From a bacterium (GTDB lineage: Bacteria; Patescibacteriota; Minisyncoccia; Phycocordibacterales; UBA9973): DNA of 49,090 nucleotides. Positions within the stretch are counted from its first letter, which is position 1. The number at the start of each line of letters is the position of its first letter. Position numbers and translations under genes: made by a program. Where the stretch lies: contig JBAXTD010000002.1 in the NCBI GenBank assembly GCA_037130335.1, positions 1 through 49,090 on the forward strand, in the 5' to 3' direction. The notes under the pieces are model-generated. The model did not search any database. It was given only the letters and a program-made list of their open reading frames with translations, and was not told the DNA's origin. This document shows, piece by piece, positions 1-49,090 of the stretch.

Positions 1-63
1 ACGAAATCATGTGCGAATGTAACGAAAGCTTGCCAAGAATTTTTAAGAAATAAATTGTTATGA
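1..63 (+). CDS. 3' end of an upstream gene (partial), product unknown
   Basis: Frame 1 is open from base 1 (TKSCANVTKACQEFLRNKLL*) and ends at TGA 61-63, overlapping the ATG at 60 (ATGA coupling). Confidence 0.5.
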   Translation, partial: TKSCANVTKACQEFLRNKLL

Positions 64-1286
64 ATTTCACCGTATTACTTTTGGGTTCGGATGCGAATGC
101 GTATTATATGGCGCGGTGCTTTCATGAGTTGTATCACACTCCTGTTGATATGATGAACACAGCACTCATTGGTGTGACGGAGTACAGCAACATCATTAAT
201 TTTATCGAAGTTGAAAATTTTTCTGACAAGGCTGTTTTTGTCGAAGCGTTAAATAATTATTCCAACAAATCTAAGTTTGAAAAAATTGTTTTGATTGCGA
301 CAAATGACAAATACGTACGCATGATTGTCGAAAACAAAGATGTGCTCGATTCGAAATTTGTGTTTAATTATCCGACCCTCGAGATTGTAAACACACTTCT
401 CGTAAAAGATTTGTTTTATAACGCATACCACAGCGAACTCGAACCGCTCGAAGGATTAGGAATTCCAAAGACATTGATTTATTCGTGTAAAGAAAAACCA
501 GAAATAGTAAACGATTTCATGTATCCAATCATTCTCAAACCTGGCAATGGTGTGGAATACAACAAACATCATTTCGAGGGTATGAGCAAAGTATACAAAA
601 TCCAGTCATTTGATGAATTACAAAAAGTAATAAAAAAAATTGAGGATTCAGGATATGCCGACAATTTAATTATCCAAGAGTTTATTCCTGGTGACGATTG
701 TGCACTCTATGATGCAGTTTTTTATTGCGGTACAGACAAAAAGGTACAGCTTATGACGTTTGCACAAATTGGATTGCAGGAACGCACACCGACTGGTGTA
801 GGGAATTGTACAGTGCTTGTAAATGGTTTTGATGAGCATGGATACAAAGAAGCACTTGTGTATAAAATGAAAGAATTTTTGGAAAAGATTGGGTATCAAG
901 GGTTTGCCGAGTTTGATCTCAAATATGATGCTCGAGATGGCAAATACAAAATTTTTGAAATCAATCCACGTCAAGCACGAAGCAGTTATTATCTCGCCGC
1001 GTGTGGACACAATCTCGTGCAATATTTAATTGACGATGTGATTATTCATGTTTCAAAACCAGCAACACTTATAAAAAACGAAATGGTGCTTAGTTTCGTC
1101 CCTCCATGGATAATCACAGCATATGTCACAAGTCCCGCGCTTAAAGCAGAGATTGGCAAACTTGTAAACGAAGGTAAATTTGTCAGACCACTTCACTATG
1201 ATGGCGATACAAATATTATGCGCAAAATATATTTGTGGTTGCGTGATATTAACTACACAATCAAATACAAAAAATTTACTTGGTAG
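60..1286 (+). CDS. ATP-grasp carboxylate-amine ligase, D-aspartate ligase (Aslfm)-like
   Basis: N-terminal LLGSDANAYYMARCF, ILKP, IIQEFIPGDD, FLEKIGYQGFAEFDLKYDARDGKYKIFEINPRQARSS closely follow the D-Asp ligase family pattern. Confidence 0.8.
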   Translation: MNFTVLLLGSDANAYYMARCFHELYHTPVDMMNTALIGVTEYSNIINFIEVENFSDKAVFVEALNNYSNKSKFEKIVLIATNDKYVRMIVENKDVLDSKFVFNYPTLEIVNTLLVKDLFYNAYHSELEPLEGLGIPKTLIYSCKEKPEIVNDFMYPIILKPGNGVEYNKHHFEGMSKVYKIQSFDELQKVIKKIEDSGYADNLIIQEFIPGDDCALYDAVFYCGTDKKVQLMTFAQIGLQERTPTGVGNCTVLVNGFDEHGYKEALVYKMKEFLEKIGYQGFAEFDLKYDARDGKYKIFEINPRQARSSYYLAACGHNLVQYLIDDVIIHVSKPATLIKNEMVLSFVPPWIITAYVTSPALKAEIGKLVNEGKFVRPLHYDGDTNIMRKIYLWLRDINYTIKYKKFTW

Positions 1287-1308
1287 AAATGGTATATAAT
1301 ACACGCAT

Positions 1309-1641
1309 ATGAATAAACTAAAAGATATGAAATGTGTCGCGTGCGAAGGGGGAGTTGAGCCTATTTCTAAACCAGATGCGCAGCGTTTGATTATGGAAGT
1401 TGAAGGTTGGAATATGGACGCAAAAGCCAAAGTAATTTCCAAAGAATTTCAATTCAAAAACTTTGATAAGGCAATGGATTTTGTAAATTCTGTCGCAGAT
1501 ATTGCCGAGCAAGAAGGTCATCATCCAGACATTACAATTTTGTACGACAAAGTGTTACTCAAACTCTCCACTCACGCAATCAAGGGTCTTTCAGAAAATG
1601 ATTTCATCCTCGCTGCAAAAATAAATAGCATTCGATTATAA
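1309..1641 (+). CDS. phhB: Pterin-4-alpha-carbinolamine dehydratase
   Basis: KEFQFKNF...AEQEGHHPDITILYDKVLLKLSTHAIKGLSENDFILAAKI. Confidence 0.92.
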   Translation: MNKLKDMKCVACEGGVEPISKPDAQRLIMEVEGWNMDAKAKVISKEFQFKNFDKAMDFVNSVADIAEQEGHHPDITILYDKVLLKLSTHAIKGLSENDFILAAKINSIRL

Positions 1642-1695
1642 TTTATTTTGCTCTGTTTTGTAAAAAATAAAATTCTCGCTTTTCTTGTTTAAATG

Positions 1696-1746
1696 TGTTA
1701 TAAAGTAAGGGCTTTTTGGTCGGCTTCCTGGCCAACCAAAAAGCCC
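1696..1746 (+). promoter_or_regulatory. Extended -10 promoter and 5' leader hairpin of tRNA-His
   Basis: TGtTATAAA at 1696-1704, then GGGCTTTTTGGT (1709-1720) pairing with ACCAAAAAGCCC (1735-1746), 8 nt before the tRNA. Confidence 0.6.
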
Positions 1747-1754
1747 AGTAACAT

Positions 1755-1830
1755 GGTGCTTATAGTGTAATGGTTAGCACAAGAGTTTGTGGAACTCTTA
1801 GTCAGGGTTCAAATCCCTGTAGGCACCCCA
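1755..1830 (+). tRNA. tRNA-His (GTG)
   Basis: Acceptor stem GTGCTTA/TAGGCAC, encoded G-1 opposite C73, anticodon arm AGAGT-TTGTGGA-ACTCT, T arm CAGGG-TTCAAAT-CCCTG, encoded CCA at 1828-1830. Confidence 0.97.
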
Positions 1831-1840
1831 AATAGGAATT

Positions 1841-1879
1841 GAACTAAAATATCCCGTAACCATAGGGATTTTTTGGTTC
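1841..1879 (+). terminator. Probable terminator after tRNA-His
   Basis: GAACTAAAATATCCC / GGGATTTTTTGGTTC inverted repeat with a T tract. Confidence 0.6.
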
Positions 1880-1899
1880 TAACCTGATATACTTTTATT

Positions 1900-2676
1900 A
1901 TGAAAGAAACACAAATGAAAGATGCTTTCGGACTTTTTGCAAAGAATTATAAAAAGTATCGTGGTGAGCCAGATAAGAAACTATATAAACACATAGCTTC
2001 TTTAGTTTCTGATTTTAAAACTAAAGAAAAAATTTCAATTCTAGATATTGGTTGCGGGGTGGGTAATTCAACAGAACCGTTATTGAAGTTAAAAAGAGTT
2101 TCTGTTTCGGGTTGCGATATTGATGAACGAATGATCAAGGAAGCAAGGTTGAGTGCAAAGAAAAATAATTTGCCGATAAATTATGTGTCGGCTCCGGCAG
2201 AAAAATTATCTTTTGAAAAAGAAAGTTTCAATATGGCGATTTCGGGCGCTGCGTTTCATTGGTTTGCAACAATGAAGGCAATGAATGAAATAAAACGAGT
2301 ACTGAAGAAAGATGGGATATATCTTGTTTCTTGGTTAGTTGGAACTGATAATACGTCTCCAGTTGGTGTTGAAATATACAAGAAATATAAATGGTCTGGA
2401 ATTCCACAAAAACTGCGAGATATTGAATATGTAAAAAATATTTTTATTAAAGCCAAATTTAATAATGTTCAGACAGTAAAAATTCCTACGATTGAAAAAC
2501 GCAATATAGATGATACGCTTGGTTTAATAAAAACAAACTCGATGTATTCATTACTTACGGCAGAACAACGAAAAGATTTTGATATAAGCATGAAGAACGC
2601 ATATAAAATGGCCTACAAAAAAGATGACATTATAACCACAAAACATGACATGTGTATTTGCTGGGGATATAAGTAA
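1900..2676 (+). CDS. Class I SAM-dependent methyltransferase
   Basis: ILDIGCGVG motif I, GCDIDERMI, AEKLSFEKESFNMAISGAAFHWF, RVLKKDG. Confidence 0.9.
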   Translation: MKETQMKDAFGLFAKNYKKYRGEPDKKLYKHIASLVSDFKTKEKISILDIGCGVGNSTEPLLKLKRVSVSGCDIDERMIKEARLSAKKNNLPINYVSAPAEKLSFEKESFNMAISGAAFHWFATMKAMNEIKRVLKKDGIYLVSWLVGTDNTSPVGVEIYKKYKWSGIPQKLRDIEYVKNIFIKAKFNNVQTVKIPTIEKRNIDDTLGLIKTNSMYSLLTAEQRKDFDISMKNAYKMAYKKDDIITTKHDMCICWGYK

Positions 2677-2716
2677 AATTATTTATTATAAAAAAATACT
2701 TCTATATACTTACAAC

Positions 2717-3091
2717 ATGGATAAAAAACAAGCACAGAAACTTTTGATGATTTATGGAGAAGCTTGGGAAAAACGAGACCCAGAGCTTATTCTCACTATC
2801 TTTACGCCAGATGCCACATACGATGATCCACACGAACCAAAAAATTTCGGCCATGATGAGATACGTGCTTATTGGGTAAATAAAGTTATTGGCGAACAAA
2901 AAGATATTCATTTTACTTTATTGAATACTTGGGTGGATGGAGAAACTGTTGTTGCTGAATGGAAAGCAGATTTTATTGACACAAAACGTAATTTTAAGAT
3001 TGACATGGTAGAGGTTGCAATATTTGGTACCCGAGAAGGGAAATTCAGTTCATTGAGAGAGTATTATAAATCTATTAAAACCAATCTTTAG
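2717..3091 (+). CDS. NTF2/SnoaL-like family protein
   Basis: AWEKRDPELILTIFTPDATYDDP...GHDEIRAYW...LREYY. Start moved to ATG 2717, which lies 6 nt after TATACT. Confidence 0.8.
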   Translation: MDKKQAQKLLMIYGEAWEKRDPELILTIFTPDATYDDPHEPKNFGHDEIRAYWVNKVIGEQKDIHFTLLNTWVDGETVVAEWKADFIDTKRNFKIDMVEVAIFGTREGKFSSLREYYKSIKTNL

Positions 3092-3200
3092 TCGTAGGGT
3101 GTCAAAGTTAGACAATAAAAAAACATATAGGGAATTGAAATTCACAACAGTTTTTTTTTGAGAGTGTAATTTAATATTGTTTGATGTTATGATTAGTTTT

Positions 3201-5459
3201 ATGAAAAACTTTTTCAGGAATTTTTCTTTTATCAAATTATTATTGACGGCAGTCTTTTTTGTTTTTTCAGTTTCTATCTTTTTACCACAGACGGTAGAAG
3301 CTAGTACTCCTTTTATTACAACTTGGAAAACTGACAATCCGGGAACTTCGGCTAGTAATCAGATCACAATTCCGACGAGAGGTGGTGGATATAATTATAA
3401 TGTTGATTGGGGAGATACTACTACAAGTAGCGGGGTAACTGGAAACATTACGCATACGTATGCAACTCCGGGCACATACACTGTTTCAATCTCAGGAACT
3501 TTCCCTGGAATTTATTTCAATGGCGGCGGAGATAGAAGAAAAATATTAACCGTTCAACAATGGGGAACAATCGGTTGGACTTTTATGAACCATGCGTTTG
3601 AAGGAGCAAGCAATCTCACGAGTACTGCAGTGGATGTTCCGATTTTGTCGGGAGTGACTGATATGAGTTATATGTTTAAAAATGCTCCATTATGGAATGC
3701 CAATAATATGCCTGGATGGAATACGTCGAATGTAACTTTGATGAATTGGATGTTTTATAACGACACTGCATTTAACCAAGACATTAGTTCATGGAATGTT
3801 TCGCACGTAACTGATATGAGCTTTATGTTTGGTGGAGATTCTGCCATGGCTTTCAATCAGCCTATTGGTACATGGACGACAACTTCGCTTACACTTGCAA
3901 ACTGGATGTTTTACAATGCTACATCATTTAATCAACCACTTGATTCTTGGGATGTTTCGCATGTGACTGACATGAGTTATATGTTTCAAAATGCCAGTGC
4001 TTTTAATCAGTCTTTGAACTCATGGAGTACATCAAACGTGTATTACATGAATAGTATGTTTAAAAATGCGACACACTTTAATGGAAATATCAGTTCTTGG
4101 AATACTTCTGGTTTGCATGTAATGGACCAAATGTTTTCTGGTGCGACCGTATTCAATGGCGCGATTGGTTCGTGGGACGTATCGCATGTAAACAATATGG
4201 ATTCCATTTTTTGGAATGATGCAGCGTTCAATCAAAACATTAATGCTTGGAATATGTCTACAGTCACATATACAGGTAATATGTTTTCAGGAGATACTGC
4301 CTTTAATCAAGATTTACATTCGTGGGACGTATCTCATGTATTAAATATGGATAGCATGTTTTATCACGATACAGCCTTCAATCAATCTTTGAGTACATGG
4401 GATGTCTCAGGTGTACTTTACATGGGTAATATGTTTGATGGTGTTACGCTTTCAACCGCAAACTACGATGCAACATTGGCCGCTTGGTCACTAGAATCTT
4501 TACGTATTCTGGTAACTCTCGATGCAGGTAATAGTCGCTACTGTTCTTCGGTTACACAGAGAGCAAGTATGATTAGCGTACGTGGTTGGACTATTAATGA
4601 TGGAGGTCTTGGTTGTTTTACTCTTACTTACACAGCTGGTGCCAATGGTTCAATAAATGGGACAACACCGCAGACCGTTTCGCTTGGCGCTAACGGTTCT
4701 GCTGTTACTGCTGTTCCAAATAGTGGATATTCTTTTTCTGGATGGTCGGACTCATCGACCACAAACCCACGTACTGATACGAGTGTCGGTGGCAACATCA
4801 GCGCAACTGCACTTTTTGCGGCACTTCCAGTTGCAGTAAGTAATCATACGGGTCATGCTGTGATTGCTGTTAATCCGCGTGCGATGGATAATTCTTCAAA
4901 TCTAGATTTTTCTATTAACGATGGTGCTGTAACTACAACGTCACCAGTTGTTGCACTTACATTGAATGCGGACCCAAATACCGTCAACGGTTATGCTGTT
5001 TCATTAGATTCAACTTTTGCAAATACTGGAATACAAACCTATGCACGTGGTACAAAAGGTTCGTTTCAACTTCCTAATAAATCTGGAACGTATACTTTGT
5101 ATGTGGAATATTTCTCAACGACGGGAAATCATTCACCGGTGATTTCAAAAACTATTTCATATAATCCGAGCGGTTCTAATATAAATTCTGTAAATCAATC
5201 AACGAACTCAAAAAATGTTTTTACTCGCACATTAAATTTTGGTTCGAATGGATCTGACGTTACGGCCTTGCAAAAGTTTCTAATAAAAGATGGGGAACTA
5301 ATATTTCCAAGTGGTAGTATGTATGGAAATTTTGGAAAATTAACTCAGACGGCATTAAAAAAATTTCAAATAAAATATAAAATTTCAAAATCTGGTGATG
5401 CAGGATATGGAGTTTTTGGTCCAAAAACTCGCGCACAAGTAAATGTGCTTTCGATTTAG
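3201..5459 (+). CDS. BspA-like (DUF285) repeat surface protein with PKD-like, InlB-B-repeat-like and C-terminal peptidoglycan-binding domains
   Basis: Signal-like N terminus; VDWGD...THTYATPGTYTVSISG; about 11 FNQxxxxWdvSxVtxMxxMF repeats; LTYTAGANGSI...FSGWSD; RTLNFGSNGSDVTALQKFL...FGKLTQTALKKFQ...GPKTRA. Start set at ATG 3201, 7 nt after TGtTATGAT. Confidence 0.88.
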   Translation: MKNFFRNFSFIKLLLTAVFFVFSVSIFLPQTVEASTPFITTWKTDNPGTSASNQITIPTRGGGYNYNVDWGDTTTSSGVTGNITHTYATPGTYTVSISGTFPGIYFNGGGDRRKILTVQQWGTIGWTFMNHAFEGASNLTSTAVDVPILSGVTDMSYMFKNAPLWNANNMPGWNTSNVTLMNWMFYNDTAFNQDISSWNVSHVTDMSFMFGGDSAMAFNQPIGTWTTTSLTLANWMFYNATSFNQPLDSWDVSHVTDMSYMFQNASAFNQSLNSWSTSNVYYMNSMFKNATHFNGNISSWNTSGLHVMDQMFSGATVFNGAIGSWDVSHVNNMDSIFWNDAAFNQNINAWNMSTVTYTGNMFSGDTAFNQDLHSWDVSHVLNMDSMFYHDTAFNQSLSTWDVSGVLYMGNMFDGVTLSTANYDATLAAWSLESLRILVTLDAGNSRYCSSVTQRASMISVRGWTINDGGLGCFTLTYTAGANGSINGTTPQTVSLGANGSAVTAVPNSGYSFSGWSDSSTTNPRTDTSVGGNISATALFAALPVAVSNHTGHAVIAVNPRAMDNSSNLDFSINDGAVTTTSPVVALTLNADPNTVNGYAVSLDSTFANTGIQTYARGTKGSFQLPNKSGTYTLYVEYFSTTGNHSPVISKTISYNPSGSNINSVNQSTNSKNVFTRTLNFGSNGSDVTALQKFLIKDGELIFPSGSMYGNFGKLTQTALKKFQIKYKISKSGDAGYGVFGPKTRAQVNVLSI
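3645..4440 (+). repeat. Coding tandem ~25-aa BspA/DUF285 repeats
   Basis: About 75-bp periodicity with near-identical DNA units, e.g. TCGTGGGACGTATCGCATGTA near 4170 and TCGTGGGACGTATCTCATGTA near 4320. Boundaries approximate. Confidence 0.85.
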
Positions 5460-5511
5460 AACATAAGAAATAATGGTTATATTTTGTTGTATATGGTGAT
5501 ACAATAACAAC

Positions 5512-5961
5512 ATGAAACTCAAAAAATTTGATACAAGTATAATTATTTTCTTTCGAAAAATTTCGATTCCAGCTGCGAGACTTTCATTATTTGTCGTGTT
5601 TTTTTGGTTTGGATTATTGAAAGTTATTGGACTAAGTCCTGCGAGTGGACTCGTGCAGAGATTATTTGAAACGAGTGTGCCGTTTATTACATTTCATTCA
5701 TTTTTGTTGGGATTTGGTTTGTTTGAATGTCTCATTGGTATTTTGTTTCTCGTTCGTGGTGCGGAGCGTATTGTGATCCCGCTTCTCCTTGTGCATATGA
5801 TTACTACGTTTGGACCGCTTGTGTTGCTACCAAGCGAAACATGGCAGCGATTTCTCGTGCCCACACTCGAAGGTCAATATATAATCAAAAATCTTGTAAT
5901 AATTGCAACGGGTATTGGCATCGCGGCGCATCTCCATCCGTTTAGAAAGGAATTTCGATAA
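5512..5961 (+). CDS. DoxX-family membrane protein
   Basis: RLSLFVVFFWFGLLKV...GLFECLIGILF...HMITTFGPL...EGQYIIKNLV. Confidence 0.8.
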   Translation: MKLKKFDTSIIIFFRKISIPAARLSLFVVFFWFGLLKVIGLSPASGLVQRLFETSVPFITFHSFLLGFGLFECLIGILFLVRGAERIVIPLLLVHMITTFGPLVLLPSETWQRFLVPTLEGQYIIKNLVIIATGIGIAAHLHPFRKEFR

Positions 5962-5967
5962 TATAGT

Positions 5968-7071
5968 ATGCATAAAGTTATAAAACAACTTATTATTTTT
6001 GTTGCAATTACAACAGTTGTTTTTGTTGCTGCAAATATAGTAACGTATCGCGCACTTGTTTCAGTGTTTCGTATAGGCGATATACAAATAAAGCATAGTA
6101 TTGCGTACGCGTTTATGTTTTTGTCTGGCGGATTTATTGTGATGCTTTTTATTGAAAAGAAAGTTTCGCATGTTCTCGTTCGGATATTGTATACGGTAAC
6201 TGCTGTATGGACCGGGGTGTTTGTGTATTTATTTTTTGCCGCAGTATTGTTTGATTTTTCAAAACGAATGTTTTTTGACGCCCGTGTTTTCGGTGTGTTT
6301 TTCTTTTTTGTCGCAATCGCGCTTGGGATATATGGAGTCGTGCATGCAAAGAAAATTTTTATAAAAAAGATTCAGGTCTCATTACCAAACCTTCCTGTGG
6401 TATGGAGAGGTCGCACGGCAGTGTGGGTGAGTGATTTACATTTGGGGTCAATATATCAAGCGAGCTTTGCAAAAAAAGTCACAGATACAATTAATTCAGT
6501 ATCGCCAGATATTATTTTTGTCGGAGGTGATTTGTACGATGGTACACACGCACCAGATCCGTACGCCATTGCACAACCATTACAAAATCTATCGTCAAAA
6601 CTCGGAACGTTTTATATTACAGGCAATCACGAAGAGTTTGGGAGTGCAGAATTATTTTTAGATGCAATAAAAAAATTAGGCATGAATATTTTGCAAGATG
6701 AAAAAATTGAAATCGATGGATTGCAAATTGTGGGAGTTGATTATGCACATTCGGCACAAAAGGAAAATTTTAAAACAGTTTTGGATTCCATTGACATAGA
6801 TGTTTCAAAGCCTTCAATTCTCCTCAAACACGAACCGCGTGATTTGGAGACCGCCGAGCAGGCGGGGATATCACTTCAAATTTCTGGACACACCCATCGT
6901 GGACAACAATGGCCATTTAATTTTTTGGCGCAATATGTATACAAAGGATATGATTATGGGCTCAAAAATCACGGCACAATGAATGTTCTCGTATCAAGCG
7001 GTGTTGGTGGGTGGGGTCCTCCTCTCCGAATAGGGACAGATGGTGAAATAGTGCATATTACGTTTATTTAA
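5968..7071 (+). CDS. Membrane-anchored metallophosphoesterase (YkuE-like)
   Basis: Four N-terminal TM segments; SDLHLG, GGDLYD, GNHE, LLKHEP and SGHTHRGQ metallophosphatase motifs. Confidence 0.9.
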   Translation: MHKVIKQLIIFVAITTVVFVAANIVTYRALVSVFRIGDIQIKHSIAYAFMFLSGGFIVMLFIEKKVSHVLVRILYTVTAVWTGVFVYLFFAAVLFDFSKRMFFDARVFGVFFFFVAIALGIYGVVHAKKIFIKKIQVSLPNLPVVWRGRTAVWVSDLHLGSIYQASFAKKVTDTINSVSPDIIFVGGDLYDGTHAPDPYAIAQPLQNLSSKLGTFYITGNHEEFGSAELFLDAIKKLGMNILQDEKIEIDGLQIVGVDYAHSAQKENFKTVLDSIDIDVSKPSILLKHEPRDLETAEQAGISLQISGHTHRGQQWPFNFLAQYVYKGYDYGLKNHGTMNVLVSSGVGGWGPPLRIGTDGEIVHITFI

Positions 7072-7090
7072 ATAATGATATAATCGTTTT

Positions 7091-7675
7091 ATGAAAAAAT
7101 ATATTGCAGAATTTTTGGGAACATTTGGACTCACATTAGTAGTTGGATTATCACTTGCAGGAAAGTTTCCTGTTTCAACACCAGTACTCGCAGGATTCGT
7201 ATTGATGCTTTTTGTATATTCAGTCGGACATGTTTCGGGTACACACATTAATCCTGCGGTTACTATCGGCGTATGGTCTATCAAAAAAATTAGTTCAAAA
7301 GACGCACTGTTGTATATCGTCTCTCAATTCCTCGGTGCTGGGCTTGCGCTTCTCGTAGTGTCGACAACCGTTGGAATGTCACTGTTGTTTGTTGGAAATA
7401 ATTGGACTATCGCGATTGCAGAATGTTTGGGAATGTTTTTCTTCGCCTTTGGAATTGCATCAGTTGTGTATGGTAAAACGCCAAGTGATTTGTCTGGGGT
7501 AGTCGTTGGAGGATCATTACTTCTCGGTATCACAATTGCAGCACTTATGGGTTCAAATGGAGTACTCAATCCAGCAGTTGCATTTGGTATTGGATCATTT
7601 AATCTCACATATTTGTTTGCACCAATTGTAGGTTCTGTTTTTGGAATGAATGCATACAAATATCTCGTGAAATAA
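7091..7675 (+). CDS. MIP-family aquaporin-like channel
   Basis: AEFLGTF, SGTHINPAVT, second NPA in VLNPAVAFG. Confidence 0.92.
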   Translation: MKKYIAEFLGTFGLTLVVGLSLAGKFPVSTPVLAGFVLMLFVYSVGHVSGTHINPAVTIGVWSIKKISSKDALLYIVSQFLGAGLALLVVSTTVGMSLLFVGNNWTIAIAECLGMFFFAFGIASVVYGKTPSDLSGVVVGGSLLLGITIAALMGSNGVLNPAVAFGIGSFNLTYLFAPIVGSVFGMNAYKYLVK

Positions 7676-7681
7676 TTAGTT

Positions 7682-7721
7682 AAAATAAAAAACCCGACAT
7701 GAATGTCGGGTTTTTTATTTT
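7682..7721. terminator. Perfect 19-bp inverted repeat, intrinsic terminator
   Basis: AAAATAAAAAACCCGACAT-GA-ATGTCGGGTTTTTTATTTT. Confidence 0.85.
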
Positions 7722-7760
7722 CGTGACTTGCGGGGAAAAATTTAGTAGTATGATTTCGGT

Positions 7761-8423
7761 ATGATAAATCAAATTAATCCACTCAAACAAGTTCGCTGGC
7801 CCAAGGAGCGACTTTCTAATTTTACAGACAGTGTGTTTGCATTTGCGATTACGCTTCCAGTACTCAATATTATGGAGACATATTTTCCATCGGGAACTAC
7901 ACACTCGCTTTTTCCTGATATTATCAAGCACTTACCGGTGTTTCTCACGTATACAATTACGTTTTTGATTGTGTCGCGATTTTGGATGTCTCACACGAGA
8001 CTCTTTGCGCTTATCCGTGAATACGATCGTCGGATTATTGATCTCAATGTAACTCTTTTATTTTTTATCACACTCTTTCCGTTTGTGGCAGTAACATTTG
8101 GAAATCATGTGGGTAACAGAGATGCATGCATTATGTATGCGACTTGTTTTGCTGCGATCGGTATCGTGGAATATTTAATTGGTCGGCATGTGTATACCAA
8201 AAATCTTTTTGTTAACGACGATAGTGTCGAACCGCACTCGCTCAAGGTTTTTACGTTATATAGTTTGGCAACACCGACTATTTTTATCGTTTCAATTTTT
8301 GTTGCATTTGCTTCGCCTGTATTTGCTGAATGTTTGTGGATTATTCTTCTTTTTGTACGACAAGGGTTTCGATTGTACTTTAGAAACAATAGTGTTGCTG
8401 AAGCCGAAGTTGAAAGATTGTAA
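7761..8423 (+). CDS. TMEM175-family (DUF1211) potassium channel
   Basis: RLSNFTDSVFAFAITL signature; FWMSH...F; NVTLLFFITLFPF. Confidence 0.88.
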   Translation: MINQINPLKQVRWPKERLSNFTDSVFAFAITLPVLNIMETYFPSGTTHSLFPDIIKHLPVFLTYTITFLIVSRFWMSHTRLFALIREYDRRIIDLNVTLLFFITLFPFVAVTFGNHVGNRDACIMYATCFAAIGIVEYLIGRHVYTKNLFVNDDSVEPHSLKVFTLYSLATPTIFIVSIFVAFASPVFAECLWIILLFVRQGFRLYFRNNSVAEAEVERL

Positions 8424-8471
8424 AATACAAAACGCGTCGCAAACCGAAGGTTTGCGACGCGTTTTGTATTT
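8423..8471. terminator. Perfect 23-bp inverted repeat, bidirectional terminator between convergent genes
   Basis: AAATACAAAACGCGTCGCAAACC-GAA-GGTTTGCGACGCGTTTTGTATTT. Confidence 0.88.
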
Positions 8472-8479
8472 GTTGTATT

Positions 8480-8965
8480 TTATTTACATTTCACACCTTC
8501 TTTGAAGGTGCTAAACATTGAAATACTTGGAACAAGTCCCACAAATCCTGATTGATCAGCGCAGAAATATTGACCAGTACTTACTTTGGATGGGGCAGTG
8601 ATAGTAAAGCTACGAGAAGGGTAATCGGTAGCGACGATACACGAAACTGATTTGGTGTATTTTTGAATACTCGAAATAATACTTCCGACACTACCAGCAT
8701 TCGTCGTATCGTTACAAATGTTTTGACTTGCTGAAACTCCGTAGTTTCGATTTTGGACATAGTACACAGGAGAATATGCGCTGACACCTTTGAATAGACT
8801 CGCGATTGCACTATCGATACTGTTGTTTGTGGTATCAATGATTCCTTTTTTTGTATTATTTATATCATTTGTAACGGCAGTGATGTTTTGTGGCTTACGA
8901 ACAGAATAGTAATAACCTCCACCAATTAATGCCACGAGAATAATTAAAATAAGAATATTTTTCAT
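8480..8965 (-). CDS. Membrane-anchored pilin-like protein
   Basis: N-terminal TM segment, four Cys, C-terminal FTITAPSK...YFCADQSG resembling pilin globular-domain ends. ATG at 8965 lies 8 nt after TGaTATAAT. Confidence 0.5.
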   Translation of the reverse strand: MKNILILIILVALIGGGYYYSVRKPQNITAVTNDINNTKKGIIDTTNNSIDSAIASLFKGVSAYSPVYYVQNRNYGVSASQNICNDTTNAGSVGSIISSIQKYTKSVSCIVATDYPSRSFTITAPSKVSTGQYFCADQSGFVGLVPSISMFSTFKEGVKCK

Positions 8966-9045
8966 ATACAATAATTATATCAGAATTACATAAATACCAG
9001 ATACGTGTGTAATGCAAAATACACGTCCGGTGGTATAATATGTGC

Positions 9046-9219
9046 ATGTCTAATTTATCAAATATAAGTCATACAATTTCAGTTTCAATTGCATCGATTG
9101 GCTATGTTCCATTTGGAATTATGGTCATTGTTAATATTATTTTATACAAATTACATCCAGTATTGGGCTTTCTCGGTACATTATTCCTTTTTGCAATACT
9201 TATCGGTATACTCAAATAA
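9046..9219 (+). CDS. Small two-TM membrane protein (57 aa), absent from the ORF track
   Basis: MSNLSNISHTISVSIASIGYVPFGIMVIVNIILYKLHPVLGFLGTLFLFAILIGILK*. TGgTATAAT lies 6 nt before the ATG, and the stop overlaps the next start (TAATG). Confidence 0.7.
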   Translation: MSNLSNISHTISVSIASIGYVPFGIMVIVNIILYKLHPVLGFLGTLFLFAILIGILK

Positions 9220-10085
9220 TGCTTCATATTTTAGAAAAAGAATCATCATATGAACTCCTGGATTCAGGAGAAGGAATGAAGCTCGAGCGCTTTGGAGACT
9301 TTGTGTTATCTCGTCCTGACCCAGAAGCACTATGGAAAAAGTCATTACCTTCATCTAATTGGAAAAAGGCTCATGCGTCATATGTGCGTGATGGCAAAAC
9401 AGGGCAGTGGCAAAAAGATTTATTACCCAAGAACTGGAACATTGTGTATCACGGATTAACGTTTGAATTGCGACCAACATCGTTTAAACACGTGGGAATC
9501 TTTCCTGAACAAAAAATTCACTGGAGTTGGTTGGAGGAAAAAATAAAAAAAGAAAAGACTATACGAGAAACACCAATCAAGGTTTTAAATTTATTTGCAT
9601 ATACTGGTGGTGCGAGTTTGGTGTGTGCACGAGCTGGTGCCGAAGTCACACATGTGGATGCTTCGTCAGTATCAGTATTGTGGGCACGCAAAAACGCAGA
9701 ACTTTCTGGACTTGCTGATGCACCGATTCGTTGGATTACCGATGATGTATTGCAGTTTTTGCGACGAGAGGTTCGTCGCAAAAACACATATGATGTAGTG
9801 CTTATGGATCCACCAAGCTTTGGTCATGGACCAAAGGGGACTGTGTGGAAAATTGAAAACGATTTTTACGAACTAATGAATTTGGTGAGTGCTGTGCTTT
9901 CGGATAAGCCACTCGCCGTGATTGTAAACGGATACACTGCAGGTTACTCACCGGTTACACTCAAAAATAATTTGCTTGAATTTAAAGATCAATATGGTGG
10001 TGACATTGAATCGGGTGAATTAGTTGTATCCGAAAATAATGAAAAAATGTTGCCATCGGGAGTTTTTGCGAGATGGTCGGCATAG
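9219..10085 (+). CDS. SAM-dependent methyltransferase, RlmI/RlmK-like (COG1092-type)
   Basis: YELLDSGEGMKLERFG, FKHVGIFPEQ, VLNLFAYTGGAS, VDAS, MDPPSFGHG. Confidence 0.85.
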   Translation: MLHILEKESSYELLDSGEGMKLERFGDFVLSRPDPEALWKKSLPSSNWKKAHASYVRDGKTGQWQKDLLPKNWNIVYHGLTFELRPTSFKHVGIFPEQKIHWSWLEEKIKKEKTIRETPIKVLNLFAYTGGASLVCARAGAEVTHVDASSVSVLWARKNAELSGLADAPIRWITDDVLQFLRREVRRKNTYDVVLMDPPSFGHGPKGTVWKIENDFYELMNLVSAVLSDKPLAVIVNGYTAGYSPVTLKNNLLEFKDQYGGDIESGELVVSENNEKMLPSGVFARWSA

Positions 10086-10127
10086 TGTGCTTTATTATTA
10101 AAAAAGTAATGTGTTATATTTAACAAT

Positions 10128-10658
10128 ATGAAAAAAACAATTCTACTTTTGGGCGTGCTCGTGGTTGCGCTTGCTGTTGTCGGAATTATTATCTATGTTC
10201 GTTCACGTTTTGAAACTACTGAAACAAAATCTCAAATCAATGAGAATGTAACTGAAACTTCTGCTACATCTGCGTCTGCGGTGTTGCCAACATTGGTTTT
10301 GAATCAATCAATCACAACTGCAAGTGGTCTACAAATTACAAAAACAACCGAGGGGACTGGTACTGCTACGGCTACAGTAGGTAGTAGTATCACTGTTAAT
10401 TACACTGGAATGTTTGATAATGGAAAAGCATTTGATTCAAGTACAGATAAAGCATTTGGACACGTTGCACCATTACCACTTACGCTCGGCGTAGGGCAGG
10501 TTATCAAAGGATGGGATGAAGGAATTTTGGGTATGAAAGTTGGAGAAAAAAGACACCTTGTAATCCCAGCTTCACTTGCATATGGCCCAAACGGATACGG
10601 ACCAATTCCTGGAAATGCAACGCTTACATTTGATGTACAACTTGTATCGCTTAAATAA
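10128..10658 (+). CDS. FKBP-type peptidyl-prolyl cis-trans isomerase with N-terminal anchor
   Basis: VNYTGMFDNGKAFDSS, LGVGQVIKGWDEGILGMKVGEKRHLVIPASLAYG, LTFDVQL. Confidence 0.95.
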   Translation: MKKTILLLGVLVVALAVVGIIIYVRSRFETTETKSQINENVTETSATSASAVLPTLVLNQSITTASGLQITKTTEGTGTATATVGSSITVNYTGMFDNGKAFDSSTDKAFGHVAPLPLTLGVGQVIKGWDEGILGMKVGEKRHLVIPASLAYGPNGYGPIPGNATLTFDVQLVSLK

Positions 10659-10686
10659 TTATTAATTAATATAAATAAATAAAAAT

Positions 10687-11490
10687 ATGGAAAAATTTTT
10701 TAACAAAGAAGATTTGTTTCGAATGGGCAAAATGCTGATGATTCTCGTGGTGTTTCTCTCTTTGTATTTCATGATGAAATTCATAAATGAGGTAAAGGTT
10801 TTTCAAACAGTCGGTGTTGCTCCATCTGCGATGACGACAATCGATGTATCTGGAGCAGGTGATGCAAGTGCAGTACCCGACATGGCAACAATAAATTTCA
10901 CTGTTGAGGCTCAAGGCAAAACAGTTGCGATTGCTCAAAATTTGGTAAGTGTCCATGTCAATCAAGCAATGGATTTTTTGAAAAACGCAGGTATTGATAC
11001 CAAAGATATTCAAACTACAAACTATAACGCATATCCAGAATATAGTACTCCATGTGGATCAAATACAATATGTCCACAAAATTCATCACAAGTTTCAAAA
11101 ATTATTTCATATCGCGCAAGTGAAAATGTTTCTGTAAAAATTCGTGATATAAATAATTCAGGAAAAATTGTTGATGGATTGGGTGCTGTAGGAATTACGG
11201 GAATTTCTGGTCCAGATTTTTCTATTGATAATCCAGATGCAGTGCAAGCACAGGCAAAACAAAAGGCAATTGATGATGCGAAACAAAAAGCAACAGTACT
11301 TGCAAAACAGCTTGGTGTACATCTCGGCAAAATCGTACGATTTAGCGGGGACGCAAGTGGTGGGGTAATGCCAATGGCATATGATATGAAATCGAGTGTT
11401 GCAGGTGTGGCTATGTCACCAGTATCAAATTTGCCATCTGGTCAAAATAAATACAGTGCGAATGTAGTGATTACATACGAAATATATTAG
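10687..11490 (+). CDS. SIMPL (DUF541) domain protein
   Basis: IDVSGAGDASAVPDMATINF, GIDTKDIQT, KAIDDAKQKATVLAKQLGVHLGKI. Confidence 0.9.
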   Translation: MEKFFNKEDLFRMGKMLMILVVFLSLYFMMKFINEVKVFQTVGVAPSAMTTIDVSGAGDASAVPDMATINFTVEAQGKTVAIAQNLVSVHVNQAMDFLKNAGIDTKDIQTTNYNAYPEYSTPCGSNTICPQNSSQVSKIISYRASENVSVKIRDINNSGKIVDGLGAVGITGISGPDFSIDNPDAVQAQAKQKAIDDAKQKATVLAKQLGVHLGKIVRFSGDASGGVMPMAYDMKSSVAGVAMSPVSNLPSGQNKYSANVVITYEIY

Positions 11491-11509
11491 GGTTTTAAAA
11501 AAGGGATTA

Positions 11510-11552
11510 AAAATGCCCCGCGTTTCGGTAAAACCGAAACGCGGGGCATTTT
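11510..11552. terminator. Perfect 20-bp inverted repeat, intrinsic terminator
   Basis: AAAATGCCCCGCGTTTCGGT-AAA-ACCGAAACGCGGGGCATTTT. Confidence 0.85.
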
Positions 11553-11559
11553 GCTTGTT

Positions 11560-11616
11560 TTGACATATTGCTCACAATCCTGTACTATATAAATACAAGC
11601 CCCGCAAGGGCTTTTT
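11560..11616 (+). promoter_or_regulatory. Sigma70-type promoter followed at once by a terminator-like hairpin
   Basis: TTGACA (11560-65), 17 nt, TACTAT (11583-88); then AAGCCC-CGCAA-GGGCTT-TTT (11597-11616). Confidence 0.6.
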
Positions 11617-11644
11617 AATTAGGATTTTTAAGTATAATAATACT

Positions 11645-11827
11645 ATGAGCATTACTACATATCTCAAAGAAACACGTGCAGAATTTAAACATGTTACTTG
11701 GCCTACACGAAAGCAAGCAATTATGTATTCAGTCGCAGTTATTGTTATTTCGCTTTTTATCGCATACTTTTTGGGTGCATTTGATCGTGTTTTTCAATTC
11801 GGACTCGGCAAACTTTTGGGCTTTTAA
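11645..11827 (+). CDS. secE: Preprotein translocase subunit SecE
   Basis: YLKETRAEFKHVTWPTRK plus a single TM helix; sits directly before nusG. Confidence 0.95.
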   Translation: MSITTYLKETRAEFKHVTWPTRKQAIMYSVAVIVISLFIAYFLGAFDRVFQFGLGKLLGF

Positions 11828-11859
11828 TTATCTTTCAAATTTTATTAATTAATTATTTA

Positions 11860-11886
11860 GTTGCCTTCGCGTAATGCGTTGGTGAC
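11860..11886 (+). promoter_or_regulatory. 27-nt hairpin motif upstream of nusG, shared with the recA leader
   Basis: GTTGCCTTCGCGTAATGCGTTGGTGAC, 22/27 identical to the minus-strand 38704-38730 copy. Confidence 0.7.
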
Positions 11887-11898
11887 CGAAAAAATAAT

Positions 11899-12447
11899 AT
11901 GGCAAAACAAGAAATTACATCAGATCGCAGTTGGTACGCGATTCACACATATGCTGGATACGAAAACGCGGTTGCTCGTAACTTGAAACAACGTATTGAA
12001 AGTCTCGGAATGCAAGACAAGATTTTTAATGTGGTTGTCCCAATGGAAAAGAAAATCAAAATCAAAGCAGGGAAGCGCGTAGAGCAAGAAGAAAAAGTAT
12101 ATCCAGGGTACGTACTCGTAGACATGATTGTAACTGATGATTCATGGTACGTTGTGCGCAACACTCCTCGCGTAACTGGATTCGTCGGTGCTGGAGTCAA
12201 TCCCGTCCCGCTTGACCAAAAAGAAGTTGCCGCACTCTTTAAAACAATGGGCGATACACAAACTGCAAAGCATTCAATTAACATTTCAGTTGGTGATCTC
12301 GTTATCATTGCTGACGGACCATTCAAAGAACTTGAAGGAAAGGTTTCAGATGTCGACCAAGACCGCGGAAAAGTTCGCGTACTTGTCTCAATGTTTGGCC
12401 GCGAAACTCCAGTTGAACTCGATTTCTTGCAGGTTAAAAAGATGTAA
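11899..12447 (+). CDS. nusG: Transcription termination/antitermination factor NusG
   Basis: WYAIHTYAGYE, YPGYVLVDM, VRNTPRVTGFVG, KOW domain with GPF...MFGRETPVELDF. Confidence 0.98.
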   Translation: MAKQEITSDRSWYAIHTYAGYENAVARNLKQRIESLGMQDKIFNVVVPMEKKIKIKAGKRVEQEEKVYPGYVLVDMIVTDDSWYVVRNTPRVTGFVGAGVNPVPLDQKEVAALFKTMGDTQTAKHSINISVGDLVIIADGPFKELEGKVSDVDQDRGKVRVLVSMFGRETPVELDFLQVKKM

Positions 12448-12452
12448 TTTAT

Positions 12453-12659
12453 ATGCAAAAAAAAATTGTAGCTTGGGGTTTGCTTGCATGTGTCGTGTTT
12501 GATATCGCAAAAGTCGTTTTCTTTCCAAAAGTATGGATAATAACAACGATACCACTAAATAATGCGTGGAGATCAATACATCTAATGTTTGGTCTTCTAA
12601 TCGATTTTTTTGTTATTTATGCAATAGTCTTGCTTTTCAAAAAAGACAAGAAGGATTGA
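12453..12659 (+). CDS. Small hypothetical membrane protein (68 aa)
   Basis: Two hydrophobic segments; ATG 5 nt after the nusG stop; fills the nusG-rplK gap. Confidence 0.55.
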   Translation: MQKKIVAWGLLACVVFDIAKVVFFPKVWIITTIPLNNAWRSIHLMFGLLIDFFVIYAIVLLFKKDKKD

Positions 12660-12684
12660 TTAAAACAAACTTTTCTGTTATTAT
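12656..12684 (+). promoter_or_regulatory. rplK promoter
   Basis: TTGATT (12656-61), 17 nt, TATTAT (12679-84) with a TG extension, leaving a ~65-nt leader. Confidence 0.6.
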
Positions 12685-12754
12685 AACTTCCGTTAGATTC
12701 TCGGCTTCTACCTGAGTTTAACACCTACAAAAACTAACCAATTTATATAATCAC

Positions 12755-13180
12755 ATGGCAAAAAAACTACTCAAAAAAGTTAAATTGCAGGTACCAGCCG
12801 GAAAGGCTACTCCTGCGCCACCACTTGGACCTGCACTCGGACAAGCTGGTGTAAACATCGGAGATTTCGTTACAAAATTCAATGCGGCAACGCAAAGTAT
12901 GTTGGGTGACAAAGTTGGTGTTGTGCTCCGTGTGTACGAAGACCGAAGTTATGATTTTGATATCAAAACTCCACCGGTTGCAGGACTCCTTTTCAAAGCT
13001 GCAGGCATTGAAAAAGGTTCTGGAAAGCCAAATATTTCAAAGGCTGGATCAATCACTCAAGCTCAGCTCCGCGCTATTGCAGAGAAAAAGATGCCTGATT
13101 TGAACGCAAAGGACATTGAAGGTGCAATGAAAATTGTTGCCGGAAGTGCCCGTCAAGCAGGAATCGAAATCAAGGGATAA
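12755..13180 (+). CDS. rplK: 50S ribosomal protein L11
   Basis: [41 protein letters not shown]. Confidence 0.98.
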
Positions 13181-13188
13181 TAAACGTT

Positions 13189-13226
13189 AAAAACAAAAAC
13201 CGCTCACTTGAGCGGTTTTTGTTTTT
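13189..13226. terminator. Perfect 18-bp inverted repeat, bidirectional terminator between rplK and dcd
   Basis: AAAAACAAAAACCGCTCA-CT-TGAGCGGTTTTTGTTTTT. Confidence 0.88.
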
Positions 13227-13233
13227 TGTGTTT

Positions 13234-13770
13234 TTAAAAATTATTTTTCCACATCATGGATTCCTTGGGTAGTGCTTCTTGTCCTGAATATTTTGCATTG
13301 GCTTTTTTGTGATACAAACGTTCTACCTCGCCTTCAACTTTGTAGTAAATGAGTTGGCCGATTGGCATGCCTGGATAAATGCGAACGGGGATTGAGGTGC
13401 TGATTTCGAGTGTCCAAAATCCACAAAATCCTACATCACCTTTGCCGGCCGTGGCATGAATGTCGATACCAAGTCGTCCTGTGGATGATTTACCCTCGAG
13501 AAATGGCACGTGTTTGTGTGTCTCGGTGTATTCGAACGTTGCACCTAAATATAGTTGTCCGGGTTGCAAAACAAATCCTTCATCTGAGATTTCGAAATGT
13601 CGTATTTCGTTATGTTTTTTTGCATCGATTTCTTTGTCGATATATTGTGCAAAATGTTTGGAGAGGTGGACGTCGTATGAATTGCCACCCATGTTTTTTA
13701 TATCAAACGGAGTAATAACAATCTCACCATTTTCGACGCACTCGAGAATTTTTGTATCGGATAATATCAT
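13234..13770 (-). CDS. dcd: dCTP deaminase
   Basis: MILSD, SYDVHL, LGATFEY, EGKSSTGRLGI, GFCGFWTLEI, YPGMPIGQL. Confidence 0.93.
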   Translation of the reverse strand: MILSDTKILECVENGEIVITPFDIKNMGGNSYDVHLSKHFAQYIDKEIDAKKHNEIRHFEISDEGFVLQPGQLYLGATFEYTETHKHVPFLEGKSSTGRLGIDIHATAGKGDVGFCGFWTLEISTSIPVRIYPGMPIGQLIYYKVEGEVERLYHKKANAKYSGQEALPKESMMWKNNF

Positions 13771-13833
13771 AGCGTTAGTTTCGCATATTGGAATTAATTG
13801 TCAATTGTTTTTCTGCAGATATCTGGTTTTATG

Positions 13834-14346
13834 TTATTTTTTGTATACAACAAAAGAGTATGAAAATTTATTTTCTGCGTCTGGTTCATGAGACTCACTA
13901 GAAATTTCTTTCCATTCTGTCCCGATGGTAGGGAAAAAAGTATCTGCATTTGGAGAATCATCAACGTGTGTTATATAAAGTTTTCCTGCGCGAGAAATAC
14001 TTTCTTTGTATAATTCTCCACCACCAATTATAAATATTTCTGTTTCTTCTTGTTTTTCTTCAAAGTGTTTACCTTGTTCGAGAGATGCAAAACGAAGTGC
14101 TTCTTCGAGAGAGTGTACAACTGTAATACCAGACTTAAAATAATTTTTGTCTCTAGTAACTACGATATTTTCTCTGTGGGGAAGTGGTTTTCCAATTGAT
14201 TCAAATGTTTTACGTCCCATGATAACTGTATGCTCGCGTGTAGTATCACGGAAATGTTTCATATCAGCAGGTAAATTCCATAACAAACCATTTTTGTTTC
14301 CGAGTTCATTATTTTTTCCTATGGCTGCAATGAGAGAAATAATCAT
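13834..14346 (-). CDS. folA: Dihydrofolate reductase
   Basis: LLWNLPADMKHFR, VIMGRKTFESIGKPLPHRENIVVT, IIGGGELY, ADTFFP. Confidence 0.97.
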   Translation of the reverse strand: MIISLIAAIGKNNELGNKNGLLWNLPADMKHFRDTTREHTVIMGRKTFESIGKPLPHRENIVVTRDKNYFKSGITVVHSLEEALRFASLEQGKHFEEKQEETEIFIIGGGELYKESISRAGKLYITHVDDSPNADTFFPTIGTEWKEISSESHEPDAENKFSYSFVVYKK

Positions 14347-14350
14347 AAAG

Positions 14351-15292
14351 TTACACGGCTATTGGAGCGCTAATTCCTGGGTGTGGATCGTAATTAACTA
14401 ATTCAAAATCATCAATAGTAAAATCCTCTAGATTTTTTATTTCAGGATTTATTTTCATTTCTGGAAGTGAACGCATTTCGTTTTTGCGCGCGAGTTGTGT
14501 TTGCGCTTGTTCGACATGGTTATTATACAAATGTACATCGCCGCCGGTCCATACAAATTCTCCTGGTTTTAAACCAGTAACTTGAGCAATCATCATTATC
14601 ATGAGTGCGTATGATGCAATATTAAATGGAACTCCGAGAAATGTATCACAGCTTCTCTGGTATAACTGACAAGATAGTTTACCGTCAGCTACATAAAATT
14701 GAAATAGACAATGGCATGGAGGAAGTCCAGCTTTTGCCATCTCATCGATATCTGCTACATTCCACGCAGACACAATCATGCGTCTTGAATCTGGAGATTT
14801 TTTTATTTGATCAATTACGTTTTTTATTTGGTCAATATGTTGCCCATTTGGTGTGGGCCAGTTTCTCCACTGGTATCCATAAATTGGGCCGAGATTGCCA
14901 TATTCTTTTGCAAAAGTTTCATCAGTTTTTATTTTTTCAATAAATTCTTTGATTCCAGATTTCCATTCCTCGCTGTCACTTTTTGGAATGGGTAAATTAT
15001 TTTTTTGCAAATATGCTTTGTATGGCCATTCATCCCATATATGGACATTATTTTCTGCAAGATATTTTAGATTTGTATCTCCACGCAAAAACCATATGAG
15101 CTCGTGGATGATTGCTTTGATTGGAACTTTTTTTGTTGTAAGGAGAGGGAAGCCATCTGCGAGGTCGAAACGCATTTGATACCCTAAAATACTTTTTGTG
15201 CCTGTACCGGTACGATCCGTTTTTTCATTGCCGTTATTAATAAGGTGTTCGAGGAGTTCTAGATATGATTCGTCTACATGTTTTCCTTTCAT
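14351..15292 (-). CDS. thyA: Thymidylate synthase (ThyA type)
   Basis: [64 protein letters not shown]. The gene is uninterrupted. Confidence 0.98.
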
Positions 15293-15331
15293 TAATACAG
15301 TATATATTAAACAAGCTTGTTTGTAATCAAT

Positions 15332-15533
15332 TTGACAAAACTTGTGAGGCGTGCTAATCTTGTGATATCAATCTCACTTACTATTTAACGAGACTGACGA
15401 TTGTGGAATATCTAGTTTAATTTGTTGTGTTGCTAAACCCTGTGTACTTTTGGGTGTTGCGACATACTTGTCGCGCATTATATTGCCTGACCAAAATACA
15501 CTTACCTGGGTAACTCCATGACAAAATAATTAT
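15332..15533 (+). promoter_or_regulatory. Promoter and ~165-nt structured 5' UTR of the DEAD-box helicase
   Basis: TTGACA (15332-37), 17 nt, TAATCT (15355-60) with TG extension. Helices GTGTA(C)TTTTGG/CCAAAATACAC and GCGACA-TACT-TGTCGC. Confidence 0.65.
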
Positions 15534-16976
15534 ATGCATCCATCACGTCGTGATGCGCGACCGGCTTCCGGTAGTTCTAGTTCTGGACATTCAAGTTCAC
15601 GAACTGGTGCCAAGCGCTCGTTTTCAAGTTCTAGTTCACGTTCTCATTCTAGTTCACGCCCTTCAACTGGCGGTTATTCATCTTCTCCACGCCCAGCATT
15701 TGCTGGTCGTTCATCTGGTGGATTTAGTGCACCCCGTGCTCCTTTTGCTGGACGTTCAAGTGCTCCTTCTCGCGGAGGATTTAGTAGTGGAGGCCCACGC
15801 AAATCATTTGGTGGTCGCGGAGGTGGCCGATCAGGTGGAGGAAATCGTGGTGGTGGTCGCGGAGGATTCCGTGGTGAACGCATCGACTTTGCTCGCTTTG
15901 TCAAAAAAGCAGAAAAGGTTGAAGAAAAGCCATACACACCAATTCACAAATTTGCAGATTTTCCTTTTTCTGAACAACTCAAAAAGAATATTGCAAAAAA
16001 AGGTTTCGTATATCCAACACCAATTCAAGATCAATCAATTCTCCCGATTATCGAAGGACGTGATTTCTTTGGTCTCGCAAATACGGGAACAGGAAAGACA
16101 GGTGCATTTATTTTGCCACTCATTGATCGTGTAGCCAAAGACAAAAAACAAAAAGTTTTGATTATGGCTCCGACTCGTGAACTTGCACAACAAATTGAAG
16201 TTGAGTTTCGTGATTTATCATTCTTTATGCAAACATTTTCAGTTTCTGTTGTTGGTGGAATGCCAATCGAAAAACAAATTCGCGAAATTCGTCGTGGGGT
16301 AAGTTTTGTAATTGGAACACCTGGACGTATCGTTGACCTCGTAAAACGCAAGGCGCTCGATCTTTCACAGTATGGAAATATTGTGCTCGATGAAGCTGAC
16401 CGTATGCTTGATATGGGATTCCGCGATGACATGCTCTACATTTTGAAAAATTGTGCCGAACAACGCCAGACACTTTTCTTTTCAGCAACACTTTCACCAG
16501 AAGTGAAAAAAATGACTGAGCAATATTTGAAAAACCCAATGTTCCTCTCTGTTGTAAAAGGCGAGACATCAAAAAACATTGATCAAGATATCGTGCGTGC
16601 AACTCGAGGAGAAAAAATCGATGTACTCCACAATATCCTTATCAAAGATGGTTCTGACAAGGTTCTCATTTTCCGCGAAACAAAACGCAGTGTTGATGAA
16701 CTCGAAACAGAATTGCGAACTCGCGGATTTAAAGTTGCGGGAATTCACGGTGACAAACGAAATCGTGAACGCATGCGCACGCTTGAAGCATTCAAGAAAA
16801 ATGATATCAATATTTTGATCGCAACAGATGTTGCAGCACGCGGACTTGATATTCCAAATGTGACACACGTGATCAACTACGATATACCGAATGATTACGA
16901 TACCTATGTGCACCGCATCGGCCGTACCGGTCGTGCAGGGAACAAGGGTAACTCAATCACTTTTGTACCAGCGTAA
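15534..16976 (+). CDS. DEAD-box RNA helicase with an N-terminal S/R/G-rich extension
   Basis: Q motif PTPIQ, ANTGTGKT, PTRELAQQ, TPGR, LDEAD, SAT, HGDK, ARGLD, HRIGRTGRAG. Confidence 0.96.
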   Translation: MHPSRRDARPASGSSSSGHSSSRTGAKRSFSSSSSRSHSSSRPSTGGYSSSPRPAFAGRSSGGFSAPRAPFAGRSSAPSRGGFSSGGPRKSFGGRGGGRSGGGNRGGGRGGFRGERIDFARFVKKAEKVEEKPYTPIHKFADFPFSEQLKKNIAKKGFVYPTPIQDQSILPIIEGRDFFGLANTGTGKTGAFILPLIDRVAKDKKQKVLIMAPTRELAQQIEVEFRDLSFFMQTFSVSVVGGMPIEKQIREIRRGVSFVIGTPGRIVDLVKRKALDLSQYGNIVLDEADRMLDMGFRDDMLYILKNCAEQRQTLFFSATLSPEVKKMTEQYLKNPMFLSVVKGETSKNIDQDIVRATRGEKIDVLHNILIKDGSDKVLIFRETKRSVDELETELRTRGFKVAGIHGDKRNRERMRTLEAFKKNDINILIATDVAARGLDIPNVTHVINYDIPNDYDTYVHRIGRTGRAGNKGNSITFVPA

Positions 16977-16996
16977 AAGATAGAAAACTAAAAGTA

Positions 16997-17035
16997 AAAA
17001 GGGCGGCAAAATCCTTCGGATTTTGCCGCCCTTTT
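16997..17035. terminator. Perfect 18-bp inverted repeat, intrinsic terminator
   Basis: AAAAGGGCGGCAAAATCC-TTC-GGATTTTGCCGCCCTTTT. Confidence 0.88.
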
Positions 17036-17091
17036 GCTATACCTCATTTATGCTACAATCGAACTATTAACACTAATCTATATTTATCCTA

Positions 17092-18345
17092 ATGAGTAAG
17101 CATATCGATAATGAAGTGTTTGATGCAATTGAAGGTGAGGCAAAGAGACAAGCCGAAGGTTTGGAGCTTATTCCTTCAGAAAACTATGTTTCAAAAAACG
17201 TGCTTCTTGCAAATGGATCTATTTTTACAAATAAATATTCTGAAGGATATCCAGGACGTCGATATTATGGTGGACAAGAATTTACCGATGTTGTTGAGCG
17301 ATTAGCGATTGATAGAATTACTAAACTTTTTAATTGTAAATTTGCAAACGTGCAACCACACTCGGGCGCGCCGGCAAACCTCGCAGTGTATTCAGCGTTG
17401 CTTGAGTCAGGTGATACAGTTATGGGAATGGATTTAGCACATGGTGGACATCTCACACATGGACATCCAATGACATTGCCTGCAAAGATTTATAATTTTG
17501 TAACATACAAAATGAAAGATCCAGAAACAGGCGAGATTGATTATGAAGACATGCGTCGCGTGGCAATCGAAAAGAAACCAAAGATTATCATCGCAGGATT
17601 TTCTGCATACTCACGTACGCTTGATTACAAAAAATTTGTAGAAATTGCAAAGGAGGTTGGTGCAATCACAATGGCCGATATGGCACACATTGCGGGCCTT
17701 ATCGCAGGTGGCGCCCTTCGAAATCCATTTGATGATGGGTTTGATATTATTACTTCTACAACCCACAAGACTCTTCGTGGTCCACGCGGAGGAATAATTC
17801 TCACACGAGAAAGTGAAGAGATTGCAAAAAAGATTGATAAAGCAATTTTTCCTGGAATTCAAGGTGGTCCACATATGCATACAATTGCTGCTAAGGCTGT
17901 TGCATTTGGTGAAGCACTAACACCTGCATATAAGGAATACTCACAACAAGTGCTCAAAAATGCCAAAGCAATGGAGGCAGTTTTTCATCGAGAAAAAGTT
18001 CGCATGATTGGTGGTGGCACGGATAATCACTTGATTTTGGCTGATGTGTTTGGCTCGCTCGGTGTGACAGGCAAAGAAGCACAGACTGTTCTCGACGAAG
18101 TTGGAATTACACTCAATATGAACGCGATTGCAAACGATACTCGTAAACCACTTGATCCATCAGGAATTCGTTTTGGAACTCCGGCAATCACAACAAGAGG
18201 GTTCAAAGAACCTGAATGTGCACGCGTTGCCGAATTAATTATCGAAACACTTCGAAATAAAGACGACGCGCCTAAAAAGGAAACCATTAAAAATGAAATT
18301 AAAGATTTGGCAAACCAATTTCTAATTCCTGAAAGTTTTGTATAA
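17092..18345 (+). CDS. glyA: Serine hydroxymethyltransferase
   Basis: LELIPSEN, NKYSEGYPGRRYYGG, NVQPHSG, GGHLTHG, STTHKTLRGPRGG (PLP lysine), GTDNHL, SGIRFGTPAITTRG. Confidence 0.98.
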   Translation: MSKHIDNEVFDAIEGEAKRQAEGLELIPSENYVSKNVLLANGSIFTNKYSEGYPGRRYYGGQEFTDVVERLAIDRITKLFNCKFANVQPHSGAPANLAVYSALLESGDTVMGMDLAHGGHLTHGHPMTLPAKIYNFVTYKMKDPETGEIDYEDMRRVAIEKKPKIIIAGFSAYSRTLDYKKFVEIAKEVGAITMADMAHIAGLIAGGALRNPFDDGFDIITSTTHKTLRGPRGGIILTRESEEIAKKIDKAIFPGIQGGPHMHTIAAKAVAFGEALTPAYKEYSQQVLKNAKAMEAVFHREKVRMIGGGTDNHLILADVFGSLGVTGKEAQTVLDEVGITLNMNAIANDTRKPLDPSGIRFGTPAITTRGFKEPECARVAELIIETLRNKDDAPKKETIKNEIKDLANQFLIPESFV

Positions 18346-18350
18346 ATAAT

Positions 18351-19046
18351 ATGAAAAAACAAAAAGGAAAATTAATCGTGATTGATGGGACTGATGGATC
18401 GGGCAAGGCGACACAGGTTGCGCTCTTGGCCGAACGATTAAAAAAGGAGGGACGCACTGTTAAAACCGTAGACTTTCCTGAATATGAAAAAAACTTTTTT
18501 GGAAAATTTATTGGTGAGTGTCTCACTGAAGAAAAATATAATTTCAAAGGTACACATCCCAAAATCGTTTCCGCTCTTTTTGCAGCTGATCGTTGGGAAT
18601 CCAAAAAACAAATAAGTGAATGGCTCGCCAAAGGGTATGTCGTGATTGCAAACAGATATGTATCGGCGAATCAAATTCATCAAGGTGGCAAAGTACATTC
18701 GCAAAAGGAACGTCGAGAATTTCTCACATGGCTCGACACAATGGAGCATTCAGTATTTCAAATTCCACGCCCTGATGTTGTGTTTTATTTGAGTTTACCA
18801 ATTTCAATCGTAAACAAGCTTATTGAAAAACGTGATAGTCAACAATCTCGCGCATATAAAGGTAAAAAAAAGGACGTACACGAAAGTGATCCGAAGCATT
18901 TGGAAGACGCTCGCAAAAGCGCGCTCAAATTAATCAAAGAATTAAATAATTTTGTGCAGATAAATTGTGCACCCAAAAAAGAAATTCTTTCTCGCGAGGA
19001 GATTCATGGTATGGTGTACGCAGAAGTAAAAAAGATAATAAAATGA
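18351..19046 (+). CDS. tmk: Thymidylate kinase
   Basis: LIVIDGTDGSGKATQV P-loop, LFAADR, NRYVSAN, PRPDVVFYL. Confidence 0.9.
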   Translation: MKKQKGKLIVIDGTDGSGKATQVALLAERLKKEGRTVKTVDFPEYEKNFFGKFIGECLTEEKYNFKGTHPKIVSALFAADRWESKKQISEWLAKGYVVIANRYVSANQIHQGGKVHSQKERREFLTWLDTMEHSVFQIPRPDVVFYLSLPISIVNKLIEKRDSQQSRAYKGKKKDVHESDPKHLEDARKSALKLIKELNNFVQINCAPKKEILSREEIHGMVYAEVKKIIK

Positions 19047-19621
19047 TCGAAGTAGAAATCAAAGGCCCTGTTGCAAAAAGAGAATACGAAAAAATGAAAA
19101 ACACGCTTATGGAAACCGGAGAAAATATTCTCTGTGAAAAGCGTGCGACTATCGTGTTTGTGGGGGAGCATTCACATTCATTTACGGATATCACAATTAC
19201 AAGTGGTGTGGATTCAAAAATAATTCTGAGAGATCACAAAGCCAAAACCGAAACTGTACTCGCACTTGCATCAAATCAATTTAGTGAATCAGTTGAGTTT
19301 TGTGCAAAGCTCGGATATGTCAAAGGTGTCGTGTCTGTGCGAGAATATTTGTGTGCGAATTATGGCGGAGCATACTTCTCGCTTGTTGTCCCACTCGAAA
19401 GTGATTCTTTTTATTACGAAGCTGTGATTGTCGTAAATGATCCTGTCTCGGCCAAAGAAGCAATGAAAAAATTAGAAGCCCTCGCGCGTAAATTCAAATT
19501 GCCGATTTGGGGCAAAATGGAAATGATGGCTTTTTTTGAAAAACTAAACAAGCAGTCAAATTACATGTATGATTACCACATAGATGGTGCGAATCATTTC
19601 AAAGATAAATTTGGAATTTAA
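19043..19621 (+). CDS. Divergent CYTH/TTM-like protein
   Basis: N-terminal EVEIK (ExExK) and a central KLGY. The start overlaps the tmk stop (ATGA). Other CYTH basic residues are not recognisable. Confidence 0.55.
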   Translation: MIEVEIKGPVAKREYEKMKNTLMETGENILCEKRATIVFVGEHSHSFTDITITSGVDSKIILRDHKAKTETVLALASNQFSESVEFCAKLGYVKGVVSVREYLCANYGGAYFSLVVPLESDSFYYEAVIVVNDPVSAKEAMKKLEALARKFKLPIWGKMEMMAFFEKLNKQSNYMYDYHIDGANHFKDKFGI

Positions 19622-19624
19622 ATT

Positions 19625-20047
19625 ATGAAACTCAAAGTCAAAAAATTAAAAGACGGCGCGCAATTACCCAAATATGCCAAAGAAGGCGATGTGGGGCTTG
19701 ATATGTATGCGATGGAACAGGTGACAATCAAACCCGGCGAGCACTATCGTCTTTGGCACGGATTAGCGCTTGAATTTCCAACTGGTTATGCGGCAATCGT
19801 CAAAGACAAATCAAGTATTTCCAAAGCAGGACTTCATACAATGGGTGGTGTGTTTGATGCGGGATATCGCGGCGAATACAACACACACCTCGTAAACCTC
19901 AGTACTGAACCGTATACAATTGAAGTCGGGGATAAAGTCTCACAAATCGTGATTTTGCCAGTCGCTATTGCAGAAATCGAGGAAACTGATACTCTGAGTG
20001 AGTCAGAGCGTGGCACGGGCGGATTTGGTTCAACAGGAAAGAAATAA
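19625..20047 (+). CDS. dut: dUTP diphosphatase
   Basis: GLDMYA, KSSIS, GVFDAGYRGE, GDKVSQIV, RGTGGFGSTG. Confidence 0.96.
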   Translation: MKLKVKKLKDGAQLPKYAKEGDVGLDMYAMEQVTIKPGEHYRLWHGLALEFPTGYAAIVKDKSSISKAGLHTMGGVFDAGYRGEYNTHLVNLSTEPYTIEVGDKVSQIVILPVAIAEIEETDTLSESERGTGGFGSTGKK

Positions 20048-21765
20048 TGAATATCAAAAACGAATTAGAAAAAATAATTAAACAAGCACTCCAAAATCTC
20101 GGCATTGAAACCGAGACTGTTTCACTTGAACATCCGGCAGAATTAACTCACGGAGATTATTCGACAAACGTCGCGCTCGCATGTGCCAAAGGCGCAAAAC
20201 AAAATCCAAAAGAATTGGCTCAAAAAATCGTTGACGAGCTTTTGAAAAACAAACCAAATGAAATTGAAAAAATTGAATTGGCTGGTCCGGGATTCATCAA
20301 TTTTTATTTATCCAAAGAATTTTTTGTACAGTCAGTAAAAGAAATTCATGAGGCGCAAAAATGGGGAAGTAATGAATCTTCATCTGGTAAAAAGGTGATG
20401 GTGGAGTACACTGATCCGAATCCTTTCAAGCCGTTTCATATTGGTCACTTGATGACAAACGCAATTGGTGAATCAATCGCGAGAATTTTTGAATATTCGG
20501 GTGCGGAAGTTATTCGTGCGAATTACCAAGGTGATGTGGGACTTCATGTTGCGAAAGCGATTTGGGCTTTACTCAAAAAAGGTAAAGGAGATACAGATCT
20601 TTCAATTGAGGCACAAGCACAATATATCGGTATGTGTTATACCGAGGCATCTACCGCATACGATTCAGACGAAAATGCGAAAGCAGAAATCGATGCAATA
20701 AACAAAAAAGTATATGAACGAAGCGATGAAAGTATAAATGAGATATACGACTGGGGTCGCAAGATTACGCTTGAGGCTTTTGAAACAATTTATAAAACAC
20801 TTGGTACGAAATTTAGTCCGAATTGTTATTTTTTTGAAAGCATCATGGCGCCGATTGGAAAAAAGGTTGTCCAAGAAAATACAGGAAAAGTTTTTGAAGA
20901 ATCAGATGGAGCAGTTGTGTTTAAGGCTGAAAATTATAATCCCAAATTACATACTCGTGTGTTTATTACAAAACAAGGACTTCCAACATACGAAGCAAAA
21001 GAGATTGGTCTCACTATTACAAAATTTACCCAAGAAAATCCCGATACATCAATTGTGGTAACTGCAATTGAGCAAGGTCCATACATGGAAGTTGTTCAAA
21101 AGGCGTTGTCGCTGATCCATCCTGAATATGAATCTCGTATGAAGCATGTGACACACGGTATGATGCGGTTCGCATCGGGTAAAATGAGTTCCCGAAAAGG
21201 AAATGTAATTACTGGTGAATCACTTCTTAATGATTCGTATGAACTTGTACATGAAAAAATTGCAGAGCGAGAATTAAGTGATGATCAAAAAAATATCATC
21301 GCGCATCAAGTTGGTGTGGCAGCAATTAAATACACAATTCTCAAACAGGCGCTCGGCGGGAATATTATTTACGATGAAGAAAAATCCGTTTCATTCGAAG
21401 GTGATTCTGGTCCGTATTTGCAATACACTGCAGTACGTTCGCATTCGATTCTAGAGAAGGCTCATAAAGAGGGAATGCAATCACAGCTTGCGTTGCCAGA
21501 AAATTGGGAAACTACAATGCTCGAAAAATATTTATATCGATTTCCAGAAGTCGTACTTTTGTCATACCAAAAACTCGAACCACATGGCATCGCCACATAT
21601 TTGAGTGAACTTTCATCAACATTTAATTCGTTTTATGCACAGCAACAAATTATCGATAAAAATGATATTGCTTCGCCATATCGAATTGCACTCGTAGAAG
21701 CATTTCTCAAAACAATGCACAATGGTTTATACCTTCTTGGAATTTCTGTTCCAGAAAGAATGTAA
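20047..21765 (+). CDS. argS: Arginine--tRNA ligase
   Basis: GDYSTNVAL, AGPGFINF, VEYTDPNPFKPFHIGHL, KMSSRKG, FEGDSGPYLQY, DALR-like C terminus. Confidence 0.97.
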   Translation: MNIKNELEKIIKQALQNLGIETETVSLEHPAELTHGDYSTNVALACAKGAKQNPKELAQKIVDELLKNKPNEIEKIELAGPGFINFYLSKEFFVQSVKEIHEAQKWGSNESSSGKKVMVEYTDPNPFKPFHIGHLMTNAIGESIARIFEYSGAEVIRANYQGDVGLHVAKAIWALLKKGKGDTDLSIEAQAQYIGMCYTEASTAYDSDENAKAEIDAINKKVYERSDESINEIYDWGRKITLEAFETIYKTLGTKFSPNCYFFESIMAPIGKKVVQENTGKVFEESDGAVVFKAENYNPKLHTRVFITKQGLPTYEAKEIGLTITKFTQENPDTSIVVTAIEQGPYMEVVQKALSLIHPEYESRMKHVTHGMMRFASGKMSSRKGNVITGESLLNDSYELVHEKIAERELSDDQKNIIAHQVGVAAIKYTILKQALGGNIIYDEEKSVSFEGDSGPYLQYTAVRSHSILEKAHKEGMQSQLALPENWETTMLEKYLYRFPEVVLLSYQKLEPHGIATYLSELSSTFNSFYAQQQIIDKNDIASPYRIALVEAFLKTMHNGLYLLGISVPERM

Positions 21766-21807
21766 TATTCTTTACAAATGGGTTTTATTTGGTAATATGA
21801 ATTTGTA

Positions 21808-21976
21808 GCGTTGATGGGGTAATCACCTCGGAGCTCGGGAAAGAACATGAGCAAAGCTTGTAAGTAGAATCCCAAATAAATAAGCCCAAAGGAATACCGG
21901 AGGGGAATGAAGGTGGTACCACGGGAATCCCGTCCTTAAATAATAATGTAATTATTATTTAAGGACGGGATTTTTT
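21808..21976 (+). ncRNA. Ile T-box riboswitch (ultrashort Stem I) with transcription terminator
   Basis: Stem I TGGGG-TAATCA-CCTCG with specifier ATC at 21822-24. Stem II carries GAA/AGTA S-turn elements. Antiterminator AAGG-TGGTACC-ACGGG-AAT-CCCGT-CCTT (21910-37). A 22-bp terminator spans 21926-21972, followed by T's. Promoter TTTACA-16-TAATAT at 21771-21798. Confidence 0.9.
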
Positions 21977-22005
21977 AATTTATTAATTCTAATTTTATAA
22001 ACAAT

Positions 22006-25000
22006 ATGTCAGAAGAAAACAAAAAATCAGCAAGTGCGATGCGTGAAGAAAAAATTCTCGAATTTTGGAAAGAGAATGATACGTTTGCACAAACACTCGC
22101 CAAAAACGAAGGCAAGGATCCTTTTGTTTTTTATGAAGGTCCACCAACCGCGAACGGCAAACCTGGTATTCACCATCTCGAAGCTCGAGCTTTTAAAGAT
22201 GCAATTCCTCGGTACAAAACGATGCAGGGATTTAATGTGCGTCGCAAGGGCGGATGGGATACGCATGGATTGCCTGTGGAATTGCAGGTAGAAAAAGCGC
22301 TCGGACTTAATTCCAAAAAAGCGATTGAAGAATATGGTATCGCAAAATTTAATGACAAATGTAAAGAATCTGTCTGGCAGTTTCTCGACATCTGGGAAAA
22401 GTTTACCGACCGCATCGGATATTGGGTTGATCAAAAAAATCCGTATGTCACATATCACAATGATTACATCGAATCCGTATGGAATGTCGTTAAAGAAGTA
22501 AACAAAAAAGATTTACTCTACAAAGATTACAAAATCGTACCATGGTGTCCACGTTGTGGAACTGCGCTTTCGTCGCACGAGCTTGCACAAGGATATCAAG
22601 ATGATAAAGATTTGTCAGTAACGGCAAAATTTAAAGTGGTGGGTCAAGTTGATACATTTATACTGGCTTGGACGACAACTCCTTGGACATTGCCTGGAAA
22701 TGTCGCGTTAGCCGTTGGAAAAGAAATTGAATATGCTCTTGTTCAAACTGATGCTGGTAAATTGTGGCTCGCAAAAGCTTTGGTCGAAAAGGTTGCTGCG
22801 GGAAGTCAGATTTTGGAAACAAAAAAAGGTTTAGACCTTATCGGTCTCGAATATGAACCACTCTATCCATATCTCAAAGACAATATCGCTGATGACCAAA
22901 AAGCAAAATTAGAAAAAGCATTCAAGGTGTATGCTGCGGATTTTGTGACGACGGAGGATGGTACGGGTGTGGTGCATACAGCTGTGATGTATGGAGCAGA
23001 TGACTTTGAACTCGGTACGAAACTTGGATTACCGAAACAGCACATGGTGAATCTCGATGGTACATTTGTGTCATACGCAGACTTTCTCGCGGGACGATTT
23101 GTAAAAGATGAAGATGTCGCAGTGGACATCATCAAAGACCTCGCGCATCGAGGACTACTTTTCAAAAAAGAAAAATACGAACACTCATATCCGCACTGTT
23201 GGCGTTGCAAAACTCCACTCATATATTACGCGCGTGATTCGTGGTACATCAATGTTTCAAAACCTGAAATCAAAGATGTGATGATTGCCGAAAACAAAAA
23301 AATAAATTGGGAACCAAATTACATTCGTGACGGACGTTTTGGCGAATGGCTCAAAGATATCAAAGATTGGGCGATTTCTCGTGAGCGATACTGGGGAACA
23401 CCGCTTCCAATTTGGATGACGGGGGATGGCACAATTGAAGTCATCGGTGGTGTCGATGAATTGAAATCAAAAACCAAAAAATCTGGAAATAAATATTTCG
23501 CAATGCGACATGGATATGGCCAGCATATGGAACACGGCGGTGTGGTAAGTTCACTCGATCATGATTCGTATCATTTGACCGACGAGGGCAGATCAGAAGT
23601 TGCCAAATCCGCACACATGCTTCATGAGAAAAAAATTACAAAGATTTTTTGTTCACCACTTATTCGTACGCGCGAAACTGCGCGTATCACTGCCGAGCAT
23701 TTGGGAATCAACCCAGATTTAATTGTGGTCGACAACAGACTTCGCGAATATGATTTCGGAGAATTTGATGGTAAGCCGTTCAAAGAATTTGTTGATTATC
23801 GAGAAACACATGCACATACATACGACGCCAAGCTTGGTGGTTCGTCACTTCTCGAAACCAAAAATCGTTTTGCAGAATTTCTATATGATATTGAATCTAA
23901 GTATCAAAATGAAACAATTTTGATTGTGACGCATGGAATATTTTTTGAAACAGTTCCTGCTGCTCTCGAAGGTGCAGACAAAGCCCGTTCGCTTGAAATT
24001 TTGTTTGATTATTTCAAAAATAATCGTATTCAACCAGCAGAATTTCGAGAAATTAATTTTGTTCCGATTCCACACAACGAAAATTATGAACTTGATTTAC
24101 ATAAACCATATATTGATAATGTGACACTGCTCGCGTCTGATGGTTCTGAGATGACTCGCGTCAAAGAGGTGATGGATGTCTGGTTTGATTCGGGTGCGAT
24201 GCCGTTTGCTCAAGACAATTATCCGTTTGCCACAAAAGAAGTCGCATATCCCGCAGATTATATTTGTGAGGCAATTGACCAAACACGCGGATGGTTTTAT
24301 ACACTTCATGCTGTGGGCGTTTTGATGGGCAAAGGATTGGCGTACAAAAACGTAATTTGTCTCGGACACATTCTCGACGAAAAAGGAAAGAAGATGTCGA
24401 AGTCTCTCGGAAACATTGTCGATCCATGGACCATGATTGAAAAATACGGGGTTGATACATTACGTCTCTGGATGTATTCGGTCAATCAACCCGGTGAATC
24501 CAAAAACTTTGATGAAAAGACGGTGGCTGAATTGCACAACAAAGTATTTAATTTACTCTACAACGTGCTCGCGTTTTATGAATTATATCGCGACACTGAA
24601 CTTGAAAATTCGCACTATTCAAATTCAAACAACGTGCTTGATCAATGGATTGTGGCACGACTTAATCAATTGATTGAATTATCGACAACTAATTTAGATA
24701 ATTTCAAATTGCTCGAACCTGTGCGTGCGATGCGAGAATTTGTCGATGATTTGTCGACCTGGTACGTGCGTCGTTCGCGTGACCGAATAAAAGATGGAGA
24801 TAAGGAAGCAAAGCAAACACTGTATTTTGTGTTGAAAAATTTCGCGAAACTCCTCGCGCCATTTGCACCATTTGCCGCAGAAGATATCTGGCAGAAATTA
24901 AAAAATAATTCAGACATACAAAGTGTGCATCTTTGCGATTGGCCAAAAAATAATGAGGTTGATATTTCTGTTTTAGAGAAAATGCAATCAACTCGCATGG

Positions 25001-25416
25001 TTGTTACTCTTGGAATGGAAGCACGGCAAAAAGAAAAATTTCCTGTACGTCAGCCTTTGCAAAAAATTACAATTACAAATATTGAGTTACCAATTGACTA
25101 TGTTGAATTGATACTTAAAGATGAATTAAATATTAAGGATGTTAACTTTGTAATCAAAGAAGGTGAAGAGCAAAAAGTTGAACTCGACACAAACATCACT
25201 CCAGAACTCAAAAAAGAAGGTGAGTATCGCGAGCTTGTGCGTGCGATTCAGGATTTGCGCAAAAAAGAAGGACTTACACCAAGTGACGTAATCGTGCTTA
25301 CGCTCCCAGAAAATTCAAAAGAAATAGTTTCAGGTTTTGAAGATGAGTTAAAAAAGACAGTGCTCGCAAAAGAAATTACTATTTCTGGAGACGAAATTCA
25401 AATTGCAAAAATATAA
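22006..25416 (+). CDS. ileS: Isoleucine--tRNA ligase, type 2, with an in-frame histidine-phosphatase domain
   Basis: FYEGPPTANGKPGIHH, GWDTHGLPVE, WTTTPWTLPGN, GTGVVH, WAISRERYWG, WFDSG, DQTRGWF, KMSKS, type-2 C terminus. RHG...THG phosphatase insert at about 23488-24070. Confidence 0.97.
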   Translation: MSEENKKSASAMREEKILEFWKENDTFAQTLAKNEGKDPFVFYEGPPTANGKPGIHHLEARAFKDAIPRYKTMQGFNVRRKGGWDTHGLPVELQVEKALGLNSKKAIEEYGIAKFNDKCKESVWQFLDIWEKFTDRIGYWVDQKNPYVTYHNDYIESVWNVVKEVNKKDLLYKDYKIVPWCPRCGTALSSHELAQGYQDDKDLSVTAKFKVVGQVDTFILAWTTTPWTLPGNVALAVGKEIEYALVQTDAGKLWLAKALVEKVAAGSQILETKKGLDLIGLEYEPLYPYLKDNIADDQKAKLEKAFKVYAADFVTTEDGTGVVHTAVMYGADDFELGTKLGLPKQHMVNLDGTFVSYADFLAGRFVKDEDVAVDIIKDLAHRGLLFKKEKYEHSYPHCWRCKTPLIYYARDSWYINVSKPEIKDVMIAENKKINWEPNYIRDGRFGEWLKDIKDWAISRERYWGTPLPIWMTGDGTIEVIGGVDELKSKTKKSGNKYFAMRHGYGQHMEHGGVVSSLDHDSYHLTDEGRSEVAKSAHMLHEKKITKIFCSPLIRTRETARITAEHLGINPDLIVVDNRLREYDFGEFDGKPFKEFVDYRETHAHTYDAKLGGSSLLETKNRFAEFLYDIESKYQNETILIVTHGIFFETVPAALEGADKARSLEILFDYFKNNRIQPAEFREINFVPIPHNENYELDLHKPYIDNVTLLASDGSEMTRVKEVMDVWFDSGAMPFAQDNYPFATKEVAYPADYICEAIDQTRGWFYTLHAVGVLMGKGLAYKNVICLGHILDEKGKKMSKSLGNIVDPWTMIEKYGVDTLRLWMYSVNQPGESKNFDEKTVAELHNKVFNLLYNVLAFYELYRDTELENSHYSNSNNVLDQWIVARLNQLIELSTTNLDNFKLLEPVRAMREFVDDLSTWYVRRSRDRIKDGDKEAKQTLYFVLKNFAKLLAPFAPFAAEDIWQKLKNNSDIQSVHLCDWPKNNEVDISVLEKMQSTRMVVTLGMEARQKEKFPVRQPLQKITITNIELPIDYVELILKDELNIKDVNFVIKEGEEQKVELDTNITPELKKEGEYRELVRAIQDLRKKEGLTPSDVIVLTLPENSKEIVSGFEDELKKTVLAKEITISGDEIQIAKI

Positions 25417-25506
25417 GCACTAAAGGAATGCGTTTTGTGCAACGTGAGCATAATCTAATAAAATTAAAGCTTTCAAAAAAACGTTTAGTGCGATAAAATT
25501 ATGTGT

Positions 25507-26103
25507 ATGGAAGATTCGATTGAAGCACGCAAAAAATTTGGAGAAGAAATAAAACAAGAATATTGTGAGGATATCGACGAAGCACTCAAAAACTTACTTG
25601 CAACAATTGAGGGATTTCGACGTGATGTCGATTTGGCCAAAAAATCTGATTCGCCGATCAAAGTTCATCTCGAAACTCGTCGTATTTTTATTCCACCTGC
25701 GAAATCAGGTACAGGATTTTTTGCAGCGCTTTCGGATACGCTTGTGCGAACAATCAAAGCATTTGATGGTTCGATTGAATTAGGTTCGCAATGGCAAAAA
25801 AACGATGATGCTCGTGCAAAGGCATGGAATGAACTATATGTGATTCATGAAAATTTGGTTTTTGTGGGAGCTGCGGGACGTATTTTGTATGACATGCTCA
25901 CTGGGGCTTCAAGGAATTTTTATGAATTTAATGGCAACAATGACGAAGTTCACGCTCCTGCAAACATTGTTTTTGAAGAAGGTATGCTTGATGTGTGTAT
26001 TGTAACGACTCGTTCAATAATCGAACACGCAGTGCGTCTCGATATTGATATTATGGAATATATTGAAAAACTTCGAACCGACGATAAGAATGCGTTTATT
26101 TAG
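25507..26103 (+). CDS. Hypothetical protein
   Basis: ~198-aa ORF with normal composition between ileS and recO; no motif recognised. Start set at the second ATG, 7 nt after TAAAAT. Confidence 0.7.
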   Translation: MEDSIEARKKFGEEIKQEYCEDIDEALKNLLATIEGFRRDVDLAKKSDSPIKVHLETRRIFIPPAKSGTGFFAALSDTLVRTIKAFDGSIELGSQWQKNDDARAKAWNELYVIHENLVFVGAAGRILYDMLTGASRNFYEFNGNNDEVHAPANIVFEEGMLDVCIVTTRSIIEHAVRLDIDIMEYIEKLRTDDKNAFI

Positions 26104-26117
26104 TTTCAGATAATTTT

Positions 26118-26702
26118 ATGCACCATATTTACCATACCGAAGCATTTGTACTTCGAACCAGTCAGTCCGGAGAAGATTCCAAAATCATAACGCTGTATAC
26201 AAACGAACTCGGGCTCATTCACGCCAAAGCCCAAGGTATCCGCAAAATTTCTTCAAAACTGCGATTTACATTGCAGAATTTTTCGTATGCAAAAGTAGAT
26301 TTGGTTCGAGGAAAAGAAATTTGGCGCATTACGACTGCATCACCCATAGAATCAAACATGGATATTTTGTGTTTTCCGGAACGAGAAATAATCGTTGCAC
26401 ATGTGACATCGCTCGTGGCTCGACTTGTCGCAGGGGAGGAACGCAATGATGAAATTTTTGCAGCGCTCAAAAATATGTTTGAAATTTTGCGTTCAACGAT
26501 ATCTTTCGATGAAACATATTGCGCAAAAATTGAATTATTTTATGTTGCCAAAATTTTGATGTCGCTTGGATATATGTCGCGTTCAGTTCATGCACATATT
26601 TCACAAGAAAATCATGTGATACCAGAACATTTTGATGATTCCACGTATCGCAAAAAGCTCGTTAGTGAAATCAACGAAGCACTGTCGCTCAGTCAATTGT
26701 GA
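26118..26702 (+). CDS. recO: DNA repair protein RecO
   Basis: TEAFVLR...GEDSKIITLYTNELGLIHAKAQGIRKISSKLR OB-fold pattern; E...LMSLGY. Confidence 0.88.
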   Translation: MHHIYHTEAFVLRTSQSGEDSKIITLYTNELGLIHAKAQGIRKISSKLRFTLQNFSYAKVDLVRGKEIWRITTASPIESNMDILCFPEREIIVAHVTSLVARLVAGEERNDEIFAALKNMFEILRSTISFDETYCAKIELFYVAKILMSLGYMSRSVHAHISQENHVIPEHFDDSTYRKKLVSEINEALSLSQL

Positions 26703-26737
26703 TTTTATAAAAATTTTATTTGCGGTATACTTGCACT

Positions 26738-28663
26738 ATGACATCAAAACTAAATTCAAATGCTCCACATCGACTTGAAGATGAAGATAGTCGATTGTAT
26801 AGTCCAAATTCTGTAGGTCACAAAGAAAAACGTTTCGATACGCTTTTTCCAAAAAAGTTTTCGGTAAACAAAGATTGGGATCCGGTACAAAAGGGAATTG
26901 ACGGAACCAAAAAAGCGATTTCTCACCCCACATTTTTTAAAAAGTTTTTTATTTTTTCTCTCATTTTTGCACTTTTTGCAATCGGGGCTTCGGTGTTTAC
27001 TTTTTTGACGGGAGGTAACACAGTTTCAAATGACAATATTACACTCACGATTGGTGGTAATTCATTTACCCCGGGTGGAGATGAATTGCCGTTACAAATT
27101 TCAATCGAAAACAAAAATCCGACAGATCTAGAACTTGCAGATTTGTTTGTCGCGTATGATAAAGGTGGTGATTCTTCAAAAAGTTCACAGCACGTAAATG
27201 ATTTAAATGCCATTGGTACAATCTCTGCCGGGAAAACAGCAAAGAAAAATGTGTACGTCACACTTTATGGTGGCGAGGGCACAACACAAAATATTGATTT
27301 CACTTTGCAGTATCGTATTCATGGATCGAATGCAATTTTTGTAAAAAAGACATCTTTTCCTGTAACGATTAGTTCGGCGCCGATTGCACTTTCACTTGAT
27401 ATTCCCAAAAATGTTACACCCAATCAAAACATTTCATTTGTTGTGCATGTGCAATCAAACTCAAAGGCAATTATTCCTGATGCATTGTTGCATGTTGATT
27501 ATCCAAATGGATTTAATTTTATTTCTGCAGATCCTGCACCAAAGGCACTCAATAACGTGTGGGATTTAGGAAGTCTCAATCCTGGCGACAAGCACGATGT
27601 GACAATTACTGGAACCGTGTATGGTCAGGATGGTGAAGATCGTGCATTTCATGTTTCGATTGGATCACCAAGTGCAGGTGATACTACCGCGATTGGTTTG
27701 ACATACAATTCGCTTGCACAAATTGTTTCACTGGTGAAGCCATTTGTTTCTGCAACACTTGCGATTAATGGTTCGAGTGCAGATACCGTTTCGGTACCAA
27801 GCAACAGTACGGTAAATGTAAAAGTTAATTGGGCAAATAATCTGACAAATCTCATAACCGACGCAAAGATTGTAGTAACGCTTTCGGGTAACGCACTCGA
27901 TCCTGTAAAAGTTTTTTCAACGAAAGGTTTTTATGATTCAATCAAAAAAACAATTACATGGGATCGCACCAATGATACCGATTTGGCATCAATTCAACCA
28001 TCAGACACAGGAAGTGAAGATTTTTCTTTTGATGTTCCGCCGCTTATTTCTCCAAAAGGTGTTTTGACAAATCCTACAGTAAATATGTCTGTAAGTATTG
28101 CAGGCAAGCAACCAGATATTGGCGGAGTTGTAAGTCAGGTGACAGATTCTGAAACCAAAAAGGCAGTAGTGAGTTCTGATTTGGGATTTTCTGTTGGCGC
28201 GTTTTATAAATCAGGAGTATTTACAAACACTGGACCAATTCCTCCCAAAGCAAATACACCAACGACGTATACAATTACATGGACGATTACTAATTCAGCA
28301 AATACACTTTCGGATGCAGTTGCTTCTGCAACATTGCCAACATATGTTGATTGGATGAGTTCATATTATCCGACAAATGACGGGCTTTCGTATGACGATA
28401 CGACTCGTTTGGTAACATGGAAAATGGGACAAGTAGTTTCGGGTACAGGATTTTCTGGAAACCCTCGCACTGTTTCTTTTCAAGTTCGACTCAATCCATC
28501 AACTTCACAAATTGGAAGTGTTCCAAAATTAATTCTCGATACATCGGTATCTGCACAAGATACGTTTACCGGTGAGACACTTTCTGCTACTAAACCAGCG
28601 CTAAATACACGTTTGCAAAACGATTTGAATTTTCCGTATGATGGGGAAAAGGTTGTAAATTAA
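26738..28663 (+). CDS. Membrane-anchored protein with tandem Ig-like (DUF11-like) beta domains
   Basis: One TM segment (FFIFSLIFALFAIGASVFTFL) followed by repeated beta-rich units (VWDLGSLNPG, ITWDR, VTWKMGQV). Start at ATG 26738, 6 nt after TATACT. Confidence 0.7.
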   Translation: MTSKLNSNAPHRLEDEDSRLYSPNSVGHKEKRFDTLFPKKFSVNKDWDPVQKGIDGTKKAISHPTFFKKFFIFSLIFALFAIGASVFTFLTGGNTVSNDNITLTIGGNSFTPGGDELPLQISIENKNPTDLELADLFVAYDKGGDSSKSSQHVNDLNAIGTISAGKTAKKNVYVTLYGGEGTTQNIDFTLQYRIHGSNAIFVKKTSFPVTISSAPIALSLDIPKNVTPNQNISFVVHVQSNSKAIIPDALLHVDYPNGFNFISADPAPKALNNVWDLGSLNPGDKHDVTITGTVYGQDGEDRAFHVSIGSPSAGDTTAIGLTYNSLAQIVSLVKPFVSATLAINGSSADTVSVPSNSTVNVKVNWANNLTNLITDAKIVVTLSGNALDPVKVFSTKGFYDSIKKTITWDRTNDTDLASIQPSDTGSEDFSFDVPPLISPKGVLTNPTVNMSVSIAGKQPDIGGVVSQVTDSETKKAVVSSDLGFSVGAFYKSGVFTNTGPIPPKANTPTTYTITWTITNSANTLSDAVASATLPTYVDWMSSYYPTNDGLSYDDTTRLVTWKMGQVVSGTGFSGNPRTVSFQVRLNPSTSQIGSVPKLILDTSVSAQDTFTGETLSATKPALNTRLQNDLNFPYDGEKVVN

Positions 28664-28670
28664 TACTTTC

Positions 28671-28705
28671 AAATGCGGCGCCCCGCAAAGCGGGGCGCCG
28701 CATTT
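28671..28705. terminator. Perfect 16-bp GC-rich inverted repeat, intrinsic terminator
   Basis: AAATGCGGCGCCCCGC-AAA-GCGGGGCGCCGCATTT. Confidence 0.8.
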
Positions 28706-28754
28706 TGCTACCTATTTTGCCGTAATCTCCAGAAAATGCTACCCTACATAGAGT

Positions 28755-30113
28755 ATGAATAATATCGAACAAGATAACCTTATGGAAAAACTCCAATCCC
28801 TCGCAAAGCGCCGGGGCTTTATTTATCAAGGTTCAGAAATCTACGGAGGCCTCGCCGGCACATGGGATTATGGTCCACTTGGAGTGGCACTCAAAAATAA
28901 TATCAAAGAAAGTTGGCGCAAAAAATTTGTCTCATCGCGTACAGATATGTATGAAGTTGATGCGGCGATTCTCATGAATTCAAAAGTTTGGGAAACATCA
29001 GGACATGTGAATACTTTTTCTGATCCACTTGTTGAGTGTCCGAAATGTAAAAATCGTTATCGAGAAGATCAGGTTGAAAAATCTGCTGATGGATTCCTGC
29101 ATTGTTCTAATTGTGATGAATTACTTGGTCCACCTCGTCAATTCAACATGATGTTTGCGACAAAAATCGGCGCAATGGAAGATAGTGCCTCGACTGTATA
29201 TCTCCGTCCCGAAACTGCACAAGGAATTTTTGTAAATTTCAAAAACATCGTTGATTCATTCCATCCAAAGCTTCCGTTTGGAATTGCGCAGATTGGAAAG
29301 GCGTTTCGAAACGAAATTACACCGCGTGATTTTATTTTTCGTGTACGTGAATTGGAGCAAATGGAAATTGAATATTTTGTGAACCCAGCAGAGTGGGAAA
29401 AATATTTTGAGTATCTCAAAGACGAAATGATTGATTGGATGGGTGTAATCGGTATCAATACTGACAAAGTTCATGAATTAAATGTTGCCAAAGAAGATCT
29501 CGCTCATTATTCTGATCGCACAATCGATTTTGAATTTGATTTTCCATTTGGACGAAAGGAATTATATGGTCTCGCATATCGCACCGATTATGACCTTTCC
29601 AAACATAGCGAAGGCTCAACAATTTCGCTTGCATATCAAGACGAAGAATCAAAAACAAAATTTATTCCACACGTAATCGAACCATCGTTTGGTGTCGATC
29701 GCACAGTGCTCGCGCTTCTCGCATCAGCGTATACTGAGGATAGTCCTACTGAAGGCGAGAGTTTGGAAACACGCGTGTATCTCAAATTCAAACCATCAAT
29801 CGCACCAGTTATTTGTGCCGTATCTCCACTTCTCAAAAACAAACCAGAACTTGTCGACAAGGCAAAGTTTGTATTTGGAATGCTCAAATCAGAATTCGGT
29901 CGCGTGATGTGGGACGACAATGGCAACATCGGCAAACGATACCGCCGCCAAGACGAAATCGGTACACCATGGTGCATCGTCATTGACTTTGATACCTTGG
30001 GCGAAGGCGGTGGAGAAATGAAAGATACCGTCACAATCCGCGATCGCGATACGGGTAATCAAGAACGCGTCGCAATCACTGATTTGATTTCAAAAATTAA
30101 AGAACAACTCTAA
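28755..30113 (+). CDS. glyQS: Glycine--tRNA ligase, homodimeric (alpha2) type
   Basis: KRRGF...SEIYGG, YLRPETAQGIF, GKAFRNEITPR..FR.RE.EQMEIEYF, PHVIEPSFGVDR, IGKRYRRQDEIGTP. Confidence 0.97.
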   Translation: MNNIEQDNLMEKLQSLAKRRGFIYQGSEIYGGLAGTWDYGPLGVALKNNIKESWRKKFVSSRTDMYEVDAAILMNSKVWETSGHVNTFSDPLVECPKCKNRYREDQVEKSADGFLHCSNCDELLGPPRQFNMMFATKIGAMEDSASTVYLRPETAQGIFVNFKNIVDSFHPKLPFGIAQIGKAFRNEITPRDFIFRVRELEQMEIEYFVNPAEWEKYFEYLKDEMIDWMGVIGINTDKVHELNVAKEDLAHYSDRTIDFEFDFPFGRKELYGLAYRTDYDLSKHSEGSTISLAYQDEESKTKFIPHVIEPSFGVDRTVLALLASAYTEDSPTEGESLETRVYLKFKPSIAPVICAVSPLLKNKPELVDKAKFVFGMLKSEFGRVMWDDNGNIGKRYRRQDEIGTPWCIVIDFDTLGEGGGEMKDTVTIRDRDTGNQERVAITDLISKIKEQL

Positions 30114-30127
30114 AAAATAAATTAAAA

Positions 30128-31405
30128 ATGAAATTCACAAAAACAAAATTAAAAAATGGGTTACGGGTTATTACTGTGCCGATGAAAGATAATCCCACAG
30201 TGACCGTGCTCGTGCTCGTGGAAACTGGTTCGAAATATGAGACGAAAGCCAAGAATGGAATTTCACACTTTCTCGAACACATGTGCTTCAAGGGTACGGA
30301 AAAGCGCCCGACTGCACATTCGATTTCCTCAGAACTTGATCGCTTGGGTTCACAGAGTAATGCGTTTACGAGTCAGGAATACACCGGATATTATGCAAAA
30401 AGTGATTCCAAAAATTTCAAAAAAGTTTTTGATATTGTATCTGATATTTATCTCAACTCTACATTTAACGAAGCAGAAATAGAAAAGGAAAAGGGTGTGA
30501 TTGTGGAAGAAATAAATATGTACGAGGATATGCCTCAACAGCAAGTGCAACAAGCATTTGTAAGTTTGCTTTACGGTGATCAACCAGCCGGATGGAATAT
30601 TACAGGTACACGAGAAAACGTACGCGCAATGACACGCAATGATTTCGTCGCATACAAAAAAGCACACTATGTACCAAGCGCAACGACCGTAGTTGTTTCT
30701 GGAAATATAAAAGAAAAAGAAGTCGCGCAAGAAATCGCACGAGTATTTGGCGCGATTAAATCATCTCCAAAGGCTTCAAAAAAAGAAACCACAAGTCGCC
30801 AAAGCAAACCAGCAGTTGCAATTAAATTTAAAAAGACTGATCAAACGCATGTGGTCGTCGGAGTGCGCACATTTGATGCGTATGACAAACGATTGCCAAC
30901 ACTTTCTGTACTTTCTACAATTTTGGGCGGGGGAATGAGCTCTCGACTTTTTGTAAAACTTCGTGAGGAGCTCGGTGTGGCATATTATGTACGCGCTATG
31001 AATGACAATTCTACTGATCATGGATTTTTTGAAATCTCGGCTGGTGTTGCAAATGATAGAGTGAATGAAGTAATTCGTGAAATTATTTTGGAGTGCAAAC
31101 GTCTTATGACAGAAATTGTACCGAAGGAGGAAATCGAAAAAGCACAAGAATATTTATTGGGAAACATGAAATTAGAACTCGAATCGTCTGACGCATGGGC
31201 AAGCTATGTGGGCGGACAGGAAATGCTTCACAAAAAAATTGAATTACCTGAGGAGATTGAAAAGAAAATTCGCAAAGTAACAGGAGCTCAAATTCAAGCG
31301 CTAGCCAAAGAAATTTTTGTTGATCGCAGTCTCAATTTGGCGCTTGTGGGTCCATTCCAAAACGAATCTGAGTTTGTTTCCAAACTGACATTCAAGGTGG
31401 TATAA
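30128..31405 (+). CDS. M16 (pitrilysin-like) zinc peptidase
   Basis: GISHFLEHMCFKGT inverted zincin motif, NAFTSQEYTGYY, LGGGMSSRLF..LREELG.AY. Confidence 0.94.
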   Translation: MKFTKTKLKNGLRVITVPMKDNPTVTVLVLVETGSKYETKAKNGISHFLEHMCFKGTEKRPTAHSISSELDRLGSQSNAFTSQEYTGYYAKSDSKNFKKVFDIVSDIYLNSTFNEAEIEKEKGVIVEEINMYEDMPQQQVQQAFVSLLYGDQPAGWNITGTRENVRAMTRNDFVAYKKAHYVPSATTVVVSGNIKEKEVAQEIARVFGAIKSSPKASKKETTSRQSKPAVAIKFKKTDQTHVVVGVRTFDAYDKRLPTLSVLSTILGGGMSSRLFVKLREELGVAYYVRAMNDNSTDHGFFEISAGVANDRVNEVIREIILECKRLMTEIVPKEEIEKAQEYLLGNMKLELESSDAWASYVGGQEMLHKKIELPEEIEKKIRKVTGAQIQALAKEIFVDRSLNLALVGPFQNESEFVSKLTFKVV

Positions 31406-31412
31406 TATACGC

Positions 31413-32417
31413 ATGGAAAGCGATCGAACACTAAAAATCAGTACCAAAAGCGTTGTGTATGCTGTGCTTGTGGTTGCACTTCTCGCGTCACTTTATTATA
31501 TCCGGGAGCTTGTGTTTATTTTTCTCACATCGGTTGTGGTGGCGTCATTTGTGGAATCTGGTGTGCGTAAATTCAAAATTCACGGAATCGGACGTACGTT
31601 TGCTGTGATATTTATTTATTTCCTCGTCCTCACGATTTGTGGAGTGCTCATGTATTTATTCGTTCCAATTTTCTTGGAACAAATGTCTCAGTTTTCTGGA
31701 TTTTTTGCTAAATATCTCCCAGATTCGACAGCACTTATTGATCAATCTCAATTCTCTGGAATGTTTGCAAACTTTCAAAATATTGCATCGAGTGCCTCAG
31801 GCGGAGTGCTCCAAGTTGCGATTGCAATCTTTGGAGGCGTGTTTAACTTTGTTATTTTGATCGTGCTTTCTTTTTATCTTTCAATTAATGAACGTGCAAT
31901 CGAAACATTTTTGCGAATCGCAAGTCCAGAAAAAAATGTTGAAAAAGTTGTTGGAATTTGGAAGCGTACACAACGCAAAATTGGCTTGTGGTTTCAGGGA
32001 CAATTATTACTCGGACTTTTGGTGGGCGTACTCATATATCTCGGGCTTTTGATTTTTAATATTAAATATTCATTTTTGCTCGCGCTTGTGGCAGCAGTTT
32101 TGGAACTTATTCCATTTGGAATTATCCTCGCGGCGTTACCAGCGATTGCTTCGGGATTTTCGAGTCACGGATCTACTGGTGCATTTGAAGTATTTGGTCT
32201 CTATCTCATCGTTCATGAGTTTGAAATTAATCTTATTTCACCGCTTATTGTGCAAAAGGTTGTCGGGATCTCATCACTCGTTGTTATTCTTTCAATTCTC
32301 ATTGGTTTAAACCTTGCTGGGTTTTGGGGTATTATCCTTGCGATTCCAGTGTCGGTATTTCTCATGGAGCTTTTTGAGGAAATTAAAAAACAAAAAGGTA
32401 TTACTGATTACGAATAA
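31413..32417 (+). CDS. AI-2E family transporter
   Basis: Multi-TM; WFQGQLLLGLLVG, ELIPFG, EINLISPLIVQKVVGISSL, GIILAIP. Confidence 0.9.
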   Translation: MESDRTLKISTKSVVYAVLVVALLASLYYIRELVFIFLTSVVVASFVESGVRKFKIHGIGRTFAVIFIYFLVLTICGVLMYLFVPIFLEQMSQFSGFFAKYLPDSTALIDQSQFSGMFANFQNIASSASGGVLQVAIAIFGGVFNFVILIVLSFYLSINERAIETFLRIASPEKNVEKVVGIWKRTQRKIGLWFQGQLLLGLLVGVLIYLGLLIFNIKYSFLLALVAAVLELIPFGIILAALPAIASGFSSHGSTGAFEVFGLYLIVHEFEINLISPLIVQKVVGISSLVVILSILIGLNLAGFWGIILAIPVSVFLMELFEEIKKQKGITDYE

Positions 32418-32432
32418 TTTATACATACAACA

Positions 32433-33986
32433 ATGGCAAAAAATTTTTATATTACCACCACGCTTCCGTACGTAAACGCAGATCTACATATGGGTCATGC
32501 GCTTGAGTTTGTGCGTGCTGATGTAGTAGCGCGATATCATGCAAAAAAGGGTGATGATGTGTTTTTTAATACCGGCACAGATGAGCATGGAATGAAAATT
32601 TTTGATAAAGCAAAATCGCTCGGCAAAACTCCACAAGAGTTCACTGACGAAGGATTTGAACATTTCAAAAACTCTGTAAAAATTTTTGGTTTATCAGAAA
32701 ATATTCATTATATCCGCACAACAGACAAACACCACGAGGAGGCAGCGCAAGAATTTTGGCGCCGTGTTTTCAAAAACGGGCATATCTACAAAAAAAATTA
32801 CGAGGCAAAATACTGTGTCGGTTGTGAAAGTGAAAAGACGGATTCAGAACTCGTTGATGGCCATTGTCCAGATCATCCAACACAACCGATTACCACAATC
32901 TCCGAAGAAAATTATTTCTTTCGCATGTCGGCATTTCAAAAAAAGTTGCTTGATTTTTATGCAACTAATTCATCTTTTGTTGTACCTGATTTTCGATTCA
33001 ATGAAGTGCGCGCGTTTGTTATGCGAGGACTCGAAGACTTTTCTATTTCTCGTTTGAAAGAAAAGATGCCGTGGGGAATACCAGTGCCAGGCGATGACGC
33101 ACATGTGATGTATGTGTGGTTTGATGCACTTACAAATTATATTTCCACACTTGGCTGGCCGAAAGACGAGAGTGGTGATTTCAAAAAATATTGGGAAAGT
33201 GGTACACCTACACAATATTGTGGCAAGGACAATACACGTTTCCAAGCAATCGTGTGGCAGGCAATGCTTATGGCAGTCGAAGTTCCAAATTCACACAAGG
33301 TTGTTGTGGATGGATTTATTTTGGGTGAAGGTAATGTAAAAATGTCTAAAAGTATTGGTAATGTAATTGACCCCAAAGATATTGTTTCTGAATATGGCAC
33401 TGATGCATTACGACTTTTTTTACTCAAAGAAGTTTCAAATTTCGAGGACGCAGTCTTTACTAAGGAACGTTTCAAAGAAACGTATAATACAAATTTTGCA
33501 AACGGAATTGGTAATCTCTTGTCTCGCACACTTACCATGACTGATGCGTTTGGTGGGGAAATTAATCAACATGAGCCTGTAATCCTCTCATATGAGGTGC
33601 ATGGATTTAGTGTTGTCGAAAAAGTAGAAGACTTTTCTGTGGAGCGATATGTGAATGAAACAACAATTCCCAAATACGAAACATGTTTTGAAAATTTTGA
33701 GATTGCAACTGCACTTGCAGGTGTGTGGGAACTTATTGGACTTCTTGATCGTTTGATTGCACGCACAGAGCCATTTAAATTAGTCAAAAATCCAGATACA
33801 AAACTCCAAGCGGAAGCAATTTTGTATGATATTATTTCTGGACTTGTAGTAATCGCAGATTTACTCGATCCCGTATTGCCAGAAACTGCAAAAATTATGC
33901 ATGAACATTTGGGAACATACGATTCAATGCGACCTGCAAAGTTTGTTGTCAAAAAAATGAGTGCGCCACTTTTTCCGAGAAAATAA
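32433..33986 (+). CDS. metG: Methionine--tRNA ligase (short form, no C-terminal tRNA-binding domain)
   Basis: [28 protein letters not shown]...[32 protein letters not shown]. Confidence 0.97.
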
Positions 33987-33991
33987 AATCT

Positions 33992-34783
33992 ATGGAACCG
34001 AAATATTTTGATATTCACTCCCATGTTCAGTTTGATGCATATGATACAGATCGCAATGACGTGATTGCTCGTGCACATGATGCTGGTGTTCATATGATGA
34101 ATGTCGGTACACAAAAAGATACATCAATTATGGCAGTTGAATTAGCAGAAAAATACCACAGCGAGGGCGACGGCGGCGTGTACGCCGCCGTCGCCCAGCA
34201 TCCTACCTGTATCGAAGAAACTTTCGACCCAGAATTTTATGAATCTCTCGCGCGCAAAGACGTGGTCAAAGCCATCGGTGAATGCGGGCTCGATTATTTC
34301 CGCCTGGAAGAGGGTACTATCGAATTACAAAAAAAGATTTTTGTACAGCATATCGAGCTCGCCAACAAAGTGAACAAGCCACTCATGCTCCATATTCGAA
34401 ATGGTGAAGGTAATGCGAATGCGTACCAAGATACGATCGATATTTTGAAACAGTACGCTCGAGTCAAAGGTGATGTACATTTTTTTGCTGGAGACTGGGG
34501 GATTGCACAACAATTTTTGGAATTAGGATTTACACTTTCGTTTACCGGAGTGCTTACGTTTACCAAAGACTATGACGAAGTCGTACGCAACATTCCGCTT
34601 GATATGATTATGTCGGAAACTGATTGTCCGTACATCACACCCACACCTTTTCGTGGTAAACGTAACGAACCAATGCACGTACGCGAAGTCGTAAAGGCAA
34701 TCGCCCGAATCAAAGATGAAGACGAAGAAAAAGTCCGCGCGCAATTGGTTGCTACAGCCAAAAGAGTTTTTAAATTTAAATAA
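33992..34783 (+). CDS. tatD: TatD-family hydrolase
   Basis: DIHSH, IGECGLDY, KPLMLHIR, GDVHFF, MSETDCPY; metG-tatD adjacency. Confidence 0.94.
   Translation: MEPKYFDIHSHVQFDAYDTDRNDVIARAHDAGVHMMNVGTQKDTSIMAVELAEKYHSEGDGGVYAAVAQHPTCIEETFDPEFYESLARKDVVKAIGECGLDYFRLEEGTIELQKKIFVQHIELANKVNKPLMLHIRNGEGNANAYQDTIDILKQYARVKGDVHFFAGDWGIAQQFLELGFTLSFTGVLTFTKDYDEVVRNIPLDMIMSETDCPYITPTPFRGKRNEPMHVREVVKAIARIKDEDEEKVRAQLVATAKRVFKFK
34165..34196. repeat. Perfect GC-rich palindrome inside tatD
   Basis: GGGCGACGGCGGCGT-GT-ACGCCGCCGTCGCCC (15-bp arms). Confidence 0.9.
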
Positions 34784-34788
34784 AATTT

Positions 34789-35451
34789 ATGAAAGAAAAC
34801 AAATTTTATTTTATACACGAAACGTGGACCAAAATTTTTGTTAATTATCTCGGTCAAATTCGCCTATACTCACTTATTGATTTGATCTTACTTCTCGTCG
34901 CAGCACGTGCTGGTATGTATGACATCGTCGGTGTATTGTGTTTGCATCTTGGATTTGTCGCATATTTAGAAAACAGTCACGCTCGTTCATATCGCGAAAT
35001 TGTGCCGAGTTGGGTATGGATTACGCTTGCACTTGTGGGGGTACTTTTTTACTCACATATGGAATTTTTTTCATTTCTTCTTTTTAGCTTTTTGTACGTA
35101 AATAAAAATAATGCTAAATGGGGATATTTCTCACCGTTTTTTCGTGGCTTGCAAAACTTTTTCTTGATTGCAGGAATCGTGGGCTATCGAAGTTACCTGC
35201 CGTTTATCGTGCTCTTTGTCATGATTCTACGAAATTTTGCAGGGGATTTGCGTGACGTAGAAAAGGATACTAGAGATGAAATGAAAACTCTGCCGACAAT
35301 GCTTGGGTTCAAAAAAAATATCAGATACGGACATCTCGCAATGGTCCTCGTCTCCACAGCAATTTGGTGGCATTTCGCAGGGCTTTCAATATACATGCTC
35401 GCCATAGTCCTCGCCTTCGAAATCGGAACGTACTGGATTACGCCGAGGTAA
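34789..35451 (+). CDS. Membrane protein, short UbiA-prenyltransferase-like
   Basis: Multi-TM; NFAGDLRDVEKDTRDEMKTLPTMLG resembles the second Asp-rich UbiA motif. The first Asp-rich motif is not recognisable. Confidence 0.55.
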   Translation: MKENKFYFIHETWTKIFVNYLGQIRLYSLIDLILLLVAARAGMYDIVGVLCLHLGFVAYLENSHARSYREIVPSWVWITLALVGVLFYSHMEFFSFLLFSFLYVNKNNAKWGYFSPFFRGLQNFFLIAGIVGYRSYLPFIVLFVMILRNFAGDLRDVEKDTRDEMKTLPTMLGFKKNIRYGHLAMVLVSTAIWWHFAGLSIYMLAIVLAFEIGTYWITPR

Positions 35452-35459
35452 AATATTAT

Positions 35460-35604
35460 TTGCCCAATTTAATCATTTGTGTTAGTATCAAAGCGTCTTG
35501 TTCGATAGGGTACTGAAACCCTATTGCATGGTCCGAGATAAGACAAAAGGCTGTTTTGGCCTTATTTATAAGCATTTTGGTGGCATTCTGCCACAAATTA
35601 TTAC
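35460..35604 (+). promoter_or_regulatory. rpsF promoter and ~110-nt structured leader (candidate S6:S18 autoregulatory RNA)
   Basis: TTGCCC (35460-65), 17 nt, TAGTAT (35483-88) with TG. Helices GTCTTGT/ATAAGAC, ATAGGG/CCCTAT, AAGGC/GCCTT and GTGGCA/TGCCAC. Confidence 0.65.
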
Positions 35605-36120
35605 ATGGACGAAGTATTACACGTAGAGAAATCTGAGAACGGAATTTACGAACTCGGTTTCTTATTGGTTCCTGGTATTACAGAAGAAAAACTTGCGGAA
35701 GTTTTTGGTGAAATCAAAAACGTAACAAGTGATTTGGGAGGAGTTGTGTTTGCGGAAGAATTTCCAAAAATGATAACACTCGCATACACGATGGAAAAAA
35801 CCATCAACAACAAAATTGAGCGCTTCAAAGAAGGCTGGTTTGGTTGGGTAAAGTTTGAAATGGTTTCAGGTAATGTTAACACTCTCGATGCAAAAATGCG
35901 CTTGCGTGTAGACGTTATTCGACACCTTTTGATTAGTACTGTTCGCGAAAACACTGTTGCATCAAAGCGTGTTCCAGGAAATCGCCGCACAGTTACAAAG
36001 GGTGACGAAAAAGAATCTGGTGTGCCAGAAATGTCAAAAGAAGAAATTGATCGCGAGATCGAAGCACTTGTGACAGACAAGGCTCCAGAGGCAGTTGTAG
36101 AAGCAGAAAAAGAGGTATAA
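35605..36120 (+). CDS. rpsF: 30S ribosomal protein S6 with C-terminal extension
   Basis: YELGFLLVP, LAYTMEK, EGWFGWVKF, VIRHLLI; first gene of rpsF-ssb-rpsR. Confidence 0.92.
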   Translation: MDEVLHVEKSENGIYELGFLLVPGITEEKLAEVFGEIKNVTSDLGGVVFAEEFPKMITLAYTMEKTINNKIERFKEGWFGWVKFEMVSGNVNTLDAKMRLRVDVIRHLLISTVRENTVASKRVPGNRRTVTKGDEKESGVPEMSKEEIDREIEALVTDKAPEAVVEAEKEV

Positions 36121-36182
36121 TTGATTTGTATCAATTACTAATAATAATTCCTACTGCACTATGGTAGGAGAAGTAAAAAAAT

Positions 36183-36638
36183 ATGTATTTAAATAAAGTG
36201 ATGCTCATTGGTAACCTAACTCGCGATCCTGAACTCAAATCATTGCCTTCAGGTGTCAAAGTAACTAGTATTGGTCTTGCGACAAATCGCAGTTGGAAAA
36301 AAGAAGATGGTTCGAAACAAGAATCAACAGAATTTCACAATGCAGTTGCTTTTGGAAAGCCTGCTGAACTTATTGCGCAATATTGCAAAAAGGGCAGTTC
36401 ACTCTATGTCGACGGACGTTTACAGACTCGCAGTTGGGACGGTACTGATGGACAAAAAAAATATCGCACAGAAATCGTAGTTGAAAACTTCCAATTTGGT
36501 CCACGACAAGGTGGCGAGGGAAGTCAGACACATTCAAGTGATAGAAGTTCATCAAACCCGCATCAACCAAAGGAAAAGGAACTCGAGACAATCGATTACC
36601 CAACTGAAGATATTAATGCCGAAGATATTCCGTTCTAA
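36183..36638 (+). CDS. ssb: Single-stranded DNA-binding protein
   Basis: LNKVMLIGNLTRDPE, VDGRLQTRSW, KYRTEIV, C-terminal DIPF. Confidence 0.98.
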   Translation: MYLNKVMLIGNLTRDPELKSLPSGVKVTSIGLATNRSWKKEDGSKQESTEFHNAVAFGKPAELIAQYCKKGSSLYVDGRLQTRSWDGTDGQKKYRTEIVVENFQFGPRQGGEGSQTHSSDRSSSNPHQPKEKELETIDYPTEDINAEDIPF

Positions 36639-36660
36639 ATTATCAACCATATAAAAATTA

Positions 36661-36697
36661 TTGCGTCGTGCTTTAATGGACGTAGTGCACGACGTGA
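36661..36697 (+). other. 11-bp hairpin in the ssb-rpsR spacer
   Basis: TTGCGTCGTGC (36661-71) pairs with GCACGACGTGA (36687-97), using G-U pairs on the + strand. Confidence 0.5.
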
Positions 36698-36711
36698 TTT
36701 CGCTAAATCAA

Positions 36712-36912
36712 ATGAAACAAGATTTTTTCTCATCAAATAACATCAAGCATGTCGACTACAAAGACACTGATATTCTCAAAAAGTTTTTGAGTCCAAATGC
36801 AAAGATTATGTCTCGCAAGCGCACAGGACTTTCTGCAAACAATCAACGTAAAGTTGCACTTGCAGTTAAGCGTTCACGATTTATGGGTCTCATTCCATAC
36901 ATTGCGAAATAA
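36712..36912 (+). CDS. rpsR: 30S ribosomal protein S18
   Basis: VDYKDTDILKKFLS, IMSRKRTG, QRKVALAVKRSRFMGLIPY. Start set at ATG 36712. Confidence 0.95.
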   Translation: MKQDFFSSNNIKHVDYKDTDILKKFLSPNAKIMSRKRTGLSANNQRKVALAVKRSRFMGLIPYIAK

Positions 36913-36961
36913 AGCTCACAAAACAAAAACCGCACTATGTGCGGTTTTTGTTTTGTGAGCT
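36913..36961. terminator. Perfect 23-bp inverted repeat, bidirectional terminator between rpsR and efp
   Basis: AGCTCACAAAACAAAAACCGCAC-TAT-GTGCGGTTTTTGTTTTGTGAGCT. Confidence 0.9.
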
Positions 36962-37542
36962 TATGCTCGCTCGACGTATTCGCCGGTTTCGGTATTTACT
37001 ACGATTTTGTCGCCTGCTTCCACAAAAAGTGGTGCGGTGATGACTGCGCCTGTTTCGAGGATGATTTGTTTACCTCCCGAACCTCGACTGTCACCTTTGA
37101 TTGCTGGCGGAGCTTCTTTGACGGTAAGTGTCATTTTGACTGGAAGTTGTACGCCGATTGTTTCTTCTTCGTCTTCGTCGTTTGTCCAGATGAGTGAAGT
37201 GACGAGATCGTTTGGTTTTATAAATTTAACTTTGTCTCCGATGAGGGATTCTTCGAGTTTGAATCGATTTGCAGGATCTTTGGGGTCGCAGAACCAAAAT
37301 TCACCCTTGTTTGCAAACAAAAATTTTGTTTCGCGCTTTTCGAGATCGGCTTCGTCGGCACTGTCGGATACGTGAAAGACTTCGTTGTATGTCTTTCCAG
37401 ATTTGAGACTCTTTAATTTAACTGCGTTTTGAGGCTTGCGTTGTTGGGTGCGAGCGACGTGATTGTCCAAAACGACACATGGTTCGTCATTGTGAATGAT
37501 TATTTTTCCTGTTCGGATTTCGTTGTATTCGAGTATTGCCAT
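36961..37542 (-). CDS. efp: Elongation factor P with a non-canonical tip loop
   Basis: KLKSLKSGK, FLFANKGEFWFCDP, EAPPAIKGD, ILETGAVITAPLFVEAGDKIVVNTETGEYVERA. Confidence 0.93.
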   Translation of the reverse strand: MAILEYNEIRTGKIIIHNDEPCVVLDNHVARTQQRKPQNAVKLKSLKSGKTYNEVFHVSDSADEADLEKRETKFLFANKGEFWFCDPKDPANRFKLEESLIGDKVKFIKPNDLVTSLIWTNDEDEEETIGVQLPVKMTLTVKEAPPAIKGDSRGSGGKQIILETGAVITAPLFVEAGDKIVVNTETGEYVERA

Positions 37543-37617
37543 ATAATTTAAATATATTAAAAATGCTAAAGCTAGACGGATTCTAACCTAAATTACCCGT
37601 AATTTCAAGGGTAGTGT

Positions 37618-38694
37618 TTATTCTCCTGCACTTGAAACTTGGATTTCGTTGAAGCGGCCGCGAATTTCTTTTTCGATTTCTTTTTCAATTTTTGGGTTGT
37701 CTTTGAGGAACGTGCGAGTTGCATCATATCCGCGACCCATCTTTATTTCCTCAGTTGCACCATCCTTGCCACCTTTGATTGGTTGGAGGTAGGTGTATGA
37801 ACCGCCAGAAGATTTCGAAACGATCTTTATTTTTTCACCGAGCGCCATGAGTTCACCTTCGTATGAAATTCCTTCGCCGTAAATGATGTCGAATTCAGTT
37901 TGTTTAAATGGTGATGCAACTTTGTTTTTTACAACTTTGACACGTGTGCGACCTCCGACCACGTCTTCACCTTTTTTGATTTGAGCGATACGGCGAATGT
38001 CGAGACGAATACTTGTGTAGAATTTGAGAGCCTTTCCACCTGGAGTTGTTTCGGGGTTACCAAACATGACACCAATTTGCATGCGGATTTGGTTGATAAA
38101 AATCACGACGGTGTTTGATTTGGAAACGATCGCAGTGAGTTTGCGAAGTGCCTGAGACATGAGACGTGCCTGTTTACCCACGTGTTGTTGACCCATATCA
38201 CCTTCGATTTCGTCTTTTGGAGTTAGTGCTGCAACTGAGTCGATGACAACGACTGCTATCTTGCCACTACGTACGAGTGATTCACAAATTTCGAGGCCTT
38301 GTTCTCCTGTGTCTGGTTGTGAAATGAGAAGTTCATTGATGTTTACACCCAAATTTTTGGCATAGACTGGATCCATTGCATGTTCGGCATCGATATATGC
38401 GCATACTCCGCCTTTCTTTTGTGCTTGCGCGACGATATGAAGCGCGAGTGTTGTTTTACCAGATGATTCTGGTCCAAAAATTTCAATAATACGTCCACGA
38501 GGAACTCCACCTACGCCGAGTGCCATGTCGAGTCCCATCGAACCTGTCGGAATGACATCGATATCAACTTTTGGAGCATCACCTAGTTTCATGATTGCAC
38601 CTTCTCCAAATTTTGTTTGGATGGATTTAATAGTATCGAGAATGTCTGCACCCATTTCTTTCTTTTCTTTTGGAGCTTTTTTTGTGAATGCCAT
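37618..38694 (-). CDS. recA: Recombinase A
   Basis: [56 protein letters not shown]; no intein. Confidence 0.99.
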
Positions 38695-38703
38695 ATATTT
38701 TTT

Positions 38704-38730
38704 GTCGCCGACGCATTATGCAAAGGCGAC
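38704..38730 (-). promoter_or_regulatory. 27-nt hairpin motif upstream of recA, shared with the nusG leader
   Basis: Minus strand GTCGCCTTTGCATAATGCGTCGGCGAC, 9 nt before the recA ATG. Confidence 0.7.
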
Positions 38731-38733
38731 TGA

Positions 38734-39096
38734 CTAATTACTTTTAATAAAGTTTACCTTATAAATTTGTGATGTTGTCCTGTTGAATTTATCCTTTGCT
38801 GATATGTCTATTATATTGTATCCCTCAAGTAGTGCAATCGTGTCATTCCAGTGGCCATCTTCTTCGACTGATACGATACGACCGTTGATTGTGATTGATA
38901 TTGCGTGATATGCGGTTCCTGATAAATTCAAAACTGAAGTGCGGACTGTTTCGTTGTTTTGTATTCCAGAAACCGACATGTGAATTCCAAACAATAAATC
39001 TCTACCTCGCCATGTACCATATCCAATGATGATAATAAAAAGCAATGTAAGGCTTGCCACACTCAGTAATTTTTTTCCGGTAATGCCTTTAATCAT
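38734..39096 (-). CDS. Hypothetical membrane-anchored protein with an Ig-like domain
   Basis: N-terminal TM segment, then LSGTA...ITINGR.V...GHWNDTIALLEGYNIIDISAKDKF. Confidence 0.75.
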   Translation of the reverse strand: MIKGITGKKLLSVASLTLLFIIIIGYGTWRGRDLLFGIHMSVSGIQNNETVRTSVLNLSGTAYHAISITINGRIVSVEEDGHWNDTIALLEGYNIIDISAKDKFNRTTSQIYKVNFIKSN

Positions 39097-39100
39097 GGAA

Positions 39101-41350
39101 TTATTGTTGTGGTGGTGTTGGATTAATGTCGTCCATCATACCGTCACCTGGTTTTATAAGTACATCGCGTGGTTTGGCACCTGAGCCGGGGCCGATTACT
39201 CCACGTTCTTCGAGTATGTCGATGAGTCGTGCGGCACGAGCATATCCCACACCGAGTTTACGTTGAAGGTACGATGTCGATGCTTTGCCGGCTTCGATTA
39301 CAGTTGTGCGTGCGTCTTCATATAATTCATCGTCGTTGTCTGTATCACCTTCGAGTGATGATTCGAATATTGTTTTGCCGGCACTTACTGTACCTGTGAG
39401 TGCGATTTCGTCAGCACCAGAACTTTCATTGTTATCGGCGATGAATTTTACAACTGACTTAACTTCGTTTTCGGAAATAAATGCACTTTGTAAACGTTCT
39501 GGTTGAGGCATATCTCCACCCAAAAAGAGCATATCTCCAGCACCGAGAAGTTTTTCGGCGCCTGCTTGATCGAGAATAGTGCGTGAGTCAATTTGTGATG
39601 CAACTTGTAGGGCGAGACGTGATGGCACGTTTGCTTTGATAAGTCCTGTAATGACGTTGACACTTGGGCGTTGTGTTGAGAGTACGAGGTGGATTCCAAC
39701 TGCACGAGACATTTGAGCGAGACGGACGATTGCAGATTCGAGTTCTCGTGGATATGCCTGCATGATATCGGCAAGTTCATCGATAATAATGACAATATAT
39801 GGCATTGGATCCATTGCGTCTTCGCCTTCAGAACCTTTTTTGGCTGTGGCGAGGACGTTTTTGTGATAACTTTCGATATCACGAACTGATTCTTTTTCGA
39901 GAATGTTGTATCTACGATCCATTTCTTTGGCTGCCCATTTGAGTGAAAGGATTGCTTTCTTTGCGTCGGTAATAACTGGCGTGAGAAGGTGAGGAATCTT
40001 GTTATATAGTGTAAGTTCGACACGCTTTGGATCGATCATAATAAATCGAAGTGCTTCTGGTCCGTTGCGATACAACAAACTTGTAATGATTGCGTGAATT
40101 GTAACTGATTTTCCAGAACCTGTTGCTCCGGCCACAAGCATGTGTGGCATTTTTGCGAGATTTCCAATATGACCCATACCATTAATTGCACGACCGAGTG
40201 CTACGGTGAGAGGTTTTTCAGATTTTGCGAATCGTTCTTCGGAAAGGAGAGATGCAAGTCCGACAATTGATTTTGCTTTGTTTGGAATTTCGATTCCAAC
40301 CAAAGATTTACCAGGAATTGGTGCTTCGATACGAATTGGGTGAGCGGCGAGTGCGAGTGAGAGATCGTTTTGGAGTCCGAGAATTCGTGAAAGTTTGACG
40401 CCTTCGGCTGGTTTGAATGCGTATCGTGTGACTGTCGGTCCGATTGTGACTTCATCCATTTCAACTTCGATTCCAAAGTTTGAAAGTGAACGTTTGATGA
40501 TGTTTGCGTTTGCTTTTACGTCTCCGACATTTGGTTTACCTTTATCGCTTGCAAGCAAATCAAGTGGGGGAGCAATATACGATGAATGTTTGCGAACAAT
40601 CTTTTTTGCAATTTTTTCTACGTCCAAAATTTCATCTTCTTCGATTGGTTCAGGTTCTTCTGGTTGAATTGCGGCGAGTGCTTTGTCTGGAATTTCTGCT
40701 TCGTTTTCTTGTTTGATATCGGCACCAGAAATTGTGTATGCTTTATTTTTCTTTCGGTTTTCTAAATATGCATTAATAGCTGATTCAAATTTTTTGTAGA
40801 TTGCATTAAAGAGTGTGAGTGTTGGTCGTGTATCAAAAAGCATGATGAGCGAAATGATGAGTATTGCTCCGAGAAATAGTGTCGCACCGACACCTGCAAA
40901 AAGTGTGAGAAAAATCCATGATGATGCAAATCCAACCAATCCTCCGGAATGATATGGAGTACTTGCGACATCAATTAATCCGAGCGATCCGATTACAAGT
41001 AATGCGTACGCGATGCCTTCGATTAGTGCAATGTTTGGTCGAATTCCTTTCATGAATCTAATTCCAAAAATTGCAAAAATAAGTGGAATGAGTACGTACC
41101 CAACTCCAAAAAGTTTAATAAATAAATCGTGTGTAAATCCGCCCGCTGGTCCACCTCCACCAAATCCAGCGATCACAAAAAAAATCGCAAAGGCAAAAAG
41201 TACGACACCCAAAACAGTGTGTCGAGTTTCTTCTTTTAATTTATTTTTGTTTGAAATTTCCTTTTTTCTTGGGGAAGTTTTACGCTCAGATTTTTTGGTT
41301 TCTTCAATCTCTTCGGGTTCATCTTTTTCAATATTTTTGCTCGTTGCCAT
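39101..41350 (-). CDS. ftsK: DNA translocase FtsK/SpoIIIE
   Basis: 4-TM N domain, RIEAPIPGK..VGIEIPN, PHMLVAGATGSGKS, DPKRVEL, DELAD, RLAQMSRAVGIHL, gamma domain SYLQRKLGVGYARAARLID. Confidence 0.98.
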   Translation of the reverse strand: MATSKNIEKDEPEEIEETKKSERKTSPRKKEISNKNKLKEETRHTVLGVVLFAFAIFFVIAGFGGGGPAGGFTHDLFIKLFGVGYVLIPLIFAIFGIRFMKGIRPNIALIEGIAYALLVIGSLGLIDVASTPYHSGGLVGFASSWIFLTLFAGVGATLFLGAILIISLIMLFDTRPTLTLFNAIYKKFESAINAYLENRKKNKAYTISGADIKQENEAEIPDKALAAIQPEEPEPIEEDEILDVEKIAKKIVRKHSSYIAPPLDLLASDKGKPNVGDVKANANIIKRSLSNFGIEVEMDEVTIGPTVTRYAFKPAEGVKLSRILGLQNDLSLALAAHPIRIEAPIPGKSLVGIEIPNKAKSIVGLASLLSEERFAKSEKPLTVALGRAINGMGHIGNLAKMPHMLVAGATGSGKSVTIHAIITSLLYRNGPEALRFIMIDPKRVELTLYNKIPHLLTPVITDAKKAILSLKWAAKEMDRRYNILEKESVRDIESYHKNVLATAKKGSEGEDAMDPMPYIVIIIDELADIMQAYPRELESAIVRLAQMSRAVGIHLVLSTQRPSVNVITGLIKANVPSRLALQVASQIDSRTILDQAGAEKLLGAGDMLFLGGDMPQPERLQSAFISENEVKSVVKFIADNNESSGADEIALTGTVSAGKTIFESSLEGDTDNDDELYEDARTTVIEAGKASTSYLQRKLGVGYARAARLIDILEERGVIGPGSGAKPRDVLIKPGDGMMDDINPTPPQQ

Positions 41351-41397
41351 GTGTATATTTTAGCACAAAAATTGGTATTACAAATCTGATTATGTGG

Positions 41398-41507
41398 TCA
41401 CGGAGACACAGTATTTTAAAGACCGCACGGAGCCCGACGGGGCGAGTCCCGAACGAAATTTTCAGCAGAAAATTATCGTGTGTCTTTAGAGTACTGTGTC
41501 TCCGTGA
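41398..41507 (+). ncRNA. Long intergenic stem-loop (26-bp base helix, branched top); candidate ncRNA or REP/MITE-like element
   Basis: TCACGGAGACACAGTATTTTAAAGAC (41398-423) pairs with GTCTTTAGAGTACTGTGTCTCCGTGA (41482-507). The only non-Watson-Crick pairs are two G-U. Confidence 0.55.
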
Positions 41508-41533
41508 ACTCATGTTGGTGTATGAAAATGCTA

Positions 41534-41561
41534 TTGCCTTTTTTATACGGACGCGTATAAT
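41534..41561 (+). promoter_or_regulatory. Promoter of the HTH gene
   Basis: TTGCCT (41534-39), 16 nt, TATAAT (41556-61). Confidence 0.55.
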
Positions 41562-41570
41562 CGACCACGT

Positions 41571-42318
41571 AACGGACATGTAATTTGCTTTACATTACTC
41601 GCAAAAATAATAAATCAAAAATGCAAGAAAAGGACATAAACCAACAGAATAATTCATATAAAGGACAGTCTATTAATGACACGGAAATAGAAGCTTTCTA
41701 CCAAAGGAATAATCAAATGTCCTTTATTCTCAAAAAGACAGAGAAGATAGTAACTGCGATTTATATGGTCACAGACTTCATGTTGGAGTCAGAGCCAATG
41801 CGTAAAGAATTACGGACACTTGGTGTGTCACTCCTTTCCAAAACTCGCAAGATTTCACAAAAGGCAACTGAGCCTGACTACACAATTATTGATGATATAA
41901 AAAACGGAATTGATGAAACAAATTCGTTTTTGAATATCTCTATCACGATCGGTTTGGTTTCTGAAATGAACGGACGAATTTTGATCAATGAGCTCGAAAA
42001 AATTTATAAAGAATTCCTCGGTGTCTATAATGATAGACGAGTTTCCGTAGTGACTCATCCAGGATATGCCAACATAATTTTGAAGCAAGAAATGTTTGAA
42101 ATTCCAGTTGTAGAAATTCCAAAAATTCAAACAAATTTCGACGGTCAAAATTATAAAGGACAAGAAGAATCAAAAAATGTCCTTTATAAAAAACCAAGTA
42201 TTATTGAGGTTAAAAAGGATACTGTATTAAAGACTGGAAATCTCGGTTTAAAAATTGCTCGTAGAAATGACGTATTAAATATTGTAAAAAGCAAAGGTCA
42301 GGTTTCAATAAAAGACAT
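41571..42318. repeat. Dispersed (TAT)AAAGGACA / TGTCCTTT(ATA) boxes in and just before the HTH gene
   Basis: Exact octamers at 41629-36, 41660-67 and 42155-62 (+) and at 41718-25 and 42178-85 (-). Variants ACGGACAT 41572-79, ACGGACAC 41812-19 and ATAAAAGACAT 42308-18. Confidence 0.75.
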
Positions 42319-42439
42319 AATTTTGATGCTCAAGGATGTGAGTGAAAAAACAATACAACGAGAATTATTTTCGCTCGTCAAAGAAGGTGTTTTGAAAAAA
42401 GAAGGGGAGAAAAGATGGAGTGTTTATAAATTAGTTTAA
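41621..42439 (+). CDS. Protein with an N-terminal helical domain and a C-terminal DeoR-like winged HTH
   Basis: C terminus RRNDVLNIVKSKGQVSIKDI...VSEKTIQRELFSLVKEGVLKKEGEKRWSVYKL; N terminus KKTEKIVTAIYMVTDF..EPMRKELR. Start set at ATG 41621. Confidence 0.8.
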   Translation: MQEKDINQQNNSYKGQSINDTEIEAFYQRNNQMSFILKKTEKIVTAIYMVTDFMLESEPMRKELRTLGVSLLSKTRKISQKATEPDYTIIDDIKNGIDETNSFLNISITIGLVSEMNGRILINELEKIYKEFLGVYNDRRVSVVTHPGYANIILKQEMFEIPVVEIPKIQTNFDGQNYKGQEESKNVLYKKPSIIEVKKDTVLKTGNLGLKIARRNDVLNIVKSKGQVSIKDIILMLKDVSEKTIQRELFSLVKEGVLKKEGEKRWSVYKLV

Positions 42440-42496
42440 TCAAAATTTTGTGTTCGAAATCTTGATTTTTGACCTCAGATATGCTAGTGTGGAAAT

Positions 42497-42541
42497 ATGA
42501 CTGCGAACCAGTTGAAAAACATTTTAAGTGGAACCAATTAA
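42497..42541 (+). CDS. Possible leaderless 14-aa micro-ORF (MTANQLKNILSGTN)
   Basis: TTGATT (42462-67), 17 nt, TAGTGT (42485-90) with TG; ATG follows 6 nt later, matching the leaderless spacing seen elsewhere in the window. Confidence 0.35.
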   Translation: MTANQLKNILSGTN

Positions 42542-42572
42542 TTTTGGAACCGCTGTTTTTTGCTTTTTGCAG

Positions 42573-42581
42573 TTATCCACA
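42573..42581 (+). promoter_or_regulatory. Perfect DnaA box
   Basis: TTATCCACA, 10 bp upstream of the -35 of the promoter at 42592. Confidence 0.6.
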
Positions 42582-42591
42582 TTAAATTATT

Positions 42592-42620
42592 TTGCCCTTA
42601 TCAGAAGGAGATAATATAAT
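42592..42620 (+). promoter_or_regulatory. Near-consensus sigma70 promoter with no downstream ORF
   Basis: TTGCCC (42592-97), 17 nt, TATAAT (42615-20). Confidence 0.75.
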
Positions 42621-42623
42621 GTA

Positions 42624-42796
42624 GGTGCGTAGTGTACCGTGTACTATATGTATGCGGAGATTACGCGTAACGGTATTTTTCGAAGTGCGGAGCGGAGGAT
42701 AGGCCTTTCGTTTTTGCATCTCCGAAAGACTACGTACGGACTGGTCATTGAAAACAGCATAGTGTGATCGCATACGGAAAAATGTTTTCACACACC
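42624..42796 (+). ncRNA. Candidate ~170-nt rod-shaped ncRNA (6S-like architecture, unproven)
   Basis: GC-richer island between the promoter and a T tract, with five nested helices whose wobble pairs are G-U on the + strand. Confidence 0.6.
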
Positions 42797-43040
42797 TTTT
42801 TATTTTTCTAATTTTTATTTAAAAATATTTTTTATATTTCTAAATAAATTATTCAAATAATTTGGATAATCTGTTTTTGTGTCGAATCCGTATTTCTTCT
42901 TGAGAAGAGGCGATGATGAGAATTGTATAAAATATTTTTATTGAGTTTGTAAAAACTTTTCAGAAATTTTTTTCAATTTAGTTTCGCAACACTCGGAAGA
43001 TGCCATGTCGACACGGCACGCATTTATTAGTGTTTTACAA

Positions 43041-43089
43041 GCGATGTTTTTGTATACAAAATATTATTATAGTTGTACAACGACATTGC
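43041..43089 (+). promoter_or_regulatory. 5' UTR hairpin of the large surface-protein gene
   Basis: GCGATGT/ACATTGC outer helix and TTGTAT/GTACAA inner helix, ending 17 nt before the ATG at 43107. Confidence 0.45.
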
Positions 43090-43106
43090 ATATTAAAAAA
43101 ATTTCT

Positions 43107-46100
43107 ATGACTAACCTCAAATCAAAAATCGCGAAAGCAGGTTTGGGATTGTTGGCAGGAGCAGTCATGTTCGCTGGCGTAACAGCTAGTGCAATGACTC
43201 AAGCACAAGCACAAGCACTCGTTGCAAGTCTCGGTATTACCGGAGCATCTGCAACAGCACTTGTAACTGCGCTTACAACAACTGGTGGTACTACAACTAC
43301 TACTACTGGCTCAGGCTTTACATTCACAAAAAATCTTTCATTAGGTTCAAAAGGAGCTGATGTTACAGAACTCCAAAAAGTTCTTAACTCTGACTCTGAC
43401 ACTACAGTTGCATTATCTGGCGTAGGCTCAAAAGGCAACGAAGGAACAAACTTCGGACCAGCTACAAAAGCAGCTGTAATGAAATTCCAAAAGAAACACA
43501 ACATTACTCCTGCTTCAGGTAACGTTTTTGCACTCACACGAGCTGCATTGAACGCTATGGGTGGTACTACAACTACTACAACAACAGGAGGAACAACTAC
43601 AACTGGAACACAAACTGGTCCAGTAACAGCAATGTTGTCTTCTGATACACCAGCAGCAGGTAACGTGATCCTCGGACAAGCAACAGCTGACCTTGCTCAC
43701 TTTACATTCTCTGGTAACGGAACAGTAACAGCAGTTACTCTTAAAGAAACAGGAATTTCAGTTAGTACAGATCTTACAAATGTATATCTCTATGATGGAG
43801 TTACACGAGTTGGAGATGCAGCAACTGTTAATTCTAACGGTGTAATCACTTTCAGTGGTTTGAATCTTATGGTCTCAGGATCAAAGACAATCTCTGTAAA
43901 GGCTGATTACTCAGCTAATGGAACAACAGCAACAATCGGTGTTAACCTTACAGGATTTACAGCAAATGGTTCAACCAATACTGTTAACCTCTCTGGTAAC
44001 TTAATGTATGTTGTTTCTGCTCCAAGTAACATGACAGCAGCACAACTTTGTTCTGGTGGATGTGGATCTGTAACAGGAGCTACAAATAACCAAATCGCAA
44101 GTTCTGCTGTTGATGCAGGATCAATGTCAAAAACAATTTGGCAAGCTCCTCTTCAAGTTAGTGGACGCATTGGATTTCTTAAGGCTGCAACATTCCGATA
44201 TATCGGATCTGCATCTTATGACGCTCTTGCAAACATCAAACTCGTAATCGATGGACAAGTTGTTGGAACTCCTTCAACTGTTAACTCAAGTGGTTACATC
44301 GTATTTGATCTTTCAAGTGCACCATTTAGTCTCAGTACAAATAGTCACAGTGTAGAAGTTCGCGCTGATATCGTAAAAGGTTCAGCTCGTTCATTCCAAA
44401 TCTCACTTCAGAACGCTTCTGACTTGATGATTACTGATTCTCAGCTCAACATAAATGTTGCTCCTACTACAAACAGTATAACAACATTTTCAACAAGTCA
44501 GGCTGGAACAGTTTCAGTTAATGCTGGATCTATTTCAATCAGTATTGATCCTACTTTCTCAAGTATGACTAACGTTACTGGTGGTGCTACAAACACAGTA
44601 GTTGGTAAATACAAATTGCGTGCCTATGGTGAAGACATGAAAGTTTCAACACTTTCTATCACTCCTACTTTGACAAGTATGTCACCAACAGTGAACGGAT
44701 TGAACAATGTTACTTTGTTCTTTAACGGCTCACAAATTGGTTCATCATACAGTTGTGATTCAGGTACGAACACTTCAACAGATGACTGTGGAAGTGCACA
44801 CTCTTTCACACTTGGATCATCAATGATCGTACCAGCAGGTGTTGATAGTTTCCTTGAAGTTCATGCTGATGTTCAAACTCTTGCTAATGTTGCTTACACT
44901 GCAGGAACAATTAAAACATCAGGAACAATTGCAATTGGAAATGCACAAGGTTTGAGTTCACTTCAGACAAACTCTGGAGCATTCACTCTTTCACAAACAA
45001 CAGGTCTTTCAGTACAAACTGGACAACTCGTTGTTGCAAAGAACACTGCATACACAAACCAAACATTTGCTCCAAATGCATCTGGTCTTAAGATTGGATC
45101 ATTCATTCTTCAAAACCAGAGTTCATCAGAAGCAATCCGTGTAACAAATCTTGCTCTTGCTCTTACAGCAACATCAGGATCTGTTCTCACATCAACTGCT
45201 GGTGCTGGTCCTGAACTTGCTGATCTCACAAACGTAAAAACTTCTGAGACTTCAGGTTCTGGTGCTAACCCACAAAATGCAGCAGCTGCACTCAACTACT
45301 CAGTTGATTTCACTATTGCACCAGGAACATCAAAAACAATCGATATCTTTGCTGATTTGGGTTCAACAAATTCTGTTGGATTCGAAGTTCAACTTACTCC
45401 TACAGCATACGGCGCAGGTTCAAACGTAACTTTGACACCTAGTTCTGCAACTGTTGGTCAAGTTGTTACAATCGCAAATGGTACAGTTTCTGCTCCATCA
45501 TTCGTAGCATCAAATTCAACAGCTGCACAATACATTGCAACTGCTGGAACAAGTGCAACTGATATCACAAAAGCTGAATATCAATTCACAGCTACAAACG
45601 GAACAGCAAATATCAACAACCTCCGCTTTGCTGTTAAGGCATTAAGTGTAGGTGCAATTTCAACAATCCATGTTGGAAGTGTAACTTCAAACGTTGTTAC
45701 TCCTTCAACTACAACTGTAGGAACAGGTGGTTGGACAACTACTGCTACAACAGTTAGTGTAGCTTCAACTTCAAGTATTCCAGCAGGTACTATTCTTACT
45801 GTCGATTCAGAAGATATGCTTGTTTCAACTGTTGTTGACGGTACAAACTTTACTGTAGTACGTGGTGTTAACGGCACATCTGCTGCTCTTCACACAGCTA
45901 CAACAGTTGTTAATCCAAGTGGACTTGCAACTCTCAACGGCGTAAACATCTCAGTTCCAAATGGAACTTCAGGTACATACGTTGATGCATACGAGAGTTT
46001 CACTCCTGCAAACGGAATGACAGGTGCTATTGCTTCAAAAGCAACTTCAACTGCTTACCTTACATACGTGAAGTCAACAATTGGTTCAACTGTTTCAGAT

Positions 46101-46676
46101 CAAGCTACAGCAACTCCAGTTGCTGCTAACCAAATGACAACAGTTGGTTCAAAACCAATCGTAACAGTAGCAAATGGTGGTATGTCAGGTTTGATCCTTT
46201 CTGGTTCAGGTAAAATCGGTGAAGTTACAGTTGCTGCTGATACAGCAGGAAGTATTAAGGTTAACCAACTTGTATTTACAGTTGGTTCATCAAATATCAC
46301 AACTCCAGCTTACACTGCAATCTACCTCGCAGATGGATCATCAGCTATTACAACAAGTGACTGTATAATCTCAGGATCAACAATTACTTGTGAACTCGCT
46401 GCTGACCAAGTTAACAATACTTCAGATGTATCTACACTTAGTGCATCTGCAGTACACACAGATGGAAACGGTTACTTGATCCCAGGCTCTGGCTCAAAGA
46501 CATTCAGTCTTTACGCTACAGTTGGTGGAACAGCTGTTTCAGGAACTACTCCAACAGTTACAACTTCAATTACATCCGCTGGATTTAATTGGGATGACGT
46601 TGCTGGAAATGGTACAAACCTTAATGGTACTAACTTGTACAACTTCCCAACAAACAGTTACTCATACCACTCATAA
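43107..46676 (+). CDS. Large secreted S-layer-like surface protein with a peptidoglycan-binding domain
   Basis: Signal peptide (MTNLKSKIAKAGLGLLAGAVMFAGVTASA); Thr-rich linkers flanking FTKNLSLGSKGADVTELQKVLN...FGPATKAAVMKFQ; about 1000 aa of T/S/G/A/V-rich beta sequence; strongly biased codon use. Start at ATG 43107. Confidence 0.8.
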   Translation: MTNLKSKIAKAGLGLLAGAVMFAGVTASAMTQAQAQALVASLGITGASATALVTALTTTGGTTTTTTGSGFTFTKNLSLGSKGADVTELQKVLNSDSDTTVALSGVGSKGNEGTNFGPATKAAVMKFQKKHNITPASGNVFALTRAALNAMGGTTTTTTTGGTTTTGTQTGPVTAMLSSDTPAAGNVILGQATADLAHFTFSGNGTVTAVTLKETGISVSTDLTNVYLYDGVTRVGDAATVNSNGVITFSGLNLMVSGSKTISVKADYSANGTTATIGVNLTGFTANGSTNTVNLSGNLMYVVSAPSNMTAAQLCSGGCGSVTGATNNQIASSAVDAGSMSKTIWQAPLQVSGRIGFLKAATFRYIGSASYDALANIKLVIDGQVVGTPSTVNSSGYIVFDLSSAPFSLSTNSHSVEVRADIVKGSARSFQISLQNASDLMITDSQLNINVAPTTNSITTFSTSQAGTVSVNAGSISISIDPTFSSMTNVTGGATNTVVGKYKLRAYGEDMKVSTLSITPTLTSMSPTVNGLNNVTLFFNGSQIGSSYSCDSGTNTSTDDCGSAHSFTLGSSMIVPAGVDSFLEVHADVQTLANVAYTAGTIKTSGTIAIGNAQGLSSLQTNSGAFTLSQTTGLSVQTGQLVVAKNTAYTNQTFAPNASGLKIGSFILQNQSSSEAIRVTNLALALTATSGSVLTSTAGAGPELADLTNVKTSETSGSGANPQNAAAALNYSVDFTIAPGTSKTIDIFADLGSTNSVGFEVQLTPTAYGAGSNVTLTPSSATVGQVVTIANGTVSAPSFVASNSTAAQYIATAGTSATDITKAEYQFTATNGTANINNLRFAVKALSVGAISTIHVGSVTSNVVTPSTTTVGTGGWTTTATTVSVASTSSIPAGTILTVDSEDMLVSTVVDGTNFTVVRGVNGTSAALHTATTVVNPSGLATLNGVNISVPNGTSGTYVDAYESFTPANGMTGAIASKATSTAYLTYVKSTIGSTVSDQATATPVAANQMTTVGSKPIVTVANGGMSGLILSGSGKIGEVTVAADTAGSIKVNQLVFTVGSSNITTPAYTAIYLADGSSAITTSDCIISGSTITCELAADQVNNTSDVSTLSASAVHTDGNGYLIPGSGSKTFSLYATVGGTAVSGTTPTVTTSITSAGFNWDDVAGNGTNLNGTNLYNFPTNSYSYHS

Positions 46677-46744
46677 TCGAGTAGTTTAGAATAATTGTTT
46701 CGATAGGAAAATTGAGACTTATTGTTCGAAAGACCAGTGAGAAT

Positions 46745-46784
46745 CAAACAAAAAACCACCCCGAAAGGGGTGGTTTTTTGTTTG
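46745..46784. terminator. Perfect 18-bp inverted repeat with a GAAA tetraloop
   Basis: CAAACAAAAAACCACCCC-GAAA-GGGGTGGTTTTTTGTTTG. Confidence 0.9.
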
Positions 46785-46805
46785 TCTTCTGGTATGATAA
46801 TGTGT

Positions 46806-48131
46806 ATGAAAAGAGTGATTATCTGGTTATTGTTGTCGATTGCATTTCTGCCAATCACGTATTCGTATTCAGCTTTGATTCCCTATATGAGTGGAAAGAC
46901 CATATTTTTGAGAGGGGTTTTGTTTATCGTGATGCTTCTTGTAACATATTCATATTTGTTTGATAAAAAATTCAAAACAGATTTTACTCAAAAAATATCA
47001 ATACTTTATAAAAAACCACTAGTTAAAGTTATAGCTGTATCATATATTTTTTTGACTCTAAGTACGCTTTTTGCATTTGATAAATATATTGCATTTTTTG
47101 GTACGTTGCAGAGAGGGGAAGGGTTTATTAGTTTCACATTTTTTTATTCTTTTTTTGCACTTACCGCTCTGTTTTTTGAAAAGAGGGATTGGATAAAATT
47201 TTTTGGCTTAACGGCTGTGATGGGATGGATTCTTTTTGTATATGAAATGATGCAATTTTTTGTAGGCATTGTTCGTCCTGGGTCATTTGCTGATAATCCA
47301 ATTTTTCTCGCGGCGTATTTTTTGTTTGTAATTTTTTCGTCTTTTGTTTTGTGGAGAGAGGGAGTAAAATCAAAAAAAGTATATTTGTCGATTTTGGGTA
47401 TTTCGACAATTGTAATTTCGGTTGCGGGAATACTTGTTACTGAATCGCGTGGAGTTTTGATTGGAATAATAGCTGGAATAACTACCGTACTTTTTTATTT
47501 TATTATTGTCGGTAAAAAACATGTTGCTTTTGAAAAGTTTAATTTGAGAAAAACCGCAGTTGGCTTATTGATAGTGTCCATGCTTCTCGGTGGAATTTTT
47601 GTCTCAACAAGAAATGCAGAAATTTGGAAAGGTATACCAGGTTTGAATCGTTTGTCTCAGGTTTCAATTAATGACAGTACGACGCGTTCACGTTTGATAA
47701 ATACTCAAATTACACTCCGTGCAATCAGTCCAAAACAATCAAGTATTAAGGATACACTTATTGGGTGGGGATGGGATAACTATATTTTTGCGTGGGAGAA
47801 GTTTTATGATCCGAGTATCTATGCATCTGATTCGGGGATATTTGATAGAGCGCACGATTTTTTGCTTGATCGGCTTGTTATGACAGGTATGCTTGGTTTT
47901 GGTTCATACGTGCTTATATGGATTGTCTTTGTAGGTATGATATTTAAGATTGGCAAAAAAGATGTGTATCTTGCCTCAGTATTTTTGTTTTTTGGAGTTG
48001 CGTATTTTATTCAAAATATTTCGGCCTTTGATACAATCATAACGTACGTGGCATTTTTTGTTGTTTTGGCATATGCCATAAATGAAAGTCCTGAAAATAT
48101 AAAGATAGAAACAAATGTCAGAAAAAAATAA
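46806..48131 (+). CDS. O-antigen ligase / Wzy_C-family membrane protein
   Basis: Many TM segments; RPGSFADNPIFLAAY, TESRGVLIG, GWGWDNY, DRAHDFLLDRLVMTGMLG. Start set at ATG 46806, 7 nt after TGgTATGAT. Confidence 0.88.
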   Translation: MKRVIIWLLLSIAFLPITYSYSALIPYMSGKTIFLRGVLFIVMLLVTYSYLFDKKFKTDFTQKISILYKKPLVKVIAVSYIFLTLSTLFAFDKYIAFFGTLQRGEGFISFTFFYSFFALTALFFEKRDWIKFFGLTAVMGWILFVYEMMQFFVGIVRPGSFADNPIFLAAYFLFVIFSSFVLWREGVKSKKVYLSILGISTIVISVAGILVTESRGVLIGIIAGITTVLFYFIIVGKKHVAFEKFNLRKTAVGLLIVSMLLGGIFVSTRNAEIWKGIPGLNRLSQVSINDSTTRSRLINTQITLRAISPKQSSIKDTLIGWGWDNYIFAWEKFYDPSIYASDSGIFDRAHDFLLDRLVMTGMLGFGSYVLIWIVFVGMIFKIGKKDVYLASVFLFFGVAYFIQNISAFDTIITYVAFFVVLAYAINESPENIKIETNVRKK

Positions 48132-48996
48132 AAAAATTATAATAGCTATTTGTTTGAGTGTTACTACTGTTTTTATGGGGGTTTCTTTTTTTGCTTGGAC
48201 ACTCGTCCCTCATTTACAAATGTCAGAATATTTAAAAAATATCCAAAATGCATCAAAAGAGCATCGTGCAAGTGTACTCCTGTCGACGTTTAACACGAAT
48301 GCTTTTATGTTTGAACCAGAAACATATGTACAAGGATACGTAAGAGAAGTTTTTTTAAACGAAATGTTTATTCAGTATAGGTCTGGGGCTTTTGCAAATA
48401 GTGCACTTTTGCCGCTTTTAGATATTGCTCTACAAAAAAATATTGAATATGCAATACATCATCCTGATTTTTATGAATATGATTTTAATATTGCAAAAGC
48501 ATATGATGCTAAATATTCTTTAAATCCTAATAAGGAATATTTAAGTGAATCAGAAAAGTATTACAAACATGCACTTGAAATTATACCAAACAGACAAGAG
48601 GTGATATATGGATACTCAACAAGTCTTTTGAATCAAGGAAGAAATCAAGAAGCTATTGATTTGCTCAATAAAGCTATTGTCACAAATCCTTATATTCCTC
48701 AAAACCATTATCAGCTCGGACAGGCGCTATATTTTACTGGTTATGAAAAATACAATGATTCATTGGATCAGTTTGAGTTTTCTTTAAATAGTGAGGTTGA
48801 TATGGTCTCCGAACTTACTAAACAAGCGTATTTAAAGTTTTTTGTGTATTTCTATAAGCAAAATGATATTAAACGTTTTACTGAAACTGTACAAAGATTA
48901 ATTAGTATTGATCCTGAACAAAAGGCTTCATATCAGACAATTGTAGATTATATACAAAAAAATCACACAATGCCCCTAGTAAATATTGAGAATTAG
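48115..48996 (+). CDS. TPR-containing protein, possibly the frameshifted C-terminal half of the ligase
   Basis: N-terminal TM segment, then TPR helices (YYKHALEIIPNRQEV, EAIDLLNKAIVTNP, HYQLGQALY). Overlaps the previous ORF by 17 nt at an A7-T-A7 run. Confidence 0.75.
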   Translation: MSEKNKKIIIAICLSVTTVFMGVSFFAWTLVPHLQMSEYLKNIQNASKEHRASVLLSTFNTNAFMFEPETYVQGYVREVFLNEMFIQYRSGAFANSALLPLLDIALQKNIEYAIHHPDFYEYDFNIAKAYDAKYSLNPNKEYLSESEKYYKHALEIIPNRQEVIYGYSTSLLNQGRNQEAIDLLNKAIVTNPYIPQNHYQLGQALYFTGYEKYNDSLDQFEFSLNSEVDMVSELTKQAYLKFFVYFYKQNDIKRFTETVQRLISIDPEQKASYQTIVDYIQKNHTMPLVNIEN

Positions 48997-49014
48997 AATA
49001 TTTTTGCTGAATTT

Positions 49015-49041
49015 AGCAAGTAGTATCTTGCTCATTTTTTT
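49015..49041 (+). terminator. Possible weak terminator
   Basis: AGCAAG-TAGTAT-CTTGCT followed by CA and a T tract. Confidence 0.4.
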
Positions 49042-49058
49042 GATAAAATACAGCGTAT

Positions 49059-49090
49059 ATGAAATCATTTCTGAAGTGGGCGCTTTTGCT
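49059..49090 (+). CDS. 5' end of the next gene (partial): MKSFLKWALL...
   Basis: TGaTAAAAT at 49041-49, ATG 9 nt later, and the frame is open to the window end. Confidence 0.55.
   Translation, partial: MKSFLKWALL

Follow-up and report, generated by a model that had tools for sequence, protein, structure and literature searches.

A young, duplicated spacer element, probably an mRNA stem-loop, upstream of nusG and recA in a species of Patescibacteria

In a tiny, uncultured lake bacterium of the Patescibacteria (Paceibacteria/Nomurabacteria-like), the spacers upstream of nusG and of recA carry the same 27-nt hairpin. It belongs to a familiar kind of spacer element, the small palindromic intergenic repeat or intercistronic stem-loop, and its duplication is young and goes no deeper than the species. 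It is probably an mRNA stem-loop. The reading that we tentatively prefer, at somewhat less than an even chance, is that of a young copied spacer cassette whose stem-loop has been kept at the RNA level, where it would act on mRNA stability or processing between cistrons. The analysis covers a 49,090-nt stretch of DNA, here called the window, with a G+C content of 37-41%. The source runs of the sequence are lake and freshwater metagenomes, and the relatives found through NusG and RecA are metagenome-assembled genomes labelled Nomurabacteria, Paceibacterota, Parcubacteria or Patescibacteria.

Sequence and fold of the two copies

The hairpin stands upstream of both genes at the coordinates and with the sequences that the preliminary description had reported (Table 1). 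The two copies agree at 22 of their 27 positions; both are intergenic and oriented alike relative to the downstream gene, and they lie 26.8 kb apart in opposite orientation, each of them solitary. None of 100 dinucleotide shuffles of the window gave a match to the degenerate hairpin pattern, a covariance model built from both copies scored them at 40-41 bits (E ~1e-7), and their likeness is far beyond chance. They have in common a predicted fold of 6 bp, a 2x2 pyrimidine internal loop, a further 3-4 bp and a loop centred on UAA, with folding energies of -11.2 kcal/mol (z = -3.6) for the nusG copy and -12.3 kcal/mol (z = -3.3) for the recA copy. In both, the inner stem with its loop follows the consensus GCRTAATGCG.

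The earlier claim that the differences preserve pairing proved correct. All five are transitions. In four of them only one partner of a base pair has changed, Watson-Crick and G-U pairs being exchanged such that a standard pair is kept, and the fifth falls in the internal loop. As was also claimed, pairing is preserved on the coding strand only: the nusG copy has three G-U pairs on that strand, and because they turn into A-C its complement folds weakly (-4.7 kcal/mol). The half-sites of the nusG copy are unequal, RNA pairing being kept and DNA symmetry not, whereas the recA copy has a perfect outer palindrome and folds equally well on both strands. We estimate that under neutrality all four transitions would preserve pairing on a given strand about 1 time in 16, which is suggestive evidence for a stem kept on the coding strand; a C-to-T bias in an AT-rich genome could have contributed. 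No compensatory (double) change separates the copies, and with two sequences only and no such change there is no statistical covariation.

A GC-rich hairpin just 3' of secE and of the 120-aa ORF that precedes recA could be taken for an intrinsic terminator or attenuator after these genes. We consider this highly improbable. Neither hairpin has a U tract after the stem on either strand, an A run standing there instead, and the promoter and terminator scans called no consensus promoter and no terminator at either of them. The genuine terminators of the window, in contrast, have perfect stems of 10-20 bp with T tracts, and no promoter from which transcription could restart lies between the hairpin and the ATG. 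A search of Rfam over the window returned tRNA-His alone at the gathering score, and nothing at either hairpin even at permissive E-values.

Gene context and gene starts

Matches in Pfam confirm SecE, NusG, L11, RecA, FtsK and EF-P at the two loci. The placement of both hairpins inside operons is plausible, since the genes are co-directional and no consensus promoter or terminator was found at either hairpin; secE is the probable first cistron of a secE-nusG transcript. The distance from the upstream stop codon to the hairpin is 32 nt at the nusG locus and 3 nt at the recA locus, where the 120-aa ORF takes its final codons and its stop from the AT-rich arm.

Table 1. Features of the window discussed in the text (positions in nt; in each sequence cell, the strand indicated).
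Feature	Position	Strand	Sequence	Remarks
TATAAT-type boxes (examples)	1290-1308, 7072-7090, 11626-11644		
TATAAT-type box (example)	39351-39365	-		
Tandem terminator-like hairpins	11510-11552 and 11597-11613	+		With T tracts; between a SIMPL-family gene and the leaderless secE promoter
secE	11645..11827	+		Own leaderless-type promoter, TATAAT 6 nt 5' of ATG
AT-rich left arm of copy 1	11837..11859	+	AAATTTTATTAATTAATTATTTA	In register with the copy 2 arm (TAATTA-N4-hairpin)
Hairpin copy 1	11860-11886	+	GTTGCCTTCGCGTAATGCGTTGGTGAC	12 nt 5' of the nusG ATG
A-rich spacer before nusG	11887..11898	+	CGAAAAAATAAT	Common to the closest relative, L100 (CGAAAAATCAT-ATG)
nusG	11899..12447	+		Pfam match
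68-aa ORF in the nusG-rplK gap	12453-12659	+		No Pfam match
Palindrome inside tatD	34161-34203	+	GGGCGACGGCGGCGT GT ACGCCGCCGTCGCCC	GC-rich, perfect
rpsF hairpin	35580-35594	+	GTGGCATTCTGCCAC	Ends 10 nt 5' of ATG, then an A-rich stretch
ssb hairpin	36149-36169	+	TCCTACTGCACTATGGTAGGA	Ends 13 nt 5' of ATG, then an A-rich stretch
recA	37618..38694	-		Pfam match
A-rich spacer before recA	38695..38703	-	AAAAAATAT	L089 has GACGACAAAACTAT-ATG
Hairpin copy 2	38704-38730	-	GTCGCCTTTGCATAATGCGTCGGCGAC	9 nt 5' of the recA ATG; 3 nt past the end of the 120-aa ORF
AT-rich left arm of copy 2	38731..38755	-	AAACTTTATTAAAAGTAATTAGTCA	Homology to relatives ends where the arm starts
Glucodextran_B-like membrane ORF	38734..39096	-		120 aa, between ftsK and recA; Pfam match

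Past the hairpin, the two loci resemble each other on the 5' side by AAAYTTTATT(AA)AAKTAATTAKTYA in the same register (TAATTA-N4-stem), and on the 3' side by an A run and ATGGCA. The 5' match is by itself marginal in an AT-rich setting (p ~0.01-0.05) and the 3' match could equally come from features common to start sites. With a flank similarity of only marginal significance, neither the length of the cassette nor the direction in which it was copied is certain. The A-rich spacers and the start codons described at both genes were borne out by the sequence. The spacer of nusG is ancestral, since it is common to the closest relative, and that of recA is likewise ancestral, L089 having GACGACAAAACTAT-ATG.

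Inspection of the gene starts found no Shine-Dalgarno (SD) sequence before any gene of the window. About 14 of the 46 genes have instead a TATAAT-type box ending 6-8 nt upstream of the ATG, often with TG before the box, which indicates leaderless mRNAs. Among these genes are secE and ftsK, each of which heads one of the two gene strings concerned here. Four genes, nusG, recA, rpsF and ssb, have no leaderless box and carry a compact hairpin ending 9-13 nt upstream of the ATG and followed by an A-rich stretch. The hairpins of rpsF and ssb repeat the architecture seen at nusG and recA with an unrelated sequence, and neither matched an Rfam family at the gathering score; the one before rpsF could be a minimal S6:S18-type leader. 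We rejected the GGTGAC that ends the nusG copy as an SD-like sequence: it lies 12 nt from the ATG, reads GGCGAC at recA, and the genes of the window use no SD sequence.

Three other features of these regions were recorded. Tandem terminator-like hairpins precede the secE promoter. The short ORF in the nusG-rplK gap is also called in assemblies of the same species (L001 and L003), and a relative (L102) has no gene there. The arms of the palindrome inside tatD contain GGCGAC and GTCGCC, the outer-stem hexamers of the recA hairpin in swapped order, which is probably a coincidence.

Comparison with relatives

Upstream of nusG, the hairpin is absent from more than 160 related loci, namely all 80 of the GTDB relatives (NusG 74-90% identical), all 80 JGI loci and the closest NusG relatives (L100-L104; the closest proteins of a 5.8-billion-protein set are P0121 at 93%, P0122 at 92% and P0124 at 91%). 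The closest NusG relative (L100, 93% identical) has at this spot a different hairpin of 31 nt (GTGTCGCGTTTCAATCGACGTTACGCGACAT; L100:61-91; -13.7 kcal/mol), placed 16 nt upstream of the nusG ATG and followed by a CGAAAAAT.AT spacer as in the window. Upstream of recA, the hairpin is absent from the three closest lineages, whose RecA is 96-97% identical and each of which is represented by several samples; their recA spacers are AT-rich and 18-30 nt long.

A further conserved hairpin stands before nusG in a subgroup of Paceibacteria (L009:2956-2987, L050:2950-2992, L071 and L066). It is bipartite, GGGTGRCGAT..TTT..AGTCGYT.CACTCC, followed by TAAGAAAA, and between L009 and L050 both sides of one inner-stem pair have changed (GGCGA/GTCGC in the former, GACGA/GTCGT in the latter). 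This is a candidate nusG leader motif, and it has no match in Rfam. The hairpins of the window show no significant sequence homology to those of L100, L009 or L050, or to local terminators.

The preliminary description had proposed that the hairpin links nusG and recA in a regulon and had named its absence from close relatives as the observation that would speak against this; the absence was found at both loci, and these comparisons thus give no support to a conserved nusG/recA regulon. A conserved operator is ruled out in the same way, the relatives being without the hairpin. A trans-acting factor could still couple the two genes, either as an RNA-binding protein on the UAA-loop hairpin or as a dimeric DNA repressor, for instance SOS-like, on GTCGCC-N15-GGCGAC. 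The equal position and orientation before two start codons, the conserved GCRTAATGCG and the recA copy, with its perfect outer palindrome and equal folding on both strands, fit such a site. Also, recA is a classic target of LexA-type repressors, and a palindrome near its start is what LexA/SOS boxes look like. Against it, all the relatives examined have conserved the genes with their neighbours and yet have no hairpin at either locus, nusG does not belong to the SOS genes, and the unequal half-sites of the nusG copy keep RNA pairing and not DNA symmetry. The hairpin also differs from LexA/SOS boxes in lying 3' of any plausible promoter position, and no S24 peptidase or LexA-like gene is among the Pfam calls in ~67 kb of the contig. 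In addition, a passage of PMC7739468, which cites Sanchez-Osuna 2017, gives the LexA motif of Patescibacteria as a direct repeat, not a palindrome. On balance we regard a site for a trans-acting factor as unlikely.

The recA locus records how the hairpin arrived. In protein and DNA alignments with the three closest lineages (L089, L093 and L097), homology stops exactly at the AT-rich arm, ...GTAAAC|TTTATT..., which is also where the similarity to the nusG arm starts, and it resumes at GCGACAAAA..ATATGGCA, up to the ATG. The break gives independent support to the 5' flank match between the two loci. Between the breakpoints, the relatives have ~105 nt, made up of the low-complexity tail of an ORF (25-30 aa) and a spacer, whereas the host has ~45-50 nt consisting of the AT-rich arm and most of the hairpin. 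The Glucodextran_B-like ORF is accordingly 120 aa long in the host and 143-149 aa in the three lineages, the tail lost in the replacement being rich in Pro, Thr and Ser. Neither copy is flanked by a direct (target-site) duplication; the event at recA was a replacement and not a clean insertion.

The copies face opposite ways and bracket a segment that has nusG and recA at its two inner edges, so that they might also be read as inverted recombination sites around an invertible or mobile segment of 26.8 kb (11860-38730). The gene order across both boundaries (secE-nusG-rplK and ftsK-ORF-recA-efp) is, however, the same in the hairpin-less relatives, which argues that the pair does not mark the ends of such a segment. 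The segment is full of essential housekeeping genes with no recombinase gene adjacent, and no contig joins in the runs point to an inverted form; the chance that we give to this reading is close to negligible.

Copy number and state within the species

In ~67 kb of the host's own contig, made up of the window and the adjoining 18 kb of an 85.6-kb ENA contig, no copy other than these two was found by fuzzy search, by a structural descriptor or by the covariance model. The wider search that the preliminary description had suggested brought no further copy, either in three sequence collections or in ~1.5 Mb of related DNA. The degenerate pattern GYYGCCYYYGCRTAATGCRYYGGYRRC had no match in GTDB representative genomes, JGI metagenomes or IMG/VR, a result that rules out near-identical copies only, since an exact pattern detects diverged ones poorly. 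The covariance model gave nothing credible beyond the known pair in 665 kb (the own contig, 80 GTDB nusG loci and the recA loci of the closest lineages), and nothing credible in 906 kb of JGI nusG loci. Its best outside matches scored 15-21 bits with E from 0.05 to 9, which is chance level, and the two that were inspected lie in long ORFs. In one run, contigs matched to short stretches (56-61 nt) led to the known locus only, such short probes being unreliable. A repeat of a TIGR-Tas system or of a CRISPR or tandem array was dismissed because there is no array, the two copies being solitary.

Contigs from three samples agree in every letter of the nusG copy, and those of three runs in every letter of the recA copy; the element appears to be fixed within the species. 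The Logan contigs of lake runs that contain the organism at low depth (X2-X4) break on either side of the nusG hairpin (~11800-11930), and those of run X3, whose flanking contigs carry SNPs, break also on either side of the recA hairpin (~38666-38762). No alternative allele at the hairpins is visible in the Logan contigs of X2-X4, which break there; the breaks could reflect strain polymorphism at the element or merely low coverage. Two metatranscriptome runs of a sample that contains the organism yielded no transcripts of it.

The two copies could also be a sample of a larger family of selfish or neutral small palindromic repeats, REP-like or MITE-like, surviving in tolerant AT-rich spacers with no role in the expression of nusG or recA. 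Such a repeat would owe its spread to a Y1/HUH transposase acting on a single-stranded DNA hairpin, or would have been made by template switching. REP elements are repetitive extragenic palindromes with RAYT transposases, present in tens to hundreds of copies per genome, often in both orientations or paired, and headed by a 5' GTAG-type tetranucleotide; the REP of malE-malF is an mRNA stabiliser. Like them, the element is an imperfect palindrome of 20-40 nt (27 nt here) with an internal mismatch loop, extragenic, placed between operon genes and restricted to one lineage, and it is likened to them also in that REPs can act on mRNA stability. The strand-specific tolerance of G-T would fit recognition as single-stranded DNA as well, the crude replacement at recA truncated the neighbouring ORF, tatD holds another GC-rich palindrome, and relatives have unrelated hairpins in the same spacer. 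On the other side, only two copies were seen in ~67 kb, in the same orientation and at nearly equal distances from the start codon, with no BIME-like pairing. The copies begin TTTA-GTTGCC and GTCA-GTCGCC and so have no GTAG-type head, no transposase or RAYT domain is among the Pfam calls of the same DNA, and the element has no match in the GTDB, JGI and IMG/VR collections or in relatives. The flanks of both copies, with no target-site duplication, also differ from those of a MITE, which has such a duplication along with terminal inverted repeats. We regard a REP-like palindrome as doubtful in itself and as nearly as likely as the stability or processing reading.

Rickettsia palindromic elements, small palindromic insertions of ~100-150 nt in reduced genomes, offer another comparison. 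Here too a GC-richer palindrome sits in an AT-rich, reduced genome, and an adjacent ORF was given a new end when it arrived; in contrast to them, it is 27 nt long, does not lie in frame inside a protein, and has no copy family on record.

Discussion

The stability or processing reading that we tentatively prefer would begin with a cassette of ~50 nt, an AT-rich arm of ~22 nt followed by the 27-nt imperfect stem-loop, limited to one species-level lineage and present in at least two diverged copies. Of the two copies, the one between secE and nusG is probably older, given that a hairpin, though with another sequence, occupies the equivalent position in the sister lineage; we read the site as one that tolerates a hairpin or has a use for one. 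The recA copy would most likely be an ectopic copy, with the nusG cassette or an unseen third copy as its source, and the copying event would have replaced ~105 nt at recA, that is, the 3' tail of the upstream ORF and the old spacer. Since then the stem would have been maintained on the mRNA-sense strand only.

In the polycistronic mRNA, the stem-loop would form a processing or stability boundary between cistrons. Cleavage in the AU-rich arm may leave it near a new 5' end, where it would then protect the nusG and recA messages, and the A-rich stretch of 9-12 nt would stay single-stranded as a landing site for ribosomes that use no SD sequence. In this arrangement a leaderless gene would stand at the head of each string, with the hairpin in its second or third cistron. 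It is less likely that the stem-loop shields the upstream message from 3' exonucleases; in both cases the landing site for ribosomes would remain open.

Intercistronic and 5'-proximal stem-loops are known to set differential mRNA stability in operons, as do the E. coli ompA 5' hairpin, the cggR-gapA site of B. subtilis, where processing leaves a stabilised downstream message, and the puf hairpins of Rhodobacter. In sequence and predicted fold the element resembles these systems in being a compact, stable hairpin between co-directional genes, strand-specific and with no U tract, with an AU-rich stretch on its 5' side and a free ribosome-binding stretch on its 3' side. It differs from them in being common to two unrelated operons, only species-deep, and found in a host without SD sequences.

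A broader version of this proposal is that the AU-rich arm, the stem-loop, an A-rich pad of 9-13 nt and the AUG form a portable start module for the genes of SD-less Patescibacteria that are not leaderless, copied between operons, for example from nusG to recA. The stem-loop would there be a substitute for a ribosome-binding signal or a 5' end, or else a docking site for a shared RNA-binding factor that co-tunes genes of transcription elongation and recombination. The unrelated hairpins before rpsF and ssb in the window, and before nusG in other clades of Paceibacteria, are parallels for such a module. We judge it quite unlikely.

What the element means for the organism depends on which of the leading readings applies. 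If it is a neutral palindromic repeat, it would be an ordinary by-product of genome evolution, of value as a strain marker and as an illustration that such insertions can trim neighbouring ORFs. If the stem-loop kept on the mRNA is functional, it would illustrate the transfer of a regulatory spacer between core operons by copying, and it would give a rare view of gene expression inside operons in ultra-small CPR bacteria that lack SD sequences and have mostly leaderless mRNAs.

Follow-up and report, generated by a model that had tools for sequence, protein, structure and literature searches.

Whether a tRNA sensor reduced to an ultrashort Stem I can be wired to a transcription terminator is the question raised by the DNA between argS and ileS in the window, that is, the whole stretch of 49,090 nt that was analysed. 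Reviews in the field regard this combination as disfavoured, and it goes undetected by standard databases. According to the kinetic argument made in those reviews, a terminator allows one short window for tRNA capture, so that contact with the tRNA elbow is thought to be needed (PMC7583486). Class III T-boxes, which are defined by a short Stem I without the platform, a specifier in a 5–6-nt apical loop and a required Stem II, "mostly" regulate translation (PMC10482949). An earlier note, made from the letters of the window alone, had proposed a hybrid of a minimal sensor and a transcriptional platform at this locus; the analysis below bears this out as an architecture, which implies nothing about its evolutionary origin.

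The leader lies between argS (20047–21765), encoding arginyl-tRNA synthetase (Pfam tRNA-synt_1d, DALR_1 and Arg_tRNA_synt_N), and ileS (22006–25416), the gene under proposed control, which encodes a protein of 1136 aa with an inserted His_Phos_1 domain (TIGR00392, 873 bits; Pfam). Both genes and all features of the leader are on the forward strand, and positions 21771–21976 hold a promoter and a 170-nt ileS leader. The closest relatives of the encoded IleRS were found in Nomurabacteria/Paceibacteria MAGs of Patescibacteria (66–87% identity). The lineage is therefore as the earlier note had suspected, a CPR-like one not usually associated with T-boxes, and no T-box literature was found for CPR names. 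The window belongs to an 85.6-kb contig from a lake-water metagenome; the stretch was present in lake-water DNA sequencing runs, and no RNA run was among the runs containing it.

Stem I spans only 29 nt (21807–21835) in the Rfam alignment, and the segments from which it had first been recognised, GCGTT-GA-TGGGG-TAATCA-CCTCG-GA-GC, stand at 21808–21834. Its base forms a K-turn, with a C-stem (21807–09/21833–35), a bulge (21810–12) and tandem G·A pairs (21813–14/21831–32). Above the K-turn, a 5-bp helix (21815–19/21826–30) carries the apical hexaloop UAAUCA (21820–25), which contains the Ile specifier AUC (21822–21824) and the conserved 3′ purine A (21825). Stem II (21837–21873) was obtained by folding and comprises a lower helix (21837–40/21870–73), an upper helix with an AAA loop (21847–61) and an S-turn in which AAGAA (21841–45) lies opposite AAGUAGAA (21862–69); the GAA (21843–45) and AGTA (21863–66) previously assigned to S-turn elements both sit inside this hairpin. 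An A-rich 11-nt linker, AAAUAAAUAAG (21874–21884), follows; it ends 3′ in AAG, which forms the purine string lying 5′ of Stem III. Stem III (21885–21904; −5.8 kcal/mol by folding) consists of CCC/GGG and GG/CC helices, a GA-rich internal loop and an AAUA loop. It is followed by AA (21906–07; A101 and A102), which is invariant in the 49 leaders compared below.

The antiterminator (21910–21937) was located by its Rfam match and is composed of helix A1 (21910–13/21934–37), the 7-nt T-box bulge UGGUACC (21914–20) and helix A2 (21921–25/21929–33). The segment AAGGUGGUACCACGGG (21910–21925) was aligned to RF00230 at high posterior probability, and GGTGGTACC was located at 21912–21920; UGGU of the bulge is the predicted pairing partner of the tRNA 3′-ACCA. 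Downstream, the intrinsic terminator (21925–21976) is a 23-bp hairpin (21925–47/21951–73) with a GUA loop and a U tract (21971–76). Its core is a perfect 22-nt inverted repeat (21926–47/21951–72), to which one G-U pair adds the twenty-third base pair, and TTTTTT follows; the perfect 22-bp terminator with a U tract described earlier is thus present. Since the 5′ arm of the terminator (21925–47) includes the 3′ strands of both A2 and A1, the terminator and antiterminator are mutually exclusive, again in agreement with the first description. The computed energies were −30 kcal/mol for the terminator versus −6.5 kcal/mol for the antiterminator, the same ordering as the TBDB mean energies (−19.5 and −7.4, respectively). 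The U tract ends 30 nt before the ileS ATG at 22006, and the hairpin does not include the ATG.

In a permissive scan with Rfam RF00230, the window leader was aligned end to end and scored 34.2 bits, below the 93-bit gathering threshold (E = 4e-6 on 401 nt locally and 5e-4 over the whole window), and 74 Stem I positions were replaced by 4 nt. The Rfam check that the earlier note had recommended yielded a complete alignment and a score under the cut-off. At the curated threshold, no match was obtained in the window and none of 19 relatives was detected. In TBDB, the short-Stem-I Ile model is applied to Actinobacteria only, and RF00230 is used for other lineages. A covariance model was then built from 17 leaders, with the whole clade of the window excluded and the structure chosen by RNAalifold. 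This leave-clade-out model scored the window at 101.6 bits over the full length (E ~5e-22), and the leader fold had a z value of −4.5. The 9-mer GGTGGNACC by itself was within chance (at least one match in 33 of 100 shuffles) and was rejected as stand-alone evidence. The composite T-box structure is beyond chance. In addition, the collapse of Stem I in the RF00230 alignment and the agreement of the loop codon with ileS substantiate the assignment to an ultrashort-Stem-I Ile T-box.

The layout is not peculiar to the window. A survey of ileS leaders, as had been proposed, covered 80 related Paceibacteria/Nomurabacteria species, and 48 of them have it before ileS; two of the 32 loci scored as absent (L012 and L045) are cut by contig ends. 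The 48 leaders and that of the window constitute the set of 49 used throughout (IleRS identity 66–87%). AUC and GGUGGUACC were invariant across all 49 leaders, G8 A9 and G26 A27 G28 of the K-turn were likewise invariant, and the S-turn residues of Stem II (GAA/AGUAGA) were invariant or nearly so. A U tract followed the hairpin in 48 of the 49, the exception (L078) running into Ns. Furthermore, a consensus scan placed a promoter at 21771–21798, with a −35 box TTTACA (21771–76), a 16-nt spacer and an extended −10 box TGG-TAATAT (21790–98), and predicted transcription to start at ~21804–21807, which is the base of Stem I. The promoter keeps a conserved register relative to that base among the 48 related leaders: the −35 box, there TTGCAA, is near −36 and the −10 box at −14, each keeping its distance from Stem I.

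Covariation was evaluated for both conformers on alignment A3, which was fitted to the model, and a MAFFT seed alignment gave the same picture. In the terminator conformer, 93.9% of cells were paired and compensatory changes occurred in 23 of 34 pairs, a result equalled by none of 500 shuffles; as a control, sliding the partner columns by 1–3 lowered the pairing to 43–54%. The antiterminator conformer gave 92.4% paired cells and compensatory changes in 11 of 20 pairs, again with 0 of 500 shuffles equal. Within Stem I, four of the five helix pairs and all three C-stem pairs showed compensatory changes: at one pair, 18 leaders have AU and another 18 have GC, and the C-stem pairs alternate between UA, AU, GC and CG. 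The terminator itself was 96% paired, with compensatory changes in 14 of its 23 pairs, helix A1 was paired in 49 of 49 leaders, and helix A2 was compensatory at two pairs. Moreover, the U at the 3′ base of A2 has one A as its partner in the antiterminator and a different A in the terminator; the three positions are A, U, A in 46 leaders, and the other three (L051, L063 and L078) have G, C, G. Such three-way covariation is the expectation from selection on two alternative helices, and covariation in both helices adds to the mutual exclusivity already evident from the coordinates.

The reading of the loop codon was assessed in sister leaders from metagenomes. The scan required an S-turn Stem II followed by GGTGGNACC within 44 nt, and left Stem I and the base N free. 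It returned more than 120 matches; among the 80 loci listed, 43 had a simple K-turn, a 5-bp helix and a 6–7-nt loop, and in nearly all of these a T-run followed. The loop codons of the 43 simple leaders were AUC (28), AAC (9), GAC (4) and GUC (2). At ten loci, six of them simple and four with other Stem I forms, the first downstream gene was identified. The GUC leaders L155 and L161 precede valS, the GAC leader L088 precedes a bacterial aspS, the AAC leaders L103 and L124 precede a short AspRS gene, and the AUC leader L153 precedes ileS; L115, whose Stem I loop was not parsed, also precedes valS. The two AAC leaders with N = C at L122 (1213–1280) and L138 (7885–7944) have an aspartate–tRNA(Asn) ligase downstream, above the curated cut-off, and at a third, L090 (5545–5627; AAC, N = C), the truncated ORF has its best match to the same ligase. 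A non-discriminating AspRS appears to be governed by tRNA-Asn charging. Because the codon agrees with the downstream gene in these sister leaders, the loop-codon reading is validated, and the Ile specifier that the earlier note had placed in the Stem I loop is borne out by its position before ileS, its invariance in 49 of 49 leaders and the pairing of GUC with valS, GAC with aspS and AAC with Asp/Asn-type synthetases elsewhere.

The variable bulge base N was U in all 49 ileS leaders, and among the simple metagenome leaders it was U in 28 of 28 with AUC, C in eight of nine with AAC and U in both with GUC. The expected discriminator base is A73 for tRNA-Ile and tRNA-Val and G73 for tRNA-Asn; N follows this general expectation, being U for Ile and Val and C for Asn. 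Only His, Val, Leu, Ser and Arg tRNAs were found in ~67 kb of the contig (the window and a further ~18 kb) and in the 80 loci, with no tRNA-Ile among them, and the host tRNA-Ile is taken by us to have the anticodon GAU and A73, as is general in bacteria.

Judged by sequence and conservation, the element is a real, conserved Ile T-box of the class III decoding type, wired to a predicted intrinsic terminator without a IIA/B pseudoknot, in Paceibacteria. Like the class III ileS T-boxes of Nocardia farcinica (PDB 6UFM), Mycobacterium tuberculosis (PDB 6UFG) and M. smegmatis, it combines AUC and a purine in a 5–6-nt apical loop with a K-turn at the Stem I base, no elbow platform, Stem III and a 7-nt UGGNACC bulge. 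The likeness to N. farcinica extends to the S-turn purine string A38-A39/A69-G70-A71 and the bulged G, as a sequence-level match only (PMC7583486). When the leader is numbered from 21807, its specifier A16-U17-C18-A19 and its S-turn residues A38 and A39 carry the N. farcinica numbers, and the 3′ strand AGUAGA is the same (PMC7583486). The actinobacterial class III T-boxes have a Shine–Dalgarno sequestrator as their output, whereas an intrinsic terminator with its U tract takes this role in the window leader, which also differs from them in the absence of IIA/B, in an A-U instead of a G-U basal pair of A2 and in its lineage, Patescibacteria.

Other classes share fewer features with the leader. 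As in the class I T-boxes of Firmicutes (Bacillus subtilis tyrS; RF00230), the presumed target is an aminoacyl-tRNA synthetase gene, whereas Stem I has 29 nt versus ~90 and the specifier internal loop, double T-loop platform and IIA/B pseudoknot of class I are missing. The class II glycine T-boxes (B. subtilis glyQS) are similarly reduced by nature, transcriptional and free of a IIA/B pseudoknot; glyQS, however, keeps a long Stem I with the elbow platform and has no Stem II, which is the reverse of the window leader. At least seven relatives (L014, L021, L053, L057, L063, L071 and L074) have a short distal hairpin inserted 5′ of AUCA, which leaves the specifier lying within a side bulge between two helices without a platform and makes them class IV-like; the window has a simple apical loop, and all of these relatives, unlike the class IV comparison system, carry terminators. 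In other relatives a hairpin is inserted at the Stem I/II junction or in the A2 loop. T-boxes of ileS are also known in Chloroflexi and Deinococcus. A short-Stem-I T-box with a terminator was not found described in the searchable literature, the coverage of which is incomplete, and the word "mostly" in the class III definition leaves room for recorded exceptions.

On the observed anatomy and conservation of the leader, the covariation of its two alternative helices and the correspondence between codon and gene, we consider it very probable that the leader is a functional Ile T-box riboswitch that controls ileS by transcription attenuation. Binding of tRNA, sensing of its charging and termination itself are predicted from these features. 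The RNA would start from a dedicated promoter at the base of Stem I, and the K-turn and 5-bp helix would present AUC in the six-base end loop. The S-turn purines of Stem II would dock beside the specifier loop, so that Stems I and II together might clamp the GAU anticodon of tRNA-Ile as in the actinobacterial class III ileS T-boxes, the tRNA elbow being left untouched. Stem III and the antiterminator would then capture the free 3′-ACCA of uncharged tRNA-Ile on the UGGU of the bulge, and the weak antiterminator, stabilised in this way, would let RNA polymerase read into ileS. When tRNA-Ile is aminoacylated or missing, the far stronger 23-bp terminator would take up the 3′ strands of A1 and A2, and transcription would end on the U tract, which lies 30 nt upstream of the ATG.

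Among the points against this reading are that the window leader has neither the Stem I platform nor the IIA/B pseudoknot, that the basal pair of its A2 helix is A-U instead of the canonical G-U, and that the element has been lost repeatedly among the relatives, as described below. The distal double T-loop platform is absent from a Stem I that the RF00230 alignment reduces to a 5-bp helix with a 6-nt loop. In the window, the segment from Stem II to the T-box does not contain the IIA/B motif CGGG-N4-CCCG...AGC, and the suspicion voiced earlier that the sensor might be further reduced was correct. Two clade-mates (L002 and L007) keep the pseudoknot at exactly the site of the window linker (21874–21884), and it was therefore lost within the clade of the window. 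The hairpin at 21885–21904 was considered as a substitute for IIA/B and rejected, as it follows the conserved AAG, 11 nt from Stem II, at the Stem III position of the relatives. With regard to A2, the basal pair (21921/21933 in the window; A3 columns 376/434) is A-U in 46 of the 49 leaders, G-C in three and never G-U, a pair that has been described as a conserved steric sensor of the aminoacyl group.

A census of the 49 leaders showed how variable these parts are. The IIA/B pseudoknot is present in 11 (four with IIA/B only and seven with Stem III too), 13 including the window have Stem III only, so that a hairpin occupies the Stem III position in 20, and 23 have neither. Of the remaining two, L062 carries a plain hairpin at the IIA/B site and L004 is ambiguous. 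The pseudoknot is thus missing from the window and from 37 of the leaders, L004 being counted among them. In the 23 leaders with neither part, the gap from Stem II to helix A1 is only ~19 nt (consensus CUAUAAAUGAGAAGUAAGC). Purines on either side of Stem III (GAGAAG ... AA; in the window, AAG ... GAA) are retained even in leaders that no longer have the hairpin.

These reductions bear on a second reading, in which the T-box is functional but the reduced sensor alone is too slow or too weak co-transcriptionally and needs a helper. Such help might come from a K-turn-binding L7Ae-type protein, from a slow or pausing RNA polymerase, or from the long AU-rich upper terminator stem buying time. The reviews hold that the elbow platform is needed for fast tRNA capture and that IIA/B and Stem III are needed for binding (PMC7583486); deletion of the IIA/B pseudoknot in N. 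farcinica caused a ~1200-fold loss of tRNA binding, and Stem III was reported to be indispensable (PMC7583486). Of these three parts, the window leader is without two and 23 of the 49 leaders are without all three, the G·A pairs of the K-turn are invariant, and the terminators are long (23 modelled pairs) and strong (−30 kcal/mol versus the TBDB mean of −19.5). We nevertheless regard the need for a helper as unlikely, if worth serious consideration, given that class III decoding modules bind tRNA at nanomolar affinity without elbow contact (PMC10482949), that nothing in the sequence demands a cofactor and that no candidate helper was identified.

Attenuation of transcription, the reading that we favour, also has to be weighed against control of translation. 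As the earlier note had stated, no Shine–Dalgarno motif precedes the ATG at 22006, and even by a lax test an SD-like motif stands before only 4 of 43 window genes. A Parcubacteria subgroup without the anti-SD motif has been reported (PMC9297842). Because there is almost no Shine–Dalgarno sequence to mask, we infer that a sequestrator output would be unavailable and that the terminator is the only plausible output. Among the relatives, the distance from the terminator to the ATG ranges from 7 to ~350 nt, with no conserved ORF between, and this lack of conserved spacing argues against start-site masking. Masking of the start site by the hairpin was rejected on both grounds, the missing SD and the variable spacing. 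More broadly, the hairpin could be supposed to act on translation, or at both levels, by covering the ribosome entry region, like the ileS T-boxes of Actinobacteria. Reviews associate a decoding module of this type with control of translation, and in a few relatives the hairpin ends 7–12 nt before the ATG; in the window, however, it ends 30 nt upstream and leaves the ATG outside, Shine–Dalgarno motifs are missing before ileS and nearly so in the genome, the spacing to the ATG is not conserved and a U tract follows the hairpin in 48 of 49 leaders, which makes an output of this kind very improbable.

The T-box is patchily distributed on the IleRS tree, where no fewer than 12 changes are required by the well-supported branches alone. 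For an element this complex and so clearly homologous, these changes mean repeated loss, at least 12 times, and because it was lost so often among the relatives it is dispensable. In relatives without a T-box, ileS lies directly after argS or another gene and has a near-leaderless promoter. That the window leader is a decaying relic, its hairpin merely terminating argS transcripts while ileS is expressed independently of tRNA, could draw on these losses to a near-leaderless promoter and on the several canonical parts missing in the window, but is scarcely credible when 49 species at 66–87% IleRS identity show no variation in the specifier, the T-box bulge or the residues of the K-turn and S-turn, compensatory changes keep both alternative helices and the promoter of the leader is conserved in register.

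A functional attenuator at this locus would matter beyond ileS. A family that joins a short codon reader to a terminator is a natural test of the kinetic argument that separates transcriptional from translational T-boxes: should the reduced leaders function unaided, the accepted argument for a long Stem I would be wrong or incomplete. It also suggests why the outputs differ, since genomes without Shine–Dalgarno-led initiation would offer a sequestrator nothing to mask. Taking the sister leaders together, Patescibacteria may carry widespread, uncatalogued minimal transcriptional T-boxes, for at least Ile, Val, Asp and Asn, which would decide co-transcriptionally without touching the tRNA elbow and, in about half of the ileS leaders, with neither IIA/B nor Stem III; we hold this wider proposal to be an open contest that tilts slightly to the negative. 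If these leaders function unaided, sensors of ~100–130 nt would be the smallest natural sensors of tRNA charging known. The family also shows that catalogues built on Rfam are blind to T-boxes across a large part of bacterial diversity, and it offers very small tRNA-sensing modules for structural work and engineering. Three metagenome leaders (L105, L115 and L147) combine a GC-rich sequence with this S-turn/T-box core and a T-run. Such a composition suggests a host outside the CPR, and the reduced layout may thus extend beyond Patescibacteria.

Several further observations were made at the locus and among its relatives. By the Rfam scan the window has no other T-box, even though it also contains argS, a metG-like gene and a gene for a class II synthetase. 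In front of many window genes a −10 box stands no more than ~10 nt from the ATG, which suggests largely leaderless, SD-independent initiation. Eight relatives without the T-box (L016, L020, L033, L034, L047, L066, L068 and L079) share a near-identical ileS promoter and start, TG(C/T)TAAAATCAGCnAATA-ATG, in which the −10 box lies ~10 nt before the ATG. Spacers of 180–350 nt separate the terminator from ileS in L003, L004, L011, L018, L021, L024, L067 and L077, and that of L067 contains an 86-aa membrane-like ORF. With respect to taxonomy, L026 is labelled Nitrospira sp., and its IleRS is nested deep in Paceibacteria, which makes mis-binning of this contig probable; many of the TPA records that bear the label "uncultured Candidatus Saccharibacteria" also nest among Nomurabacteria/Paceibacteria by IleRS. 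Upstream of the window on the same contig, a tRNA-Ser(UGA) gene (L083, 2489–2576) overlaps the end of a same-strand gene (2540–3283) that has a faint LAGLIDADG match. Finally, the His_Phos_1 (histidine-phosphatase) domain of IleRS, with an RHG motif, is inserted just after WGTPxP (23503–24009 in the window; residues 500–668), and the insert was found in the IleRS of 73 of 74 assessable relatives, with or without a T-box alike.

Follow-up and report, generated by a model that had tools for sequence, protein, structure and literature searches.

The locus and its promoters

The window, that is, the whole 49,090-nt stretch of DNA that was analysed, carries on its plus strand a gene for a 1189-aa secreted surface protein (43107-46676; Pfam PG_binding_1), whose start codon lies at 43107 and whose start (...UUUCUAUGACUAAC, with a signal peptide) is conserved. 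The flanking genes upstream are ftsK on the minus strand (39101-41350) and a plus-strand winged-helix (wHTH) gene of 272-284 aa, which ends at 42439. The element described here lies between the wHTH gene and the surface-protein gene, the latter being the presumed cargo of its leader, and comprises a promoter motif, a folded segment and a boxA-like motif. While a sequence-only reading of this DNA had taken the promoter for an orphan, all homologous loci examined have a surface-protein gene downstream of it in the same orientation, and this linkage is invariable.

Relatives of the locus were gathered with the winged-helix protein as an anchor, which gave 100 loci. With nhmmer, 27 loci (19 of them distinct) were found to carry the element directly downstream of the winged-helix gene and in its orientation, and a covariance model built from 15 sequences detected it in about 27 of 80 species-level genome loci, all of them at the same place and strand; overall, about 40 related loci have the element in this position and orientation, and the promoter and the folded RNA are kept in many tiny, uncultured Paceibacteria. 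All 27 wHTH-anchored loci with enough sequence have a signal-peptide/PG-binding gene after the boxA on the same strand. The product of this gene in the anchored loci is a large secreted protein with the PG_binding_1 motif L(K/S/T)VGS(T/K)G, and the boxA lies 250-750 nt ahead of the gene start. A scan of metagenome contigs that was independent of the wHTH gene, using the pattern TTATCCACA-N28-45-TATAAT-N3-33-TCWTTGAMAA, returned 81 loci. Such a gene starts less than 700 nt after the boxA, often 120-350 nt after it, in 32 of the 62 scan loci with at least 700 nt of downstream sequence. Of these, 25 have enough upstream DNA to show the preceding gene, and in 17 of them a winged-helix gene is found immediately upstream. 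The boxA-to-gene distance spans 120-750 nt overall. Since the relatives with short leaders leave no room for a separate promoter and terminator, the promoter-boxA unit serves there as the 5′ UTR of the gene.

The promoter P2 (TTGCCC-17-TATAAT; 42592-42620, plus strand) matches the consensus at 10/12 positions, as had been proposed for this motif, has a predicted +1 near 42627 and is kept with unchanged spacing in 19/19 nearest homologues. An inverted repeat spans P2, and the −35 to −10 region is able to fold. However, in the homologue alignment TATAAT and TTGCC are constant while the bases able to pair with them differ, and RNAalifold gives no consensus fold for the −35 to −10 region, so that we read the P2 elements as DNA-level signals. 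On these grounds we also set aside the idea that P2 is a folded part of a longer RNA starting farther upstream. A candidate start for such an RNA is the promoter-like block P_up (42462-42490, plus strand), which lies about 130 nt upstream of P2 and consists of TTGATT (42462-67), a 17-nt spacer and TG-n-TAGTGT (extended TG; 42482-90). It is conserved in 17/17 aligned homologues and is predicted to be an active promoter with a +1 near 42497, whose transcripts probably run through the P2 region. Between P_up and P2, a terminator-like hairpin can be read in the sequence (AGUGG-AA-CCAA-UUAAUU-UUGG-AA-CCGCU, then U6; 42527-42561, plus strand), and relatives carry hairpins of other sequence with a U run at this site.

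A perfect DnaA box, TTATCCACA (42573-42581, plus strand), lies 10 nt upstream of the P2 −35 element and is the sole perfect box in the 49-kb window. Of 42 distinct boxA loci, 37 have a DnaA box with at most one mismatch (29 of these boxes are perfect), which directly precedes a TTGCnn −35 element and TATAAT and shares their strand. DnaA would thus be predicted to bind the box at 42573-42581. DnaA-regulated promoters are known from dnaA autoregulation, B. subtilis sda and others, and the present promoter resembles them in having a consensus DnaA box directly at the promoter. It differs from the dnaA and sda promoters in that a single box lies at about −50, ahead of the leader of a surface-protein gene, where activation and repression are both possible. 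The perfect box, the AT-rich DNA downstream and the inverted repeat across the promoter could also indicate an element that acts at the level of DNA, as a replication origin or a DnaA-titrating region, with its hairpin potential being incidental. We consider this very improbable, given that there is only a single box, that box-like sites in the window are at the expected number (16 found versus 16.6 expected), that the GC skew has no lasting sign change here, and that the covariation described below includes G-U pairs and is specific to RNA and to one strand. A replication origin in particular was rejected: one perfect box and chance-level sites were found where a cluster of DnaA boxes with an unwinding element at a GC-skew switch would be expected.

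Fold of the RNA

For the segment 42622-42800, the plus-strand RNA has a folding energy of −61 kcal/mol, which none of 200 dinucleotide shuffles equals (z = −4.0), while the minus strand of the same segment reaches a z of only −1.6. The sequence-only reading had arranged this segment as a rod of nested helices around a central bubble. The helices that it listed are all complementary in the window, but the nested rod does not covary: among 15 homologues, it is 77.8% paired, its compensatory counts are reached by 84/500 and 64/500 shuffles, and its closing helices are only 50-77% paired. Moreover, the supposed bubble contains the invariant boxA-like motif of the family. The covarying homologues that were sought were found for a different structure, namely, three local hairpins that form the RNAalifold consensus of 15 homologues. 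Its pairing reaches 93.4% (slid controls, 32-72%), and compensatory changes occur in 18 pairs and 55 cells, which is matched by 0/500 shuffles. Many of its pairs are G-U, which assigns the RNA to the plus strand and confirms what the G-U wobbles had been taken to mean.

The three hairpins differ in how they are conserved. The 5′-terminal one (42627-42666, plus strand) is variable in sequence and conserved in structure; in its helices 1-3, 11/12 pairs have changed on both sides and 83-93% of the cells are paired. The next hairpin (42673-42733, plus strand) is long and irregular, has an apex, GGAGGAUAGGCC, that never varies, occupies a boxB-like position and ends 9 nt before the boxA. Its helices 4-7 are 97-99% paired and show few compensatory changes, as most columns never vary. 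This second hairpin is confined to the near and middle clades, and in distant members the first two hairpins are missing or replaced. The third hairpin, P4 (42762-42793, plus strand), consists of GUGUGA..UCACAC closing GCAU-ACGGAAAA-AUGU and is supported by covariation. Across 32 distinct sequences, its outer stem is 88.8% paired, with compensatory changes in 6/6 pairs and 56 cells and 0/500 shuffles as good; the stem columns were chosen by scoring pairings, so that the register is fitted to the data, and slid registers are 32-57% paired. RNAalifold returns no structure for the boxA-P4 alignment, owing to register shifts. P4 has a stability of −11.5 kcal/mol, and its stem is interrupted by an internal loop.

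At its 3′ end, as described earlier, the segment has CACACACC followed by a T tract (42797-42807, plus strand). In the RNA, this U tract after P4, UUUUUAUUUUU, is a possible leaky intrinsic terminator or attenuator, although the consensus scan makes no terminator call at P4/U tract. It is present in 6/7 nearest relatives aligned and absent from the middle clade, and the U-rich tail found in far members is the boxA complement itself. A family-wide terminator, that is, a stable hairpin with a U tract, was not found: the hairpin is conserved, and the U tract occurs only in the nearest clade. With the U tract absent in half of the family, we regard P4 as a structural hairpin and not as a conserved gene end.

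The homologues differ by indels of 1, 2 and 4 nt, with a 5′ part of 45-55 nt. As these indels are not multiples of three, the 42-aa ORF of the plus strand and the 69-aa ORF of the minus strand are ruled out as genes, in agreement with the earlier view that there is no credible sense ORF. Searches with Rfam 15 gave no match in the window at the gathering score, no bacterial family in 42400-43050 at E ≤ 10, where only chance miRNA and snoRNA matches appeared, and no match in the 19 homologous loci. Signatures of tmRNA, RNase P or SRP, which had not been seen before, were not found by eye either, and a likeness of GGAGGAUAGGCC to RNase P CR-I was dropped, there being no P4 partner and no model match.

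The element is in no RNA catalogue and it is not 6S RNA. In the sequence-only reading, it had been a candidate for a divergent 6S RNA, a rod whose central bubble binds the RNA polymerase holoenzyme, which would suit its length of ~175 nt, its consensus promoter, its good folding energy and the fact that the window sequence allows the rod helices to be drawn. This idea is largely refuted, and we give it practically no weight. None of the 6S models (RF00013, 6S-Flavo, Bacteroidales-1 and relatives) matched at the gathering score or at E ≤ 10, and none was found in the 19 loci; the rod is without covariation support, which the competing three-hairpin fold has; distant members lack the 5′ two thirds and keep boxA-P4 only; and the element is tied to one protein gene, unlike ssrS. 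The likeness to 6S RNA (SsrS; RF00013) is thus one of size and strong promoter only: a rod, a conserved central bubble and an Rfam match are all absent, and the element is firmly associated with a single gene. One false 6S candidate is thereby removed.

The boxA-like motif and its pairing partners

The boxA-like motif GGUCAUUGAAAAC (42743-42755, plus strand) lies in a single-stranded stretch of the three-hairpin fold (42734-42761) and is invariant across 32 distinct sequences. The sole segment that is invariant family-wide is G(A/G)UCAUUGAAAA(C/U), with P4 following 6-8 nt later, and boxA-P4 is all that distant members keep. In a comparison with B. subtilis, GAUCAUUGAAA matches GAUCUUUGAAA at 10/11 positions. 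The consensus of the B. subtilis rrn boxA is AUGAUCUUUGAAA; it follows immediately after a small 5′-terminal hairpin, and NusB binding to it has been observed by NMR (PMC13753749; a 2026 paper). Position 5 of the motif is A in most members versus U in published boxA consensus sequences, and two relatives have U. The gammaproteobacterial boxA consensus is GYTCTTTAANA, in which C4 and T6 are critical (PMC5725501). Against this consensus, the motif matches at 7/10 specified positions and keeps C4 and T6, and the variants GUUCUUUGACAA and GGUCUUUGACAA of relatives approach it (as the E. coli consensus). Relatives carry UCUUUGAAAA and UCUUUGACAA at the boxA. Judged by its sequence, then, the motif fits the boxA consensus including the critical C4 and U6, and it would be expected to recruit Nus factors.

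The pattern [AG][AGT]TC[ATC]TTGA[AC]AA has 56 matches in the collected loci, where by our own estimate about one would be expected by chance, and 53 of these are on the plus strand between the wHTH and surface-protein genes. One match of the metagenome scan (locus L166) falls in the 16S-tRNA-tRNA-23S spacer of another organism, 58 nt before the 23S gene. The 16S-23S spacer ahead of the 23S gene is the classical position of a boxA.

The boxA also has a complement farther downstream. This “anti-boxA” partner, CUGUUUUUGUGUCGAAUCCGUAU (42871-42893, plus strand), is complementary to 42733-42756 (RNAduplex, −19.4 kcal/mol). Most members have an equivalent 57-270 nt downstream, and its flanks are not the same from clade to clade but still complementary. 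When whole boxA segments were paired with their own downstream region or with those of others, own pairs gave −16.9 versus −15.3 kcal/mol (0/20000 permutations), a difference to which base composition may contribute. A cruder own-versus-other test, which used only the boxA core to locate the partner, gave no significant difference (p = 0.29), and the MAFFT alignment for the long-range helix is out of register. We have moderate confidence that the boxA/anti-boxA helix is a real feature, and it suggests that only nascent RNA has its boxA free. The predicted fold of the full-length RNA has the boxA paired, so that its conservation could serve a helix rather than NusB binding.

A further set of pairings would make the element a sensing attenuator. 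Here, the 3′ half of the boxA, UGAAAACA (42749-42756), would pair with the 3′ strand of P4, UGUUUUCA (42783-42790), or UUUUCGA of P3 would pair with UUGAAAA, in competition with the P4 terminator. Whether the polymerase terminates or reads through would then depend on NusB-S10 on the boxA, or on another ligand or protein at the conserved GGAGGAUAGGCC apex. Locally, the alternative 8-bp pairing has the lower minimum free energy (−14.6 versus −11.5 kcal/mol for P4), and UUUUCGA/UUGAAAA (helix 5) is 97% paired in 15 sequences. The anatomy is riboswitch-like, with conserved junction and loop nucleotides and variable peripheral stems, and there is a precedent in the Nus complex, which represses suhB via a leader boxA (PMC5725501). 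However, both alternative helices fall in near-invariant columns, so that covariation speaks neither for nor against them; the P3 apex and UGUUUUC are limited to the near and middle clades, while boxA-P4 is family-wide; and no candidate ligand is evident. We therefore consider an attenuator of this kind unlikely.

Transcripts, proposed antitermination and the probable surface-protein leader

Evidence for transcription comes from unstranded Logan contigs of relatives, which may include DNA carry-over. Within 39000-42805, long contigs of 90-99% identity from four metatranscriptomes cover only 42519-42800. The contigs from RNA runs start at or after ~42519 and none reaches farther upstream, which fits the predicted P_up start at ~42497 and argues against read-through from the winged-helix gene. 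Three contigs extend 45-184 nt beyond P4, and four stop at 42788-42800. RNA contigs also cover blocks farther along the leader and the beginning of the coding sequence, at similar depth (3-14 over the element versus 3-7 over the mRNA start). The boxA lies on the strand of the promoter and the gene, between a promoter and a long transcription unit that these contigs suggest to be transcribed, and the element and the surface-protein gene are likely to be co-transcribed in this genome. With no Rfam match, strong covariation and contigs of relatives in RNA runs, the proposal of an uncatalogued, transcribed and structured RNA holds.

Given that P4 with UUUUUAUUUUU is terminator-like and that four contigs end at 42788-42800, a short RNA may be made in addition. 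The main rival of the leader reading, which we hold to be less likely but still live, is a separate small RNA, with P2 transcripts of ~175 nt that would end at P4/U-tract and might have a trans-acting role, such as that of a NusB-S10 decoy; in a variant of this idea, the single-stranded GGUCAUUGAAA would pair with UUUCUAUGACU, the start region of the surface-protein mRNA. In the window and the nearest relatives, the promoter and the hairpin with its U tract do bracket ~175 nt, the four contigs stop at the expected end, and ~70 nt of poorly conserved, AT-rich spacer lie beyond. The start-codon region is complementary to the boxA at 10/11 positions, and RNAduplex chose that site in one locus (L096). 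On the other hand, the U tract is missing in half of the family, other contigs pass P4 by 45-184 nt, relatives with short leaders use the promoter-boxA unit as the gene's 5′ UTR, the depth over the element (3-14) is not above that over the mRNA start (3-7), and P4 is a hairpin of only −11.5 kcal/mol with an internal loop. In the nearest clade, a ~175-nt RNA could also coexist with the leader.

The reading that we favour, with somewhat better than even confidence, is that the element is a nut-like antitermination module heading the ~480-nt leader of the surface-protein gene (43107-46676). Transcription would start at the sigma-70-type promoter P2, with the DnaA box just upstream and the second promoter-like block ~130 nt farther upstream. 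The nascent RNA would form two hairpins, expose the boxA GGUCAUUGAAAAC and then form the third hairpin, and the boxA would recruit NusB-S10 together with NusA and NusG. The polymerase, turned termination-resistant, would then transcribe through the U-rich leader, which is untranslated and includes the weak P4/U-tract terminator, and on through the 3.6-kb gene. Less certain is a last step, in which the boxA may pair with its complement ~115 nt downstream and close a domain around P4.

It is tempting to speculate further that, in the near clade, an abundant ~175-nt RNA ending at P4/U-tract is a boxA decoy for NusB-S10 made from a DnaA-gated promoter. The replication-initiation status of these minimal-genome bacteria would then set the free Nus complex available for rRNA and surface-protein transcription, with the anti-boxA deciding co-transcriptionally between decoy and leader. 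We regard this extended scenario as a long shot.

The antitermination signal of rRNA operons consists of a boxB hairpin, boxA and boxC and is read by NusB-S10, NusA, NusG and SuhB. As in these operons, the element combines tandem strong promoters with a long untranslated RNA to protect, and, as in the rrn leaders of B. subtilis, only a few nucleotides separate its boxA from a preceding hairpin close to the transcript's 5′ end (PMC13753749). Unlike the rrn signals, it precedes a protein gene, its position 5 is mostly A and not U, a covarying hairpin follows its boxA, the boxA appears to pair later with a downstream complement, its promoter carries a DnaA box, and the Nus-factor binding is a prediction here. 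From phage lambda nut, the element shares the order of boxA, a 6-8-nt spacer and a hairpin with a partly conserved loop (P4); it differs in that the P4 loop is not a GNRA-like pentaloop and in being chromosomal and cellular. We know of no N-like protein for the boxA-P4 element.

Outside rRNA operons, CRISPR array leaders carry a boxA. Further non-rRNA examples are the 5′ UTR of suhB in E. coli and Salmonella and a ParE-like toxin gene in Citrobacter, in which the boxA is conserved across species (PMC5725501). What the present element has in common with the suhB, toxin and CRISPR leaders is a boxA within the 5′ UTR of a transcription unit that is not ribosomal. In those cases, however, the boxA lies at most ~50 nt from the start codon, or at the array leader, and in Gammaproteobacteria, whereas here it lies 120-750 nt upstream and in CPR bacteria. 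The suhB boxA represses its gene, while here either direction of effect is possible.

S-layer genes, such as slpA of Lactobacillus and slpA of Thermus, have long structured 5′ leaders and tandem promoters. The present gene is like them in encoding an abundant surface protein behind two tandem promoters and a long folded 5′ UTR, although its leader is far longer and modular. To our knowledge, the S-layer leaders are mRNA stabilisers or autoregulatory sites and have no boxA.

If the antitermination reading is right, boxA/Nus antitermination from a DnaA-box promoter drives the main cell-surface protein in candidate-phyla-radiation bacteria. A structural protein gene would then join rRNA, suhB and CRISPR arrays under Nus-factor regulation, in a phylum without genetics, and DnaA would be indicated as a transcription regulator of envelope synthesis. 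It would also account for the 0.3-1 kb of folded untranslated RNA ahead of these genes.

Downstream of the element, the window and its closest relatives have ~70 nt of AT-rich and poorly conserved spacer after the P4/U tract. Inspected by eye, the stretch from P4 to the AUG is a chain of conserved blocks and of hairpins with compensating changes, and these compensating substitutions suggest that the rest of the leader is transcribed. A weak match to a promoter (9/12; 43034-43062) lies within 42810-43100, so that this interval may hold a promoter for the surface-protein gene. This part of the leader also has an invariant 39-nt block, AGUUUCGCAACACUCGGAAGAUGCCAUGUCGACACGGCA (42980-43018, plus strand), which is identical in 8/8 aligned relatives, including distant ones.

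Occurrence of the promoter-boxA module at other genes

The metagenome loci were collected by a pattern scan for a DnaA box, TATAAT and the boxA-like motif. At two loci (L103 and L157), this unit lies 25 nt upstream of a type IV pilin-like ORF (MKKNKGFTLIELLVVIAIIGILA...), and this placement indicates, as judged from sequence, that the module serves a second abundant surface-structure gene. At six further loci (L123, L134, L139, L162, L163 and L168), neither an ATG-initiated ORF of at least 150 aa in the standard code nor an Rfam match was detected in the at least 3.5 kb following the composite pattern. Their hosts could have reassigned a stop codon; alternatively, these loci could encode large uncatalogued RNAs.

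Candidate regulatory elements around the main promoter

The scan made no use of the winged-helix gene, which ends at 42439 on the forward strand of the window, upstream of the main promoter. In 17 of the 25 independently found metagenome loci (within L106-L175), this gene precedes the pattern match and is thereby linked with the promoter-boxA-surface-protein unit. Its product may be the dedicated regulator of the surface-protein gene. No AAAGGACA box of the type described within the winged-helix gene is present in 42440-43200 of the window. The main promoter is itself covered by a long, imperfect inverted repeat (42578-42626; CACAUUAAAUUAUUU / AGAUAAUAUAAUGUAGG), in which the bases directly 3' of TATAAT are complementary to the 3' half of the DnaA box. 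This repeat could be the operator of a dimeric regulator, for example the neighboring winged-helix protein; alternatively, it could form a hairpin within RNAs made from the upstream promoter.

A second, conserved promoter-like block (TTGATT-17-TG-n-TAGTGT) is located upstream, within 42462-42561. Its start, predicted to be leaderless, is at 42497 and coincides with the first base of a 14-codon mini-ORF (42497-42541; MTANQLKNILSGTN and a stop), which is retained only in the closest relatives and is followed by a hairpin and six U residues. The region may act with the main promoter as a tandem pair, or it may be a small attenuator, itself translated, that precedes the main promoter.

Conserved blocks in the leader and at the surface-protein start

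Downstream of boxA, the motif GUGUCGA (42879-42885 in the window; also in L129, L132, L151 and L160) recurs 100-170 nt 3' of boxA in close and distant members alike, including those with a different boxA (GAAAAC or GACAAC), and may be a boxC-like element rather than just a pairing partner. A consensus scan also placed a minus-strand promoter-like site (TCGACA-17-AATTAT, 42857-42885), directed back at the element, over this conserved block.

Further downstream, a 39-nt block (42980-43018; AGUUUCGCAACACUCGGAAGAUGCCAUGUCGACACGGCA) is identical in all eight aligned relatives, distant ones included. A small hairpin of palindromic sequence lies within it, as does an SD-like GGAAGA with an AUG after it, which gene callers wrongly take as the gene start (43005). 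Around its start, the surface-protein mRNA lacks a Shine-Dalgarno sequence, and this stretch (43097-43112; UUUCUAUGACU) is conserved in near relatives. Since it is complementary to boxA (GGUCAUUGAAA, 42743-42753) at 10 of 11 positions, it is tempting to speculate that boxA, or its partner, might also influence translation initiation.
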